Shown piece by piece: positions 1 through 53,497 of a stretch of DNA of 53,497 nt. The notes under the pieces are model-generated. The model did no database searches. It was given only the letters and a program-made list of their open reading frames with translations, and had not been told where the DNA came from. The stretch lies in assembly GCA_964649215.1 (NCBI GenBank), contig CAZYOV010000003.1, forward strand, positions 1-53,497. The letters are read 5' to 3'. The position numbers and the translations under genes are program-made. Position 1 is the stretch's first letter. Every line of letters begins with the position of its first letter. The stretch comes from an uncultured Dehalococcoidia bacterium. GTDB taxonomy: Bacteria > Chloroflexota > Dehalococcoidia > SM23-28-2 > RBG-16-64-32.

Positions 1-1263
1 GGGATGATAAGCGTGGACGCGTTCGCGCTGTTCTTCAACTTCCTGTTCGCGGGCATCGCCGCCATCGTGATCCTCAGCTCTATCGACTTCCTGCGCGGGA
101 GCCGGTTCGTCGCGGAGTACTACGCGCTAGTGCTGGCGTCAACGGCGGGGATGATGCTGCTGGCGAGCACCATAGACTTAATCGCTATCTTCGTGGCGCT
201 GGAGCTCACCGGCATAAGCCTGTACATCCTGGTGGCGTTCATGAAAGACGGCCGCTCCAGCGAGGCGGGGCTGAAGTACCTGCTCCTGGGAGCGATAAGC
301 TCGGCCGTGGCGCTGTACGGGATGGCCTACCTGTTCGGCATCACCGGCTCTACGTCGCTGGACGACATCGGGCGGGCGGTGAGCGAGGCGAACGACGAGA
401 CACGCTCGGCGTTGGTGCTGGCGATGGTGTTCCTGGTGGCCGGGTTCGGGTTCAAGATGGCGATCGTGCCGTTCCAGATGTGGGTGCCGGACGTGTACGA
501 GGGGGCGCCGACGCCGGTGACGGCCTATCTCTCCGTAGGCAGCAAGGCGGCGGGATTCGCGGTAGTAATGCGCGTCTTCCTCACCGCCCTCGATGACGGC
601 TCCATCTCCAGCGACTGGGCGAACGTGTTCGCCATACTGGCGGCGGTCTCCATGAGCCTGGGCAACATCACGGCGCTGGTGCAGGGGAACATCAAACGGA
701 TGCTGGGCTACAGCTCGATCGCCCAGGCTGGTACTTTCCTCATCGGTCTCGCGGCGGTTGCCGCCGCCGACCCCCAGCTGCTGCTGGGGACGAGCTCAGT
801 GCTGTTCTTCCTGGGGACGTACGCGTTCACCAACCTGGGCGCGTTCATCGCCGTCATCGCGATCTCCAGCAAGATCGGCTCGGACGATATCGCGGACTAC
901 GCGGGCGTGGCGAAGCGTTCGCCGCTGTTGGCGCTGGGGCTCACCCTCTGCCTCCTATCGCTGACGGGGATACCGCCGACGGCGGGGTTCATCGCCAAGG
1001 TGTACGTGTTCAACGCCGCCGTGCAGGCCGATCTCGTCTGGCTAGCGATCGTGGGGGTGCTGAACAGCGTGGTCGCGGCGTACTACTACCTGCGTGTGGT
1101 GCTCAACATGTACACCGCCGAGCCTGCGAGCGAGGAGAGCATCCAGCCCGGATACTACCTGGGCCTGGCGATGGTCGTGGCCGTGGTGGGGTTGCTGGTC
1201 GTCGGTATATTCCCCAGCCCGCTGCTCGAGGCGTCCGAGGCGGCGGCCGGGGTGTTCGGCTAG
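1..1263 (+). CDS. nuoN: NADH-quinone oxidoreductase subunit N, 5'-truncated by the window edge
   Basis: Polytopic hydrophobic protein with EAGLKYLLLGA, GFGFKMAIVPFQMWVPDVYEGAPTPV, NIKRMLGYSSIAQAG and GIPPTAGFIAK motifs; the frame is open at position 1. Confidence 0.95.
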   Translation, partial: GMISVDAFALFFNFLFAGIAAIVILSSIDFLRGSRFVAEYYALVLASTAGMMLLASTIDLIAIFVALELTGISLYILVAFMKDGRSSEAGLKYLLLGAISSAVALYGMAYLFGITGSTSLDDIGRAVSEANDETRSALVLAMVFLVAGFGFKMAIVPFQMWVPDVYEGAPTPVTAYLSVGSKAAGFAVVMRVFLTALDDGSISSDWANVFAILAAVSMSLGNITALVQGNIKRMLGYSSIAQAGTFLIGLAAVAAADPQLLLGTSSVLFFLGTYAFTNLGAFIAVIAISSKIGSDDIADYAGVAKRSPLLALGLTLCLLSLTGIPPTAGFIAKVYVFNAAVQADLVWLAIVGVLNSVVAAYYYLRVVLNMYTAEPASEESIQPGYYLGLAMVVAVVGLLVVGIFPSPLLEASEAAAGVFG

Positions 1264-1279
1264 GCCCTGGAGGACTCCG

Positions 1280-1744
1280 GTGCCCGAGCACGTAGTCCCT
1301 GTCGCCATCGCCCAGCCGTTCGTCAAGGCGGTTCGCGACGAGTGGCTGGCTACGATCGCACTGCGGGTGCTGGAGGAGGAGGATGCGCCGCCCTGCGAGC
1401 TAAGCGTCACGGTGACGGACGACGAGACGGTGCGCGGGCTTAACCGAGAGTACGCGGGCGAAGATGAGGTCACAGACGTGCTTTCCTTCTCGCAGCAGGA
1501 GGGAGAGGAGCTCGTGGGGCCGCCGGGCGGCGTGTCGGCGCTGGGCGAGGTGGTGATCGCCTATCCGCAGGCAGCACGGCAGGCGGAGGAGGCGGGCCGC
1601 AGCCTGGGGGAGGAGGTGACGCGGTTGCTGATCCACGGCACGCTACACCTGCTCGGGTACGATCACGCGGAACCGGGGGAGGAGCGCCGCATGAGAGGTC
1701 GAGAGGACGAGCTGCTGAGGGCCGTCCAGCCGGACTCAGAGTAG
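1280..1744 (+). CDS. ybeY: rRNA maturation endoribonuclease YbeY
   Basis: LNREYAG..TDVLSF, LGEVVI and HGTLHLLGYDH (H3xH5xH); GTG at 1280 after GGAGGA chosen over the ORF-track start at 1094. Confidence 0.93.
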   Translation: MPEHVVPVAIAQPFVKAVRDEWLATIALRVLEEEDAPPCELSVTVTDDETVRGLNREYAGEDEVTDVLSFSQQEGEELVGPPGGVSALGEVVIAYPQAARQAEEAGRSLGEEVTRLLIHGTLHLLGYDHAEPGEERRMRGREDELLRAVQPDSE

Positions 1745-1803
1745 TTAGCGTATACCGACAACTGAAGTCGGCGGCTTGCACCACCTGGAGCCGCGCGCCT
1801 CCC

Positions 1804-1850
1804 CCTGGCGATCTGAAGGTCGCCTGCCGGTAGGCAGGGTCGCCGCTACA
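1804..1850. repeat. REP-like element (CCTGGCGATCTGAAGGTCG..CTACA) containing the palindrome CCTGCCGGTAGGCAGG
   Basis: 19 nt identical to 6827-6845; palindrome at 1823-1838 also seen at 11959-11974. Confidence 0.7.
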
Positions 1851-1903
1851 GAGGTGGCCCCTCGCCGAGCTCAGGGTTACCGGATTCGGGCCGCCTTCAG
1901 CCT

Positions 1904-1932
1904 TTGATTTGGTATAGCCACCGCCATATAAT
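1904..1932 (+). promoter_or_regulatory. sigma70-type promoter of the dnaX operon
   Basis: TTGATT (1904-1909), 17-nt spacer, TATAAT (1927-1932), 9 nt before the GTG at 1942. Confidence 0.75.
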
Positions 1933-1941
1933 GACCGCATA

Positions 1942-3720
1942 GTGAGTTCCGAGGTCCCTTCGACAAGCTCAGGACAGGCTCCTTCGACAAGCTCCCCGGC
2001 CGGGCAGGCAGGGCAGGCCCCTCCGACGGGCTCCCCGGTCGGGCAGGCGGGGCAGGTCCTATACCGCAAGTGGCGCCCGCAGACGTTCTCGGAGATCGTC
2101 GGCCAGGAGCCGGTCACCCGCACCCTGCGCAACTCCGTCGCCTCCGGCCGAATCGCCCACGCGTACCTGCTGAGCGGGCCGCGTGGTACGGGCAAGACGA
2201 GCCTGGGCCGGCTCATCGCCAAGGCGGCCAACTGCACCAGCCCCGGAGACGGGGAGCCCTGCAACGAGTGCGACTCCTGCCGCGCCTTCCTGGAGGGGCG
2301 GGCGATCGACTTCATCGAGCAGGACGCGGCGAGCCATAACAGCGTGGACGACATCCGCCAGCTGCGGGAGAACGTGGTGCTCAACCCGATGTCGGGCGAG
2401 TACAAGGTGTACCTGCTGGACGAGGTGCACATGCTGAGCGGCAGCGCCGAGAACGCGCTGCTCAAGACGCTGGAGGAGCCGCCGCCGCACGTCATCTTTG
2501 TCCTGGCGACCACGGAGCCTCACAGGGTCTCAGCGACGATCATCTCTCGCTGCCAGCGGTTTGACCTGCGGCGCATCCCCACGCCCGCGGTGGCGGAGCG
2601 GCTGGCGTTCATCGGCGATAAGGAGGGGTTCACGCTGGACGAGGTCTCGCTGCAGGAAGTGGCTCGTAGCGCCAGCGGCAGCCTGCGCGACGCGATCAAC
2701 GGCCTGGAGCAGATCGTGACCTACTACGGCGCTTCGCCAAGCCCGGAGCAGGTGCGGGAGGCGCTGGGCATCAGCGTGGACGCCCGCAGCGCTCAACTTG
2801 CCCGTCTGCTGCTCGCCGACGACCCTTCGGCAGGCTCCCTGGGCGGGCAGGCAGGGCAGGCTCTAGCCGAGGGGCTGAAGCTGGTGGCCGCCGTGCGGGA
2901 CGACGGCGTGGACATGCGCCGGTTCTCGCGGGAGGTGGTCGGCTATCTGCGTGAGCTGCTGCTGGTGAAGGCAGGCGTGGCCGATACGCTGGATCAAACG
3001 AAGGAGACGCTGGCGGCGATGCAGGCGCTGGCCAAGCAGGCCAACCGGGCGGCAATCGTGAGCGCGCTCAAGGCGATAGGACGGCTGGACTTCCGCGACG
3101 ACCCGCAATCGTCACTGCCGCTGGAGCTGGCGCTGGTGGAGCTCGTCGCGGAGGCGGAGAAGCCGGTAGAGAGGCCGGCGACGCCAGCGAAGCAGGCTGT
3201 CCCGGCACCGGCAGAAAAGCCGGAGCCGCAGCCGCAGTTCTCGATTCCCGCATCGACGGCGGAGGAGGTGGCGGCCACCGCCACGGGCGCCACTGTGGGC
3301 GCGCCGGAGCCGGAAGCGGCGGAGGCGGAGCAAGCGCCGACGCCCGCCGGCGTGCCAGCGGATCTGCTGTCGCGGGTCCGCAACGCCTGCAAGGAGAGCG
3401 ACAAGCAGCTAGGGGCGATCCTCAACGCCTCCTGCGAGGTGACGTCGCTGGAGGAGGACGTGCTGACGCTCGGCTTCTACCACACGTTTCACCTCGAGCG
3501 GATGGAGGCGGAGCGCTACGGCGGCCGTCTCAGCGAGCTGCTGTCGCAGGAGTTGGGGAGGCCTGTGACCGCCAAGCTAGTACACTCGCCGCGGAGGCCC
3601 ACTCCGGGCAAGGTGAAGAGTGGACATCTGGTGCAGGCGGCCCAAGAGCTGGGCGCCAAGCCTGTCCAGAGGGAACCCGAAGGACAGATCGAAAAAGGAG
3701 CTCAGCACGACGATCGTTAA
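1942..3720 (+). CDS. dnaX: DNA polymerase III subunit gamma/tau
   Basis: LYRKWRPQTFSEIVGQ, Walker A GPRGTGKT, Zn CxxxxxxxxCNECxxC, LDEVHML, SRCQRF; followed by ybaB-recR. Confidence 0.97.
   Translation: MSSEVPSTSSGQAPSTSSPAGQAGQAPPTGSPVGQAGQVLYRKWRPQTFSEIVGQEPVTRTLRNSVASGRIAHAYLLSGPRGTGKTSLGRLIAKAANCTSPGDGEPCNECDSCRAFLEGRAIDFIEQDAASHNSVDDIRQLRENVVLNPMSGEYKVYLLDEVHMLSGSAENALLKTLEEPPPHVIFVLATTEPHRVSATIISRCQRFDLRRIPTPAVAERLAFIGDKEGFTLDEVSLQEVARSASGSLRDAINGLEQIVTYYGASPSPEQVREALGISVDARSAQLARLLLADDPSAGSLGGQAGQALAEGLKLVAAVRDDGVDMRRFSREVVGYLRELLLVKAGVADTLDQTKETLAAMQALAKQANRAAIVSALKAIGRLDFRDDPQSSLPLELALVELVAEAEKPVERPATPAKQAVPAPAEKPEPQPQFSIPASTAEEVAATATGATVGAPEPEAAEAEQAPTPAGVPADLLSRVRNACKESDKQLGAILNASCEVTSLEEDVLTLGFYHTFHLERMEAERYGGRLSELLSQELGRPVTAKLVHSPRRPTPGKVKSGHLVQAAQELGAKPVQREPEGQIEKGAQHDDR
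1956..2056 (+). repeat. Three tandem units of the CCTTCGACAAGCTC-AGGACAGGC repeat family, in frame in the dnaX 5' end
   Basis: Units start at about 1956, 1981 and 2018 and encode PSTSSGQA / PSTSSPAGQAGQA / PPTGSPVGQAGQ; the same core is intergenic at 6873-6889. Confidence 0.85.
2823..2861 (+). repeat. 39-nt repeat unit in frame inside dnaX
   Basis: CCCTTCGGCAGGCTC-CCTGGGCGGGCAGGC-AGGGCAGGC has the same three-part structure as 1981-2018; encodes PSAGSLGGQAGQA. Confidence 0.75.
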
Positions 3721-3769
3721 GGCTCGATGGGTTGAACATATACAATACCATCGAGGAATGGAGGTTTAG

Positions 3770-4093
3770 ATGACGCAGCGTGGAATGAACCCGGAGATGA
3801 TGAAGCAGTTCCAGGCGCTCCAGGGGAAGATCGCGCAGGCGCAGAAGGCGCTGGAGGAGACGATCATCGAGGCGTCGTCCGGCGGGGGCGCCGTGGCGGT
3901 GGTGATGAACGCGCAACCGAAGCTGAACTCGATCACCATCCAGCCCGAGGTGGTGGACGGCAGCGACGTGGAGATGCTGCAGGACCTGATCCTGGCCGCC
4001 ATTAACGAGGCGCTGGAGCAGATCAGGGCGGCGCAGATGCAGCAGCTCGCAGGGGTTGCCGGCGGGCTGAACATCCCCGGCCTCACCGGCTAG
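3770..4093 (+). CDS. ybaB: YbaB/EbfC nucleoid-associated protein
   Basis: MMKQFQALQ..EASSGGGAVAV..DVEMLQDLILAAINEA; between dnaX and recR; GGAGG SD. Confidence 0.93.
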   Translation: MTQRGMNPEMMKQFQALQGKIAQAQKALEETIIEASSGGGAVAVVMNAQPKLNSITIQPEVVDGSDVEMLQDLILAAINEALEQIRAAQMQQLAGVAGGLNIPGLTG

Positions 4094-4142
4094 CAGCCAA
4101 AACGGACGGCGGCCCGGTTTCCGACTCGAAGGTGATCATCTC

Positions 4143-4760
4143 GTGAACGAACAGCCAACGGCGGCCCCCGGGCCCGTGATTCGCCTGATCGAGGAGTTTC
4201 ACAAGCTCCCCGGCGTGGGCCCGAAGAGCGCCCAGCGGCTGACCTACTACCTCCTGCGCATGCCGGCCGCCGAGGCGGGGGCGCTGGCCGAGGCGATCCT
4301 GGAGGTGAAGGAGCGGATCGTCTTCTGCTCCACCTGTCAGAACGTCACCGAAACCAACCCCTGCCGCTTCTGCGACAGCGACCGGCGAGATCGGAGCATG
4401 GTCTGCGTAGTGGAGGAGCCGATGGACACCCTGGCGGTGGAGCGCTCCGGCAGCTACCAGGGTCTGTACCACGTCCTCCACGGCGCTATCTCGCCGATGG
4501 ACGGTATCGGGCCGGAGGACCTGAAGATCGAAGAGCTGCTGGGGCGGCTGCGCGGCGACGAGGTGAGCGAGGTGATCCTGGCGACGAACCCCAACCTGGA
4601 GGGGGAGGCGACGGCGATGTACCTGACGCGGCTGCTACGGCCGTTGGGGGTCAAGGTGACGCGGCTGGCGCGGGGCCTGCCGATGGGTGGCGACCTGGAG
4701 TACGCCGATGACGTCACGCTGACGCGGGCGATGGAGGGACGGCAGGAGGTTCAGGATTAG
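4143..4760 (+). CDS. recR: Recombination mediator RecR
   Basis: HhH LPGVGPKSAQR, C4 Zn finger, TOPRIM CVVEE, EGEATAMYL, ARGLPMGGDLEYAD. Confidence 0.97.
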   Translation: MNEQPTAAPGPVIRLIEEFHKLPGVGPKSAQRLTYYLLRMPAAEAGALAEAILEVKERIVFCSTCQNVTETNPCRFCDSDRRDRSMVCVVEEPMDTLAVERSGSYQGLYHVLHGAISPMDGIGPEDLKIEELLGRLRGDEVSEVILATNPNLEGEATAMYLTRLLRPLGVKVTRLARGLPMGGDLEYADDVTLTRAMEGRQEVQD

Positions 4761-4761
4761 C

Positions 4762-5538
4762 ATGACGCCGCCACGGTTGTACAAGACGGAGGCGATCGTC
4801 CTGCGGCAGCGGAAGCTGGGGGAGGCGGACCGTATCCTCACGCTTCACACGCCGACACACGGCAAGCTGGACGCCAAGGCGAAGGGTGTGCGCAAGACCA
4901 CCAGCCGGATGTCGGGGCACCTCCAGCCGCTGAACCGCTGCATGGTGCAGCTAGCGCGGGGGCGGACGATGGAGGTGATCGCCGGGTGCGACACGCTGGA
5001 GAGCTTCCAGCGTCTGCGCGACGACCTGGATCGGCTGAGCCGCGCTCTCTACGTCGCCGAGCTCGCCGACCGTTTCCTGCCGGAGCGGGTGGAGAGCGTG
5101 GCGATCTACCGGTTGCTGCTGGGGACGCTGCGCCGCCTCCAGAGCGACGCGGATCAGGACATGGTGCTGCGATACTATGAGATGCGGCTGCTGGACCTGA
5201 GCGGCTTTCGGCCGGAGCTGGCGCGTTGCCTGGGGTGTGACCAGCCGCTCCAACCGCAGCGAAACTTCTTCGCGCCTGCTGCGGGAGGTACGTACTGCTC
5301 CTCGTGCGGCGCGGGAGCGGCGGGGTCGCGGACTCTTTCGCTGAACGGGCTCAAGGTGTTGCGACTACTCCAGCGGGCATCGTATAAAGAGACAGGACGG
5401 CTGAGCATGCCGCCGGCGCTAGCGCAGGAGGTGGAGCGCCACCTCCGCAGCTACATCGTCTACATGCTGGAACGCGACGTCAACGCCGCCGCCTTCGTGG
5501 AGCGGTTGCGACGGGAGCAGCAGCCGCTAGAGGTCTGA
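4762..5538 (+). CDS. recO: DNA repair protein RecO
   Basis: KTEAIVLRQRKLGEADRILTL OB fold, AKGVRK, CLGC..CSSC Zn motif. Confidence 0.93.
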   Translation: MTPPRLYKTEAIVLRQRKLGEADRILTLHTPTHGKLDAKAKGVRKTTSRMSGHLQPLNRCMVQLARGRTMEVIAGCDTLESFQRLRDDLDRLSRALYVAELADRFLPERVESVAIYRLLLGTLRRLQSDADQDMVLRYYEMRLLDLSGFRPELARCLGCDQPLQPQRNFFAPAAGGTYCSSCGAGAAGSRTLSLNGLKVLRLLQRASYKETGRLSMPPALAQEVERHLRSYIVYMLERDVNAAAFVERLRREQQPLEV

Positions 5539-5541
5539 CTG

Positions 5542-5838
5542 ATGCCGCTATACGAGTACTACTGCGAGAAGTGCGATAAGGTGTTCGAGGCGTTACGCTT
5601 GCTGCGAGAGTCGGACGCGGCTATCCCCTGCCCGGATTGCGGCCATGACGCCGGGCGCATCATGCCGACATCGTTCTCAGCGATGTCCTGGGCCAAGGGA
5701 TACCCACAACGGGTGCCGTTTCATCAGAAGCCGGTGAGGAACGTGAAGCCGAAGGAGTCGACCGTAGCGCCCGTGAAGGCGAAGAGCAAGCCTGCCTACC
5801 GGACAGGCAGGCGCGGCGCCAAGGCGGCGAAGAGGTAA
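5542..5838 (+). CDS. FmdB-family zinc-ribbon protein
   Basis: MPLYEYYCEKC..FE..CPDCG. Confidence 0.85.
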   Translation: MPLYEYYCEKCDKVFEALRLLRESDAAIPCPDCGHDAGRIMPTSFSAMSWAKGYPQRVPFHQKPVRNVKPKESTVAPVKAKSKPAYRTGRRGAKAAKR

Positions 5839-5840
5839 CC

Positions 5841-6272
5841 ATGCCCCTGTACGAGTACTACTGCAAGCCCTGTAACGGCATCTTCGAAAGCATACGTCCG
5901 ATGCGGGAGGCGTCCGTAGCCGTACCCTGCCCGGAGTGCAGCCGAGACGCCCCGCGCATCATGTCCAGCTTCAACGCCTTCACTTTCCGGGACGGCTACC
6001 CGCGCCGGCTGCCGGACAAGGGGACGTTCTGGCACATGGGCAAGGAGGTCAAGCGGCGCGCCAAGCGTATGAGCTGGTACGACCACCCCGAGCTGACGCG
6101 ACCCAAGCCCAAGCCCCGGCCCGCGAAGGGCGCGACTACGGCGGCCAGGGAGAGACAGGCCGCACAGGCCAAGGACCTGTCCTACCGTGACCGCTGGGGT
6201 GTGGACGCGCGTGGTTTTCGCCAACCGAAGGCGGCGAAGAAACGCAAGCCGGCGCGCAAGACGATCACCTAG
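5841..6272 (+). CDS. FmdB-family zinc-ribbon protein (second paralogue)
   Basis: MPLYEYYCKPC..FE..CPECS with a basic C-terminal tail. Confidence 0.85.
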   Translation: MPLYEYYCKPCNGIFESIRPMREASVAVPCPECSRDAPRIMSSFNAFTFRDGYPRRLPDKGTFWHMGKEVKRRAKRMSWYDHPELTRPKPKPRPAKGATTAARERQAAQAKDLSYRDRWGVDARGFRQPKAAKKRKPARKTIT

Positions 6273-6376
6273 CCAGTGGCAAGCTCAGGGTGAGCGGTAC
6301 GCTACCCCCCCCCTCGCGAAAGTTGTTGGTCAGGCAAGGAAAAAGAATAAGGAAGAGGGCCTTCCGCGTTTTAGAA

Positions 6377-6772
6377 ATGTTCTCGAAGCTGAAGAAATTC
6401 CTTGGTGGGAATGACCCAGACTATTCTCGGCCTGCATTAGAAGAAGGCGAGGAGAATATCCTCGAGGGCGGTGCTGCCCGGGTAAGGGGTCTGGGTGGTG
6501 CAAGGTGGGGTCCCCTCATCTTGACGAACCGCCGCCTCCTCTGGTACGAAACTGCAAACGTGTGGCCTTTGAGGAAGATATCCGGCCAGTTAAACCTGTC
6601 TGACATCGCGTCTGTAGATAAGGGAAGCATCTTCGATTTCCTGTTTGGAGGCAGGCGCATACGACTGCGGCTTCGGAACGGAAAGATTCAGAAGTTCTAT
6701 GAAGGCCAAGGCAGGCTTGATGAATGGGTCGAGACGATCCGCAGAGTGATCGCCAAGACGGATGAGCCGTAG
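6377..6772 (+). CDS. Hypothetical protein, probable PH-like/GRAM fold
   Basis: GPLILTNRRLLW..INL SDIASV..IRLRLRNGK pattern and a C-terminal WVETI helix; ATG at 6377 preferred. Confidence 0.55.
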   Translation: MFSKLKKFLGGNDPDYSRPALEEGEENILEGGAARVRGLGGARWGPLILTNRRLLWYETANVWPLRKISGQLNLSDIASVDKGSIFDFLFGGRRIRLRLRNGKIQKFYEGQGRLDEWVETIRRVIAKTDEP

Positions 6773-6826
6773 TCTGAGCACAATCTAGGACGCTTGCTTC
6801 CACAAGGACTCTCGCTTCGGGCTCCG

Positions 6827-6896
6827 CCTGGCGATCTGAAGGTCGTCTCTACACCGGCGGGATCAGGACGACCCTTCGACAAGCTCAGGGTGAGCG
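6827..6896. repeat. Two adjacent REP-like elements in a convergent intergenic region
   Basis: CCTGGCGATCTGAAGGTCG..CTACA (6827-6853) and CCTTCGACAAGCTCAGG (6873-6889). Confidence 0.75.
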
Positions 6897-6915
6897 ATCT
6901 TGGGCCGGCCGCAGG

Positions 6916-7878
6916 TTAGCTGCGCCGCTCCAGCACGTAGTCCGTGAGGTCGTAGAGGGCGTGGCGGGCTGCGTCGTCAGGGAGCACCGATAGCGCCTCG
7001 TGGGCGCTGGCGCAGAAACTTCGGGCCATCTCGTACGACTCCTGCGGTATGTCGGAATCACGAATCGCCTCAACAGCGGGCGTCAGGAGCTCATTACTGG
7101 GGCTCGCGAGGAATTTCTGGACTGGGTTATCTTCGGGATAGCGATCCATGAGGATGAGCGCGGGGAGGGTGAGCGTACCCTGCATGAGGTCGCTGCCCAC
7201 TGGCTTTCCCATCTCCGCCTCGTCGCCGGTCAGGTCCAGGATGTCGTCCACTATCTGGAACGCCATGCCGAAGTTGTGCCCGTAGCCACGCAGCGCCTCG
7301 ATCCACTCCTCCGGTTCCTGGGCCACGACCGCGCCGCCCTGACAGGCGGTGGCGAACAGCGACGCCGTCTTGCCGCCGATCCGCTGGAGGTAGTCACGCA
7401 CCGTCTGACGGCTGTCGTAGGCGGTCAGGTCCTGACCGATCTCGCCTTTCGTCATCATCATCAACGTCTGCGAGAAGAGGCGGATGACGCGGATGTTGCC
7501 GGTGCGGGCGACCTGATCGGCGGCGTGGGCGAACATGTAGTCGCCCAGCATCACGGTGGTGGCGTTGTGGAAGGCGCTGTTCGCCGTGGGCCGGCCACGG
7601 CGGGTGGCGGCGTTGTCGATGACGTCGTCGTGCACGAGGGAAGCGGTGTGCAAAAGCTCGACGGAGGCGGCGAGCGGCACCAGGAAGTCGAGGTCGTACT
7701 CGCCGAAGCGTCCGCCGAGGAGGGTGAGAGCGGGGCGCAAGAGCTTGCCGCCGCCGGCCAGTACGATGTCCAGCATCTCCGCCAGGGGGGCGTAGTCTAC
7801 CTGCTTGATGGAGTCGAACGTGGCCTCCACGAGGGCGATGTCCTCCTGGACGGGGCCGTAGAGCAGGTCTGTCCTCAC
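6916..7878 (-). CDS. Long-chain trans-polyprenyl diphosphate synthase
   Basis: GGKLLRP, first Asp-rich motif HDDVID..RRG, second motif DDILD..GKP.GSDL. Confidence 0.93.
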   Translation of the reverse strand: MRTDLLYGPVQEDIALVEATFDSIKQVDYAPLAEMLDIVLAGGGKLLRPALTLLGGRFGEYDLDFLVPLAASVELLHTASLVHDDVIDNAATRRGRPTANSAFHNATTVMLGDYMFAHAADQVARTGNIRVIRLFSQTLMMMTKGEIGQDLTAYDSRQTVRDYLQRIGGKTASLFATACQGGAVVAQEPEEWIEALRGYGHNFGMAFQIVDDILDLTGDEAEMGKPVGSDLMQGTLTLPALILMDRYPEDNPVQKFLASPSNELLTPAVEAIRDSDIPQESYEMARSFCASAHEALSVLPDDAARHALYDLTDYVLERRS

Positions 7879-8711
7879 TTGACCTCCTCGCTCTGCGGCC
7901 TCAGCTCGGCGCCGGTGATGTCGCCCAGGCCGAACAGCCAGGCGGTGGCCATCGCCGTACGCTCGGCGACGGTCTGCACGCTGTCACCGCGCAGCTCGGC
8001 GATGCGGGCCACGGTGTCCGGCAGGTAGGCGGGCTCGTTGCGGCCGCCGCGGTGAGGTTGCGGAGGTAGGTAGGGAGCATCCGTCTCCACGGCCATCCAG
8101 CGGAGAGGGATCCCACCGGCGACGGCGCCAACGCGGTCGGCTTTGGGGTAGGTGCAGGTGCCGGGGATGGAGATCATGAATCCGATCTGGATGTAACGCA
8201 ACGCCAGCATGAGGTCACCGGCGAAGCAGTGCATCACGCCCAGGGGCCGGTCCTTGGGCCAATCGGGCAGCGCCCGCTCCTCGTAGGAGTCGAGGACGTC
8301 GTAGGTCTCCCCATCCGCCTCGCGGGAGTGGATGACGACGGGCAGACTGAGGCGGCGGGCGAGATCGAGCTGTCGACGGAAGGCGTCTATCTGCGCCTCC
8401 GGCGGCGACAGCTTGCGGTAGTAGTCCAGCCCTATCTCGCCTATAGCCACAACCTTCGGCGAGTCCGCCAGCCGCTCCAGCGCGCCCAGAGTGCGGTCGT
8501 CCAGGTCCTTGGCATCGTGGGGGTGAACGCCGACAGCGGCGTAGACGTCTGAGTGGGAGTCCGCCAGGTCCACGGCTTGCCAGCTGCTCTCCAGATCGGT
8601 GCCGATCACGACGAGGGCGGAGACACCCGCCTGGCGGGCGCGGTCAAGCACCTCGTCACGGTCGGACTCGAACTTGGAGTCCTGTAGGTGACAGTGGGAA
8701 TCGACGAGCAT
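7875..8711 (-). CDS. tatD: TatD-family DNase
   Basis: DSHCHL, VGVHPH, IGEIGLDYY, IHSREA, HCF, ETDAPYL; follows metG. Confidence 0.93.
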   Translation of the reverse strand: MLVDSHCHLQDSKFESDRDEVLDRARQAGVSALVVIGTDLESSWQAVDLADSHSDVYAAVGVHPHDAKDLDDRTLGALERLADSPKVVAIGEIGLDYYRKLSPPEAQIDAFRRQLDLARRLSLPVVIHSREADGETYDVLDSYEERALPDWPKDRPLGVMHCFAGDLMLALRYIQIGFMISIPGTCTYPKADRVGAVAGGIPLRWMAVETDAPYLPPQPHRGGRNEPAYLPDTVARIAELRGDSVQTVAERTAMATAWLFGLGDITGAELRPQSEEVK

Positions 8712-8713
8712 CT

Positions 8714-10390
8714 CTACTGCCCTAGCCTCGCTTCCTCCTCTTCAACGATAGCCGGGTCGAGCTTCTTGAACAGCGGCTTGGGCTCCGCCATGGGCTGTCC
8801 AGCCTGCGGTTTGACGAACCGCCAGCCGGCGGCGTCCACGGGCCCTTCGCTGCCCAGGTAGGCGTGAAGCTGTTGGCAGGTGAAGGGTAAGTAGGGGTAG
8901 AGGGCGGTCTTCAGCCCACTGATGACGCCGACAGCGGTGTAGAGCACGGTGGCGCAACGCTCACGGTCCACCTTGATGAGGTTCCAGGGAGCGTTCTCCT
9001 CAACGTAGCGGTTAGCGTCCCGTGCCACGGCCATCGCCGACTCCAGGCCGGCACGGAAGCGGCAGAGGCCGATGTTCTCGCCCGCCTCGGCTATGGCCTG
9101 CTCCGCGCGCGACAGGAGAGCGTTATCGGCGGTGGTCATCTCGCCGGGGGTGGGCACCACGCGGTCGAAGTTGCGGTAGGTGAAGCTGAGGACGCGGTTC
9201 ACCAGATTGCCCCAGGTGGCCACCAGCTCGTCGTTGTTTCGGCGCACAAAGTCGCCCCAGGAGAAGTCAGCGTCGGAGGTCTCAGGCATGTTCACGGAGA
9301 GGTAGTAGCGAAGCGAGTCAGGGTCGTAGCGCGATAGGTAGTCGGGCACCCAGACGGCGAGCCTGCGGCTGGTGGAGGCCTTGCTGCCGCGAACGGTCTG
9401 GTACTGGTTGGCGGGGACATCGTAGGGTAGGTTGTACTTCTCGTCGCCCTCGCTGTAGCCCATCAGCATCGCCGGCCAGATGAGGGTGTGGAAGGGGATG
9501 TTGTCCTTGCCGATGAAGTAGTAGCTACGGGTGGACGGGTCCAGCCAGTACTCACGCCAGCACTCCGACTTCCCGGAACGCTCCGCCCACTCCTGGGAGG
9601 CCGATAGATACCCGATGACGGCCTCGAACCAGACGTAGATTCGCTTGCTCTCATAGCCTTCGAGAGGGATAGGGACTCCCCAGTTGATATCGCGGGTGAT
9701 GGCGCGGTCCTGGAGCCCTTCGTTGAGGATGCCCATCGTCCAGTTGAGTACGGCCTTGCGCCAGTGAGTCTGTGGGGAGACCCACTCCTTGAGCTTATCG
9801 TTGAAGGCGCTGAGGCGGAGGAAGAAGTGCTCCTCCTCGCGCCACTCAGGCGTGGCGCCGCAGATCTTGCAGCGGGGGCTGAGCAGGTCGGGGGCGTTGA
9901 GGGTGCGGCCGCAGTTGTCGCACTGGTCGCCGCGGGCGCCGTCATAGTCGCAGTGCGGGCAGATACCCTCCACGTAGCGGTCGGGCAGGAAGCGCTTGTC
10001 CTGGGGGCAGTAGGGCAGGAGCATCGTGTCCTGGTAGATATGGCCGCGCTCCAGTAGTTGGAGAAAGATGTCGTGGGTGGTACGGGCGTGGTACTCGGTG
10101 CCGGTGGTGGTGAATAGGTCGAAGGTTATGCCCAGGCGCTGCCACGTCTCCAGGAACTCTTCGTGGAAGCGGGCCGCCACCTTGTCCGGGGGCAGCTCCT
10201 CGGCTTCGGCGCGGACGGTGACGGGGGTGCCGTGCTGGTCGCTACCGGAGACCATGAGGACGCTGTTGCCGCGGGCGCGGTGGTAGCGCGCGAAGATGTC
10301 GGCCGGGAGGTAGGCGCCGACGATCTGTCCGGTGTGAAGGGAGCCGTTGGCGTAGGGCCAGGCTACGCAGACGAGTATCTTTTCGGACAT
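8714..10390 (-). CDS. metG: Methionine--tRNA ligase without a C-terminal tRNA-binding domain
   Basis: AWPYANGSLHTG, SGSDQHGTP, Zn knuckle with GDQCDNCG, YVWFEAVIGY, FIGKDNIPFH. Confidence 0.97.
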   Translation of the reverse strand: MSEKILVCVAWPYANGSLHTGQIVGAYLPADIFARYHRARGNSVLMVSGSDQHGTPVTVRAEAEELPPDKVAARFHEEFLETWQRLGITFDLFTTTGTEYHARTTHDIFLQLLERGHIYQDTMLLPYCPQDKRFLPDRYVEGICPHCDYDGARGDQCDNCGRTLNAPDLLSPRCKICGATPEWREEEHFFLRLSAFNDKLKEWVSPQTHWRKAVLNWTMGILNEGLQDRAITRDINWGVPIPLEGYESKRIYVWFEAVIGYLSASQEWAERSGKSECWREYWLDPSTRSYYFIGKDNIPFHTLIWPAMLMGYSEGDEKYNLPYDVPANQYQTVRGSKASTSRRLAVWVPDYLSRYDPDSLRYYLSVNMPETSDADFSWGDFVRRNNDELVATWGNLVNRVLSFTYRNFDRVVPTPGEMTTADNALLSRAEQAIAEAGENIGLCRFRAGLESAMAVARDANRYVEENAPWNLIKVDRERCATVLYTAVGVISGLKTALYPYLPFTCQQLHAYLGSEGPVDAAGWRFVKPQAGQPMAEPKPLFKKLDPAIVEEEEARLGQ

Positions 10391-10478
10391 GGAACCCGTT
10401 TGGATTGTAGCATGGAGCCTAGGAAGGGGACAGACAGACAGTGATCCGCGCCCCCGCCCCGCCCCGGGGGCAAGATGG

Positions 10479-11879
10479 CTACGGCTGGACGGGCAGAGGC
10501 TCCTCCATGCGGTCTAGGTCATCGGGGCCGAGGATGGAGTTGTAGAGGGGGCTCCGGGGGTCCGAGCTAGAAGAAAGGCCGTAGAAGAGGATTCCGATGT
10601 ACTTGGACAAGAGCTTGCGGGCACGGGAGAAGAGCAGATCGTCGTTCGGAGGCTCACCATAGGTCTCAGGCCTCATTCGGAAGGTGGAGATGACAGCCTT
10701 GGGATCTCCGGGCGAGTTTCTGACTCCGAAGACGTATCGGAAATGGCTCGCCTCCCAGTATACGTCGACGGGAGTTATCGCTATGAGTACCACGTTGGGG
10801 TCACGATACGCTTCCGGGAAAACCCCCTCCATGTGCTCGATCAGTCTCTCAGCACCGACCTGCTCGCGAAGGGGATCGACGCTGCTTCCCGGCACAGCCT
10901 GAGGGGTGAGGACGGATAGAGTGAGTCCGTACTGGTCGCGATAATAGTTGCCGAGGTGCTGTACGAGGGCGGGTGAGACTTGGCCGAACGGAACGAGACA
11001 GATGCGCTTCCCGGCACCTGCGCAGGAGTCACTGGATGCCGACAGAAGTCCGGACTGGGCTTCGAGACATGAACTCAGCTTGGGGCCCGAACACGGCGCA
11101 TCGTGAAGATCAAGGTCGCGCCACGGGCGGACGTTGGCCGGCGGCTCAGGCACCGTTACCGGCTCACCGTAGTCCAGGAACTCGAAAGTGGTGTGTGTGG
11201 AGAAGCTACGCCCAAACCCGCCGGCGGAAAACCGCTCAATCACGAGCATTTTTCGAGGCAGGTACGTGTTCTTGTGGAGCCACAGCTCAGCTTTTATGCT
11301 GCTTTCATCCGTGTAGAGGGTAAGCGGGCCCAAGATAATCGTCGCTGCCGGCCCGGAACGCTCCCCATCGTCGATGGTGCCAACATAGCGGAGGTAAGCT
11401 TCATCATCGATAGTACCGTCCTCGAGTTGCTCGAGGCTTGAAAGCTGGCCGGTGAACTCTTCGTAGTCGACCGTGAGCTCGTCGGGGCCGCGCTCCGGCA
11501 ATTCGTCACGGGGAATACCCTGATCCCAGGGACTCAGGACGTACCAGGCGCCAGCAGACGTGGCCATGTAGAGATTAGGCGGTAGGAAGAGGTTCTCTGT
11601 GATGAGCTGCTGCTCAGATTCGTCATTGGGGAAGAGCATCTTGGAATAGGCAACTACGTCGCCCAGATAGGCGATCTCGCCCTCCGTTGATGCGTCGAAT
11701 TCATCGATTTCCGTAGTGATCTGGAAGCGCAGCAGAAACGACTCGATCTCGCCGAAGTTGCCGCGAGAGGCGGCTAGGGCTTCTTCGGGGGAGAGGCTCT
11801 CCCCAGCGCAGGCGCCGACGAAAGCAACCAGCGATAGGGTGACGCAGACGAGGGTCACTGCGATGCTAATGTGTGGCAT
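10479..11879 (-). CDS. Lipoprotein with an LppX/LprAFG-like N domain and an archaemetzincin-like C domain lacking zinc ligands
   Basis: Signal peptide with VGAC lipobox; C domain has DPLREQV, IAITPVDVY, YVFG, AVISTFRMRP and KLLSKYIGILFYGL..DPRSPLY. Confidence 0.6.
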   Translation of the reverse strand: MPHISIAVTLVCVTLSLVAFVGACAGESLSPEEALAASRGNFGEIESFLLRFQITTEIDEFDASTEGEIAYLGDVVAYSKMLFPNDESEQQLITENLFLPPNLYMATSAGAWYVLSPWDQGIPRDELPERGPDELTVDYEEFTGQLSSLEQLEDGTIDDEAYLRYVGTIDDGERSGPAATIILGPLTLYTDESSIKAELWLHKNTYLPRKMLVIERFSAGGFGRSFSTHTTFEFLDYGEPVTVPEPPANVRPWRDLDLHDAPCSGPKLSSCLEAQSGLLSASSDSCAGAGKRICLVPFGQVSPALVQHLGNYYRDQYGLTLSVLTPQAVPGSSVDPLREQVGAERLIEHMEGVFPEAYRDPNVVLIAITPVDVYWEASHFRYVFGVRNSPGDPKAVISTFRMRPETYGEPPNDDLLFSRARKLLSKYIGILFYGLSSSSDPRSPLYNSILGPDDLDRMEEPLPVQP

Positions 11880-11958
11880 TCCTCGGCCCGAAGTAGTAAA
11901 CGCAATGGCGCTCGATAACGTTACAGCAAGGCCGGCTGGCCTGCCAACCTAAACCCTG

Positions 11959-11986
11959 CCTGCCGGTTGGCAGGGTTGCCCCTACG
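11959..11986. repeat. CCTGCCGGTTGGCAGG palindrome joined to a GCCCCTAC REP half
   Basis: One mismatch to 1823-1838; sits at the rsmI stop. Confidence 0.6.
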
Positions 11987-12805
11987 CTACGTGCCTATCT
12001 CCAGCCACATGCGGTAGACCTGCCGGTGAGGCAGGCCGTAACGCCGCGCGACCTCGGCGACGGCACGTTTGGCCGGCTCCCCGTCCGCCTTACGTTGCTG
12101 CAGCTCCCGGCGGACCTCCTCGAAGTCAGGTGCAGCGGGGCCGGTGGAACCCTCGACGACGAGCGTAAACTCGCCGCGGGGCCTATCGGCGAAGTGCTCC
12201 AGCGCCTCGCTGATGGAGCCGCGAAACACCTCCTCGAACGCCTTTGTCAGCTCGCGGCAGACGGCGATGCGACGATCGCCCCACTCGGCGTGCATGTCGA
12301 AGAGGCTGCGAACCAGCCGGTGCGGCGACTCGAAGGCGACGACGGTACGGGGGTCGTCGCGCAGGGAGGCGAACAGGCGACGGCGCTCGCCGGCGCGGCG
12401 GGGGAGAAAGCCCAGGTAAGTGAACTGCCGGCTGGACAGGCCGGAGACGGCGAGCGCGGCCGTTATGGCGGAGGGTCCGGGGATAGGCGTGACGGTGAAA
12501 TCCGCCTCCAGGGCCGCCGTCACCAGATCATGGCCGGGGTCGCTTATGACGGGCGTTCCGCCTTCGGAGACGAGAGCGACGTCGCCGTCGCGCAGAGCGG
12601 CCAGGAGCTGAGGCCGCCTGGCCGCCTTGTTGTGCTCGTTGTAGCTGACGAGGCGGGCGCGGATGCCGTGGCGGGCGAGCAGCTTGCGGGTGGTGCGGGT
12701 GTCCTCGGCGGCGATGAGGGAGACCTCGCGCAGGACACGAAGGGCGCGGAGGGTGACGTCCTCCAGATTGCCAATGGGGGTGGCGACGACGTATAGGGTG
12801 GGCAT
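11987..12805 (-). CDS. rsmI: 16S rRNA (cytidine1402-2'-O)-methyltransferase
   Basis: LYVVATPIGNLEDVTLRA, AAEDTR, VSEGGTPVISDPG, FESPHR, CRELTK. Confidence 0.97.
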   Translation of the reverse strand: MPTLYVVATPIGNLEDVTLRALRVLREVSLIAAEDTRTTRKLLARHGIRARLVSYNEHNKAARRPQLLAALRDGDVALVSEGGTPVISDPGHDLVTAALEADFTVTPIPGPSAITAALAVSGLSSRQFTYLGFLPRRAGERRRLFASLRDDPRTVVAFESPHRLVRSLFDMHAEWGDRRIAVCRELTKAFEEVFRGSISEALEHFADRPRGEFTLVVEGSTGPAAPDFEEVRRELQQRKADGEPAKRAVAEVARRYGLPHRQVYRMWLEIGT

Positions 12806-12907
12806 CTCGGGGCGATTATACCGTTAGTGCGATGCGTCCAGCTCCGCCAGGTGCGATGTAAACGATAGGGAAATGATTAAACTCCTTCACCATTAGGCCA
12901 AAAACCG

Positions 12908-12936
12908 TTGACGCGGGTTACGGCCGTTGATATAGT
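12908..12936 (+). promoter_or_regulatory. sigma70-type promoter of the IMPDH-like gene
   Basis: TTGACG, 17-nt spacer, TATAGT. Confidence 0.7.
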
Positions 12937-12978
12937 GGTTGAAAACCCCCGCAGGTCCCTTTCCCGAGGCGAGGAATC

Positions 12979-14115
12979 GTGAGTATATCAGCTTATCGAG
13001 AACTCAGACCCGCCTACGGGTTCGACGAGGTGGCCATCGTCCCCGGCTCCGTCACCGTCAACCCGGAGCTTACGAACGTCCGCTTCGCGCTGGGCGAGTT
13101 CACGTTCGAGATGCCGATTCTGGCTGCCGCCCTGGACTCCGTGAGCGACCCGCGCTTTGCAGTGGAGATGGGTCAGCGCGGCGGCTTGGCGGTGATAAAT
13201 CTGGAAGGTCTCCAGTGCCGCTACGAAGACCCAAGCACGGCGATCGCGGAGATCATCCAGGCCGAACAGAGCGAGTCGGCGGCCGTCATCCAAAAGCTGT
13301 ACGCGGCCCCCGTTCGCGAGGAGCTCATCGGCCGTCGCATCCATGCGATCAAGGAGGGCGGCGTCGCATGCGCCGTCTCTTGCACGCCCGCCAACACGAA
13401 AAAGCTGGCGCCCATCGCCGTGGACGCCGGCGCCGACGTGTTCGTCGTGCAGGCCACAGTCACCACGGCCCGTCACATCTCGCGCAGCCTGCGCGGCCTC
13501 ATCTTTGAGGAGCTGTGCGCGAACATTCGCGTACCAGTGGTGGTGGGTAACACGGTTACCTTCGGGGCGGCGAAGGAGCTTATGGAGACCGGCATCTCAG
13601 GCCTGCTTGTGGGTGTGGGGCCGGGCGCTATCTGCACCTCGCGTGAGGTACTTGGCATTGGCGTGCCGCAGGTGACGGCGACGATGGACTGTGCCGCCGC
13701 CCGCGATCAGTACTACAGCGAGAGCGGGCATTACGTGCCGATCATCACCGACGGCGGCATGCGCAGCGGCAGCGACGTCTGCAAGGCGCTGGCCGCGGGC
13801 GCCGACGCCGTCATGCTGGGGTCGGCGTTCGCGCGGACGGAGGAGGCGCCGGCGAAAGGTTGCTCCTGGGGGATGTCGACCGGCCACGCGGAGCTGCCGC
13901 GGGGCACCCGGATCACCGTAGGCATGGACACGACGCTGGACCGGCTGCTGTTCGGGCCGACCTCCAAGACCGACGGCACGGAGAACCTGGTGGGCGCCAT
14001 CCGGACGTGCATGGGGGTCTGCGGCGCCCAGACGATCGGCGAGCTCCACGAGGCGGAGATGATCGTCGCGCCCTCGATCAAGACGGAGGGCAAGGTCTAC
14101 CAGCTGAGCCGATAG
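12979..14115 (+). CDS. GuaB3-family IMP dehydrogenase-related protein
   Basis: AYGFDEVAIVP, VGVGPGAICTSREVLGIGVPQ, ITDGG, KALAAGADAVMLGS; no CBS domains. Confidence 0.88.
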   Translation: MSISAYRELRPAYGFDEVAIVPGSVTVNPELTNVRFALGEFTFEMPILAAALDSVSDPRFAVEMGQRGGLAVINLEGLQCRYEDPSTAIAEIIQAEQSESAAVIQKLYAAPVREELIGRRIHAIKEGGVACAVSCTPANTKKLAPIAVDAGADVFVVQATVTTARHISRSLRGLIFEELCANIRVPVVVGNTVTFGAAKELMETGISGLLVGVGPGAICTSREVLGIGVPQVTATMDCAAARDQYYSESGHYVPIITDGGMRSGSDVCKALAAGADAVMLGSAFARTEEAPAKGCSWGMSTGHAELPRGTRITVGMDTTLDRLLFGPTSKTDGTENLVGAIRTCMGVCGAQTIGELHEAEMIVAPSIKTEGKVYQLSR

Positions 14116-14167
14116 CTCAACCCATCGACCGCCGCAACGGCGGCGCGGAGCCAGAAGGAGGAACCTC

Positions 14168-14560
14168 ATGGCGGATCACCCTAACGCTACCCTGCTGAGG
14201 AAAGGCTACGAGGCGTTCGGCGCGGGTGACATGGCGACGATCACAGAGCTATTCAGCGAGGACGTGGTGTGGCACGCCCCCGGCAACAGCCAGCTGTCTG
14301 GAGTGCATAGGGGGAGGGACGCTGTATTCGCTATCTTCGCCAAGACGACGCAGCTAAGCGGGGGCACGTTCAAGATCGAGGTGCACGACGTGCTGGCCAA
14401 CGAGCAGCACGCGGTAGCGCTGACGCGTGCGACGGCGAGCCGCCAGGGCAAGACATACGACTCCCTGGACACGGACGTTTACCACGTGAGCGGTGGGAAG
14501 GTCACGGAGTGGTGGTCATTCGTGGAGAACGGGCGCGTCGCCGACGAGTTCTGGTCCTAG
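14168..14560 (+). CDS. SnoaL-like / NTF2-fold protein
   Basis: YEAFGAGDM..EDVVWHAPG..GVHRGRD..GGKVTEWW; GGAGG SD. Confidence 0.85.
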   Translation: MADHPNATLLRKGYEAFGAGDMATITELFSEDVVWHAPGNSQLSGVHRGRDAVFAIFAKTTQLSGGTFKIEVHDVLANEQHAVALTRATASRQGKTYDSLDTDVYHVSGGKVTEWWSFVENGRVADEFWS

Positions 14561-14742
14561 ATCGGCGATCACCCGTTAGGCGGAGAGGGTGGCCGCGCTC
14601 TCGATCAAGATGGAGGCTGAGGTCTATACCCCAGCCGATAGCCTAAATCGCCAGTCGCGGCTGGCGCGCCCTGAGACGATCCACCACCCGCGGGCGGTTG
14701 AGGCCACTTGTGTTGTAGCTCGACCACCGGGCGCTCCGCACC

Positions 14743-15666
14743 CTAGGTCCGCACCACGAGGACGCGGTCCAGCCGCGAGAGGTCTTGCGTCACCTCGATG
14801 CGGGCCTGAGGGAAGGCCGCCGCCGCCAGCGTGCGGGCGGCTTCGCCCTGCTGTTCGCTGATCTCGGCGAAGAGGGCGCCACCGGGCTTGAGGTGGGGTG
14901 GGGCGTCCCGCAACATCCGCTCGATGAGACGGAGGCCGTCCGGGCCGCCGTCCAGACCCAGCCGCGGCTCGTGCTCGTTGATCTCCGGCGGCGCCGCCTC
15001 GAAGTCGGCGGTGCCGACGTAGGGGAGGTTGGCGGCGATGACGTCGACAGCGGCGTCTAGGGGCTTCAGCAGGTCGCCTTGGTGAAAGCGGATGCGCTGG
15101 GCCAGGCCGTGGCGCTCAGCGTTGCGGCGGGCCAGGGCCAGCGCCCGCGGCGAGATGTCGATGGCGATGATCTCAGCCTCAGACAGGTTCACCGCCAGCG
15201 CAACGGCGATGGCGCCGCAGCCGACGCCGACATCCGCCACCTGCGCCAGGTCGCCCGCACGGACGCGGTCGACGACGAGCTCAACGAGCGTCTCGGTCTC
15301 CGGACGGGGGATAATGGCGGCGGACGTGACCTCCAACTCCAGCCCGTAGAACTCCTTGTGCCCAAGGATGTACGCCGTCGGCTCATGCGCGAGGCGGCGC
15401 TGGAGCAGAGCATCGAAGTCGCTCTCAGCCCGGGGCGTCAGCTCGTCACGGAGGCGCTGGTAGAGGTGGGTACGGTCAGTGTTAAGGGCGTGGGCGAGGA
15501 GGAGCTCCGCCTCCAGACTGGCCTCTTCGCTTCTTGCGTCGGAGAGCATCCGCGAGCCGCGGCGGAGGGCCTCACGGATGTTCAGGGGCGTGCTTGTACG
15601 TTCCGGGCGATCCGACCCACCCCGCTGCGCCGCTCGAGATCCCTTCGCGTGCCCCGGCCCTCGCAT
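14743..15666 (-). CDS. prmC: Release factor glutamine methyltransferase; start uncertain
   Basis: RRLAHEPTAYILGHKEFYG, IIPRPETE, DVGVGCGAI, ANLPY, LDGGPDGL; follows prfA. Confidence 0.93.
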   Translation of the reverse strand: MRGPGHAKGSRAAQRGGSDRPERTSTPLNIREALRRGSRMLSDARSEEASLEAELLLAHALNTDRTHLYQRLRDELTPRAESDFDALLQRRLAHEPTAYILGHKEFYGLELEVTSAAIIPRPETETLVELVVDRVRAGDLAQVADVGVGCGAIAVALAVNLSEAEIIAIDISPRALALARRNAERHGLAQRIRFHQGDLLKPLDAAVDVIAANLPYVGTADFEAAPPEINEHEPRLGLDGGPDGLRLIERMLRDAPPHLKPGGALFAEISEQQGEAARTLAAAAFPQARIEVTQDLSRLDRVLVVRT

Positions 15667-15700
15667 TCGAAGAACCTCGTCGCCGCTCAGGATGACAATC
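15625..15700 (-). repeat. GTCATCCTGAGC..GAAGGGATCTC-type palindromic repeat
   Basis: Minus strand reads GTCATCCTGAGCGGCG..GCGAAGGGATCTCG, just after the prfA stop. Confidence 0.55.
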
Positions 15701-15706
15701 GGGGTC

Positions 15707-16777
15707 TCAGGCGAGCTGGGCTTCGAGGAGACGCGACTGCTCGTCTTCCTGCATCCCCTCAATGATGTCGTCAATCTCGCCGTCGAGTAGGGCGGGGAGG
15801 TTGTGCCGCGTGTAGTTGATGCGATGGTCTGTGACGCGATCCTGGGGGACGTTGTAGGTACGTATCTTCTCGGCCCGCTCGCCGCTGCCGACCTGGGACC
15901 GCCGGGTGGAGTCCAGTTCTTCGCGCTGCTTACGCTGCTCGATGTCGAGGACGCGGGCGCGGAGGACGGTCATCGCCTTGACGCGGTTCTTGAGCTGGGA
16001 GCGCTCGTCCTGGCAGACTGCGACGATGCCCGTGGGGAGGTGGGTGATGCGGATGGCGGTAGCGTTCTTCTGTACGCTCTGGCCGCCGTGGCCGCTGGCG
16101 TTGAAGATATCGATGCGCAGGTCCTTGTCGTCGATATGGACATCAACCTCGTCGGCCTCGGGCAGGACAGCCACGGTAGCGGTGGAGGTGTGGATACGGC
16201 CGCTGGCCTCGGTGGCGGGGACGCGCTGAACGCGGTGGACGCCGCTTTCGAACTTCAGATGAGAGTAGGCGCCCTCGCCATGCACCTCGAAGGTTATCTC
16301 CTTGAAGCCGCCGAGGTCTCTGGGGTGGGAGTTCAGCACCTCTACCGTCCAGCCCTTGCGCTCCGCGTAGCGGCTGTACATACGGTAGAGGTCGCCGGCG
16401 AACAGGGAGGCCTCCTCGCCGCCGGCGGCGGCCCGTATCTCGACGATGACGTTCTTGTCGTCGAGGGGGTCTTTGGGGACGAGGGCGAGGCGCAGCTTCT
16501 CCTCCAGCGCCCCGATTCCGGCCTGCGTCTGCTCGATCTCCTCCTGAGCGAGCGCGACGAGGTCTGAGTCTCCGCCCTCAGCGACGATTACGCGCGCTTC
16601 CTCCAGCGCCTTCGTCAGACGGCGGTGCTCGCGATACATGGAGACGGTGTCCTCCAGGGACGAGTGCTCGCGGGCGAGCGACTGGAGCCGGTCGTAGTCG
16701 CCGGCGATTTCGGGCCGGGCCATCTCTCGGCCGAGCTCCTCGTATCGGGCCTCTATTGCGGCTAGCTTATCGATCAT
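15707..16777 (-). CDS. prfA: Peptide chain release factor 1
   Basis: EIRAAAGGEEA, FESGVHRVQRVPAT (PxT), GHGGQ (GGQ), GERAEKIRTYN. Confidence 0.97.
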   Translation of the reverse strand: MIDKLAAIEARYEELGREMARPEIAGDYDRLQSLAREHSSLEDTVSMYREHRRLTKALEEARVIVAEGGDSDLVALAQEEIEQTQAGIGALEEKLRLALVPKDPLDDKNVIVEIRAAAGGEEASLFAGDLYRMYSRYAERKGWTVEVLNSHPRDLGGFKEITFEVHGEGAYSHLKFESGVHRVQRVPATEASGRIHTSTATVAVLPEADEVDVHIDDKDLRIDIFNASGHGGQSVQKNATAIRITHLPTGIVAVCQDERSQLKNRVKAMTVLRARVLDIEQRKQREELDSTRRSQVGSGERAEKIRTYNVPQDRVTDHRINYTRHNLPALLDGEIDDIIEGMQEDEQSRLLEAQLA

Positions 16778-16858
16778 GGTCAGGTCACCAACGTACGTAG
16801 GCCCCCCGAACGGGGGCCTAGCGCGATTATATCACGGGAGCGGCCCCGAAATCCGGGG

Positions 16859-18121
16859 CTAGCCAGGTGTTAGATGTTCGCGGACTCGGCTGAGCGGTAG
16901 CGTCTCCTGATGACCGTCCGATAGGCGACGCAACGTCGCCGTGCCGTCGGCCAGCTCTCGCTTGCCGATGATGGCAGCATAGGCGGCGCCGAGGGAATCG
17001 GCGTGGCGCATCTGCGCTTTGAGGGAGCGCTCTCCGGCGGCGACGATTGCGGCGATGCCCTCTCGGCGGAGGTCTGAGGCGAGGCGGAACGCCTGGGAGC
17101 GGGCCTCGGCGGTCTGAAAGGCGACGAACACGCGCGGTCGCGCGGGCTCTCCGACGGCCACCTCCTGGCGTTTGAGGTTGAGGATTATACGCTCGATGCC
17201 GGTGGCGAAGCCGGTGCCGGGCGTGGGCCTGCCGCCGAGCTGCTCGATGAGGCCGTCGTAGCGGCCACCGGCGCCCACGGTGCTTTGGGCGCCCTCCGCC
17301 TGGGGCTGGAACTCGAACACCGCGCGGGTGTAGTAGTCCAGCCCGCGCACCAGGCGGGGGTTGACCACGTAATCGATCTCGACTTCCTCAAGATAGGCCC
17401 GGAGCCGCGAGAAGTGGTCGGCGCAGGCGTCACATAGGTGATCGGTAAAGGGGGGCGCGGCGGCGATCACCGGCTGGCAGCGCTCCTGTTTGCAGTCCAA
17501 GAGGCGCAGGGGGCTACGCTGGTAGCGCTCTTCGCAGTCGTTGCACACCTGCTTCAGCTTGTCGGCGTAGTAGCCGCGCAGCGCATCCAGGTAGCGGGGC
17601 CGACACTCGCCGTCGCCGATGCTGTTCAGGTGGAGCGTGAGCCCCTGGAGGCCGAGATCCTCGTACAGGCGGAAGAGGAGCTCGATCACCTCCGCGTCCA
17701 CGGAGGCGTCCGCCTCGCCGATAGCCTCGCAGCCGAGCTGGGTGTGCTGGCGGTAGCGGCCGGCCTGGGGGCGGTCATAGCGAAAGATGGGGCACCAGTA
17801 CCAGAGGCGCACCGGCTGGGGCAGGTTGTGCATGCCGTGCTCCAGATAGGCACGGCAGACGGGCGCGGTGCCCTCCGGGCGCAGGGCGAGCTGCTGACCG
17901 CCGCGGTCCTCAAATACGTACATCTCCTTCTCGACGATGTCCGTGGATTCACCGACACCGCGGCTGAACAGGGACGCATCCTCGAATACGGGCGTCTCGA
18001 TACGCCGGTAGCCGAACAGCCCACATATGCGGGCGGACGCCTCCCAGACGCGATCCCAGTAGGGCTGGTCATCCGGGAGGACGTCCGTGGTTCCCCTGGG
18101 GGCCTTGTACCGCTTGGTCAT
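16859..18121 (-). CDS. hisS: Histidine--tRNA ligase
   Basis: APRGTTD, LRPEGTA, FRYDRPQAGRYRQ, LVRGLDYY, GAGGRYDGL. Confidence 0.97.
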   Translation of the reverse strand: MTKRYKAPRGTTDVLPDDQPYWDRVWEASARICGLFGYRRIETPVFEDASLFSRGVGESTDIVEKEMYVFEDRGGQQLALRPEGTAPVCRAYLEHGMHNLPQPVRLWYWCPIFRYDRPQAGRYRQHTQLGCEAIGEADASVDAEVIELLFRLYEDLGLQGLTLHLNSIGDGECRPRYLDALRGYYADKLKQVCNDCEERYQRSPLRLLDCKQERCQPVIAAAPPFTDHLCDACADHFSRLRAYLEEVEIDYVVNPRLVRGLDYYTRAVFEFQPQAEGAQSTVGAGGRYDGLIEQLGGRPTPGTGFATGIERIILNLKRQEVAVGEPARPRVFVAFQTAEARSQAFRLASDLRREGIAAIVAAGERSLKAQMRHADSLGAAYAAIIGKRELADGTATLRRLSDGHQETLPLSRVREHLTPG

Positions 18122-18251
18122 CTTCTTCCTTGCATGCCGGTCTTCTGGCCGAGCATACTAGAAGGCGGTAGGAAGAGCAAAGCTTCCCGGCCTGCATCTG
18201 CTCGATGCTGTACTGACGCGGAACAATCTGACACGGAGGGGGTCATCTCAC

Positions 18252-19139
18252 ATGAGTCAGCTACGAATCGCTCTACTTCAAATGACGGCCTGTGGCAATG
18301 ACCAAGACGCCAATCAGGCCAAAGGGGAGACGTTCTGCCGGCGGGCTAAGGAGATGCGGGCGGACATCGCACTCTTCCCGGAGATGTGGAACATCGGCTG
18401 CACACCTTGCCCTCCCGACGAAGAAGGGCGCAAAGGATGGCAATCACAGGCGATAGGCCCGGACGACGATTTCATCGGGCACTTCAAGGAGCTTGCGGAG
18501 GAGCTAAACTTAGCCATTGCCCTGACGTATCTGGAGCGCTGGGACGGCGCCCCGCGAAACTCTATGTCCCTAATCGACCGCGACGGGAAAGTGATCATGA
18601 CCTACGCCAAGGTCCACACCTGTGACTTTTCTATGGAGGCTGCCTGCACGCCCGGCGATGAGTTCTATGTCGCTACGCTGGACACGGGGCAGGGGCCCGT
18701 AAAGGTTGGCGCGATGATATGTTACGACCGGGAGTTTCCGGAGAGCGCACGAATCCTGATGCTGAAAGGCGCCGAAGTCATTCTGACCCCCAATGCCTGC
18801 AATTTGGACGACGGCCGCATCGGCCAGTTCAGAGCGCGGGCGTTTGAAAACATGACAGGGCTGGCGATGGCGAACTATGCCGCCCCGCCGCACAACGGCC
18901 GGTCAGTCGCTTTTGATGCCGTGTCCTTCGATGAAGTCGACGGCGACGCTAGGGACACTCTCATCACCGAAGCTGGGGACAGCGAAGGGGTCTATCTTGC
19001 GGCATTCGATCTGGACAAGCTGAGGGCATATCGGGAGCGTGAATCGTGGGGTAACGCCTTCAGAAAGCCGCGCTCTTATGGGCTCTTAACCTCCCTTGAG
19101 GTCCAGGCTCCGTTCACCCGAAAAAGCTCAAGAAGATAG
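18252..19139 (+). CDS. Carbon-nitrogen hydrolase (nitrilase superfamily)
   Basis: E-K-C triad in FPEMW, YAKVH and ICYDREFPE. Confidence 0.92.
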   Translation: MSQLRIALLQMTACGNDQDANQAKGETFCRRAKEMRADIALFPEMWNIGCTPCPPDEEGRKGWQSQAIGPDDDFIGHFKELAEELNLAIALTYLERWDGAPRNSMSLIDRDGKVIMTYAKVHTCDFSMEAACTPGDEFYVATLDTGQGPVKVGAMICYDREFPESARILMLKGAEVILTPNACNLDDGRIGQFRARAFENMTGLAMANYAAPPHNGRSVAFDAVSFDEVDGDARDTLITEAGDSEGVYLAAFDLDKLRAYRERESWGNAFRKPRSYGLLTSLEVQAPFTRKSSRR

Positions 19140-19335
19140 GCGCCACGCACCGCTCAGGTCGATCCTCCGATGCTCTAAGAGGTCACTCACGACCGAACGC
19201 AATATCCCCGTACGCTTCGGTCATCAGACGTTGACCTCCAGGCCGCCCTCAAGACCTCGGGGAGGGTTTAGACGGCACTCGAGAGTATCGGGACCATGGG
19301 CAAGTTCCATAGCAGGCGCCGCCGCCTCAGCGCCG

Positions 19336-19953
19336 ATGCTAAAATACCCCTGTAGAAATGATCGAAAGGATGCTGATCTGACAGGCGAGGGCAGCCGAAC
19401 TACCGACTGGGATGACAATGATTTCGCCGAGGGTATGCGCCGGAGGGATCCGAAGGCGATGGAGGCTCTGTATGACCGGTACTGCCGGCGGGCTTTCGGC
19501 CTCGCCTACCGGATCCTTGGCGACGGTCCTTCGGCAGAGGATGTAGTACAGGAGGCGTTTCTGACTGTGTGGCGCCAGGCTGATCGGATCGACTCGGCGC
19601 GGGGAAAGCTGAGCTCTCTCCTCATGACGGTTGTGCATCACAAGGCGATCGATGTTCTGCGCTCACGGCGCGGGCAGACGGCGAGGCATCTGCCTACCGA
19701 TCCCGGTGTCATAGAGCACGCGGCCGATACGTTGGACAGAGTAGAGCAGTCTTTGGATCGCGAGGCCGTGCGAGATGTCTTGTCGTCGCTGCCGCCCGAG
19801 CAGCTGGAGCCTATACGGCTCGCGTATTTCCAGGGGCTTACCCACGTCGAGATCGCCGAAAGGCTGTCCCTTCCCTTGGGTACGGTCAAGAGCCGTCTGC
19901 GGCTGGGCCTTCAGAAGATGCGCTCGGCACTAGAGGATCGAGTGTTCAAGTGA
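19336..19953 (+). CDS. ECF sigma factor, SigK-like; start uncertain
   Basis: AEDVVQEAFL.VW (region 2), HKAID, LPPEQ..AYFQGLTHVEIAERL..PLGTVKSR (region 4). Confidence 0.92.
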   Translation: MLKYPCRNDRKDADLTGEGSRTTDWDDNDFAEGMRRRDPKAMEALYDRYCRRAFGLAYRILGDGPSAEDVVQEAFLTVWRQADRIDSARGKLSSLLMTVVHHKAIDVLRSRRGQTARHLPTDPGVIEHAADTLDRVEQSLDREAVRDVLSSLPPEQLEPIRLAYFQGLTHVEIAERLSLPLGTVKSRLRLGLQKMRSALEDRVFK

Positions 19954-20651
19954 AATGTGAAGAGGTTGAAGAGCTCGCCGGGGCCTACGCGTTAGAGGCG
20001 CTGCCCGCCGAAACCCTGCGAGAGGTTCAGGAGCACCTGGAGTCCTGCTCGCAGCATCCGGAGATCGCCGGCCTGCGGGCTGTCGCCTCGAGTCTGGCTG
20101 AGGCGGCCCCAGAGATGGAGCCGCCGCCCGGCCTCAAGACACGCCTGATGGATACTGTCCGCAATGAGGCTGCCTCGCGTGCCGCAACGCCGGCGCGGGA
20201 GGCGCCAGTAGGCTGGCTCCGACGCACCATGACGCCTCGCCTCTTACCGTATGCAGCCGTCACGGCCTTGGCCGTGGCGGTGGTGGCGCTGCTCGCTTGG
20301 AACGTCTACCTGCAGACCTCTGATGACGGCGTACAAGGCGGTGCCTCAGTCTATGCCTTAGCGAATGGTGGCACGGCCCAGGGCCGAATCCTTTATATTC
20401 CGGAAGAAGAGGTCGCCGTCGTGACCGTTGAGGGGCTGGAGCCGCTAACTGCGGAGCAGACCTACCAGGTCTGGGCCATCTCCGGAGACACGTCCACGGG
20501 CATCGGCATTTTCAATACTTCCGAAGGCGGCGAGGCCTCAGCGGCGATAGATGTCGATCTAACCGATGCCGAGGTCGTGGCCATCACGATCGAGCCCGCT
20601 GGCGGCAGCCCTCAGCCGACGACCGAACCGATCCTCCAAGCCAAGCTCTAG
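19950..20651 (+). CDS. Anti-sigma factor, RskA-like
   Basis: N-terminal AGAYAL..HLESC, one TM segment, C-terminal YQVWAI..AITIEPAGGSPQPT; GTGA overlap with the sigma gene. Confidence 0.9.
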   Translation: MKCEEVEELAGAYALEALPAETLREVQEHLESCSQHPEIAGLRAVASSLAEAAPEMEPPPGLKTRLMDTVRNEAASRAATPAREAPVGWLRRTMTPRLLPYAAVTALAVAVVALLAWNVYLQTSDDGVQGGASVYALANGGTAQGRILYIPEEEVAVVTVEGLEPLTAEQTYQVWAISGDTSTGIGIFNTSEGGEASAAIDVDLTDAEVVAITIEPAGGSPQPTTEPILQAKL

Positions 20652-20812
20652 TCGGCCCCCCGCGAAATTTCCTATTTGCCGCCCACGGCGGTGATCTATT
20701 TCCCCGCTGTCCCGAATTACCGTCAGACGCTTTGGTGTGCTCGATGCCGCCGAAGCTCAGAAAGCCCGGCCGGCGCAACGGTATTGATCAGCACAAAAGG
20801 AGGTAAAGGACC

Positions 20813-21910
20813 ATGCGCAAATTCGGTATCGCCGTGACCCTCGGTGCCTCGGCACTGGTTGCGGTCGCAGTTCTGCTAGTAGGTGTGGCGCCCCGGTTCT
20901 CCGGCGCCGCCGACCACCTGGACGCGCCCGCGGTGGCTGCGGACGGCCAGACCGACATCAACGATGTCTTCGCCTTTCAGTCCCCCACGACCGCCGCCAA
21001 CACCGTGCTGATCATGACCGTCAACCCCCTGGCCGGCGTTCTCAGCCCGACGACCTTCTCGGAGGACGCCACTTACGAGTTCAAGATCGATAACAACGGG
21101 GATGACAGGGAGGACCTGACCTACAAGGTAACCTTCTCGGGGGCAGCGGCCCCACAGACGGTGACACTACGCTGCGTTCCAGTGTCCCGATGCGCTGACG
21201 GCGGCGGTGCTGTCATCGCTCAAGGCCTCACTTCGGTTACCATCGGCGTGGACGGTGGCGGCAGCCTGAGAGCCGGTCTGTTCGATGACCCCTTCTTCTT
21301 CGACCTAGCGTCTCTGGTGGGTTTCGATTTCTGCATGCCAACTGATCCCGCAGTCGATTTCTTCGCCGGGCGCAACGTCTCGGGCATCGTGCTCGAGGTA
21401 CCCAGCTCAGATCTGCTAGACTCTAGCGGCCCGTCCATCGGGGTGTGGGCCCGGACCACCGTGCCGGCTAGGGGGAATAAGACCACGCTGGTCGACCGCA
21501 TGGGCATTCCGGTGATCAACACCGTGCTCATCCCCGCGGGTTCGAAGGACGACTTCAACGCCGCCAAGCCACGGAACGACGCGGACTTTAACGCGGACGT
21601 CGAGGCTTCGCTCCTGTTTTTGAGCGGCCTTGACGGCAGCGGCTACACCGCGGGCGAGGCCGCCTTCGTCAGAAGCCTGTTGCTGCCGGACGTCCTGACC
21701 CTGGACACTTCGTCAGCGGCAGGGTTCGTGCCCGGCCTCAACGGTCGCCAACTGGCGGACGACGTGATCGACTTCGAGCTGTTCGTGGTCACGGGCGGCC
21801 TCGGCGCCGTCAACATGCCCGTCGGGACTCCCGTGCTTGATGACGACTGCGTGGACGCCAACGACGTGGCCTTCCCCGGAGCGTTCCCCTACCTGGCACC
21901 AGCGCATTAG
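20813..21910 (+). CDS. DUF4331-family exported protein
   Basis: Signal peptide, ADHLDAP, DINDVFAF, DDPFFFD, DRMGIP..NT, NGRQLADDVID, FPYLA. Confidence 0.85.
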   Translation: MRKFGIAVTLGASALVAVAVLLVGVAPRFSGAADHLDAPAVAADGQTDINDVFAFQSPTTAANTVLIMTVNPLAGVLSPTTFSEDATYEFKIDNNGDDREDLTYKVTFSGAAAPQTVTLRCVPVSRCADGGGAVIAQGLTSVTIGVDGGGSLRAGLFDDPFFFDLASLVGFDFCMPTDPAVDFFAGRNVSGIVLEVPSSDLLDSSGPSIGVWARTTVPARGNKTTLVDRMGIPVINTVLIPAGSKDDFNAAKPRNDADFNADVEASLLFLSGLDGSGYTAGEAAFVRSLLLPDVLTLDTSSAAGFVPGLNGRQLADDVIDFELFVVTGGLGAVNMPVGTPVLDDDCVDANDVAFPGAFPYLAPAH

Positions 21911-21925
21911 GCGACCCCAACCACC

Positions 21926-21961
21926 CGTAGGGGCGAGCGGCCTCGGCCTCTCGCCCCTACG
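21926..21961. repeat. GTAG-type REP hairpin
   Basis: CGTAGGGGCGAG..CTCGCCCCTACG, 12-bp perfect inverted repeat. Confidence 0.7.
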
Positions 21962-21996
21962 GGACCGCAGCTTGTGAGCGAAGGACGTGAACCACT

Positions 21997-23349
21997 GTGA
22001 GCAAGGGTAGGCTGATAGCGCTGGGCTTGATACTGGCCGCGGTCGTCGGGCTGGTGGTCAGCTCCCGCCTCTTCTCCTCGGACGGGGGGCCGTCCGGCCA
22101 GGGGTCGGTGGCGGCCCCCGTCGCCGACGTGGGCGGCGCGCCCTCCTCTGGCATGCTCAGCACCGACGAGCTGGTCGACTCATGGCGCGAACGGGTGGAG
22201 CGCGACCCCAACGACTACATCAGCTACGCGGAGCTGGGGCGAGCCTTCATCCGCCGCGCCCGTGAGACCGGCGACGTGGAGAGCTACGCAAGGGCCGAGG
22301 CCGCCCTCGACAGGTCGCTGGAGATCAATCCCGACTACTCCTCCGCCCTCAGCTACCTGGCGACGGTCCGCTACGTCCAGCACGACTTCGCCGGCGCCCT
22401 GGAGCTGGCGGAGCGCATTTACAGCTTCGATCCAAAGGCCAGCCAGGCGCTGGCCGTCCTCGGCGATGCCCGCCTGGAGCTGGGCGACTACGGAGAAGCG
22501 CAGTCGGCCTACGACCAGCTGCTGGAGCTGAGCGAGACGGCTCCGGTCTACAGCCGTCTGGCGCGACTGGCCGAACTGAAGGGCCAGCCGCAAGAGGCTA
22601 TCGAACTGCTGCGCCGGGCGGCCGCTGAGGCGGATGACGGTGTGACCTCGCAGGAGAGCATGGCCTGGTACCGTCTCCAGCTGGGCAACCTATACTTCAA
22701 CACTGGGAGCATAGAATCGGCGGAGGCCGAGTACGAGCGTTCCCTGAAGGCCTTCCCGGCCTACGTCCACGCGTTGGCCGGCCTGGCGAAAGTCGATGCC
22801 GCCCGGGGCGATTACGACGATGCTATCGCCCTCTACAGTCAGGTGGTGGCCCGCTATCCCATACCCGAGTACGTCATCGCCCTAGGCGACGTCTACCGTG
22901 CCGCCGACCGCGAGGACGAGGCCGCTGGGCAGTACGGCCTGGTGGCTGCAATCGACCGACTGTACAGGGCCAATGGCGTCAATACCGACCTCCAGATGGC
23001 TCTCTTCTTCGCTGACCACGACCTGCGCCTGGACGAAGCGCTGCGCCAAGCCCGCACCGAATACGAGCGGCGGGGCAGCATTCAGGCAGCGGACGTGCTG
23101 GCCTGGGCGCTCTACAGGTCCGGACAATATGAGGAAGCGCTGGAGTACTCGCGGGAGGCGCTCAGGCTGGGGACTCAGGACGCCTTGATGCTGTTCCACG
23201 CCGGCATGATCTACGACCGGCTCGGTGAATATGAGAAGGCTCGCGACCATCTGGAGCGGGCTATCGAGATCAACCCCGGCTTCTCGGTTCTTTATGCCGG
23301 TACGGCCGCCGACACGCTGCAGGAGTTGCAGTCGGAGGCGCGGAGGTAG
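21997..23349 (+). CDS. Exported tetratricopeptide-repeat protein
   Basis: N-terminal hydrophobic anchor and many TPR-like repeats (EAALDRSLEINPDY, ARDHLERAIEINP). Confidence 0.88.
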   Translation: MSKGRLIALGLILAAVVGLVVSSRLFSSDGGPSGQGSVAAPVADVGGAPSSGMLSTDELVDSWRERVERDPNDYISYAELGRAFIRRARETGDVESYARAEAALDRSLEINPDYSSALSYLATVRYVQHDFAGALELAERIYSFDPKASQALAVLGDARLELGDYGEAQSAYDQLLELSETAPVYSRLARLAELKGQPQEAIELLRRAAAEADDGVTSQESMAWYRLQLGNLYFNTGSIESAEAEYERSLKAFPAYVHALAGLAKVDAARGDYDDAIALYSQVVARYPIPEYVIALGDVYRAADREDEAAGQYGLVAAIDRLYRANGVNTDLQMALFFADHDLRLDEALRQARTEYERRGSIQAADVLAWALYRSGQYEEALEYSREALRLGTQDALMLFHAGMIYDRLGEYEKARDHLERAIEINPGFSVLYAGTAADTLQELQSEARR

Positions 23350-23352
23350 ATC

Positions 23353-24870
23353 GTGAAAAGTGCTGCATTCCGCTTGAGCTTGCTTGGGACCGCGCTCATC
23401 GTCCCGCTGTTGGCGCTCCTGGCCGTCTCGGTCGCCCGGCCCTCGACTGCCGACGCTCACCCCCTTGGCAACTTCACCGTCAATCTCTACAGCCGCCTGG
23501 AATTGTATTCAGACGTCATCCGCGTACACTACGTGCTTGATATGGCGGAGATCCCGACCTTTCAGGAACTGGATGCGGTCGATACGGACGGCGACGACGC
23601 GGTGAGTGATGCCGAGAAGGAAAGATACGCGGCGCAGATGGCGGAAGAGATACGGGGCGATCTCTACCTGACGGCGAACGGCTCGCCGTCCCGCCTCGAT
23701 CTGCTTTCGCAGGAGCTCAGCTTCCCGCCTGGCCAGGGCGGGCTCGACACCCTCAGGTTGAGTCTTGTTTTCGAGTCTCGGTCGCCAGGCTCAGAGCTGA
23801 CTGTCGAGTATCAGGACGAGAACTATGCCAACCGAATCGGCTGGAGGGAGATCGTCGTCCAGCCGGCGGACGGCGTGACACTCCTGCAGTCCACGGCCCC
23901 CGTCGAAGACGTGAGCGACGAGCTGCGTACGTACCCGGACGATCTGCTGTCCAGACCGCTCGACGTGAGCGAGGTCGGCTTCACCTTCATCCCCGGCACC
24001 GGAGAGGCGGCACCAGAGATGCACGCCAGGGCAGCCGAGCCGATCGAAGCTGCTCCCGGACGTCCGGGCGGCGCCTTCGTCTCGTTGGTCAGCGCCGGCG
24101 ACCTGAGCCTCCCAGTACTGTTGCTAGCGCTTCTGGCGGCGCTGGGCTTCGGCGCCCTTCACGCCCTGGAGCCGGGTCACGGCAAGACGCTCGTCGCCGC
24201 ATACTTCGTCGGAGTGAAGGGCACAGCGAGGCACGCCCTGATGCTCGGTCTGACGATCGCTGTCACACACACGGTGGGTGTCATCGCCATCGGACTGGTC
24301 ACGCTCTACGGCTCAAAGTTCATCCTGCCGGAGCAGCTCTACCCCTGGCTGAGCCTCGCCTCCGGATTGCTCGTGGTGGGTCTAGGATTGCGCCTCCTCG
24401 TCAGCCGACTGCCGAGCCGTAATGCCCACGTGCACGGGCATCAGCATCACGGTCACTCTCACCACCAAGCAGATGGGGACGGGGCGTCGCTGCCCTGGAA
24501 GGGTCTGGTCGCGCTCGGCCTGGCCGATGGGCTGGTCCCCAGCCCCTCCACCCTCGTCGTCCTCCTCGCCGCGATCTCACTGGACCGGATCGGCCTTGGA
24601 TTCCTCCTGATCGTCGCCTTTAGCGTCGGACTAGCCGGGGTGCTGGCCCTTGTCAGTTTGGCCTTGGTCTACGCCCGGCGGTTGTTGGCCTGGCTCAGTT
24701 CGAGGCGATGGCAGCTGCGTCGGCATCCTTACATCGGATCGGCGTCTGGGAAGGTCAGTCCGACAAGCCTGCTGGCAGTCCTCCCGCTCGGCGGGGCGCT
24801 AGTATTGGTTATTGTCGGACTGCTTCTGACCGCCAGAGCGCTATCGCAGCCCGGCCTGCTAGGGGTCTGA
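23353..24870 (+). CDS. Ni/Co transporter (NicO/RcnA-like) with a large N-terminal exported domain
   Basis: AHPLGNFTVN N-terminus, HALEPGHGK motif, His-rich loop HVHGHQHHGHSHH, several TM helices. Confidence 0.85.
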   Translation: MKSAAFRLSLLGTALIVPLLALLAVSVARPSTADAHPLGNFTVNLYSRLELYSDVIRVHYVLDMAEIPTFQELDAVDTDGDDAVSDAEKERYAAQMAEEIRGDLYLTANGSPSRLDLLSQELSFPPGQGGLDTLRLSLVFESRSPGSELTVEYQDENYANRIGWREIVVQPADGVTLLQSTAPVEDVSDELRTYPDDLLSRPLDVSEVGFTFIPGTGEAAPEMHARAAEPIEAAPGRPGGAFVSLVSAGDLSLPVLLLALLAALGFGALHALEPGHGKTLVAAYFVGVKGTARHALMLGLTIAVTHTVGVIAIGLVTLYGSKFILPEQLYPWLSLASGLLVVGLGLRLLVSRLPSRNAHVHGHQHHGHSHHQADGDGASLPWKGLVALGLADGLVPSPSTLVVLLAAISLDRIGLGFLLIVAFSVGLAGVLALVSLALVYARRLLAWLSSRRWQLRRHPYIGSASGKVSPTSLLAVLPLGGALVLVIVGLLLTARALSQPGLLGV

Positions 24871-24995
24871 GCCCGAGACCATCCGCGGCGGCTAACGAAG
24901 GTGGCGACTCGCCCTAGCTCTTATCGGAGATCTGCTCCCCACGTTACGCAGACCTAGTGTGCGTTCGCGTCACCCCGGCAGCAGCGCCCGCCCCG

Positions 24996-25024
24996 TTGAC
25001 AGCCGCCCCACCGAGGCGCACAAT
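24996..25024 (+). promoter_or_regulatory. sigma70-type promoter of the DUF1059 gene
   Basis: TTGACA, 17-nt spacer, CACAAT. Confidence 0.65.
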
Positions 25025-25070
25025 TGACGCACTTCTCGCTACACCAGCCCAAGTCAGAAGGAGGAGACCA

Positions 25071-25253
25071 ATGGCTTACGTCGTTCACTGCAGAGACACC
25101 GGCACTGACTGTGACGCAGTCCTGCGTGGAGACACGATGGACGAGCTACAGCAGAAGATCGCTGGCCACGGCAAGGACGCTCACGGCATGGATATCGCCA
25201 GCATGCCTGAGGACGAGAAGCAGAAGCTGATGTCTCTGGTCAGGCAGGAGTAG
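25071..25253 (+). CDS. DUF1059-family small metal-binding protein
   Basis: CRDTGTDCD..GDTMDEL..HGKDAHG; strong GGAGGAG SD before the ATG at 25071. Confidence 0.82.
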   Translation: MAYVVHCRDTGTDCDAVLRGDTMDELQQKIAGHGKDAHGMDIASMPEDEKQKLMSLVRQE

Positions 25254-25316
25254 CAACTCAACGGCGAAGCCACCCCCAAAGGCAATAGCCCCCTACGGCT
25301 GTCGACCGGCCCCTCG

Positions 25317-25345
25317 TTGACACCCACCCCGCCCAGGCGCACAAT
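25317..25345 (+). promoter_or_regulatory. Second copy of the TTGACA-N17-CACAAT promoter, facing the 3' end of an opposite-strand gene
   Basis: CGTTGACA..AGGCGCACAAT shared with 24994-25024. Confidence 0.55.
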
Positions 25346-25360
25346 CGCGGCGGATTCGTT

Positions 25361-26311
25361 TTACAATGGCAGGTCTTCGACTCTAAGGCTACCAGGCGAT
25401 TTTCCCTCGCGAGCCGCCTGACTGGCCGCACGCTGCAATGCTCGGTTGTACGGTGTGGGAACACCATGAAGTGAGCCGAGCAGAGCAATCTCGCCGTTTA
25501 GATAGTCGGTCTCAATGGAGTTTGATCCGCGGGCGAGGCTCTGCCATGTGGAGCCGCCTCGATGCGGGTGACCCTCTATTTCGCCGTGCGTGATGGCGGC
25601 GGCCCGCTGACCGATCTCAGTTGGCTGCGCGAACTCGATTCCAGCCGCTTCATAGCAGGCGATAGCTTCGTCTCTTACCGTTCGGACGATGTCACCGGCC
25701 TTAGCCTCAGGCCCGAAGAGCGCCTGGACTGTGTTGGCCAAGTTGAGCAGCAGCTTACCGTACTTGAAGCGCATGATCTGCGGCTCAGGACGAGCAATGA
25801 AACCGCTCTCAGTGAGATCGGAAGTTACCTGCTCGATCAATGAGTCAACGCCGTGCGGGTAACAGCCGGCGTCTAAGAGCCCACCGATCGAGGAGGCGTG
25901 CATCAGCACCTGACCTGGCTCAACGAGAGTACCAGGCAGAAAGACAAGCATGCCGTAAACCCGCGAGAACTGCCTCAGAGCCATGCGCTCGTTCGCCACA
26001 CCGTTTTGTGCGCAGATCACTGGTATGTCGCCAGCGGTGGCTCGAAGGTCGTCAAGCGCTACAGCGGTGTCCTGTGACTTCATGGTGAGAAGGACGACAT
26101 CGTCATCCCGAAACTGGATGCCAGACGGGTGGCCGACCGATGTTATCGGCAGAGTGACCGTCTCGTCCGGCGTAAGAAAGATCAGGCCGTCTTCCTGCAG
26201 TCTCTCCAGGTGCCTTCCACGGCTGATCAATACAACGCCGTGGCCTACCTGATGCAGGCGAGCGCCCATGCTACCGCCTATGGCTCCAGCTCCGTAAATG
26301 ATGTATCGCAA
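25361..26311 (-). CDS. Ketopantoate reductase (PanE/ApbA) family protein
   Basis: YGAGAIGG, KSQDT, AQNGV, KYGKLLLN, STWQS..E.DYLNG; TTG start with GGGAGG SD. Confidence 0.88.
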   Translation of the reverse strand: MRYIIYGAGAIGGSMGARLHQVGHGVVLISRGRHLERLQEDGLIFLTPDETVTLPITSVGHPSGIQFRDDDVVLLTMKSQDTAVALDDLRATAGDIPVICAQNGVANERMALRQFSRVYGMLVFLPGTLVEPGQVLMHASSIGGLLDAGCYPHGVDSLIEQVTSDLTESGFIARPEPQIMRFKYGKLLLNLANTVQALFGPEAKAGDIVRTVRDEAIACYEAAGIEFAQPTEIGQRAAAITHGEIEGHPHRGGSTWQSLARGSNSIETDYLNGEIALLGSLHGVPTPYNRALQRAASQAAREGKSPGSLRVEDLPL

Positions 26312-26380
26312 GTTGCTCAACCTCCCATGCGAATTCACCCTAATATAAGCGTATCCCCTGTAGTGTAGAATAGTTCCGCC

Positions 26381-26464
26381 ATGGAGCCGCGCATCCAGTA
26401 CGCCCAGACCAAGGATGGGGTGAGCATCGCGCCGAACGATCAGAGGCACTGGACTCATCGTTGA
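26381..26464 (+). pseudogene. N-terminal relic of an alpha/beta-hydrolase / class III nucleotide cyclase gene
   Basis: MEPRIQYAQTKDGVSIA then an early stop; TAGAAT 9 nt upstream; family recognised from memory only. Confidence 0.55.
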
Positions 26465-26542
26465 CGAGTTCGGCGATCTCCACTAGGATAGGCGCTGCCT
26501 GGCGGGACTAGTGTTAGCCAGCAAGCCCAATCTGGGGGCAGC

Positions 26543-27571
26543 ATGGTCAGACGGCTCATCGTCTGCTCAGACGGGACCTGGAACACTCCGGATCAAGAGT
26601 TCAGAGGTGTGCGCGCGCCCACCAACGTGGTCAAGATGGCGCGTTTCATCCTCCCTCAGGCACCGGACGGTAATCCACAGATCCTTTTCTATGATGCCGG
26701 TGTAGGCACCGACAACTTGCTCGACATGCTGTCCGGCGGTGCTCTCGGCATCGGGCTCTCCAAGAACGTGCGTGATGCCTACCGTTTCTTGATCCACAAC
26801 TACGCCGACGGTGACGAGATCTACTTCTTCGGGTTTAGCCGAGGCGCCTATACTGTCCGTAGCGCCGCAGGGCTCATCAGAAACTGCGGCTTGCTTCATA
26901 AGGAGAACGTCGATCGGATCCCGGATGCCTTCAGGATCTATAGAAAGCGTGACGAGGGCGCCGACACTGACGAGGCCATAGCATTTCGCGATAAGTACTC
27001 ACGGCATCCCATGGGGATCAAGTTCATCGGCGTGTGGGATACGGTCGGCGCTCTTGGCATTCCAAGCGATTTATTTCATTTCCTTGGCAGAAGCCGCTAT
27101 GAGTTTCACGATGTCTCACTTAGCCGGAGCGTTAACTTCGCCTTCCAAGCTGTCGCTATCGATGAGGAGCGGACATTCTACCGGCCCGCCCTGTGGAGCC
27201 AGCACCCAGAGGCAACCAACCAGGTGCTAGAGCAGTCCTGGTTTGCCGGTGTACACATGGACATTGGTGGGGGCTACCCCGAGAGCGGCCTTTCGGATGC
27301 CGCATTCCTTTGGATGAAAGAGAAGGCCGAGGCCACTGGGCTCGCATTTGATGAGGAGATCCTCGAGGCGCTTACACCTGATCCTTTCGGCAGGCTTCAT
27401 GTTTCAAGGACCTTCCCGTTCAATCTCTTCCCGCCATACAGCCGGCCAATCGGAAACGGGGAGCGCTCGGAAGAGACAGTCCACTCAGGCGCCTTGAAGC
27501 GCCATGAGGAAGACTCTTCGTATCGGCCTAACAATCTCATTAGCTATCTTAGGAGGAACTCACCGACATGA
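26543..27571 (+). CDS. DUF2235 (Tle1-like phospholipase domain) alpha/beta hydrolase
   Basis: RRLIVCSDGTWN, GFSRGAYTVRS, GVWDTVGALG, WFAGVHMDIGGG. Confidence 0.9.
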   Translation: MVRRLIVCSDGTWNTPDQEFRGVRAPTNVVKMARFILPQAPDGNPQILFYDAGVGTDNLLDMLSGGALGIGLSKNVRDAYRFLIHNYADGDEIYFFGFSRGAYTVRSAAGLIRNCGLLHKENVDRIPDAFRIYRKRDEGADTDEAIAFRDKYSRHPMGIKFIGVWDTVGALGIPSDLFHFLGRSRYEFHDVSLSRSVNFAFQAVAIDEERTFYRPALWSQHPEATNQVLEQSWFAGVHMDIGGGYPESGLSDAAFLWMKEKAEATGLAFDEEILEALTPDPFGRLHVSRTFPFNLFPPYSRPIGNGERSEETVHSGALKRHEEDSSYRPNNLISYLRRNSPT

Positions 27572-27616
27572 TAGTTCGGAGTTCGAGAGAGGCGGTACGA
27601 ACGTAGGAGGTGCAAG

Positions 27617-27844
27617 ATGGCGGATGGAAGCAAGGCGCCGAGCGGGACAGGCGAGAGGGAGGAGAATAGCTGGGAACACCTCACTAGTTATTCCAAAGAA
27701 GTGATGGAACGGGTCATCCAGTACCACACGCCAGTACGCCAAGACGAAGAACGGGGTGAGCATCCCCTACTGGACGCCTGGAAGACGCCTAGAGGAGCGG
27801 CGTGCCGGTTAGCAACAGGGCCGTATCATATGCGCAATCCGTGA
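27617..27844 (+). CDS. Small hypothetical protein
   Basis: Strong AGGAGG SD; its TGA overlaps the GTG of the next gene (27841-27844). Confidence 0.4.
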   Translation: MADGSKAPSGTGEREENSWEHLTSYSKEVMERVIQYHTPVRQDEERGEHPLLDAWKTPRGAACRLATGPYHMRNP

Positions 27845-28611
27845 CACGTCTCACTGCCGGCATATTAATTGGTGGCATACTCGGCGTTTCCCTAATCGCA
27901 GGCTGCGCAGGTCGAACCTCAGCCCCCAAGACGGAGCCGACGATGCCATCAGAGGTCACTACCATACCGGCCTCAACCGCCGCGTCCACAGAGACGCCTT
28001 CGCCTACGGTGTCTGAAACCCCTTCTGGTGGATCCATGCAAGAACTGGCACTGCTTGAGAACTACGCGGCTACGAGCTTCTTCCCAGATACTATCCTCGT
28101 TCGCAGGGGCGTCCCGGTGAGACTCTACTTCACGCGGCTCCACAGGGAGCACGTGAACCAGTTCGCCATCGAGCCCTTCTTCAGCACGTCTGATGTAATC
28201 CTGCCCGGAGAAGTCGCGACGTTCGAATTCCTGGCTGATGTAGCAGGAGAGTTCAAGATCCGCAACGTCGGCCACGGCTTCGAAGCAACGCTGGTCGTCG
28301 TCGAGAATGAGCAGGAAGAGGCCTCAATTCGAGCGGAGGCGGGCATCCAAGAGATCGCCTTGATCTATAACAACGGCATGCCGCGCCTCATTCCCGAGGA
28401 GATCACTGTCGATAAGGATATCCCCGTGAAGGTTTACAACTTGGCGATCGACGGACAGCATCGCATTTCAGTGCCACCCTTTTACTCCCCCGCAGCTGCG
28501 AACGTCGAGCCCATGGAGATCACCACTTTCGAGTTCACGCCGAACGAAACTGGAACTTTTGAGATACTCGATGAACTCTCAGGCCTTGTGGCCACCTTAA
28601 TCGTTAGATAG
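27841..28611 (+). CDS. Lipoprotein with two cupredoxin-like (EfeO-type) domains
   Basis: LIAGC lipobox, S/T/P linker, two repeats of PxxIxVxxGxPV..F. Confidence 0.65.
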   Translation: MTRLTAGILIGGILGVSLIAGCAGRTSAPKTEPTMPSEVTTIPASTAASTETPSPTVSETPSGGSMQELALLENYAATSFFPDTILVRRGVPVRLYFTRLHREHVNQFAIEPFFSTSDVILPGEVATFEFLADVAGEFKIRNVGHGFEATLVVVENEQEEASIRAEAGIQEIALIYNNGMPRLIPEEITVDKDIPVKVYNLAIDGQHRISVPPFYSPAAANVEPMEITTFEFTPNETGTFEILDELSGLVATLIVR

Positions 28612-28621
28612 GGAGGCCATT

Positions 28622-29341
28622 ATGAACAGGGCAACGACTCTAGCACGCCCAATTCAGCCGGCGCGTCGATCTCAACGACTGCATTACGCTGCTGGGTTGA
28701 TTCTCCTCTCGGTCGCTGCCTTGCTCGTGGCGTGCACTGGGAGCGGATCGGATCAGTCGGCGCATGACGACGGCGACCACGATGAGGGCACCGACCTCCT
28801 GGTGGTGAAGTCGAGGGAGCAAGGATTGGCCCTGGATGAAGACCTAGCCGAAGAGATTCTGAGCTATGATGATGTCGTTCGTGTCGAGAAGTATATTCGG
28901 CTAAGGATGGAGAGCTTTGACGTTGTGGGCATTGAACCGAGTGCGCCTATGAGGATCATGACGGGGCAACCTGACGTACACCTAACGGGTGCCGAGCTAA
29001 CAGCCGGAAGGGAGCTTGAGGCGACAGACGCCGACGAGAATCTCGTACTTGCGGGGCAACTGTTCGCCCAGTCAGTTGGTACATCAACCGGCCGCACCTT
29101 CGGACTGCCCGGTACCGAATACGAATTGGTCGTCGCAGGTGAATTCTCGACTACGCCGCCTGAGCTATCGAGCACCATACTCATGCCGCTTGGCTTGGTT
29201 CAAGAGATATACGGCAAAGACCGGAAGGTCACCCACTTCTGGGTCAGCGTCGAGTCTCCGGATAGTGTGCATGACGTCATACGAGCCCTTCAGCTTGGGC
29301 TCGGTGAGTCTTTGGAAGTGCTTCCCAGAACCCATCAGTAG
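28622..29341 (+). CDS. Lipoprotein with a MacB-like periplasmic core domain and no permease helices
   Basis: LVAC lipobox, VVGIEP, AGREL, LAGQLFA..VG, VVAGEF, ILMPL..VQ. Confidence 0.6.
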   Translation: MNRATTLARPIQPARRSQRLHYAAGLILLSVAALLVACTGSGSDQSAHDDGDHDEGTDLLVVKSREQGLALDEDLAEEILSYDDVVRVEKYIRLRMESFDVVGIEPSAPMRIMTGQPDVHLTGAELTAGRELEATDADENLVLAGQLFAQSVGTSTGRTFGLPGTEYELVVAGEFSTTPPELSSTILMPLGLVQEIYGKDRKVTHFWVSVESPDSVHDVIRALQLGLGESLEVLPRTHQ

Positions 29342-29367
29342 TAGAGCCGTGAGAGATGTTGGCTAAC

Positions 29368-29418
29368 AGGGGCGAGGCGGAGCTAAGGGGGTTCGAGAAG
29401 CCAGTGCGGCTGTTTGAG
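29368..29418 (+). pseudogene. C-terminal relic of a class III nucleotide cyclase domain
   Basis: RGEAELRGFEKPVRLFE resembles the cyclase C-terminal (D)RG.v.L(K/R)GF..PV.lye motif. Confidence 0.5.
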
Positions 29419-29442
29419 GGTGAAGTGGCAGGAGGGCGGCTG

Positions 29443-30615
29443 ATGAAATCGGGAATCAATCAGGGGCGAGCTGAGGGGCTGGGTGAGCTACGTGACATCC
29501 TGCCCCGCACTACTGCCGTCCTGGAGCAGGGCCTCAACGAGGGGTTGCATATCGGCGCTCAGGTATACGTCTCTCGGCACGGCAAGGCAGTTGCGGACTT
29601 CGGTGTTGGCGAGGCGCGGCCCGGTGTGCCGATGGACGCCGATTCGATGATGCTCTGGTGGTCGTCAACCAAACCCGCCGTAGCAGTCGCCATCGGCCAA
29701 CTCTGGGAGCGAGGTCAACTCGACATCGAGGAGCGCGTCTGCACTTACATACCGGAGTTCGCTAACAAGGGGAAAGAGGCAGTAACTCTACGTCACGTCC
29801 TCACCCACACCGGCGGCTTCCGGTTCGCCGATGGCCGGGATGGGTTCCGTAAGAGTTGGGATGAGATCATCGCCCGAATCTGCGACGCGGACCTAGAGGA
29901 CGGTTGGATTCCCGGCGAGAAGGCCGGTTACCACCCTTCATCCGGGTGGTTCATCCTCGGGGAGGTCGTCCGGCGAATCGATGGTCGGTCCTTCCAACAG
30001 TTTGTGCGCGAGGCGATCTTCGAGCCGTTGGGTATGAACGACTGCTGGGTGGGCATGCCGCCTGCGCGTTACCGGGCCTACGGCGACCGCATCGGGGTTA
30101 TGCACAACACCGAGGGTCCAGAGCCCGAGCCAGTGCCCATCATCGACTCCGAAGAAGCGTGCTCTCGCTGCGTCCCCGGTGGTGGGGGCCGCGGGCCAAT
30201 GCGCGAGCTGGGGCGCCTCTTCGAAGCACTGCTCGGCGGCGGCCAGTTGGGTGAAGTGAGCGTCCTGTCTCCCCAGACCGTTTCAGCCATGACCGCCCGC
30301 CACCGCATCGGCATGTTCGACGAGACCTTCCGTGTCGTGATTGACTGGGGTCTGGGCTTCGTGATCGACTCCATGATCTATGGCCGGCACTGCTCACCGA
30401 GGACGTTCGGCCATGGCGGCTTCCGCTCGTCGGTCGCGTTCGCCGACCCGGAGTGCGGGGTCGTGGCTGCAGTGGTTACCAACGGCATGCCGGATGATCG
30501 CCGGCACTACCCACGCTTTAGCGCCATCAGCTCGGCCATTTACGAGGACCTTGGCATCGCCGAGCAAGGCTCTCCTGGACGGGACCGCGCAAGGCCGAGC
30601 ACTGGGCTCTCCTAG
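29443..30615 (+). CDS. Serine hydrolase, beta-lactamase/class C-like family
   Basis: SSTK (SxxK), LTHTGG, PGEKAGYH, FGHGG; ATG at 29443 with GGAGG SD. Confidence 0.9.
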   Translation: MKSGINQGRAEGLGELRDILPRTTAVLEQGLNEGLHIGAQVYVSRHGKAVADFGVGEARPGVPMDADSMMLWWSSTKPAVAVAIGQLWERGQLDIEERVCTYIPEFANKGKEAVTLRHVLTHTGGFRFADGRDGFRKSWDEIIARICDADLEDGWIPGEKAGYHPSSGWFILGEVVRRIDGRSFQQFVREAIFEPLGMNDCWVGMPPARYRAYGDRIGVMHNTEGPEPEPVPIIDSEEACSRCVPGGGGRGPMRELGRLFEALLGGGQLGEVSVLSPQTVSAMTARHRIGMFDETFRVVIDWGLGFVIDSMIYGRHCSPRTFGHGGFRSSVAFADPECGVVAAVVTNGMPDDRRHYPRFSAISSAIYEDLGIAEQGSPGRDRARPSTGLS

Positions 30616-30776
30616 GCCCACCTCGTCGCAACATCGCCTCCGCCACCCACCGTGACGGCGGGGCCGCCGATCTCGGCGCAGTATTCAAGCGCGATAGGGG
30701 GTCGTCAAGTCTGAGCATGCGGGCCAATGCCGAAATTAACTGCCGCCTGACCTGGGATTGCGCTATCATGTCGGCG

Positions 30777-31844
30777 ATGACGCAAGAGCTATCGTACGCT
30801 GCCCCGCCGCGGGGGCTGGATGCGGGTGCTCGACCGTTCGCGGAGCGAGGGCCGCTGCCGCGGGCGATCCAGCCGATGCTCGCGTCGATCGGCGGGCAGC
30901 CCTTCGACTCCCCTTCGTATATCTTCGAGGTGAAATGGGACGGCGTTCGCGCCCTTGCGTTTCCAGACGCGAAGGAGGTGCGGATACAGGACCGATATCT
31001 GCGGGACGTGACGGAGCGGTACCCGGAGCTGCGCGGGCTAGGCAGGCGGGTGACGGCAACCGGCACGGTTCTGGACGGGGAGATCGTCGCACTGGACGAG
31101 GCGGGCCGGCCGGATCTATCGCGGTTGCGGGAGAGGCTGGCCGCGAGTGACGTGAAGGAGGCGCGCAGGCTGGCCGAGACGACGCCGGTCACGTTCCAGG
31201 TGTTCGATATACTGTACTACAAGGGGCGTTCCTTGATGGACTACCCCTTGTCGCGGAGGAAGAGCCTGCTAAGCAAGGCGGTGCGGGCGGACGAGCGCTT
31301 GGCGGTGCCGGGCTACATAGAGGGCGAAGGGGTCGCCTTCTTCGAGGCGGCGCGCCAGCACGACCTAGAGGGGATAATAGCCAAGGAGCGGGAGAGCGTC
31401 TACCAGCCGGGGCAGCGGAGCGAGGCCTGGCTGAAGCTGAAGGTCCATCAGAAAGAGGAGTTCGTCATCGCCGGGTTTACGTACCGCGGCCGGTCGTGGC
31501 GCGAGCGCCGGCCCCGGCGCAAACGCGAGCCGTTCGAATCGCTGCTACTGGGGTTGTACGACGAGCAGGGCGGCCTACGCTATGTGGGCGAGGTAGCCGG
31601 CGGCTTTACCGAAGCGAGCGCGGAGGAGACGGTCCGGGCCCTGGACGCCCTGGTGAGCGAACAGTGCCCGTTCGGGGAGGAGCCCGGGTTGCAGCGGCTG
31701 TTGTTCTGGTGCCGGCCGGAGCTGGTGGCGACTGTGCGCTTCGGGGAGTGGACGACTCAGGGAATGCTGCAGTTCCCGGTGTTCGAGGGGCTGCGACCCG
31801 ACGTGCCACCGGAAAGCTGCCGGCTGGACGCGGCCGGCGGGTGA
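30777..31844 (+). CDS. Stand-alone ATP-dependent DNA ligase (LigD/LigC-type ligase domain)
   Basis: EVKWDGVR, LDGEIV, FDIL, EGIIAK, WLKLK, OB domain; ATG 7 nt after TATCAT. Confidence 0.9.
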   Translation: MTQELSYAAPPRGLDAGARPFAERGPLPRAIQPMLASIGGQPFDSPSYIFEVKWDGVRALAFPDAKEVRIQDRYLRDVTERYPELRGLGRRVTATGTVLDGEIVALDEAGRPDLSRLRERLAASDVKEARRLAETTPVTFQVFDILYYKGRSLMDYPLSRRKSLLSKAVRADERLAVPGYIEGEGVAFFEAARQHDLEGIIAKERESVYQPGQRSEAWLKLKVHQKEEFVIAGFTYRGRSWRERRPRRKREPFESLLLGLYDEQGGLRYVGEVAGGFTEASAEETVRALDALVSEQCPFGEEPGLQRLLFWCRPELVATVRFGEWTTQGMLQFPVFEGLRPDVPPESCRLDAAGG

Positions 31845-31854
31845 TCTGCGGCCT

Positions 31855-34614
31855 CTACTTCGTCTCGTCCTCCGCGATCTCCAGCAGGCCCTCCAGATCG
31901 TGCTTGGCGTCCAGGATCCCGGCCCAGAGGTCGCCCCGCTCGGCGAGGAGATCCGGAGCGGAGAGGATGGTGAAGTCGCTGGGGTAGACGTCGCTGAGCT
32001 CGTCCCAGCGCAACGGCATTGAGACGGGCGCCGCCGGCAATGGACGCGGTGAGTATATGGACGCGAGCGTCTTGCCGCGTGCGTTCTGGTTGTGATCGAA
32101 GAACACTTTGCCGGCCCGCTTCTCCACGGTCCAGTCCATAGTAATCTGCCGCGGGTGCTGCCTGAGCAGGAAGCGGCCGATAGTCTCGGAGGCGGAGCGG
32201 ACGGCGCGGTAGTCCAGGGTGCGGAGGATGGGGACGTAGACGTGCAGGCCGGTGCGGCCTGAGGTCTTGACGAATGAGGAGAGGGAGAGAGAGTCCAGCA
32301 TGTCCTTGAGCCAGAGCGCGACCTCGCGGGTCCTGGCAAACGCTTTGCGGTTCAGTTCCGGCTCTTCGCCCGCGGCCTCGCGGCCGGAGTAGATATATGG
32401 GTCGAGGTCGAAGACGATGAAGTCGGGGTAGCTCAGGAGGGAGTTGTCGATGTTCTTCTGGGATCCCGAGAACTGGGTGGACAGGTGGTGGCCGTCGGGG
32501 TCAGGGCTTACGCGGGAGTACCAGGTGTGGAGCTCCAGGTCGGCTATCTGGCCCAGCCAGAGGAGGGTCGGGAGGTTGTTGCAGACGAGGTACTCCTGGT
32601 CGCCCTCCTTGTGCTCGGAGAACAGGCTGACGGTGTCCACGAAGTCGGGCAGGGTGCCGCCCCAGTGTTTCTGGTAGAAGTGCTCGCCGGCGATGCCGTC
32701 AGGGTAGCGGGTGAGGCTGAGGGGCCGGTGTCTGAGGTGGGGTAGGAGGTAGGGCGAGACGTTGGCCAGGTAGATAATGAGATCGCGTTTTGTGAGGCCG
32801 GGACGGCCTTCCAGCGGGGGCCAGAACTCCTTATCCAGGTTGCTGAGCGACAGTTTGTGTCCGGCGACCTTCAGGATGAACCTATTGCGGCGGTTCTCCA
32901 GCTGCTCCAGCGCGATCTGTACTTCGGTCTGGAGAGAGGCAGGGGCGTTTTCGGCATCGGGGGCGTGACCGGTGGGCGCGGGGACGATCTCGCTTAACCG
33001 GACATCGGTTGCGAGCTTGTCCTCGCGCAGGCGGAGGAAGACGGGAGCGCGCAGGTGGCCGTCCACCGTCCACTGGGCGAACTCAACCTCCGCCACGAGG
33101 TGCGGGCGCAGCCAGGTGGTGGCGGTCTTGAGGGGAGGCGTTTCGCTGAACGGGCACTCGTCGCTGGTGATGGAGTCGAGGCGCTGTCGCAGGCCTGCGA
33201 GGGTACGGTCGTCGAATCCGCTGCCAACGTGGCCGACGTAGACGAGACGGCCTTCGTCATCGTGATAGCCGAGAAGGAGGGCGCCGAAGGTGGCCGCCCG
33301 GCCACCGAGGCCCTGGCTGTAGCCGCCGATGACGAACTCATCGCTGAGGGTAGGCTTGATTTTAAGCCAGTGGCGGGAGCGCCGGCCCGCCTCGTATGCG
33401 CTGTCCCGGCGCTTGGCGATGATCCCCTCCAGGCCGTGGCTAACGGCGGCTTCGTAGGCGGCCTCGCCCTCCTCCTCGAAGTGCTCCAGCAGGCGGACGC
33501 GGTCGGAGGGCAGGAGGATGCGCTCGAGGAGGTCCTTGCGCTGAGCCAGCGCGACGGCGCGCAGGTCGTAGCCGCCAGCGTAGATCAGGTCGAAGACGTA
33601 GTAGAAGACGGGGGTCTCAGCCTCGGCGCGGCGGATGTCCGCCTCCCGTGAAAGGTTGAGGCGCTGCTGGAGGCGGTGAAATGAGGGCCGGCCGTCCCGG
33701 TCGAGTGCGACGATCTCGCCATCCAGGATGAGCTGCCGCTCCGGTTGGAGGCCTAGCTCCTCCGCCAGCGAGGGGTACTGGCGGGTGGAGTCGCGGCCGG
33801 TCCGGGAGATGAGCTTTACTTTGCCGTCACGGATGAAGGCGAGGGCACGGACTCCGTCCAGCTTAGGCTCGAACAGCCAATCAGGGTTGGAGAAGGAGGT
33901 TTTGGTGAGAGTGGCCAGCATGGGCTTTACTGAGGCGGGGAAGCGGGCGCGGCGAGCGTCCGGCAGGTCTCCAGGCCGGAGGGCCGCAGCGCCCTGCTGG
34001 GGCCGGTCGGGAAGGCGGCCCGCTTTGAGGTCCTTGATGCTCAAAGCGGAGCTGACGGAGCGGTCCTCATCCAGAATGTCGCGTTCGGTCTGGGCGAAGC
34101 GGTCCTTGTGTTTGATGAGGAGCCAGTCATTTTCGCCGCGCTGCATCTTGACCAGTGCCCAGGAACCCTTGAGCTTGCGGCCGCGCAGGAGCACGGAGAG
34201 CTTGCCTGCCGCGAGACCGCGTCGCATCCGCTCCTCCGCCTCCGTCCGGTCATCGAAGGAGATATTGCTGTCCTCGTCGGGGGTGTAGGTGCCGTTGTCC
34301 CAGACTATGACCTGACCGGCACCGTATTCGCCTTTGGGGATGACTCCCTCGAAGGAGGCGTAGGGCAGGGGATGGTCCTCCACCATGACGGCCAGGCGCT
34401 TCTCCGCCGGGTCCAGGGAAGGCCCCTTGGGCACGGACCAGGACTTGAGAACGCCGTCCACCTCTAAGCGGAAGTCGTAGTGTAGGCGGCGGGCGGCGTG
34501 CATCTGGATGACGAAGATGAGAGGGCCTTCGCCAGCATCCGTTCGCTCCGTTGGAGGCTCAGGCGTGCGCGAGAAGTCGCGCTTCTTGTCGTATTCCTTG
34601 AGCATTTCTTCCAT
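31855..34614 (-). CDS. ligD: NHEJ DNA ligase D (phosphoesterase-ligase-polymerase)
   Basis: PE: HAARRLHYDFRLE, EDHPLPYASFEG; ligase: EPKLDGVR, EGIIAK; polymerase: LTRYPDG, FDLDP, KTSGRTGLH. Confidence 0.96.
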   Translation of the reverse strand: MEEMLKEYDKKRDFSRTPEPPTERTDAGEGPLIFVIQMHAARRLHYDFRLEVDGVLKSWSVPKGPSLDPAEKRLAVMVEDHPLPYASFEGVIPKGEYGAGQVIVWDNGTYTPDEDSNISFDDRTEAEERMRRGLAAGKLSVLLRGRKLKGSWALVKMQRGENDWLLIKHKDRFAQTERDILDEDRSVSSALSIKDLKAGRLPDRPQQGAAALRPGDLPDARRARFPASVKPMLATLTKTSFSNPDWLFEPKLDGVRALAFIRDGKVKLISRTGRDSTRQYPSLAEELGLQPERQLILDGEIVALDRDGRPSFHRLQQRLNLSREADIRRAEAETPVFYYVFDLIYAGGYDLRAVALAQRKDLLERILLPSDRVRLLEHFEEEGEAAYEAAVSHGLEGIIAKRRDSAYEAGRRSRHWLKIKPTLSDEFVIGGYSQGLGGRAATFGALLLGYHDDEGRLVYVGHVGSGFDDRTLAGLRQRLDSITSDECPFSETPPLKTATTWLRPHLVAEVEFAQWTVDGHLRAPVFLRLREDKLATDVRLSEIVPAPTGHAPDAENAPASLQTEVQIALEQLENRRNRFILKVAGHKLSLSNLDKEFWPPLEGRPGLTKRDLIIYLANVSPYLLPHLRHRPLSLTRYPDGIAGEHFYQKHWGGTLPDFVDTVSLFSEHKEGDQEYLVCNNLPTLLWLGQIADLELHTWYSRVSPDPDGHHLSTQFSGSQKNIDNSLLSYPDFIVFDLDPYIYSGREAAGEEPELNRKAFARTREVALWLKDMLDSLSLSSFVKTSGRTGLHVYVPILRTLDYRAVRSASETIGRFLLRQHPRQITMDWTVEKRAGKVFFDHNQNARGKTLASIYSPRPLPAAPVSMPLRWDELSDVYPSDFTILSAPDLLAERGDLWAGILDAKHDLEGLLEIAEDETK

Positions 34615-34704
34615 TATGCCGCAGGTGAGGCTGTGGCTGCCGAAGGCGGCTGCTACAATTCAGCGGGGATAGGAAGGCGGAAGGGTTTAAGCTGGGAGAG
34701 GCGC

Positions 34705-35415
34705 ATGACTGAGCGACAAGGGCGACCGACGGGGGTGTTCGATCAGGCGTTCCTTACCGGAGTGGATGAAGTCACCGAGGTGCTTCTGATCCGCCACGCC
34801 AAGCAGGACGTCGATTTCGCCGGCGCTACGATGGGCGAAATCATAGACCCGGTGCTCAGCGATCAAGGGCGGCAGCAGGCACGCCTGGTGGGGGAGTCGC
34901 TATCGACGGCGAAGCTGGACGCTATCTTCACCAGTACGCTGAAGAGGGCGGTTCAGACGGCTGAGGCTATAGCGCAGCACCATCGCCATCTGGAGATGCA
35001 AGTGATGGATGACCTGCGGGAAGTGGGAGTGTTCCGCGATATCCCGGGGGACAAGACGGCCGAGGAGTTCCTTGGCGAGGATTTGCTGGAGGCGGTGCGT
35101 CTGCGGATGCTGAACGAGCGCAGTTGGGATGTCTATCCGCACTCAGAATCAAGCTACGATTTCCGGAAGCGCGCAATCAACTCTGTGGAGACGGCGATCG
35201 CTCGCAGTGAGGGGGAACGGATCGCTATCGTATGCCACGGGGGCGTCATCAACGCCTATGTGGGGCATATCATCGGCTCGCCGTACGATATGTTTTTCCG
35301 CCCGGCCCATGCATCGATAAACACGGTCGTCGTGGGAGGGGGGCGGCGGGTGCTGCGGCTGCTAAACGATACGCATCACCTGCGCACCGGCGAAGGCGAC
35401 TTCCTTAGCTACTAA
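34705..35415 (+). CDS. Histidine phosphatase family protein
   Basis: LIRHA, S.LKRAVQTA, LREVG, VCHGGVI. Confidence 0.88.
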   Translation: MTERQGRPTGVFDQAFLTGVDEVTEVLLIRHAKQDVDFAGATMGEIIDPVLSDQGRQQARLVGESLSTAKLDAIFTSTLKRAVQTAEAIAQHHRHLEMQVMDDLREVGVFRDIPGDKTAEEFLGEDLLEAVRLRMLNERSWDVYPHSESSYDFRKRAINSVETAIARSEGERIAIVCHGGVINAYVGHIIGSPYDMFFRPAHASINTVVVGGGRRVLRLLNDTHHLRTGEGDFLSY

Positions 35416-35423
35416 GGCTGCCG

Positions 35424-36248
35424 TCAGCTCGCGGCGGCACGGCGACGGCGGCCGGTATCTTCGCCGGGCTCTTCCCGCTTGCGCTTCTTCGCCTCCTCGA
35501 CGCTGGCCTTTAGCGCCGCCATGAGGTCTGTGACCTTGGCGACGGGGGCGGCCGGGGCCTGCGCCACCTCCTGGCCCTGGAGCTTCGCCTCGATGATCTC
35601 CATGAGCGCCCGCCGGTACTCGTCCTGGTACTTCTCCGGCTCGAACGGCTCCTGGAGAAGATCGATGAAAGTGGAGGCCATCTCCAGCTCGCGCTCGGAG
35701 ACCTGAACCTCCGGCGCCTCCACGCCGCGCTCCACGCGGATCTCGTCCGGGTAGAAGAGCGTCTCCAGCATCAGGGTGCCGTCCAGAGGGCGCAAGGCGC
35801 AGAGCCGCTCCTTGTTGCGGATGGCAATCTTGGCGACAGCGGTCAGGTTCTTCTCTTTGAGGGACCGCATGAGCAGAGCGAACGGCTTCACCCCCGCCTC
35901 GTCCGCCTCCAGATAGTAGCTCTTCTCGTAGTAGATCGGGTCGATCTCATCCGCCTCTATGAACGCTGACAGCTCTATGGCGTGCTTGCTGGGCAAGGGC
36001 AGCTTCTCGAAGTCTGAGTCGTCCAGGATGACGTGCTGGTCCTTGGCGTACTCGTAGCCCCGCACGATCTCGCCCCGCTCCACCTCACGCTCGTCGACCG
36101 GACACCAGCGCAGATTCTTCAGCCGGCTGTTGTCGTCGCGGTGGAGGAGGTGGAACGATATGTCCTTGCTCTCGGTGGCCGTGTACAGCTTCACTGGGAT
36201 GCTCACCATCCCGAAGCTGATTAGGCCGTTCCATATGGACCGTGGCAT
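35424..36248 (-). CDS. ku: NHEJ Ku protein
   Basis: MPRSIWNGLISFGMVSIPVKL, IVRGYEY, IDPIYYEKSYYL, DLMAALKASV, basic tail. Confidence 0.96.
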   Translation of the reverse strand: MPRSIWNGLISFGMVSIPVKLYTATESKDISFHLLHRDDNSRLKNLRWCPVDEREVERGEIVRGYEYAKDQHVILDDSDFEKLPLPSKHAIELSAFIEADEIDPIYYEKSYYLEADEAGVKPFALLMRSLKEKNLTAVAKIAIRNKERLCALRPLDGTLMLETLFYPDEIRVERGVEAPEVQVSERELEMASTFIDLLQEPFEPEKYQDEYRRALMEIIEAKLQGQEVAQAPAAPVAKVTDLMAALKASVEEAKKRKREEPGEDTGRRRRAAAS

Positions 36249-36496
36249 GCTACAACCCTTTTCCAGAGAATCACCCAGGATATGCACATATGATACCTGA
36301 ATCCTGAGCGCCTATAAACACGACTGGTTATCTCGTAGGAAGGACGAGAAGGGGCAAAGCTCCGCTCGGCAGGCTCTTGAGGTGGCGTCGGCAGGCCCAG
36401 TTCGGTGCCCCAGCCATGAGGTGCGCGGCGTGGACGCGGAGGCGCGGCAGAGCGACAGCAGCGCCTAGACCAAAGTGCTAAACTTACCGATAGAAG

Positions 36497-38692
36497 ATGA
36501 CTATTGAGCAAGCTGAGATAGCGCAGCCCCTGCTGACAAGGGCGCGCGAGTATCTGCCGTCTTCGGGAGTCGCCAAGGTTCAGGCAGCCTACGAGTTCGC
36601 CGCGAAGTGTCATGCGGGGCAGCTCCGGCGCTCGGGCGATCCTGTCATCACGCACCCGCTGCACGCCGCCCAGACGATCGCCTCGTTGCAGCTGGACGCG
36701 GACACGATAGCCGCCGCGCTGCTGCACGACGTCCAGGAGGACTGCGACGTCAGCAACCAGGAGATCGAGAAGCAGTTCGGCTCCGAGGTGGCGAAGCTGG
36801 TGGAGGGCGTCACCAAGCTGGGCCGGATCCCCTGGGACGCCGCGGACACGAGCGGCGATGACCAGATACAGGCGGAGAACCTGCGCAAGATGTTCCTGGC
36901 GATGGCGCAAGACCTGCGCGTGGTGATCATCAAGCTGGCGGACAGGCTGCACAACATGCTGACCCTGAAAGCACTGCCGCCGCAGGACCAGCTACGCATC
37001 GCCGGAGAGACAATGGAGATATACGCGCCTCTGGCCTCCCGGCTGGGCATCTGGGAGATGAAGTGGCAGCTTGAGGACCTGGCGTTTCACCACCTGCACC
37101 CGGAGCGCTACAAGCTCATCGCCGGCATGCTCGATGCCAAGCGAGCAGTCCGTGAGAGGCACGTCGCGCGGGTGAAGGAGCTCCTGGGAGAAGAGCTAGC
37201 GAGTCAGGGGGTCAGCGCCGAGATACAGGGCCGCGCGAAGCACATCTATAGCATCCACCAGAAGATCGAAAAGTACGCATCCGCCAACAGAGAGGCGGCG
37301 GAGATATACGACCTCCTGGCCGTGCGCATCCTGGTGAACACGGTGACGGACTGCTACAGCGCCCTGGGCGTCGTGCATGGGCTGTGGCGGCCGATGCCAG
37401 GCGCCTTCGACGACTACATCGCCAACCCGAAGGAGAGCATGTACCAGGCTCTCCACACTACGGTCATGAGCTTGGACATGCGGCCGATGGAGGTGCAGAT
37501 CCGCACCAACGAGATGCATCGCAGCGCCGAATACGGGGTGGCGGCCCACTGGCGCTACAAGGAGGGCTCCAAGCGAGACCTGCGCTACGAGGAGCGGCTG
37601 GCCTGGCTGCGCCAACTCCTGGAGTGGCACCGTGAGATCGCCCAGGCGGAGGAGCTGGTGGAGGCGGTGAAGTCCGACATCTTCCAGGACCAGGTGTTCG
37701 TGTTTACGCCCAAAGGCGAGGTGAAGGACCTGCCCAAGGGCGGCACGCCGATCGACTTCGCCTACCGGATTCACACGGACCTCGGGCACATGTGCGTGGG
37801 CGCCAAGGTGAACGGCCGTCTGGTGGCCCTAAACACGGAGCTGAACAACGGCGACGTCGTTGAGGTGATGACGAGCAGATCGTCGAAGGGGCCCCCCAGA
37901 GACTGGCTGAACGCTAACCTGGGCTACATCCGAACCAGTCACGCCCGTGGCAAGATACGGAGCTGGTTCAAGCGCCAGGAGCGCGCGGAGAACATCGTCC
38001 GCGGCCGCGAGATGTTGGATAAGGAGCTTCACCGCCTCGGCGTGAGCATGTCCGAGATCGAGAAGGAGCTGCTGAAGCTGTTCAAGTACGAGGACACGGA
38101 CGACTTTCTGCTACGCGTGGGTTGCGGGGACATCAGCACGCACCAGATCGCGACGAAGCTCGCGCCGCTGCTCCAGCCGGAGGAGAAAGAGGTCACCGCT
38201 GAGCCTCCGCAGGCACCCGCCCGCGCCACCTACACGACGAGCGTGCGCGTACTGGGCACCGGCGACCTGTTGAGCCGACTGGCCCGCTGCTGCAACCCCG
38301 TCCCGGGCGACGAGATCATCGGCTATGTGACGCGGGGAGAGGGCGTGACCATACACCGCAGCGACTGCGGCAACATCCTCAACCAGGAGGAGCGCGAGCG
38401 GCTGGTGGACGTGGAGTGGGGCCAGCGCGGTCATCTCTACCCGGTAGCGGTACGCATAGAGGCCTGGGACCGCGTGGGGCTGCTGCGCGATATCAGCACG
38501 ATGGTGGCGGGGGAACGGGTGAATATGGTGGGCTTCCATACCCAGGAGCAGGACGACGGGCAGATCAGCATTTTCGTCACGCTGGAGACGACCGGCATCG
38601 AGCAGTTGACGCGGCTGCTGAGCAAGCTGGAGGTGGTGCGCGGCGTGCTTGCGGTCGGGCGGCGGCTGGAGAGCTCACCCAAGAAGGCATAG
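36497..38692 (+). CDS. relA: Bifunctional (p)ppGpp synthetase/hydrolase Rel
   Basis: LLHDV.ED (intact HD), GRAKHIYSI, YQALHT, EVQIRT, TGS VFTPKG, ACT C-terminus. Confidence 0.96.
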   Translation: MTIEQAEIAQPLLTRAREYLPSSGVAKVQAAYEFAAKCHAGQLRRSGDPVITHPLHAAQTIASLQLDADTIAAALLHDVQEDCDVSNQEIEKQFGSEVAKLVEGVTKLGRIPWDAADTSGDDQIQAENLRKMFLAMAQDLRVVIIKLADRLHNMLTLKALPPQDQLRIAGETMEIYAPLASRLGIWEMKWQLEDLAFHHLHPERYKLIAGMLDAKRAVRERHVARVKELLGEELASQGVSAEIQGRAKHIYSIHQKIEKYASANREAAEIYDLLAVRILVNTVTDCYSALGVVHGLWRPMPGAFDDYIANPKESMYQALHTTVMSLDMRPMEVQIRTNEMHRSAEYGVAAHWRYKEGSKRDLRYEERLAWLRQLLEWHREIAQAEELVEAVKSDIFQDQVFVFTPKGEVKDLPKGGTPIDFAYRIHTDLGHMCVGAKVNGRLVALNTELNNGDVVEVMTSRSSKGPPRDWLNANLGYIRTSHARGKIRSWFKRQERAENIVRGREMLDKELHRLGVSMSEIEKELLKLFKYEDTDDFLLRVGCGDISTHQIATKLAPLLQPEEKEVTAEPPQAPARATYTTSVRVLGTGDLLSRLARCCNPVPGDEIIGYVTRGEGVTIHRSDCGNILNQEERERLVDVEWGQRGHLYPVAVRIEAWDRVGLLRDISTMVAGERVNMVGFHTQEQDDGQISIFVTLETTGIEQLTRLLSKLEVVRGVLAVGRRLESSPKKA

Positions 38693-38787
38693 GCAGGCCG
38701 CGTGACACCGGGGCCATGCCATCCCGCCGGACCTGACGTATAATAGCGGCGGCCATCACCAAACGTTCAGGGCCAGCGAGGGAGCAT

Positions 38788-39848
38788 ATGCTCGCCAAGG
38801 TCAGCAGTTGCGCCGTCGTCGGCCTCGGCGGGGAGGTCGTCGAGGTCGAAGTCGACATCAGCCAGGGGTTGCCCGCCTTCTCCATCGTCGGCCTTCCCGA
38901 CGCTGCTGTGCAGGAGGCGAAGGAGCGTGTGCGCTCCGCCGTGCGCAACTCCGGCCACGACTTCCCCCTCAAGCGGATAACCGTCAACCTGGCCCCAGCC
39001 GATCTGCGCAAGGAGGGGCCAGCGTATGACCTGCCGATAGCGGTGGGCATCCTCATGGCGTCCGGACAGGTGCCAGCGGCAGATAACGTCGCGGTGTACC
39101 TGGGCGAGCTCTCTCTGGACGGTCAACTCCGGCACACGACCGGTGTGCTGCCCATGGTAGCCCTGGCACGCGACCACGGATTCGAGGCCGTCTTCGTGCC
39201 CGCCGGAGATGCGGCTGAGGCGTCGTTGATCGACGGCGTGCGGGTGATGCCGGTGAGCGCCCTGGGCGACCTAACATCTCACCTGCGGGCCGTTCAACCT
39301 ATCGCCCCTTTCGTGCCGACGGAGCAACGCACATCACCGCAGACCCCCGACGCCGATATCGTCGACTTCCGCCATATCCGCGGCCAGGAACACGTGAAGC
39401 GAGCGCTAGAGGTGGCGGCGGCGGGCGGGCACAACGTTCTGATGACAGGGCCTCCCGGCGCCGGGAAAACGCTTCTCACCCGCGCCATGCCCGGTATCCT
39501 GCCGGCGATGACGCCGCAGGAGGCGCTGGAGGTGACGAAAATCTACAGCGTGGCGGGGCTCCTGCCACAGGACACGCCGATGGTGCGGAGGCGGCCGTTC
39601 CGGGCGCCGCACCATACGGTGTCGCACGCCGGCCTGGTGGGCGGAGGCCGAAACCCCCGGCCGGGCGAGATCACGCTTAGCCATCGCGGGGTCCTGTTCC
39701 TGGACGAGCTGCCGGAGTTCCCGCACTCGGTGCTGGAGTCGATCCGGCAGCCGATGGAGGACGGGGTGGTGACGGTGAGCCGCGCCCAAGGTACGGTGAC
39801 GTTCCCGGCCAACTTCATGATGGTGGCAGCGATGAACCCCTGCCCGTG
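38788..39848 (+). pseudogene. comM: comM/YifB Mg-chelatase-like ATPase, 5' part only, interrupted by an insertion
   Basis: [33 protein letters not shown]; homology ends at AAMNPCP followed by WRN-stop instead of CG. Confidence 0.92.
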
Positions 39849-41413
39849 GAGAAATTAGCTACAGCAGGGAACCTGTACTCGATAATCAGGGTCGCCCGCT
39901 TAGTACCATTGGCCTCCTCGGTCTTCACAGTAATTCGCCGCACGAGGAGGGAGACAATCTCCTGGCGCATGCCATCGTCCACACCTTCGTTCAGCCGCCG
40001 GCGTACCCCCGACAGTAGTTCTTCACTCGGCATGTCCTGGGTAGGGGGTTCGGTCGGCACAAGGTCGGCGAGCCGTCGCCTGAGCGTCTCCTCTTCGTCT
40101 CCGATAGACTCCATCTGCGAATCGAACTCGTCCGCCGTGATGCGGCCGCGTCTGTATACATCGATGATCCGATCGCGCTGACCCGAGATGTTCCCCAGCG
40201 CGTCCTCAACCAACTGTCGTTCGGCTTCCGTGAGCGCAGCCTCGCTGGTCTGGTTAAGCTCCGCCGTGAGTTCCTCGATGATATCTCCCGGCTCTAGCAG
40301 GAATCTCACACAGTCTCCCCAGACCAAAGGCACCAAACAGTCGCCCCTGATCGACTTCGCCTTGCAGCGCCCCTCGTGCTTCCCGCGGCCGACTATCTGG
40401 CCGTTGCACCTGTACCACACGACATTGCGCCCCACGGTCCCGGAGTAGGTAAGCCCACAGAGCCCACAGCGGATTACCGAGCGCAGAACATAGGTCCGCG
40501 TAGCGCCTTTCGCCATAATGCGGTTGCGAGCCAGCGTCTCCTTCGCGGCACCCCACACTTCGGGCGACACCAGCGGCGGCACTGCGGCTACGATGGGCTC
40601 CTGACTGCTGGGACGTGTACGGCGCCGGCCATAGTGATACTCCCCTTTATAGACCGGATTCACCACTAAATTCCGTATTCGGCCGGCCCGCCAGACCCCC
40701 TGTGTGCGCTTCTTCCGTTTGCCAACGCGCTCCTTCACGCAACGGTCGTCCTTCGAGTAGACCGTAGGTACGCCGAGTGCGCTCAGGTGATCAGCGATCT
40801 TGCGACAGCTCCATCCCTCTACCAGCCAGCCGTAAATCTGGATGACAACATCCGCCTCGGTCCATGTCCTCCACATGACGATGTCGCTGGGAACCAGTCG
40901 GGCAGTCTGCTTCTTGCCTTCAACCTTGTACCCAAGGGGAACGATGCCGCCGCAGTAGCGGCCGTCCCTCGCGGCTCGTGCCATGCCCTCAGCCGATTGA
41001 GCAAGGAAGCGCCGCCGGTTGGCTGCACTAACGACGGCATGAATCCCGTAGACAAACCGATCACCGATGGGCTCCGCAATACCAACTAGCTCGACGCCGA
41101 GACCTTCAAGAAGCGCATAGAGTTGGAGAAGGTCGATCTCGTTCCTGCCCAGGCGATCTGGCCTTGTCACCCAGATCTCCGTGAACCTCCCATTCATCGC
41201 GTCCTCAAGCAGGCGCTTGCCCGCAGGTCGCTGATTCATTGGGATCGTGCCCGACACGCCGTCGTCTCGATACCGCCGATACACTCTGACGTTGGGGTGC
41301 ATAGCAAGATAGCGATCGATCACGTCCGTCTGCGTCTTGATGGTCTCGCGCTCCCTCTGGTCGTCGGACGAGACTCGCTCATATATGGCAACCCACCTGA
41401 CCTCATCACTCAT
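39815..41413 (-). CDS. Large serine recombinase (integrase)
   Basis: [11 protein letters not shown] catalytic Ser, [15 protein letters not shown], recombinase domain, CGLCG..YRC Zn ribbon, coiled coil. Confidence 0.95.
39830..39865. mobile_element. Probable host/element junction (att site) of the comM-integrated element
   Basis: Host-like sequence ends at ..AACCCCTGCCCGTG (39848), then AT-richer GAGAAATTAGC. Confidence 0.8.
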
Positions 41414-41610
41414 CGTCTCAGCTCCTCTGTCCTGCCCGGCGGCACCTTCGGGAGCCCGAGGACAACCCTCAATGCCGCCAGCATCGCGTTTCGGTCAGGT
41501 GTGTATGAACGCTCTACTTGGAGGCTGTTAGCAAGTCCCTCGGCCTTCCTCTTGGGCGAGGGATCTCCCGCATTGGAGTTCCCTGTCTTGCGATTGTTGT
41601 CGTCCTGCAT
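41410..41610 (-). CDS. Small protein coupled to the integrase; possible directionality factor
   Basis: 66 aa, ends in YTPDRNAMLAALRVVLGLP; ATGA overlap with the integrase start. Confidence 0.55.
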   Translation of the reverse strand: MQDDNNRKTGNSNAGDPSPKRKAEGLANSLQVERSYTPDRNAMLAALRVVLGLPKVPPGRTEELRR

Positions 41611-41786
41611 TGAGAAACCCCCGAGAGGCCCGGCCTGGCAGCTTGGCGCTCATCGGGGGTTATGCGATTTGTGCGTATCCAATCGCGCCAGGCCGGGACC
41701 TCAATGGTCCTTCACGTGCAAGGCGTGAAAAACGGGGGAACGATGTGACTTTCGAGGGAACACCAGCCTCGTGGCCAGCGTAATAT

Positions 41787-43070
41787 TCAGAAAACCCAGT
41801 TCATCGGGCTATCCGGACGGTAGGAGCAAAAGACTCCGGTCTTGATAGTATTGCTAAGAAGTTGACCAAGAGCTTCGTCCTCGCGCCGGATTCGCCTCAC
41901 CGCCATATTGATCTGCTTCGTAACGTTCACCCGGGCTCGCTCAACAGGGGACTTGCCCTCCCTACGTCTTCCGCCGAGACCCTTCCCTCGCGTAAGCTCC
42001 CGTGCTACCGTTTGCATCTCCTCTTCGATGTCGGTAGCCCGATCGACGTCGCCGAGCTCCTTCGCTTCATCAAGCTGTTCTTGAAGGGCGCGGAGAGTAG
42101 CCCTGTATTCCAGCAGCGCCCGTTCGTCCGGCGTATCCCCGGCATCGCCAAGGGCACCGACAGATAGGCGGTTTTCCGCGAGTTGTCGCTCGGTCGTGCT
42201 CCCTGCGACGTCGTTAGCAACAGGGGAGCCTCCTCGCTCAACGAGCGAAACGAGATCCAACGCGTGAAAGTCTTGCTCCGGGCTGCGCAGCAGATAGGCG
42301 AGATAATGGAGGCCTTTGCTACTTCGAAGTCGAAACTCCGCTCCCCGGTGCCCGATGGTCCAATAGTCGCCCTCTTTCCGAAACGCGTAGCCCGCGCCGC
42401 CAGTGTCGCTCGCATGTACCGTCAGAGCCGTCTCCAGCGCGTCCTGCTCAAGCTCTAGTCGGCCTCCAGTGAAAGCGACTAGCCGGGAGAGGGAGCATAT
42501 GACCGAGCCATCCATGACGTCTCCCGCTGGCACTTCGGACAACGCGAGGAGGACGGGCAGTCTGTAGCTGTCGCGGCGCAGCCTCACGCCGATGACTTCC
42601 TTTGCGTCTGGCCATACCAGCCCCCGCGCCAATAACATGCTCATGGCCTGCCCAGCAAGACTGGCCTTGCCGAGGAACCACAAGCGCGAGCGCACCACCT
42701 CCCGTGCAGGCTGCCGGATTGACAGACACCCGGCAACCATCTCGCCAAGCTTCAGGATGTCGAGCCGCCAGCGCCTGAGCCGCTCCAGATTCACGGGCAC
42801 ACGCCCAACTTCCGGGCAGGTGATATACGCCCTCGCGTCCGCGTCAGCGCCCGACTTCAGCAGCTCGGGCTCCTCCCAATGGCCCTCGGCACACCCGTCG
42901 CACATCACCGTAGGGCTTGGCTGAGCAGGATTAAGAAGGCCCGATTCCAGACAGGGAATCAGGCTGGCCTGCGGCCACTGACGCATCTCGTCAGCCGTGA
43001 AGAGTTCGGCGCCCGCCAAGCCCGAATCAGAGCGGTAGAGAATCTCGCGCAGGAGATCGGCGTCTCTCAC
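41787..43070 (-). CDS. Hypothetical protein: Cys-cluster N domain plus C domain like those of large AAA transcriptional regulators
   Basis: CDGCAEGH..YITCPE; FRKEGDYWTI..KGLHYLAYLL..ERARVNVTK..IKTGVFCSY; GTG overlaps the upstream TGA. Confidence 0.6.
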   Translation of the reverse strand: MRDADLLREILYRSDSGLAGAELFTADEMRQWPQASLIPCLESGLLNPAQPSPTVMCDGCAEGHWEEPELLKSGADADARAYITCPEVGRVPVNLERLRRWRLDILKLGEMVAGCLSIRQPAREVVRSRLWFLGKASLAGQAMSMLLARGLVWPDAKEVIGVRLRRDSYRLPVLLALSEVPAGDVMDGSVICSLSRLVAFTGGRLELEQDALETALTVHASDTGGAGYAFRKEGDYWTIGHRGAEFRLRSSKGLHYLAYLLRSPEQDFHALDLVSLVERGGSPVANDVAGSTTERQLAENRLSVGALGDAGDTPDERALLEYRATLRALQEQLDEAKELGDVDRATDIEEEMQTVARELTRGKGLGGRRREGKSPVERARVNVTKQINMAVRRIRREDEALGQLLSNTIKTGVFCSYRPDSPMNWVF

Positions 43071-44284
43071 GCGCCCTGTAGTTCGCTGGTGCTCTGGACG
43101 ACGTCGATGCCCGAGTCCGCCAGCATCTTCCGGATTAAGGCATCCCTCCCATCCTGTGCTAACGCACAGGAGTTGGGGTACGAAATCTGGAATGTCCTCG
43201 TTCGCCGACCCCGCTTTCCGTCCGGCTCGAAGTGAACCTGGATGCCTGCCAGGGTAACATTTACTAGCGCGAGGGGAATCTTCCGACATGTGTCACACCT
43301 CGGCCCGTCGGCAGTCTGCACGACCTCGTCTAGTAGGTCGTACACAGCCGCCCTGTTCATAGACGGGTCATCTTCGAGTGTGATTCGCCTACCGGCACCA
43401 AGGGTGGACAGCCGAAGTTTCTTCACCCGCACGTCTCGGATGCCCGAGATGGGCTCGTAGATGAACTGGAAGTCACGCCGTTTGAGCCCGTTGAGCTCGT
43501 ACACCCTCTCATCCCTCACGGGATCGCCCAACTCAGTATTCAAGATGACGCGGGCAAAGACTTCTTGGAGGTCCTGCACCTTCTTCTTTGGCCCTTCTAG
43601 GAAAATGTCAAGCGTCCCGGCATTCTGCGCGTAAACGAAGATGATCTCGAAGGCAGGTCGATGCGGACGGCGCGCCAGTCCGCTAGCTTCCCATTCAATG
43701 CTCGTCCTGCCGTAGTCCGCTAGGTAGACGAAGAAATATTCACGGTCACCCCGCCTGTAGACGTCGATCTTGCATGAGTGACCGCGACCCTCACGTTCCC
43801 GGAAGTAGAAGCTGATCGCCTGCTCAAACTTCGAAATATTCGCTTCGTCAACAGATGGTGGCACCTGCGGGACACCCTTGCGCTTGCGCCAGTATCGAGC
43901 CGGCAGGTTGTCCGCGTCACTAAACCGGAGTGCCACGTCAAAGACTTCTCTTCGCTCCAGAAACGCCCAGAAGGCCCGATCATAGAACCCATCCATCTCG
44001 GCGAACAGGGGCTCTAGATCCTGGTCGTGAAAGCGCGCCTCCTCTAGGAGCGTCCGGGTTCCAGCCTCGTTGGCCAGAGCCTCGATATTGCGGAAGTTAG
44101 CATCCACCTGCGTGCGCACCTCGGCTGGCAAGTCGTTCCAGGCATCGTATACTGGGTCGATGGCCGTTTCGTCGAGTGCGGCTATGTTGACTTCAGCCAA
44201 CACCCCCTGCCCATCAAAGTAGCGTGCGAGCAGACCATTCGGCGCCTGGCGGAGAAACGCCTTCGGAGAGTATTGGGTAGTCAT
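43067..44284 (-). CDS. Hypothetical protein
   Basis: Uninterrupted ORF of about 405 aa from MTTQYSPKAFLRQ, coupled to the next gene; no family recognised. Confidence 0.7.
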   Translation of the reverse strand: MTTQYSPKAFLRQAPNGLLARYFDGQGVLAEVNIAALDETAIDPVYDAWNDLPAEVRTQVDANFRNIEALANEAGTRTLLEEARFHDQDLEPLFAEMDGFYDRAFWAFLERREVFDVALRFSDADNLPARYWRKRKGVPQVPPSVDEANISKFEQAISFYFREREGRGHSCKIDVYRRGDREYFFVYLADYGRTSIEWEASGLARRPHRPAFEIIFVYAQNAGTLDIFLEGPKKKVQDLQEVFARVILNTELGDPVRDERVYELNGLKRRDFQFIYEPISGIRDVRVKKLRLSTLGAGRRITLEDDPSMNRAAVYDLLDEVVQTADGPRCDTCRKIPLALVNVTLAGIQVHFEPDGKRGRRTRTFQISYPNSCALAQDGRDALIRKMLADSGIDVVQSTSELQGA

Positions 44285-44416
44285 GACTCCCTGCCAATCG
44301 TAGATATATGAACGTGCGTAAGCCTTTAACCCCCCGCGCCGCGATGACATAATAGCATATAGCGCGAGATGGTCAATGCTGTGGTGACGCGTGTCAGCAG
44401 AACGGGGGGTTGCTGC

Positions 44417-45352
44417 CTAGACTCCCAGCGCTTCGGCCACCTTCCCCCAGCCTCGATCCTCCTGGCCTTCCAGCCGGCGCAAGTAGACAGTCGTAACCTG
44501 GAGAGAACTGTGGTCCAGGAACCGGCTGACGTCCTCCACCGACTCGCCTGCGTCGCGCCGCAGCTTGGCGGCCGCGTGCCGCAGGATATGGACGCCGGCG
44601 GGCGGAAGGCCTGCGGCCACGAGGTAGCGCTTCAGGCTGGCGTAGAACGTCCCATCCGTGATTCCAGCACGGTTCCTTGAGGGGTGGTGCGACGGCCATA
44701 GCGACTCATCCGAGTCCATCGCCGCCAGGCTCTTGCCCCTGACCGCCAGCGCAGTTTCAATCGCATCGAATGCCGGACGTGGCAGCTCGCGCTTTGCCCG
44801 TTTCCCGCCCTTGCCGCGATACGTGTAGAACAGCCCACCCGTCGTCGAGATGTCGCCGGCTTTAAGGTTCAGAATCTCGGAGCGGCGCCGCCCGGTGAGC
44901 ACGAGCGTCAGCGCGATCGCCCGGTCCCGAAGGCCCCCTGGCGTCTCGGGGATGGCCGACAGCAAGCGCCTGATCTCCTCAGCGCTCAGCCCCCGTGGCG
45001 GAGCAGGACTCACCCGGGGCCGCTCGATCTCGTCACAGGGGTTTGAAGACACAATCTTCATGCGGATCAGGAACCGGTAGAACGAGCTGACGCAGGCGAG
45101 GCGAGCGCCGATGGTGACCAGGGCGGGCTCGCGTCCCGAAGGCCCTCGGCCGTGCGCGAAGGCGAATACATTCTGGCTGGTGATCTGGTCCGGCGGCTTC
45201 CCGAGCGTCCCGAAGAAGCGCTGTAGCGTCCGCGAGTAGGCGTCTACTGTGCGCCTCGATCCGCTCCGCCGCTCCTTCTCGGCGAGGAAGGCGTAGAAGG
45301 CCTGTTCCCAGTCCGCAATCGTGTCATTGAATAGTACAATGTCGCTAGCCAT
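44417..45352 (-). CDS. XerC/XerD-like tyrosine recombinase
   Basis: SAM-like N domain; catalytic TGRRRSE (R), GKGGK (K), HILRH, LDH, TTVY (Y); GGAGGAG SD. Confidence 0.93.
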   Translation of the reverse strand: MASDIVLFNDTIADWEQAFYAFLAEKERRSGSRRTVDAYSRTLQRFFGTLGKPPDQITSQNVFAFAHGRGPSGREPALVTIGARLACVSSFYRFLIRMKIVSSNPCDEIERPRVSPAPPRGLSAEEIRRLLSAIPETPGGLRDRAIALTLVLTGRRRSEILNLKAGDISTTGGLFYTYRGKGGKRAKRELPRPAFDAIETALAVRGKSLAAMDSDESLWPSHHPSRNRAGITDGTFYASLKRYLVAAGLPPAGVHILRHAAAKLRRDAGESVEDVSRFLDHSSLQVTTVYLRRLEGQEDRGWGKVAEALGV

Positions 45353-45392
45353 GTTCTCCTCCAATCTCGAAGTCAGACGTAGCTTCGCTCCT

Positions 45393-45432
45393 ACACACAC
45401 GAAGTCAAGTCCAATTCGTACTTAGTGGCACC
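45393..45432. other. Putative recombination site A (degenerate dif-like)
   Basis: Arm TTAGTGGCACC (45422-45432); GTCAAG at 45404-45409 equals the spacer of site B. Confidence 0.55.
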
Positions 45433-45435
45433 CTG

Positions 45436-45972
45436 ATGGCAGATCTCGGCCTGGCACGACGCATCGAGGCTCGATCTACGGGACAAGCCGGGCAACGCGA
45501 GTTCCGGCTCTGGGTCAACGGCGCCCGTCGGGAATTCGCGAGGCTGAAACTGGAGAAGGAGCACTTGCTCGGCCTACGGATGGCTATCCATAGAGTGTTG
45601 TCAAAGGCCAATGCGCCAGCCTCGCCTCCGGACAAATCGCTGGACGACTTCCCGGCAGTGCCCGGCTATGACTTCGTGGTGGGCCGTTTGGCGGTTGGCT
45701 TCTCGGAGGCTGATGGCACCATAGTCCTCGAAGTAGACGAGGTTGCGCCGGAGGAAGAGAAGAGCCCCTTTACTTTGCAATTTCGCTTCAGCCGCTCTCA
45801 GGCGGCCGATCTGGCCCGCGAGATAGACGACATCATTGCGGCTGGCCGGCCACCGTGCCGGCTTTGCAGCCAGCCGGTTGACCCCGCCGGCCATATCTGC
45901 GTCAGGACCAACGGCCACACGCCACAGCCGATTCCAGAACAACCTAGCGCGGAGGAGGACGACAAACACTAA
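45436..45972 (+). CDS. DUF3090-family protein
   Basis: TGQAGQREFRL, LKLEKEHL, GRPPCRLCSQPVDPAGHICVRTNGH. Confidence 0.85.
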   Translation: MADLGLARRIEARSTGQAGQREFRLWVNGARREFARLKLEKEHLLGLRMAIHRVLSKANAPASPPDKSLDDFPAVPGYDFVVGRLAVGFSEADGTIVLEVDEVAPEEEKSPFTLQFRFSRSQAADLAREIDDIIAAGRPPCRLCSQPVDPAGHICVRTNGHTPQPIPEQPSAEEDDKH

Positions 45973-45989
45973 GTCAAGTTAGTGGCAAC
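45962..45989. other. Putative recombination site B (dif-like, 11+6+11)
   Basis: ACAAACACTAA-GTCAAG-TTAGTGGCAAC; contains the DUF3090 stop codon. Confidence 0.72.
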
Positions 45990-46020
45990 AACGTGAGATT
46001 GCGCAGGCGCCTGAAAAGAC

Positions 46021-46046
46021 AAGGCCTCCCGTCGAAGGGAGGCCTT
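46021..46046 (+). terminator. Perfect hairpin, possible terminator
   Basis: AAGGCCTCCC-GTCGAA-GGGAGGCCTT, short U tail only. Confidence 0.45.
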
Positions 46047-46353
46047 CTAGGCCCTCAGGAGGTGCGCTGGAACCCCCTGCTCGCTATGTCGCACCGGCGA
46101 GTGCCCGAGCCTCTGGCTCTGTCCTCCAGCGCTTACGCTAACGGCCTATCGGATACTTCATGCCGATTAATACGGCGGCTCGGGTACGGCGAACAGGAAA
46201 TACGCGCCCAAGCGCATCACCTCCTCTTCACCAAGTATACCCGGGGGCCGGACAAAGCACACAGCGATCCCATTTGAGTCCTTCGAGTACAATAGCCGTG
46301 AAGAAAGCGCCGACGAGCGAAGTCACTGGAACGTCAGGCATCCTTGCTTTCCT

Positions 46354-46953
46354 ATGGCCGAAATCCTGTCAGAAGAGCTCATTGCCTACGTCCGACACGG
46401 GCGCGAGGAGCGCCGTCTTGAGTATAAAGAGAAACTCGACTGGGACACACCATCTCACAAAGCCAAGGTGGTAAAAGCAGCGCTCGGCATGAGCAACATA
46501 CGCGATGGAGGGGTCCTCGTGATCGGCGTGGGAAATGACGGAACGCCGAAAGGCTTGAAGAAGGAGCCGGCCAGCAAGTTCACGCATGATGCGGTAGCCG
46601 CACAAGTAAACGAATTCGCTGCCCCATACGCGGAGGTTACCGTCCACGTTGGCCGGACTGATGCGGCCAACACCTCTTGGTACGTGGTGATCCAGATACA
46701 AGAGTTCGCGGAGGTCCCAGTCGTCTGCCGGAAAGACGGCCACAACTTGAGGCAGGGCGCCATCTATACGAGGGGCCGCCGCATCCACGAGACAGCCGAG
46801 GTAAGGACCGAGGCTGAAATGCGGGAGATACTCGATATCTCAGTCGAGAAGGGCATTCGAGCCTTCTACCGAAGGGCTGAAGCGGCCGGCCTAGACGTGT
46901 CGCCAAGGGCCACAGACAGAGCGCGATTCGACGCCCAATTGGAAGGTCTATGA
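46354..46953 (+). CDS. Schlafen/AlbA_2 domain protein
   Basis: EERRLEYKE, VVKAALGMSNIRDGGVLVIGVGND, GAIYTR. Confidence 0.85.
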   Translation: MAEILSEELIAYVRHGREERRLEYKEKLDWDTPSHKAKVVKAALGMSNIRDGGVLVIGVGNDGTPKGLKKEPASKFTHDAVAAQVNEFAAPYAEVTVHVGRTDAANTSWYVVIQIQEFAEVPVVCRKDGHNLRQGAIYTRGRRIHETAEVRTEAEMREILDISVEKGIRAFYRRAEAAGLDVSPRATDRARFDAQLEGL

Positions 46954-47637
46954 ATGGCTGAGCTGCTGGATAGGATTCACGGCACGGCGTACTGGCGCGT
47001 GACCATCAGACCGTCCGAGTTCGATCCTAGCCGCGTCCCCACGCTAGGCCAATGCAAGGACATTGTGGAAGCTTCCCAGGTCGTGCTCCGGGGATGGGAC
47101 TATCCGCATATCGAGGAGATCACATCGGGCGGGAGCGACTGGATAGAGTCGCAGTGCCATTGGGAAGGAAGACATCTCGAGTACTGGCGCTTCTACATGA
47201 GCGCGCAGTTTGCGCATCACTTTACGCTCATAGAGGATTTCCACAGACTGACGAGATCCCCCGCGCCCGAGCGCTACATGCTCGTACTGAACGCTCTCTA
47301 CACAGTCACGGAAGTCTTCGAATTTGCTGCCCGTCTCGCCCACCACGGTGTCCTGCGCCCGGCTGCAGACCTGTCAATCCGCATTCACGGAACGCAGGGG
47401 CGTGAACTGACGTATCAGGACCTCTTCCACTCGGTCGGGTTCGGACCGTATGTCTGTCGGCAATCTGACATCCGATACGAGACCCAAGCCTCTGAGGCAC
47501 AGCTGCTCGGCCAAGCTGCCAATCTAGCCGTAGATGCCGCGATCGCAATCTTTGAAGCGTTTCAGTGGTTCAATCCTCCCAAGGCACAGCTAATCGAAGA
47601 ACAGGCCAAACTCCTTGAACGGAGGCTTGGCGTTTGA
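46954..47637 (+). CDS. Hypothetical partner of the AlbA_2 protein
   Basis: Starts directly after the AlbA_2 stop in the same frame; LRGWDYPH, EYWRFY.S.QF motifs. Confidence 0.7.
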   Translation: MAELLDRIHGTAYWRVTIRPSEFDPSRVPTLGQCKDIVEASQVVLRGWDYPHIEEITSGGSDWIESQCHWEGRHLEYWRFYMSAQFAHHFTLIEDFHRLTRSPAPERYMLVLNALYTVTEVFEFAARLAHHGVLRPAADLSIRIHGTQGRELTYQDLFHSVGFGPYVCRQSDIRYETQASEAQLLGQAANLAVDAAIAIFEAFQWFNPPKAQLIEEQAKLLERRLGV

Positions 47638-47648
47638 CCAACCATCGC

Positions 47649-47676
47649 CCGCACACTAAGACCTGTTAGTGGACCT
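47649..47676. other. Putative recombination site C (dif-like, 11+6+11)
   Basis: CCGCACACTAA-GACCTG-TTAGTGGACCT, 11 nt after the upstream stop. Confidence 0.72.
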
Positions 47677-47735
47677 CCGATCAATAGGCGGACACCTTGG
47701 CTTTCCCGCCTGAATCGGCGTAAAATCACCCTGCA

Positions 47736-50078
47736 ATGCCCCTCTCAGAAGCGGACACTCGTGCCAAACTCATCGATCCCGCCCTACATAACCGGGGCTG
47801 GACCGAAGACCTTATCCGCCGTGAGGAAACCGCACCGGCCGTCGAGATCATCGAGGGCAAGCCTCGACGTAGGTCGCAGGGACGCGTGGACTACACGCTG
47901 CGCGTCCGCGTGAACGCGGAGACGCAGCCGGTGGCCGTCGCTCTGCTCGAGGCCAAGCCCGCGGATTCGCCTCCTGGCCTCGGCCTCGAGCAAGCCAAGG
48001 GCTACGCTCGCCGTCTCAATGTGCCCTTGGTGTACTCCTCCAACGGTCACCAGTACGTCGAATACGACAACTATACAGGGCTTACGACACGCCCCCGCCA
48101 ACTCTCTCGCTTCCCCTCTCCGCACGATCTTCGCACTCGCTACGAGGCCCTGGTCGGCTTCACGCTCGATAGCGGTGCCGCAAAACCCCTCCTGGCCCGC
48201 TATCCCGGCGGCGAGGCCACTCGCCGCTACTATCAGGACGCGGCGATCCGGGCGACTTTGGAGAAGTTCGCTCGTGGGAACAAGCGCGCCCTGCTATCCC
48301 TAGCCACCGGTTCCGGGAAGACCTTTATCGCCGTGCACCTTCTCAGGAAGATAGCCGACGCCGGGCAACTGCGCCGTGCCCTCTTCGTCTGCGACCGTGA
48401 CGAGTTGCGTTCCCAGGGGCTGGCCGCCTTCCAGAACATATTCGGCGCAGACGCTGCGGAGATTACTTCCTCCAACGCTCAGAAGAACGCCCGCATCCTG
48501 ATTGGCACCTACCAGACCCTGAACGTGAGCGGTGAGGACGAAGATGCGCGGTTTCTCACCGACAACTACCCGGAAAACTACTTCAGCCACATCGTCATGG
48601 ACGAATGCCACCGCTCCGCCTGGGGGAAGTGGAGCAACGTGCTCACGCGCAACCCGAACGCCTTCCAGGTCGGCCTCACCGCCACCCCCCGCCGCATCAT
48701 CGGTGGCAGCCGGGACGAACGCTCCGAAGACGAACAGATCTCCGCAAATAATTTGCAGCACTTCGGCGAGCCGGTATACGAGTACGACATGTCGCAGGGC
48801 ATCGAGGACGGCTGGCTCGCCGCTTGCGAGGTCATCCGCCGCATCATCAGTCTGGATCAATCCGGTGTGACCCGTGACGACATTGAGCGGCTCACCGCCG
48901 AGGTGACGGATGCCAATACAGGTGAGGTGGTTTCTCTCGCCGAAACTCGTGAACGTTACGATGCGCCGTCTTTCGAGGACAATATCCAGCTTCCGGATCG
49001 CGTATCGGCCACATGCGCTGACCTCTTCCAGCATCTTCTGGCTACCGGCGGACCCGAGCAGAAGACCATCGTCTTTTGCGCCCGCGACACCCACGCTGAC
49101 GCTGTGGCCGCCGAAATGAACAACCTCTACGCCGAATCGTGCCGCCAGAACGACCGAGAGCGCCGCGACCCCTACGCCTTCAAATGCACCGCCGCCGTCG
49201 GCGGCAGCCAGCACATCGCTGACCTGAAGGGCCTCCAGCGCTCGCACTTCATCGCCACGACCGTCGAACTGCTCACGACGGGGGTCGATGTGCCGCCCGT
49301 ACGCAACATCGTCTTCCTCAAGTACGTCCGTTCCCCCATCGCCTTCTACCAGATGGTCGGTCGCGGCACCCGAATCGACATCCCCAACAATAAGCTCATG
49401 TTCCGCGTCTACGACTACACCAACGCCACCCGCCTCTTCGGAGAGGAGTTCGTCAGCCGACCCACCCCCAGCCGTGAGCCGCCGGAGGACTCCCCGGAAG
49501 CCCCCAAGGAGCGCACTATCCGCGTCGAGGGCTTCGACGTTCGTATAGGCGATGCTGGCACGTACGTCGTCATGAACGTCGACGGCAAGGCGATGCCCGT
49601 CACCGTGGAGGAGTATCGCGAGCGCCTCGCGGAGCGGCTGGTTGAGCAAGCCCCCACGCTGGACGACTTCCGCCGTCGCTGGATCGCGCCCCCTGACCGC
49701 CGCGCCCTCATCGACCGTCTCCCCAACGATGGCAGCGGCGCTCGCCTCCTCCGTGACCTCACCGGCCTCCAGGACTGTGACCTCTACGACGTGCTCGCCG
49801 AGACCGCCTACGGCCTCGCCCCTAAGACCCGTGATGAGCGTGTCCAGGCCTTCGCCTACAAGCACAAGCGCTGGCTCCGCCGACAGCCGGAGCCCGCCGC
49901 CGCAACTATTCAAGCCCTCGCCTCTCAGTTCGCTCAGGGCGGCATCGAAGCCATGGAGAACCCCCACGTCTTTCAGGCGCCTGACGTGGCCCAGGCTGGC
50001 GGCTTGGCCGCCCTCAGCAAGTTGGGCCAGCCTGCGGACATCCTCCGCCAGACCAAGGAAAGGCTCCTGGCGGCATGA
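47736..50078 (+). CDS. hsdR: Type I restriction enzyme subunit R (EcoAI/EcoEI-like)
   Basis: MPLSEADTRAKLIDPAL, VDY..EAK nuclease motif, ATGSGKT, DECH, GLTATP, QMVGRGTR. Confidence 0.93.
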   Translation: MPLSEADTRAKLIDPALHNRGWTEDLIRREETAPAVEIIEGKPRRRSQGRVDYTLRVRVNAETQPVAVALLEAKPADSPPGLGLEQAKGYARRLNVPLVYSSNGHQYVEYDNYTGLTTRPRQLSRFPSPHDLRTRYEALVGFTLDSGAAKPLLARYPGGEATRRYYQDAAIRATLEKFARGNKRALLSLATGSGKTFIAVHLLRKIADAGQLRRALFVCDRDELRSQGLAAFQNIFGADAAEITSSNAQKNARILIGTYQTLNVSGEDEDARFLTDNYPENYFSHIVMDECHRSAWGKWSNVLTRNPNAFQVGLTATPRRIIGGSRDERSEDEQISANNLQHFGEPVYEYDMSQGIEDGWLAACEVIRRIISLDQSGVTRDDIERLTAEVTDANTGEVVSLAETRERYDAPSFEDNIQLPDRVSATCADLFQHLLATGGPEQKTIVFCARDTHADAVAAEMNNLYAESCRQNDRERRDPYAFKCTAAVGGSQHIADLKGLQRSHFIATTVELLTTGVDVPPVRNIVFLKYVRSPIAFYQMVGRGTRIDIPNNKLMFRVYDYTNATRLFGEEFVSRPTPSREPPEDSPEAPKERTIRVEGFDVRIGDAGTYVVMNVDGKAMPVTVEEYRERLAERLVEQAPTLDDFRRRWIAPPDRRALIDRLPNDGSGARLLRDLTGLQDCDLYDVLAETAYGLAPKTRDERVQAFAYKHKRWLRRQPEPAAATIQALASQFAQGGIEAMENPHVFQAPDVAQAGGLAALSKLGQPADILRQTKERLLAA

Positions 50079-51325
50079 CAGCCGCGACGCCTCCCGTGGA
50101 GAATCGTTCGCCGCTTCCCCCCGGCTGGCGCTGGGCCCGCCTGGGCGACCTCTTTGACATACAACAAGGTGTCGCAATGTCGCCTGCCCGACGCCATGGC
50201 ACCCCCCTTCGACCCTTTCTGCGCACTATCAACATCGTTTGGGGCGGGGTTGACCTCTCCGTCCTCGACAGGATGCATTTCACCGATCAAGAGGTCGCGA
50301 GGCTGTGCTTGAAGGAAGGTGACCTCTTAGTTTGCGAAGGCGGCGACGTAGGTAGAACGGGCATCTGGAGAGGCCAGCTCGATGTATGTCTATACCAGAA
50401 CCACGTCCACAGGCTGCGCGTGCGGGACAGTGACGTTGTTCCCGAGGTCTACATGTACTGGATGCAGGCAGCAATGCAGCTCGGCGTTTACGCCGGCCAG
50501 TGGGGTGAGACCACTATAGCCAACCTTTCATCGTCGCGGCTTAGTTCGTTCCAAGTGCCCCTCCCTCCCCTTCCCGAGCAACGCCGCATCGCCGCCGTCC
50601 TCAGCGAGCAACTCGACGCCGTGCGGCGCGCCCGCGCCGCCGCCCTCGCCCGCCTTGAGGCCGCCCGCGCCCTCCCCGCCGCCTTCCTCCGCGCCCTCTT
50701 CGACTCCGACGAGGCCCAGCACTGGCCAAGGGTGGGGTTGGGGGAGATCGCGGCAGTGAACTACGGCCTAACCAAGGACCCGATCCGTTCGGCCGGACCG
50801 AACCAGATCCCCTATCTCAGGGTGGCAAATGTGCAGGAGAGTTGGGTAGATACAGATGACATACTCACCCTCCACGTCGATCCAGCAGAGTATGACAATG
50901 TATTGCTTCGTCCGGGAGACTTACTCTTTACTGAAGGCAATAGCAAGAAGTTGGTCGGTCGTTGTGCTCTCTGGCATGGCCAAGTCGATCCATGCTCGCA
51001 TCAGAACCACATTCTGCGCGCTCGGGTGCATGAGGGGGTTGGACTGCCCGAATTCCTGTTCTTCTACGCTCGGAGTCCTGTGGGGCGGTCTTATTTCTTC
51101 TCAGTAGCCAAGCAAACAACCGGGATCGCGACGATGAATTCCACGCAACTCAGGAACTTCGAGGTTCCATGGCCTGACATGGCTACACAGGAATCAGCGG
51201 TTCGTGCCTTGCAATCACACATGGCCGCCATAAGTGAAACCCGCCGCCACGCCGAGGCCGAACTCGCCGCCATCGACGCCCTCCCCCACGCCCTCCTACG
51301 CCGCGCCTTCGCCGGAGAACTGTAA
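50075..51325 (+). CDS. hsdS: Type I R-M specificity subunit with two TRDs
   Basis: LPPGWRW.RLG, PLPPLPEQRRIA, two variable regions, C-terminal LLRRAFAGEL. Confidence 0.93.
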   Translation: MTAATPPVENRSPLPPGWRWARLGDLFDIQQGVAMSPARRHGTPLRPFLRTINIVWGGVDLSVLDRMHFTDQEVARLCLKEGDLLVCEGGDVGRTGIWRGQLDVCLYQNHVHRLRVRDSDVVPEVYMYWMQAAMQLGVYAGQWGETTIANLSSSRLSSFQVPLPPLPEQRRIAAVLSEQLDAVRRARAAALARLEAARALPAAFLRALFDSDEAQHWPRVGLGEIAAVNYGLTKDPIRSAGPNQIPYLRVANVQESWVDTDDILTLHVDPAEYDNVLLRPGDLLFTEGNSKKLVGRCALWHGQVDPCSHQNHILRARVHEGVGLPEFLFFYARSPVGRSYFFSVAKQTTGIATMNSTQLRNFEVPWPDMATQESAVRALQSHMAAISETRRHAEAELAAIDALPHALLRRAFAGEL

Positions 51326-52836
51326 TGGTTCGCACCGCTGGAGCCCGCCTCAACGTCCCCCAGGACGTCAACACCTACGTCAAGTCCATCTGTGACATCA
51401 TGCGCCGCTCCAACTGCGCCGGCGCCCTCCAGTACGTCCCCGAACTAACGTGGATGCTCTTCCTCCGCATCCTGGACCAGCGCGAGGACGAAGAGGCCAG
51501 CAACGCCGCCGCCGTCGACGTCCCGTTCACCCCCACCCTTCAGCAGCCCTACCGCTGGCGCGACTGGGCCGCCCGCCACGGCCCTAAGCGCCAGGAGCTA
51601 CAGGACGGCACCCTCGGCGCCTTCATGGCCTTCGTCGACCAAGACCTCATCCGTCACCTTAGAACCCTCAAAGACCGCCCCGGCGCCACCCCCCGCCAGA
51701 AGATCGTCAGCGAGGTCTTCTCCGGCGTCGAGCGCTCCGGCATCGACACCGAGCGCAACCTCCTTGACATCCTCGACCGCCTCGATGACCTCAGCGTCCA
51801 ACAGGTCGACAACACCCACGTCTTCACCCTCTCCCAAGTCTATGAGGGCCTGCTCCTAAAGATGGGCGAGAAGAACAACGACGGCGGCCAGTTCTTTACC
51901 CCCCGCGAGATCATCCGCGCCATGGTCCGCGCTGTAGACCCCCGCGTCGGCGAAACCGTCTACGACCCATGCTGCGGCACCGGCGGCTTCCTCGCCCAAA
52001 GCTACGAGCACATGCTCAGCCAGGCCGGCACCGGCGACGACATTCAGACCTTAAAGGAGCGCACCTTCTATGGCCGGGAGAAAGAGAATATAGTCTACCC
52101 CATCGCTCTCGCGAACCTCATCCTCCACGGCATCGACGAGCCGCACATCTGGCACGGCAACACCCTCACCGGCCAAGAGGTGTACGGCGGCCTCTTTGAC
52201 GACGCACCAGACCTGTTCGACGTAGTGCTCACGAATCCCCCTTTCGGTGGCAAGGAGGGGAAAGAGGCGCGGACGCGCTTTCCGTACAAGACGGGCTCCA
52301 CCCAAGTCCTCTTTCTCCAGGAGGTCATGCAAAGGCTCAAAGATGGCGCTCGCTGCGGCATCGTCGTCGATGAGGGCTTCCTGTTCCGCACCAACGAGAA
52401 CGCGTTCGTCCAGACGAAGCGGAAGCTCCTGGACGAGTTCAACGTCTGGTGCATCGTTAGCCTTCCCGCCGGCGTCTTCATGAACGCCGGCGCCGCCAGC
52501 AAGACGAACCTCCTGTTCTTCACCGAGGGCAACCCCACGGAGTCGATCTGGTACTACGACCTCTCCGACATCAAGGTCACAAAGCGCCAGCCCTTCACCC
52601 TCGACCGCTTCGACGACTTTTTCCGACTGCTCCCCGGCCGCGAAGACAGCGACCGTAGCTGGTCCGTCCCCGTCGCCGACCTGAAGGCCAAGAACTATGA
52701 CCTCAAGGCTGTTAACCCCAACGCAAAGGTCGTCGAAGACACCCGCACGCCCAAAGAGCTTCTCGCCATCATCGAGGAGGAGGGCCGCAAGATCACGGAT
52801 GCCCTGGCTGCCCTTAGGAGAAATGCCTCGAAGTAG
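51325..52836 (+). CDS. hsdM: Type I R-M N6-adenine methyltransferase
   Basis: GQFFTPR, YDPCCGTGGFL, LTNPPFGG. Confidence 0.95.
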   Translation: MVRTAGARLNVPQDVNTYVKSICDIMRRSNCAGALQYVPELTWMLFLRILDQREDEEASNAAAVDVPFTPTLQQPYRWRDWAARHGPKRQELQDGTLGAFMAFVDQDLIRHLRTLKDRPGATPRQKIVSEVFSGVERSGIDTERNLLDILDRLDDLSVQQVDNTHVFTLSQVYEGLLLKMGEKNNDGGQFFTPREIIRAMVRAVDPRVGETVYDPCCGTGGFLAQSYEHMLSQAGTGDDIQTLKERTFYGREKENIVYPIALANLILHGIDEPHIWHGNTLTGQEVYGGLFDDAPDLFDVVLTNPPFGGKEGKEARTRFPYKTGSTQVLFLQEVMQRLKDGARCGIVVDEGFLFRTNENAFVQTKRKLLDEFNVWCIVSLPAGVFMNAGAASKTNLLFFTEGNPTESIWYYDLSDIKVTKRQPFTLDRFDDFFRLLPGREDSDRSWSVPVADLKAKNYDLKAVNPNAKVVEDTRTPKELLAIIEEEGRKITDALAALRRNASK

Positions 52837-52903
52837 CAGCCGCAACCCCAGGGTTCCAAGTAGCCCAACCGCCGGAATACAACGGACCCAAAGGGGGACT
52901 CTA

Positions 52904-52931
52904 CCCGATACTAACCACACTTATCGACAGT
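52904..52931. other. Putative recombination site D (dif-like, divergent)
   Basis: CCCGATACTAA-CCACAC-TTATCGACAGT; GTCAAG follows at 52930-52935. Confidence 0.5.
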
Positions 52932-53031
52932 CAAGCCCGTGCTGTGCCTGGGGGTCGAGGTCTGAGGTAGAATGTCCCTACGGGGCCTGGGAAAATGCCC
53001 GGACGCAGCGACCTCTAGGGTGCGGAGTAGC

Positions 53032-53497
53032 ATGACTGAGCTTTCGGATTCAGCCGAGCCTGGACGCCAACCCGGCACCCACGGGCATGATGAGGAGTTG
53101 GTGCGTGCCCTGCTCACCGCCACCGGTCAGGGGATCTACGGTGTCGACCTCGAAGGCAACTGCACGTTTGCCAATCCGGCCTGCGTGACCATGCTGGGCT
53201 ACGGAAGTGACCAAGAGCTGCTGGGCAAGAACATGCATGCGCTCATCCACCACACCCGCCCGAGCGGAGAGCCCTATCCGGTCGAGGAGTGCCGAATCTA
53301 CCGGGCCTTCATTGAAGGCGAAGGGACCCACGCCGGCGACGAGATTGTGTGGCGGGCGGACAGCACCAGCTTCCCCGCCGAGTACTGGTCTTACCCGCTG
53401 TTCCTGCATTCGAAGCTGGCCGGCTGCGTCGTCGCGTTCGTCAACATCACCGAGCGCAAGCGCGCCGAGGAGGAGCTGCGACAGACGGAGAAGCTAT
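53032..53497 (+). CDS. PAS-domain sensor protein, probably a histidine kinase; 3'-truncated and absent from the ORF track
   Basis: My translation from ATG 53032: GIYGVDLEGNCTFANPA..LGY..LLGKNMHALIH..DITER-like NITERKRAEEELRQTEKL; TAGAAT at 52968-52973. Confidence 0.85.
   Translation, partial: MTELSDSAEPGRQPGTHGHDEELVRALLTATGQGIYGVDLEGNCTFANPACVTMLGYGSDQELLGKNMHALIHHTRPSGEPYPVEECRIYRAFIEGEGTHAGDEIVWRADSTSFPAEYWSYPLFLHSKLAGCVVAFVNITERKRAEEELRQTEKL

Follow-up and report, generated by a model that had tools for sequence, protein, structure and literature searches.

Terminal remnants of hydrolase–cyclase fusion genes enclose unrelated genes in an uncultured Dehalococcoidia bacterium

Gene ends and cargo upstream of a serine hydrolase gene

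The stretch that we analyzed, hereafter the window, comprises 53,497 nt from an uncultured Dehalococcoidia bacterium (GCA_964649215.1 CAZYOV010000003.1:1-53497). It belongs to a MAG of 3.03 Mb in 357 contigs with 3.4% contamination, which was compared with 40 relatives, including five congeners (76 to 87% complete). Between a panE/ApbA-like reductase gene and a serine hydrolase gene, two short co-oriented coding remnants, N1 and C2, bracket a DUF2235 gene, a small ORF, and two lipoprotein genes (Table 1), as the initial annotation had described. The panE-like gene and the cargo occupy one stretch of lower GC content.

Table 1. Features of the locus, in window coordinates.
Feature	Position	Strand	Remarks
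panE/ApbA-like reductase	25361..26338	-	probable start GTG at 26338
Family-type promoter stretch before N1	26357..26380	+	-10-like TAGAAT at 26366-26371, 9 nt upstream of ATG
N1, first 17 codons of a hydrolase–cyclase gene	26381..26431	+	MEPRIQYAQTKDGVSIA
Sigma-70-like site between N1 and DUF2235	26461..26489	+	TTGACG-17-TAGGAT; consensus match only
Cargo 1, DUF2235/T6SS_Tle1-like_cat α/β-hydrolase, 342 aa	26543-27571	+	PF09994, E 4e-85
C1', probable decayed C-end remnant	27581..27624	+	TTCGAGAGAGGCGGTACGAACGTAGGAGGTGCAAGATGGCGGA
Small ORF	27617-27844		contains N2
N2, second, decayed family N-end	27704..27777	+	codons 1-7, 13-nt insertion, codons 6-22
Cargo 2a, cupredoxin-like lipoprotein, 269 aa	27802..28611	+	PF13473; lipobox LIAGC
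Cargo 2b, MacB_PCD-like lipoprotein, 239 aa	28622..29341	+	PF12704; lipobox LVAC
C2, in situ 3' relic of a family gene	29362..29443	+	ANRGEAELRGFEKPVRLFE
Serine hydrolase (beta-lactamase family)	29443..30615	+	PF00144

N1 shares 98% nucleotide identity over 50 nt with a living paralog, and its stub ORF of 27 aa ends at a TGA at 26459-26461. A -10-like hexamer does stand before N1, as noted, and the gTAGAATAgtCCCGCC-ATG layout, with the same -10 and spacing, precedes most paralogs and stubs; a transcript starting from this element would be near-leaderless. A generic promoter scan did not list the hexamer before N1 because a good -35 is missing there. Between the stub and DUF2235, the sigma-70-like site is a possible promoter of the cargo's own, so that the N1 promoter may be dispensable for DUF2235. 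A longer version of the panE ORF, which extends to 26458 and thus into N1, was rejected as an ORF-calling artifact, since the panE/ApbA domain begins only at its residue 53.

The DUF2235 gene is present in a single copy in the genome and was not found in the five congeners. Its homologs in three other relatives (G012, G026, and G031; 55 to 77% identical) stand alone, with no stubs nearby. On contig G012:C2, a 59%-identical homolog of the cupredoxin-like lipoprotein adjoins a homolog of the MacB_PCD-like one (63 to 67%), again without stubs. Thus, we rejected the cargo as a conserved mobile block, because only the cupredoxin/MacB_PCD pair travels together.

Within the cargo lie two further pieces of the family. 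N2 was matched by tblastn at 27704-27724 and 27732-27776, is 93.5% identical to the family over about 47 nt, and forms direct repeats with N1 (D1, 88%; D3, 81%); the small ORF around it is probably not a real gene. C1' is a probable decayed C-end, on the strength of one post hoc local alignment to positions 33-74 of a paralog's last 78 nt, whose score of 30 was reached by none of 300 shuffles and by one of 300 real window pieces. The presence of N2 and C1' inside the cargo implies that at least two family genes were involved, and N1 and C2 are therefore probably not the two ends of a single gene, as had been proposed. The Abhydrolase and Guanylate_cyc domains are absent from 26381-29443, where only paralog residues 1-17 found a match (E ≤ 1e-3), and the locus is thus a pseudogene remnant.

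At the other end, 29368-29418 encodes RGEAELRGFEKPVRLFE in frame with an ORF at 29356-30615. C2 is 88% identical to the family over 43 nt, and its frame is broken by one extra G at 29419; without this G, it reads VKWQEGG*, and the restored TGA (29441-29443) overlaps the ATG at 29443 (TGATG), which is probably the true start of the serine hydrolase. Tandem paralog junctions elsewhere in the genome have the same overlapping stop and start, and the overlap indicates that the serine hydrolase was once translationally coupled to an upstream family gene. The only close ortholog of this enzyme among the 40 relatives (95% amino acid identity) is in the congener G001, where it follows an orthologous but shorter C-end relic on contig G001:C36, with TAATG at the corresponding position and different content to the left. 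The homology of this contig to the window begins at 29401, inside C2, and reaches 94% over 1215 nt. Left of the relic in G001 stand an intact paralog and a gene for a cupredoxin lipoprotein of 157 aa, whose ATG overlaps the stop of the paralog (TAATG). Because C2 has the stop–start overlap of tandem paralogs and an ortholog in G001:C36, these data demonstrate, at the level of sequence, that C2 lies in situ and is older than the split from this congener.

No intact cyclase gene was found between orthologs of the panE-like and serine hydrolase genes, and the comparison speaks neither for nor against such a gene. In the five congeners, the search for the panE-like protein brought up no more than a 31-aa remnant on G001:C18, where the matches are mostly copies of a 32-nt element described below. 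A 73%-identical metagenomic relative lacks a family gene at this position, and none lies upstream of the serine hydrolase relatives on metagenome contigs (73 to 81%). As the relatives and metagenome contigs yielded no orthologous locus with the family gene(s) intact, the state before the replacement is one that we infer.

The structure of the locus was further compared with Logan contigs. In the probable source run, one contig spans 26386-31000 with 0 differences and connects the N1 stub through the cargo to the C2 stub and the serine hydrolase. No contig bridges the panE side and N1; the contigs break within the repeated 26381-26430 and overlap by just 20 nt. Pieces of the cargo are present in runs of three other studies. 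The contigs with DUF2235 are nearly identical to the window and low in depth, while those with panE, cupredoxin, MacB_PCD, and hydrolase are deeper and 92 to 98% identical in runs X2 and X3, a hint that DUF2235 is a younger, strain-specific module; neither the depth of contigs nor missing coverage is proof, however. One X6 contig connects sequence up to 26398 with sequence from 29439 onward, with about 319 unknown letters in between, and may represent a strain without the cargo.

Family copies, stubs, and recurrent replacement

Both terminal peptides, taken from stop to stop, were used as tblastn queries against the window's own genome (E ≤ 0.01). They returned 49 N-end and 30 C-end matches, with the window's own counted in. 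Sixteen of the N-end matches begin ORFs of 437 to 469 aa that finish in the C-end motif and represent full-length copies. One of the 16 was assigned Abhydrolase_1 and Guanylate_cyc domains by Pfam, and the solved chains closest to the paralogs, over residues 282-443, are the Ma1120 cyclase (E 2e-31) and LipJ 1ybt (7e-26). To judge from these matches, the peptides are confirmed as the extreme N- and C-ends of a hydrolase–cyclase family, as first suggested, and not as chance matches; the data also support the family being an α/β-hydrolase and class III cyclase fusion expanded in Dehalococcoidia. Another 27 of the 49 N-end matches begin ORFs of at most 43 aa and represent N-terminal stubs. In the genome, blastn-short detected orphan 5' N sites in 35 places and orphan C sites in 49, and tblastn placed variants of MEPRIQYAQTKDGVSIA, identical or one to two residues off, at 40 or more loci. 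A reversed-pattern control gave 0 matches across all 41 genomes. An exact 23-mer of the family 5' end is conserved across genera, which may just reflect a conserved peptide in preferred GC-rich codons.

Orphan N-ends were followed by a co-oriented orphan C-end within 5 kb downstream in 11 of 33 cases. Random placement yielded a mean of 0.9 such pairs genome-wide and 2.8 within family-bearing contigs, with 0 of 2000 placements reaching 11 in either case. The initial annotation had proposed that the interior of one destroyed gene was replaced between its kept ends. Interior replacement does recur, on contigs C46 and C54 of this genome and at loci L032 and L050 of other MAGs, while a single destroyed gene proved too simple a description of the window. 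At L032, a 34-aa stub is followed by an unrelated ORF of 156 aa and the C-terminal 126 aa of the cyclase; at L050, a 13-aa stub precedes a 161-aa ORF, about 110 aa of the cyclase end, and then the next paralog. Reading of the 161-aa ORF revealed a CX5R-like loop (HCSAGFGRCGT). Of 65 copies in other MAGs that do not run off a contig, 16 head ORFs shorter than 115 aa. Together, these comparisons show, as far as gene order goes, an N stub with co-oriented cargo and a C remnant to be a recurrent architecture in this genome and other Dehalococcoidia.

The cargo behind the stubs is diverse and includes methyltransferases and DinB-like, CDGSH, CHRD, cupin, glyoxalase, SnoaL, BBE oxidase, AlkA-like, and Band 7 proteins. 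The stub-led methyltransferases are just 24 to 33% alike, and the junctions are thus independent. In a recount, a co-oriented ORF came next at 18 of 22 usable stubs, starting 54 to 202 nt past the stub ATG; this bias is significant only against 50% (binomial p ~0.002) and does not clearly exceed the strand clustering common among bacterial genes. C120 carries an in-frame fusion of nine family codons with an ORF of 252 aa, hisA-like by eye. The promoter and stub together, 75 nt from -25 to +50 and including the start codon, are 90 to 100% identical among copies that head unrelated genes.

The borders of the remnants vary. N stubs end after 20 to more than 66 nt, and the starts of C remnants lie between positions 3 and 49 of the last 78 nt and are in part clustered. 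Many short C remnants start within about 10 nt of each other, in the vicinity of GTGCGGCTGT, with a high-copy 32-nt element (TTGACA...CACAAT) behind them; by eye, about 12 out of about 20 short remnants share this clustering of their left borders. The element occurs in 140 copies in co-oriented arrays. The clustering and the element together fit a specific process, or hitch-hiking, better than random breakage.

Origin of the locus

On balance, and with modest confidence, we favor the view that 26357-29443 represents a tandem of two family genes whose interiors gave way to foreign genes in independent events, and that events keeping the promoter were favored. Two hydrolase–cyclase genes would once have stood directly upstream of the serine hydrolase and been translationally coupled to it. 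The first would have become N1-DUF2235-C1', in which a near-pristine N1 heads DUF2235 and a much decayed C-end follows, and the second N2-cupredoxin-MacB_PCD-C2, in which a decayed N2 heads the lipoprotein pair that ends at C2. Every stub–cargo junction is different, which argues for repeated illegitimate events and not for one mobile element. Each replacement may have been an insertion with deletion by illegitimate recombination, in a family presumably so redundant that the loss of one copy has no cost. Survivors would be favored when the promoter and the near-leaderless ATG were kept and a harmless short peptide was left, so that the cargo was expressed (promoter capture), and stubs may persist for the near-leaderless promoter and start that they supply. 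The neighboring Ku/LigD end-joining genes are candidate machinery only.

A more far-reaching possibility, which we regard as tentative and of low probability, is that in this genus the family 5' and 3' ends and the promoter-like 32-nt element (more than 120 copies) form a gene-capture platform, either recombinase-independent or served by a recombinase not yet assigned, with ORF-for-ORF swaps and movement between loci. Captured ORFs would inherit the family promoter, the near-leaderless start, and the stop–start coupling to the next gene, and would then move between family loci via recombination in the shared ends.

Alternatively, cargo units with copied C-ends may have been stacked behind family genes, whose bodies were then deleted from shortly after the start to shortly past the stop, so that promoter and stub came to abut the cargo and the C remnant was part of the cargo unit. 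Several loci have the corresponding order. C remnants at 27869, 28820, and 29104 come after a full gene (26205-27557) on C12, and those at 5016 and 4566 on C97 likewise come after a full gene; C44 reads gene, glyoxalase, C remnant, spacer, and N stub. The G001:C36 arrangement of intact paralog, lipoprotein, and C remnant agrees with this order, and the same lipoprotein gene on G000:C44 (85% nucleotide identity) has an N-end piece before it and a C remnant after it. However, in L032 and L050 the cargo is immediately followed by 110 to 126 aa of genuine cyclase domain, as replacement predicts, and C2 of the window is an in situ gene end coupled to the next gene. As the deletion scenario also leaves the arrival of cargo units behind family genes unexplained, we consider it unlikely.

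A comparably low probability is given to an exchange of cassettes, in which gene ends, the 32-nt element, or both serve as recombination sites, for homologous recombination or a tyrosine recombinase, and cargo moves between loci; in its homologous form, it would resemble the exchange of genes within conserved flanks following DNA uptake. The same cargo does lie at different places in congeners, always beside a C remnant, namely the cupredoxin lipoprotein on G000:C44 and G001:C36 and CHRD on G000:C46, G001:C207, and G004:C62. The clustered left borders of C remnants, the 140 copies of the element, the 26 tyrosine-recombinase matches (PF00589) in the genome, and the break of window/G001 orthology inside the C-end likewise agree with it. 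Yet the N-stub breakpoints are spread, the cargo genes shared between G000 and the congeners differ in their junction to the C remnant, and only 13 of the 140 elements come after a C remnant and only 6 precede an N start. The statement that no transposase is present holds for 26-29.5 kb, which contains neither a recombinase nor a transposase, but the window does carry a tyrosine recombinase at 44477-44989, the nearest to the locus at 15 kb. The earlier proposal that paralogs acted as exchange anchors lacks support, given scattered stub breakpoints (24 to over 66 nt) and a unique junction in every case.

It is less likely still that a single family gene stood between panE and the serine hydrolase and lost its interior once, with the 2.9 kb of cargo arriving as one block. 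N1 and C2 are indeed co-oriented and bracket the cargo, and single-gene replacements of just this type are found in L032, L050, and C46. Against this stand the N-end (27704-27777) and the probable C-end (27581-27624) within the block, the unequal decay of N1 on the one hand and of N2 (13-nt insertion) and C2 (1-nt insertion) on the other, and the occurrence of the cupredoxin/MacB_PCD pair in G012 as a unit without DUF2235. Finally, misassembly at a repeated sequence of 50 to 150 nt or chance peptide matches are highly improbable: the MAG is fragmented and slightly contaminated, contigs are interrupted at the N-end repeat, part of C7 is found again on C55, and the panE–N1 join is unbridged, but a mis-join within the repeat would give a chimeric intact gene and not a stub next to unrelated DNA, the Logan contig runs from N1 into the cargo and through C2 with 0 differences, pieces of the cargo recur in runs of three other studies, stubs lie on long contigs of other MAGs (143 kb for L050, 226 kb for L099), and the reversed-pattern control was empty.

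Relation to known systems and significance

The living paralogs have the two-domain order of LipJ/Rv1900c-type fusions (1ybt/1ybu; also Ma1120 4wp9 and 3mr7). Relative to these, the N-terminal peptide corresponds to the first β-strand of the hydrolase domain and the C-terminal peptide to the final strand of the cyclase domain; the locus retains 17 codons of the former end and about 26 of the latter and is a relic, not an enzyme. With 16 full copies in 3 Mb, the family is expanded far beyond what is described in mycobacteria.

In displaced orphan modules at Rhs/CDI polymorphic-toxin loci and the "minimal mobile elements" of Neisseria, unrelated genes are swapped between conserved coding flanks, and stubs stay behind as scars or possible anchors. 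The loci described here likewise have unrelated genes between conserved ends and short stubs as scars. They differ in that there is no toxin–immunity logic, that stubs are unfused to the cargo except on C120, and that the flanks are a multicopy intragenomic family instead of single-copy neighbors; homologous exchange is putative here.

Putative mobile promoters are near-identical upstream sequences before unrelated genes in one genome, and also in related taxa, that come without a known attached mobile element (Nijveen, Matus-Garcia, van Passel 2012, PMC3575422). They were defined by a minimum of 80% identity across 50 nt or more in the region -150 to -50 upstream of unrelated coding sequences, and repeats including a start codon and coding part were removed by the authors' filter (PMC3575422). 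The stretches found here are similar in preceding unrelated genes near-identically, in one genome and in related taxa, and without a known mobile element. In contrast to mobile promoters, they lie at -25 to +50, include the start codon and 8 to 30 codons of the parent gene, and evidently derive from one named gene family, and a 3' relic often lies behind the cargo.

The series of small, co-oriented genes without relation to one another, interspersed with a repeat, also recall integron gene cassettes (PMC1382264, PMC8876359). Unlike integrons, however, the stub loci have no adjacent integrase and have variable borders, and their repeats are promoter-bearing gene ends, while integron cassettes are mostly promoterless. 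The spread of N-stub ends from 20 to over 66 nt does not match a fixed recombination site per cassette border. Nor does the locus resemble an integrative island at a gene's 3' end (tRNA/ssrA type), in which the target end is repeated directly on the far side and an integrase lies within, as no integrase is present in 26381-29443; C-end repeats behind cargo do occur elsewhere in the genome. At gathering thresholds, Rfam gave 0 matches in the window and three stub-rich loci, and a limited literature search found no published description of such hydrolase–cyclase stubs.

A lone pseudogene with an insertion would be ordinary, and it is the scale and regularity that are unusual: about 27 promoter-bearing stubs of one family in a 3-Mb genome, most of them heading unrelated small-molecule enzymes or lipoproteins and some followed by 3' relics. 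For annotation, the stubs matter because ORF callers extend neighboring genes through them, as for the panE-like and serine hydrolase genes, or call spurious ORFs such as 27617-27844. Should the stubs be active as promoters, a redundant family of signaling genes would provide ready-made expression sites for acquired genes. This would be a testable route by which uncultivated Chloroflexota wire in foreign genes and would account for part of the paralog expansions and assembly breaks in this phylum.

Family identity and layout of the locus

The two peptides bracketing the cargo (MEPRIQYAQTKDGVSIA, translated from 26381-26431, and RGEAELRGFEKPVRLFE, from 29368-29418 in the same frame as ORF 29356-30615) had been assigned in the initial annotation to the termini of hydrolase-cyclase fusion proteins. 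A tblastn search of the whole MAG (3.03 Mb in 357 contigs, the window being contig C3; E <= 0.01) returned 49 matches to the N-end and 30 to the C-end peptide. A full family copy contained Abhydrolase_1 and Guanylate_cyc domains and matched the Ma1120 and LipJ cyclase domains, whose structures are solved. Thus, this assignment was right, and the layout described in the initial annotation was confirmed as well. The 49 N-end matches headed 16 ORFs of 437-469 amino acids, 6 of 81-354, and 27 of 5-43; the last group includes the two of the window, two duplicates owing to redundancy between contigs C55 and C7, one run-off, and two genes (C44_33 and C248) that carry a frameshift or stop but otherwise continue. 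Several kilobases of C7, with identical stubs and cargo proteins, are repeated exactly by C55, which raises the raw counts by two stubs.

With up to three mismatches, the first 23 nt of the family start occurred 49 times in this genome (G000) and 22 times in G001, a congener, and were present in 30 of 41 related genomes, while a reversed control gave no matches. The exact 23-mer was found in at least 118 stretches, almost all from Chloroflexota/Dehalococcoidia MAGs. Family copies have in common a -10-like box (TAGAAT/TAGGAT/TACAAT) 9 nt upstream of the ATG, and the compared copies lack an upstream Shine-Dalgarno sequence; we infer that family genes probably have a near-leaderless start.

In the window, GC content was 55-60% across 25100-29600, including the panE-like gene, versus 63-69% on both sides. 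The longest ORFs of both neighbors run through the stubs (25361-26458 on the minus and 29356-29442 on the plus strand). The panE-like gene probably starts at the GTG at 26338, and the serine hydrolase probably at the ATG at 29443, not at the upstream end of the long ORF. Automatic annotation would over-extend both genes through the stubs.

Features of the locus and its surroundings
Feature	Position	Strand	Remark
32-nt element	24991-25024	+	beside DUF1059 gene
32-nt element	25312-25345	+	beside DUF1059 gene
panE/ApbA-like gene		-	left flank
N1	26381-26431		ORF of 27 aa, ends at TGA 26459-26461
DUF2235/Tle1-like	26543-27571		between the two peptides
C1'	27581-27624		probable C-end remnant
75-aa ORF	27617-27844		between the two peptides
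N2	27704-27777		second, decayed N-end
Cupredoxin-like lipoprotein	27802-28611		between the two peptides
MacB_PCD-like lipoprotein	28622-29341		between the two peptides
C2	29362-29443		relic
Serine hydrolase, beta-lactamase family			other flank
ATP-dependent DNA ligase	30717-31844	+	immediately right of locus
LigD-like 919-aa ORF	31855-34614	-	named by reading
Ku	35679-36218	-	beside locus
Tyrosine recombinase (PF00589)	44477-44989	-

Buried gene ends and the relic retained in a congener

The initial annotation had proposed that the interior of one gene was replaced. Replacement proved real and recurrent (C46, C54, L032, and L050; see below), but a single gene is unlikely here, as N2 and the probable remnant C1' lie inside the cargo. 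Nucleotides 27704-27724 repeat the first 21 nt of N1 (81%) and 27731-27764 the following 34 nt (88%), the two pieces being split by a 13-nt insertion; the closest paralogue matched at 93.5% over ~47 nt (blastn-short). N2 is thus a second, decayed family N-end, and since it lies inside the 75-aa ORF, the latter is probably a by-product. C1', 10 nt past the DUF2235 stop, aligned with a score of 30 to nt 33-74 within the final 78 nt of a paralogue; in a post hoc test, none of 300 shuffled sequences and one of 300 genuine window pieces scored as high. The best reading of the locus is two tandem genes, both gutted, rather than one, in the order N1-DUF2235-C1' and then N2-cupredoxin-MacB_PCD-C2. N1 has 98% identity to a living copy, whereas N2 and C2 (88% to paralogues over 43 nt) are decayed; thus, the two modules look unlike in age.

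After removal of an extra G at 29419, C2 reads on in the family frame as VKWQEGG and a stop, and this TGA (29441-29443) overlaps the serine hydrolase ATG. The same TGATG joint also connects tandem paralogues elsewhere, and C2 is the in situ 3' end of a family gene. Among 40 relatives, the sole close hydrolase orthologue is in G001 (95% at the amino acid level), where homology to the window begins at 29401, within the C-stub, and extends at 94% over 1215 nt. The G001 relic is shorter (EDPVRLFEVRWKKGS and a stop, with TAATG); its left neighbor is a 157-aa cupredoxin lipoprotein, the ATG of which overlaps the stop of an intact paralogue further left. Because the relic is common to both genomes, it is older than the divergence of these species. 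Since then, the sequence left of it has turned over one or more times, with an ORF-for-ORF fit.

Stubs and remnants in this and other genomes

With blastn-short queries taken from the 16 full genes (the first 66 and the last 78 nt), we located 59 N sites (35 orphan), keeping 20 to >66 nt, and 65 C sites (49 orphan). For 11 of 33 orphan N sites (C55 left out as a duplicate), a co-oriented orphan C site lay within 5 kb downstream, a few of these pairs being frameshifted genes, not replacements. Randomization gave on average 0.9 pairs genome-wide and 2.8 within family-bearing contigs, and 0 of 2000 reached 11 in either test. Beyond the window, clean N-cargo-C pairs are found on C46, with a CHRD-domain protein as cargo, and on C54, with a BBE-type FAD oxidase and an unknown ORF.

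Orientation was counted for 22 of 29 listed stubs, after dropping three at contig ends, two family pseudogenes, and two duplicates. A co-oriented ORF begins 54-202 nt past the stub ATG in 18, and an opposite-strand gene comes next in 4 (p ~0.002 against a 50% expectation), an excess that is not compelling given how commonly bacterial genes cluster by strand. The cargo includes five class I methyltransferases, one cyclase-methyltransferase fusion, DinB/DUF1706, CDGSH, CHRD, cupin, glyoxalase, SnoaL, BBE oxidase, AlkA-like, Band 7, and a TIR-like protein. The stub-led methyltransferases are merely 24-33% alike; thus, their junctions are independent in origin. The fusion (G000:C51:8803-10167; L155:1404-2768) is a 454-aa ORF behind a stub, with an N-terminal Guanylate_cyc and a class I methyltransferase domain, indicating that the cyclase domain was also shuffled to other partners. 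At G000:C120:2163 (-; L162), nine family N-end codons (MEPRIQYAQ) form an in-frame fusion with a 252-aa ORF, which starts MEIIPAIDIRGG and is hisA-like by eye. At G000:C149:5144-5220 (L163), an N stub (nt 1-28, +), 20 nt, and an inverted N-end piece (nt 28-56, -) follow one another, an arrangement resembling a scar left by an inversion or hairpin-type break within the conserved start.

From other genomes, 81 distinct copies of the exact 23-mer were fetched; 16 run off the locus, and the remaining 65 comprise 45 of >=430 aa, 4 intermediate, and 16 of <115 aa. In L032, a 34-aa stub is followed by an unrelated 156-aa ORF and the last 126 aa of a cyclase; in L050 (143-kb contig), a 13-aa stub precedes a 161-aa ORF with a CX5R-like loop, a cyclase end of ~110 aa, and the next paralogue. 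Both are textbook interior replacements, supporting this type of event independently of our MAG.

Cargo also recurs in differing contexts. The G001 cupredoxin lipoprotein has 85% DNA identity to G000:C44:15592-16044, where an N-end piece precedes it and a C remnant follows, with a break point unlike that in G001. The C46 CHRD cargo has counterparts in G001:C207 (87%), where the upstream flank differs and the C remnant is joined at another point, and in G004:C62 (82%), which has the upstream flank of G001 and no remnant. Such contexts show rearrangement around family ends; they fit homologous exchange, deletion, or repeated illegitimate joining alike. The suggested role of paralogues as exchange anchors is hypothetical.

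The 32-nt element, end joining, and origin of the pattern

Many short C remnants start within ~10 nt of GTGCGGCTGT, followed by CCGTTGACACCCGCCCNGCCCAGGCGCACAAT, a 32-nt promoter-like element (TTGACA, an invariant 17-nt spacer, and CACAAT), which could hint at a more specific process. The MAG has 140 copies with <=5 substitutions and 121 with <=3 mismatches, including co-oriented arrays on C25, C52, C54, C62, C120, and C13, with copies 0.4-2 kb apart. The element is largely genus-specific (47 copies in G001, 15 in G002, 13 in G003, 9 in G004, and 5 in G005; few elsewhere). Two copies flank the DUF1059 gene directly left of the panE-like gene.

Earlier stacking of cassettes with deletion afterwards, deletion being among the processes that the shared cargo fits, is an unlikely origin. 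Equally unlikely is a true cassette-exchange system. In its favor, tyrosine recombinases gave 26 matches in the 3-Mb genome, one of them in the window; against it, the 32-nt element follows a C remnant in only 13 of 140 cases and precedes an N start in only 6. Several recombinase matches share contigs with stubs or 32-nt arrays (C2, C17, C25, C44, and C62). A single-event version, which would take N1 and C2 as the ends of one gene, is more doubtful still, with N2 and C1' between them.

An artefact is very improbable, as a mis-join within the repeat could exchange upstream contexts but could not make a stub followed by unrelated DNA. One Logan contig (assembled from sequencing runs), from the probable source run, covers 26386-31000 with 0 differences, bridging N1, cargo, and C2, and cargo pieces with 90-100% identity occur in three runs of other studies. 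Logan contigs stop within 26381-26430 and at the 32-nt element; because they break in these repeats, the panE-N1 join is unbridged. In four runs, Logan contigs containing the element reached very high depth.

Beside the locus, the ligase, LigD-like ORF, and Ku form a complete end-joining set, a candidate machinery for the joining of unrelated ends. No description of such stubs was found in the literature searched, the closest concept being promoter reuse or capture (PMC3575422). We lean toward illegitimate insertion-with-deletion as a repeated event within a highly redundant family; selection would keep the promoter and start together with a short, harmless stub, which would express the incoming genes. 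G000 has a listed size of 3.03 Mb versus 1.4-2.3 Mb in five congeners of similar completeness, and exceeds them in family starts (49 versus 5-22) and 32-nt element copies (121 versus 5-47). Its extra DNA may largely consist of such arrays.

Follow-up and report, generated by a model that had tools for sequence, protein, structure and literature searches.

Recombinase-mediated cassette exchange with heterospecific lox or FRT sites involves one recombinase and sites with common arms and incompatible spacers, and a double crossover swaps only the segment located between two site types. For the pdif modules of Acinetobacter, it has been proposed that module replacement proceeds via a cointegrate and a subsequent crossover at another matching site pair; the initial step, in which sites with identical spacers recombine, has been seen in experiments (PMC13141974). 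Sedentary integrons also store defence genes (10.1101/2024.07.02.601686). In the DNA analysed here, a stretch of 53,497 nucleotides that we call the window, a Xer-like recombinase gene lies next to a row of short sites and gene modules. The features of this region are as follows:

38788-39858, plus strand: 5' part of comM/yifB (Mg-chelatase-like AAA ATPase), truncated by the island insertion
39815-41413, minus strand: large serine recombinase at the island end (Pfam Resolvase, Recombinase and Zn_ribbon_recom; NCBIfam XisF and CcrB-like)
41410-41610, minus strand: conserved 66-aa ORF directly upstream of the serine recombinase
41787-44284, minus strand: two-gene variable slot (427-aa and 405-aa proteins) between both recombinase genes
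44417-45352, minus strand: Xer-like simple tyrosine recombinase, 311 aa (Pfam PF00589 Phage_integrase and PF02899 SAM-like N domain)
45393-45432: proximal composite site A', arm ACACACACGAA, spacer GTCAAG, 12 bp, arm TTAGTGGCACC (45422-45432)
45436-45972, plus strand: DUF3090 gene, first module (PF11290, E 4e-24)
45962-45989: site B, CTTGAC class, ACAAACACTAA-GTCAAG-TTAGTGGCAAC, contains the DUF3090 stop (23.5 bits)
46354-47637, plus strand: second module, SLFN/AlbA_2 protein (46354-46953) and 227-aa unknown protein (46954-47637) (PF04326, E 1e-9)
47649-47676: site C, CAGGTC class, CCGCACACTAA-GACCTG-TTAGTGGACCT (25.6 bits)
47736-52836, plus strand: third module, type I restriction-modification with hsdR (47736-50078), hsdS (50075-51325) and hsdM (51325-52836) (Pfam and PADLOC)
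52904-52931: site D, GTGTGG class, degenerate, CCCGATACTAA-CCACAC-TTATCGACAGT (arms -2.7 and +7.2 bits)

The array sits on a mobile genomic island, which a large serine recombinase put into comM, and constitutes the variable arm of this island. The remaining part of comM reaches 438 bits against TIGR00368, covering positions 2-349 of the 499 in the profile. An intact 508-aa comM is present in one related locus (L009), and the window aligns to residues 1-367 of this protein only. The serine recombinase is the likely integrase of the whole island. Its junction with comM recurs in L004, L007, L010, L011 and L012, and in other loci its 3' end overlaps a tRNA-Arg or tRNA-Pro gene. The 66-aa ORF matched no family; in tblastn searches, matches with 57-76% identity were found in at least 12 loci, invariably before the serine recombinase. 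For the 427-aa and 405-aa proteins nothing was retrieved from Pfam, NCBIfam or PADLOC, and their slot holds homologues (24-57% identity) in some loci and unrelated genes in others.

The 311-aa protein has the architecture of a simple Xer-type enzyme, a SAM-like core-binding domain and an R-K-H-R-H-Y catalytic domain without an arm-binding domain. The nearest solved structures are those of XerD, XerA and XerH; the closest is XerD 1a0p (E 3e-18), with which the catalytic residues R, K, H-x-x-R, H and Y align. Against the XerD model it reached 108 bits (cutoff 330), and because its scores are far under both equivalog cutoffs it is an orthologue of neither XerC nor XerD. It is not a housekeeping Xer. 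Homologues were found in Chloroflexota and Actinomycetota MAGs, with 73-88% identity over more than 120 protein clusters, and in several MAGs there are two or three copies, in some cases on a single contig. The enzyme did not meet the IntI signature (48 bits for TIGR02249, cutoff 265; 38 bits for NF011946, cutoff 435); its match to the IntI model is limited to residues 29-203 and the XerD and XerA models outscore this model. Similarly, the 28-bp sites lack the structure of attC, which is an imperfect, folded palindrome of about 57-141 bp located at cassette ends; they have 6-bp stems, a folding energy of only -3 kcal/mol and z-scores of about -1.5. Thus, the first-pass annotation, which had seen neither an IntI signature nor attC hairpins, was right on both points.

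The gene calls for the recombinase, DUF3090, the SLFN/AlbA_2 protein with its unknown neighbour and hsdR-hsdS-hsdM were upheld, as were the positions that this annotation had given for B, C, D and a sequence A and the inclusion of the DUF3090 stop in B. B and C represent strong palindromic sites of the 11-6-11 type. The motif ACTAA-N6-TTA occurs at three places in 53.5 kb (0.13 expected), a number reached in none of 100 shuffles. When an arm matrix derived from related sites was applied to the whole window, no full site of at least 11 bits was detected besides B and C, and the reported absence of the full motif outside the island was confirmed for the other 44 kb. Sequence A, which had been regarded as a half-site, is present but not free, since it represents the displaced left arm of the composite A'; the other arm of A' scored 12.2 bits. 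The A' layout with an identical 12-bp gap was found in nine loci of the DUF3090 subclade, and L043, L046, L003 and L004 carry an intact 11-6-11 site with the spacer CTTGAC at this position. D had been counted as a full site. Its spacer, its ACTG flank and its position agree with the site at 1117 of a close relative (L043), but its arms are degenerate. The GTGTGG class is also present in L003, L004 and L014, and six further loci carry a GTGGGG variant. Being degenerate, D and A' may be inactive. The similarity of arm A to the XerC arm of E. coli (8 of 11 positions) carries little weight, since conservation is weak at the outer five positions of the arms across the site family.

This family is not restricted to the window. 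A matrix scan detected it upstream of recombinase homologues in 126 related loci, with 100 matches upstream of the genes and 12 downstream. In the 83 loci left out of the matrix, we counted 49 matches upstream and four downstream, whereas shuffles gave 0.6; this was the check near recombinase homologues that had been suggested beforehand, and the prediction survived it. A site lies no more than 160 bp upstream of the start codon of the gene in 50 of 99 loci, but in only one of 385 control windows. Both arms (left, and right after reverse complementation) follow a single consensus, nCGnACACTAW, which fits a single homomeric enzyme. These data establish that such a site family exists and that it is linked to the recombinase gene.

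The spacers fall into classes. Nine of them take in 85 of the 122 non-redundant sites, and the main ones are CTTGAC/TGCAAT, TGCGCC/TGCATC, CAGGTC and GTGKGG. Identical spacers were observed in 11% of cross-locus site pairs (0.05% expected), and the arms of such pairs are only 59% identical. Each class occurs in one orientation only relative to the recombinase gene. Read outward from the gene, CTTGAC or TGCAAT is followed by TGCGCC or TGCATC, then by CAGGTC and then by GTGTGG or GTGGGG, and all 52 site pairs, which come from 25 loci, obey this order. The spacer of site C recurs unchanged and in the same orientation in 25 non-redundant loci. Taken together, the comparison of loci demonstrates that the spacer classes are position-specific and conserved between genomes.

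In contrast to the spacers, the cargo turns over completely. The proteins encoded between the sites are nearly all singletons across loci and the modules, which in related loci comprise one to several genes on both strands, mostly carry anti-phage defence functions. The slot between CAGGTC and GTGKGG is repeatedly occupied by unrelated restriction-modification systems, and type I or type IIG systems begin just distal of CAGGTC in the window and in L014, L058, L084, L064, L012, L015 and L002. In L014, L058, L084 and L064 these are divergent type I systems with 27-37% identity to the third module. In the window, a promoter-like TTGGCT-18-TAAAAT sequence (47697-47726) lies between site C and hsdR. 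A phase-variable type I shufflon was considered for this module and rejected; there is a single complete hsdS and region 39000-53497 lacks significant inverted or direct repeats. No homologue of the second module was found in any of the 126 related loci. DUF3090 homologues (76-80% identity) occupy the same position in L047, L049, L051, L054 and L085, and L044 has an unrelated 176-aa gene there; in its own subclade, DUF3090 stays next to the recombinase as a fixed neighbour and is not a freely moving cassette.

Several homology breakpoints fall directly inside sites, as the first-pass annotation had required of related islands, so that not one of its three refuting outcomes was encountered. Between L043 and L046, homology extends to a position inside the CAGGTC site and resumes at the proximal site, and the intervening slot is unrelated. 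The same pattern of slot replacement was observed for L012/L015 and for L003/L004, which both come from one MAG, and homology also breaks inside sites in L084/L088 and L009/L030. Among 106 distal homology ends between loci, 10 lie within 12 bp of a site (1.6 ± 1.2 expected) and 96 lie away from detected sites. Many of these off-site ends, but not all, reflect fragmentation of low-identity alignments or clades with few matrix-detected sites, and whole-module differences with junctions at sites hold for only part of the junctions. In L049, L054 and L085, the loci diverge at the DUF3090 stop and no site was detectable there; homology of the window to L085 stops 5 bp from site B. L058 and L084 are mosaics, with 87.5% nucleotide identity in a cargo module and 77.6% in the recombinase genes, and between their common module and the sites there remain 180-215 bp (CAGGTC) and 0.8-1.7 kb (GTGGGG). 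Part of the turnover goes by other routes.

From these sequence comparisons we propose that the enzyme encoded at 44417-45352 acts on the sites, an inference for which there are no biochemical data. The recombinase would bind, as a homomer, a row of 28-bp sites, each consisting of two inverted 11-bp arms and a 6-bp spacer, with one site placed over its putative promoter and the remaining ones between modules. Every position of the row has its own spacer, alike in islands of different genomes. Tyrosine recombinases need matched spacers. If this applies, as we infer, to the present enzyme, the sites of one array could not recombine mutually and modules would not be deleted. Two islands could recombine at like sites, and two successive crossovers at different site classes, the inferred two-step route, would swap the module between them. 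Alternatively, a circle with one CTTGAC or TGCA-type site might insert at the proximal site and leave a duplicate site, as seen with A' and B around DUF3090. That one recombinase and mutually incompatible sites permit module exchange between islands slot by slot appears reasonably probable to us, although neither biochemical nor read-level evidence of recombination supports the exchange reading. The wider interpretation is more tentative, and we would put it somewhat short of an even chance: a natural multi-slot cassette-exchange platform with one homomeric Xer-like recombinase and at least four mutually incompatible spacer classes in a fixed order conserved across Chloroflexota and Actinomycetota, in which defence modules are exchanged slot by slot between islands (e.g. 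in a dedicated restriction-modification slot, CAGGTC-GTGKGG) and the array is guarded from internal deletion. The original suggestion that a single recombinase shuffles modules is supported by the site linkage and the in-site breaks; the system is not an integron and nothing has been demonstrated biochemically. The accompanying caveat that differing spacers block recombination applies within one array, but recombination between arrays is allowed, as the classes are conserved between genomes; pdif modules behave likewise (PMC13141974). The exchange logic itself has already been proposed for Acinetobacter pdif modules.

The most serious competitor is accretion alone. Here, circles or small integrative elements would have been added at the proximal site by successive single crossovers, the sites would be leftover junctions with historical spacers, and no two-site exchange would occur. 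The proximal and the next outward site are indeed duplicated, since a single gene is flanked by A' and B, both of the CTTGAC class, in the window, L044, L050, L053 and L054, and TGCATC sites bear the left flank of the proximal site (CTTGACTTCC plus arm), which is the expectation after insertion at this site. Leftover junctions should drift, yet CAGGTC is identical in 25 loci with arms of about 59% identity and the class order is upheld in every pair. Moreover, L043/L046 and L012/L015 differ by a clean replacement of one slot between two classes and no duplicate site is left. We therefore regard accretion as the sole process as unlikely, though it remains worth considering.

A strict pdif-type scheme, in which host XerC and XerD use the sites and the adjacent recombinase has another task, e.g. 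multimer resolution of the excised island, is improbable. The 11-6-11 layout of the sites with TAA-N6-TTA inner bases resembles dif and pdif, but one consensus is present in both arms instead of distinct XerC and XerD arms, the spacer orientation is uniform where that of pdif alternates, and the sites track the recombinase gene over two phyla, one of them overlapping the region just upstream of the gene. About as improbable is that the sites are merely regulatory palindromes, operators for the recombinase or another DNA-binding protein that lie between modules only because intergenic DNA is located there. All sites are intergenic, and autoregulation is plausible, as there is a conserved TTGACT at 50-75 nt before the start codon with which the proximal site overlaps (the A' spacer GTCAAG reads TTGACT on the recombinase strand). 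A' lies over the putative promoter of the recombinase. It counts against the exchange reading that the proximal CTTGAC spacer could be conserved merely as a -35 box; a promoter scan called no promoter at this spacer. Operators, however, need no conserved, oriented and position-specific spacers, and homology that starts or stops inside 28 bp would be left unexplained. Finally, despite a Xer-like recombinase of such high conservation and a turn of the cumulative GC skew near 40 kb of the window, we can hardly conceive of the locus as the chromosomal dif region of a single-Xer organism on which Xer-exploiting elements (IMEX) are stacked, since the gene is present in two or three copies in single MAGs, is found in both phyla, sits on islands that have a serine recombinase at their border and lie inside comM or adjoin tRNA genes, and is accompanied by sites with differing spacers where stacked elements would have a common one.

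If the proposed exchange mechanism holds, it would constitute a third recombinase-driven module platform beside integrons and the Acinetobacter dif modules. Its hosts, uncultured soil and sediment bacteria, are abundant, and it follows rules so simple that they are readable from sequence. The 28-bp sites would mark module borders, and many of the enclosed genes, which have no known function, are candidates for new defence systems. For genome engineering, one small recombinase that works with a set of naturally orthogonal spacers would be a ready-made tool for multi-site cassette exchange. Moreover, the system illustrates how an island scaffold is kept stable while its cargo is replaced.

When compared with known systems, the locus resembles XerH/difH, XerS/difSL and archaeal XerA/dif in having one Xer-like enzyme and a near-palindromic site near its own gene. 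Those enzymes are single-copy and housekeeping and resolve chromosome dimers at the terminus, whereas the present one is multi-copy and island-borne with many sites per locus. With engineered cassette exchange it shares one recombinase, common arms and mutually incompatible spacers; the former is a laboratory design with two sites, the latter would be natural, with at least four ordered classes, and no exchange has been observed in it. As in integrons, transcription of the tyrosine recombinase gene leads away from a primary site next to it (A' in the window), which satisfies the corresponding criterion, a variable cargo array follows, and insertion at the proximal site seems to take place (A'/B in the window, L044). 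Unlike integrons, it lacks the IntI signature and attC hairpins and has conserved position-specific spacers. Its modules are multi-gene, have their own promoter-like sequences and are of mixed orientation in related loci, and thus fail the cassette criterion of mostly promoterless single ORFs in one orientation behind a common promoter. With Acinetobacter pdif it has in common 28-bp 11-6-11 sites that bound discrete modules, spacers that differ between sites, and related replicons with a common backbone and different modules. In contrast to pdif, the recombinase is encoded beside the array, there is a single arm consensus instead of distinct XerC and XerD arms, and the spacers have one orientation and do not alternate to give C and D modules. 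The class order is fixed and conserved across genomes and phyla, the array is carried by a chromosomal island moved by a serine recombinase and not by a plasmid, and the hosts are uncultured Chloroflexota and Actinomycetota with a cargo that consists mostly of defence systems.

The first-pass annotation had placed four dif-type site sequences at gene boundaries beside a tyrosine recombinase gene. All four were present at the positions it gave, and its gene calls were borne out as well. The elements concerned are:

44417-45352, minus strand: tyrosine recombinase, 311 aa
45393-45432: A′, composite proximal site next to the recombinase gene
45962-45989: site B
46354-47637: SLFN/AlbA_2 protein and 227-aa unknown protein, genes back to back
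47649-47676: site C
52904-52931: site D, degenerate

The other genes of the array are DUF3090, hsdR-hsdS-hsdM and then a PAS protein gene that runs off the window end; no tRNA genes were found in the window. The motif ACTAA-N6-TTA occurs three times in the window (0.13 expected), a count that was reached by none of 100 shuffles. Sites B and C have the perfect palindrome CACTAA-N6-TTAGTG in common. When we searched related loci, which carry homologues of the recombinase, for exact copies of this palindrome, no match was obtained beyond the window's own contig. With two mismatches allowed, similar sites with recurring 6-bp spacers appeared upstream of recombinase homologues. From 17 sites of this search, we built an 11-nt matrix of the site arm that leaves the spacer unscored. 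Here, we found that B (23.5 bits) and C (25.6 bits) were the only sites in the window that passed the threshold. On 649 kb, the matrix gave 55 matches compared with 2.3 in shuffles, and after addition of 80 metagenome loci, 100 matches were located upstream of the gene and 12 downstream. For 83 loci left out of matrix building, the corresponding numbers were 49 and four, with 0.6 in shuffles. In half of the loci, a site is present no more than 160 bp from the start codon, as compared with one of 385 control windows. Left arms and reverse-complemented right arms follow a single consensus (nCGnACACTAW), in keeping with a single homomeric enzyme. An attC-like or terminator function of the sites was rejected because of weak folding and the lack of a T-tract after the sites.

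Grouping by spacer sequence yielded nine classes, which take in 85 of 122 non-redundant upstream sites.

Spacer classes of the upstream sites, with number of sites
CAGGTC: 25
CTTGAC: 15
CGCAAT: 9
TGCGCC: 8
TGCATC: 8
GTGGGG: 6
TGCAAT: 6
GTGTGG: 4
GAGGTC: 4

Identical spacers were observed in 11% of the site pairs from different loci, compared with 0.05% expected. The arms of such same-spacer pairs were only 59% identical, so that spacers are conserved even where arms diverge. Outward from the recombinase gene, the classes run from proximal (CTTGAC, TGCAAT, CGCAAT) via TGCGCC or TGCATC and CAGGTC-type sites to GTGKGG (GTGTGG and GTGGGG). This order holds in 52 of 52 site pairs (25 loci), and only one site orientation occurs. 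The window, with CTTGAC at A′ and B, CAGGTC at C and GTGTGG at D, agrees with the general order. The caveat of the first-pass annotation that differing spacers normally block recombination is answered by this pattern, since spacers differ within an array and match between arrays.

The sites are intergenic, and the cargo proteins encoded between them are nearly all singletons across loci. Loci L043 and L046 align at 81% identity in two stretches, one reaching to a position within the CAGGTC site and the other beginning at the proximal site; the slot enclosed by these sites is unrelated. L012 and L015, which come from one MAG, follow the same pattern, and for L003 and L004, also from one MAG, homology starts exactly at the proximal site. 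The only sequence common to L009 and L012 is a 42-bp TGCATC site plus a segment that begins at the proximal site and spans the recombinase gene, and L084 and L088 share everything inward of and including a TGCGCC site. L058 has a 3.8-kb cargo module in common with L084 (87.5% identical; recombinase genes 77.6% identical), and a backbone with L002 (89.6% identical; arrays unrelated). The global breakpoint test was limited to distal regions; its first version had been dominated by alignment ends inside the recombinase gene. Ten of 106 distal homology ends fell within 12 bp of a site (1.6 ± 1.2 expected). Most distal ends lie away from detected sites, and some modules end 0.2-1.7 kb short of one. 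The enrichment of breakpoints at the sites is real, but these observations limit the claim that sites are module borders.

An intact proximal site (CACACTAA-CTTGAC-TTCGTGTG) was found about 70 nt upstream of the start codon in L043, L046, L003 and L004. The conserved TTGACT at its spacer could be a -35 box, but a generic promoter scan called no promoter at the proximal site, so that a promoter role is an inference only. The window and eight relatives have a left arm displaced by 12 bp, which gives A′, and DUF3090 comes next; within this subclade, DUF3090 is thus a constant neighbour. L044 has an unrelated 176-aa gene, flanked by a proximal site with similar damage and a distal CTTGAC site, and the TGCATC sites of a second set of loci have the proximal site's left flank. 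The duplicated proximal-type sites look as if they had arisen by single-crossover insertion at the proximal site.

In the window, L014, L058, L084 and L064, the CAGGTC site is closely followed on its distal side by a type I system, with a mutual protein identity of only 27-37%. The same position is taken by Type IIG or MmeI-like enzymes (L012, L015, L002), a DUF4011 helicase-nuclease (L008) or an Eco57I-like methylase together with a UvrD-PDDEXK protein (L043). Other slots contain TIR + SLATT, Z1 + HATPase, DUF429, a peptidase, a hydrolase or a metallo-beta-lactamase-fold protein. The cargo is therefore mainly, though not solely, defence. An hsdS shufflon was rejected, as no supporting repeats were present.

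The SLFN/AlbA_2 gene and its 227-aa partner have no homologue in any related locus and constitute a candidate two-gene defence module. A GC-rich hairpin 3′ of site B (46021-46046) resembles a minus-strand terminator. Between site C and the hsdR start, a sigma-70-like element (TTGGCT-18-TAAAAT, 47697-47726) suggests that the hsd module has its own promoter. In L011 (1314-1383), L030, L077 and L092, an apparently 5′-truncated tRNA-Val-like sequence adjoins the TGCATC site on its inward side and could be the relic of a tRNA attachment site brought in with a cassette.

The genes left of the tyrosine recombinase gene in the window are two of unknown function, a conserved ORF of 66 aa and the gene for a large serine recombinase. 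The 3′ end of the latter overlaps comM/yifB (both genes within 38788-41413), which is interrupted at this junction at about codon 354-367 and is cut at position 349 of the 499-position model. Since L009 carries a full-length comM (508 aa), we conclude that the site array is located on an island inserted in comM. Five other loci have the same junction, and the order comM 5′ part, serine recombinase, small ORF, variable slot (1-3 genes), tyrosine recombinase and unrelated cargo recurs in many Chloroflexota loci. Elsewhere, relatives of the serine recombinase adjoin tRNA-Arg(CCG) or tRNA-Pro(TGG); a search of these tRNA-targeting loci for tRNA-derived repeats found none. The 66-aa ORF, which precedes the serine recombinase, may encode an accessory factor. 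The comM 3′ fragment is absent from the window and was found only in L008 and L030. Contig DAOULP010000114.1 (L007 and L008) carries two recombinase-plus-array units, and its comM 5′ and 3′ parts are ~43.5 kb apart. In view of this insertion in one MAG, the island of the window may extend past the window end, and comM-inserted islands of this type can far exceed the visible stretch. A 15.7-kb metagenome contig, whose end coincides with that of the window, encodes the recombinase protein as well. A second variable slot is located between the two recombinase genes. In the window, where this slot and the 66-aa ORF together span 41410-44284, it encodes a 405-aa and a 427-aa protein without family match; in other loci, the slot is occupied by an HTH_XRE pair or by a 277-aa protein together with a QueC-like one. 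Its borders yielded no site, and there was no conserved motif 3′ of the recombinase stop codon.

The tyrosine recombinase is a simple Xer-type enzyme. Among proteins of known structure, XerD matches it best, and the catalytic residues R, K, H-x-x-R, H and Y are aligned. It scores far under the XerC, XerD and IntI family cutoffs. More than 120 relatives share 73-88% identity, and homologues at 57-76% occur in Dehalococcoidia, "Chloroflexia", Limnocylindrales, Thermoleophilia and other Actinomycetota. Because of this high conservation and a turn of the cumulative GC skew, which climbs to ~40 kb and then drops, a chromosomal Xer/dif locus was suspected at first. The turn coincides with the island junction and not with a demonstrable replication terminus. 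In a one-genome-per-species scan, several MAGs carried two or three copies, one of them two on the same contig, and these copy numbers together with the island context rule out a housekeeping Xer with dif at the terminus. A plasmid or phage origin was rejected, since the recombinase is essentially missing from plasmids (best match 38% identical) and viral contigs (one homologue).

As the best interpretation, we propose a dedicated recombinase whose sites are ordered and mutually incompatible. Two islands would exchange the segment between two site classes through two successive crossovers, and single circles would enter at the proximal site. That the enzyme acts on these sites, that spacers must match and that exchange takes this route are inferences from sequence alone. 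The first-pass proposal that a single recombinase collects or shuffles gene modules at short near-symmetric sites is supported in substance. Site family, gene linkage, spacer classes and class order rest on direct sequence statistics.

No description of this system was found in the literature searched. An integron is excluded by the lack of an IntI signature and by the weak folding of the sites (-3 kcal/mol). The dif modules of Acinetobacter plasmids are recombined by XerC/XerD, whereas a single enzyme encoded on the island is present here. In further contrast to these modules, the arms are symmetric, site orientation is uniform, class order is conserved, and the array resides on a chromosomal island in different phyla.
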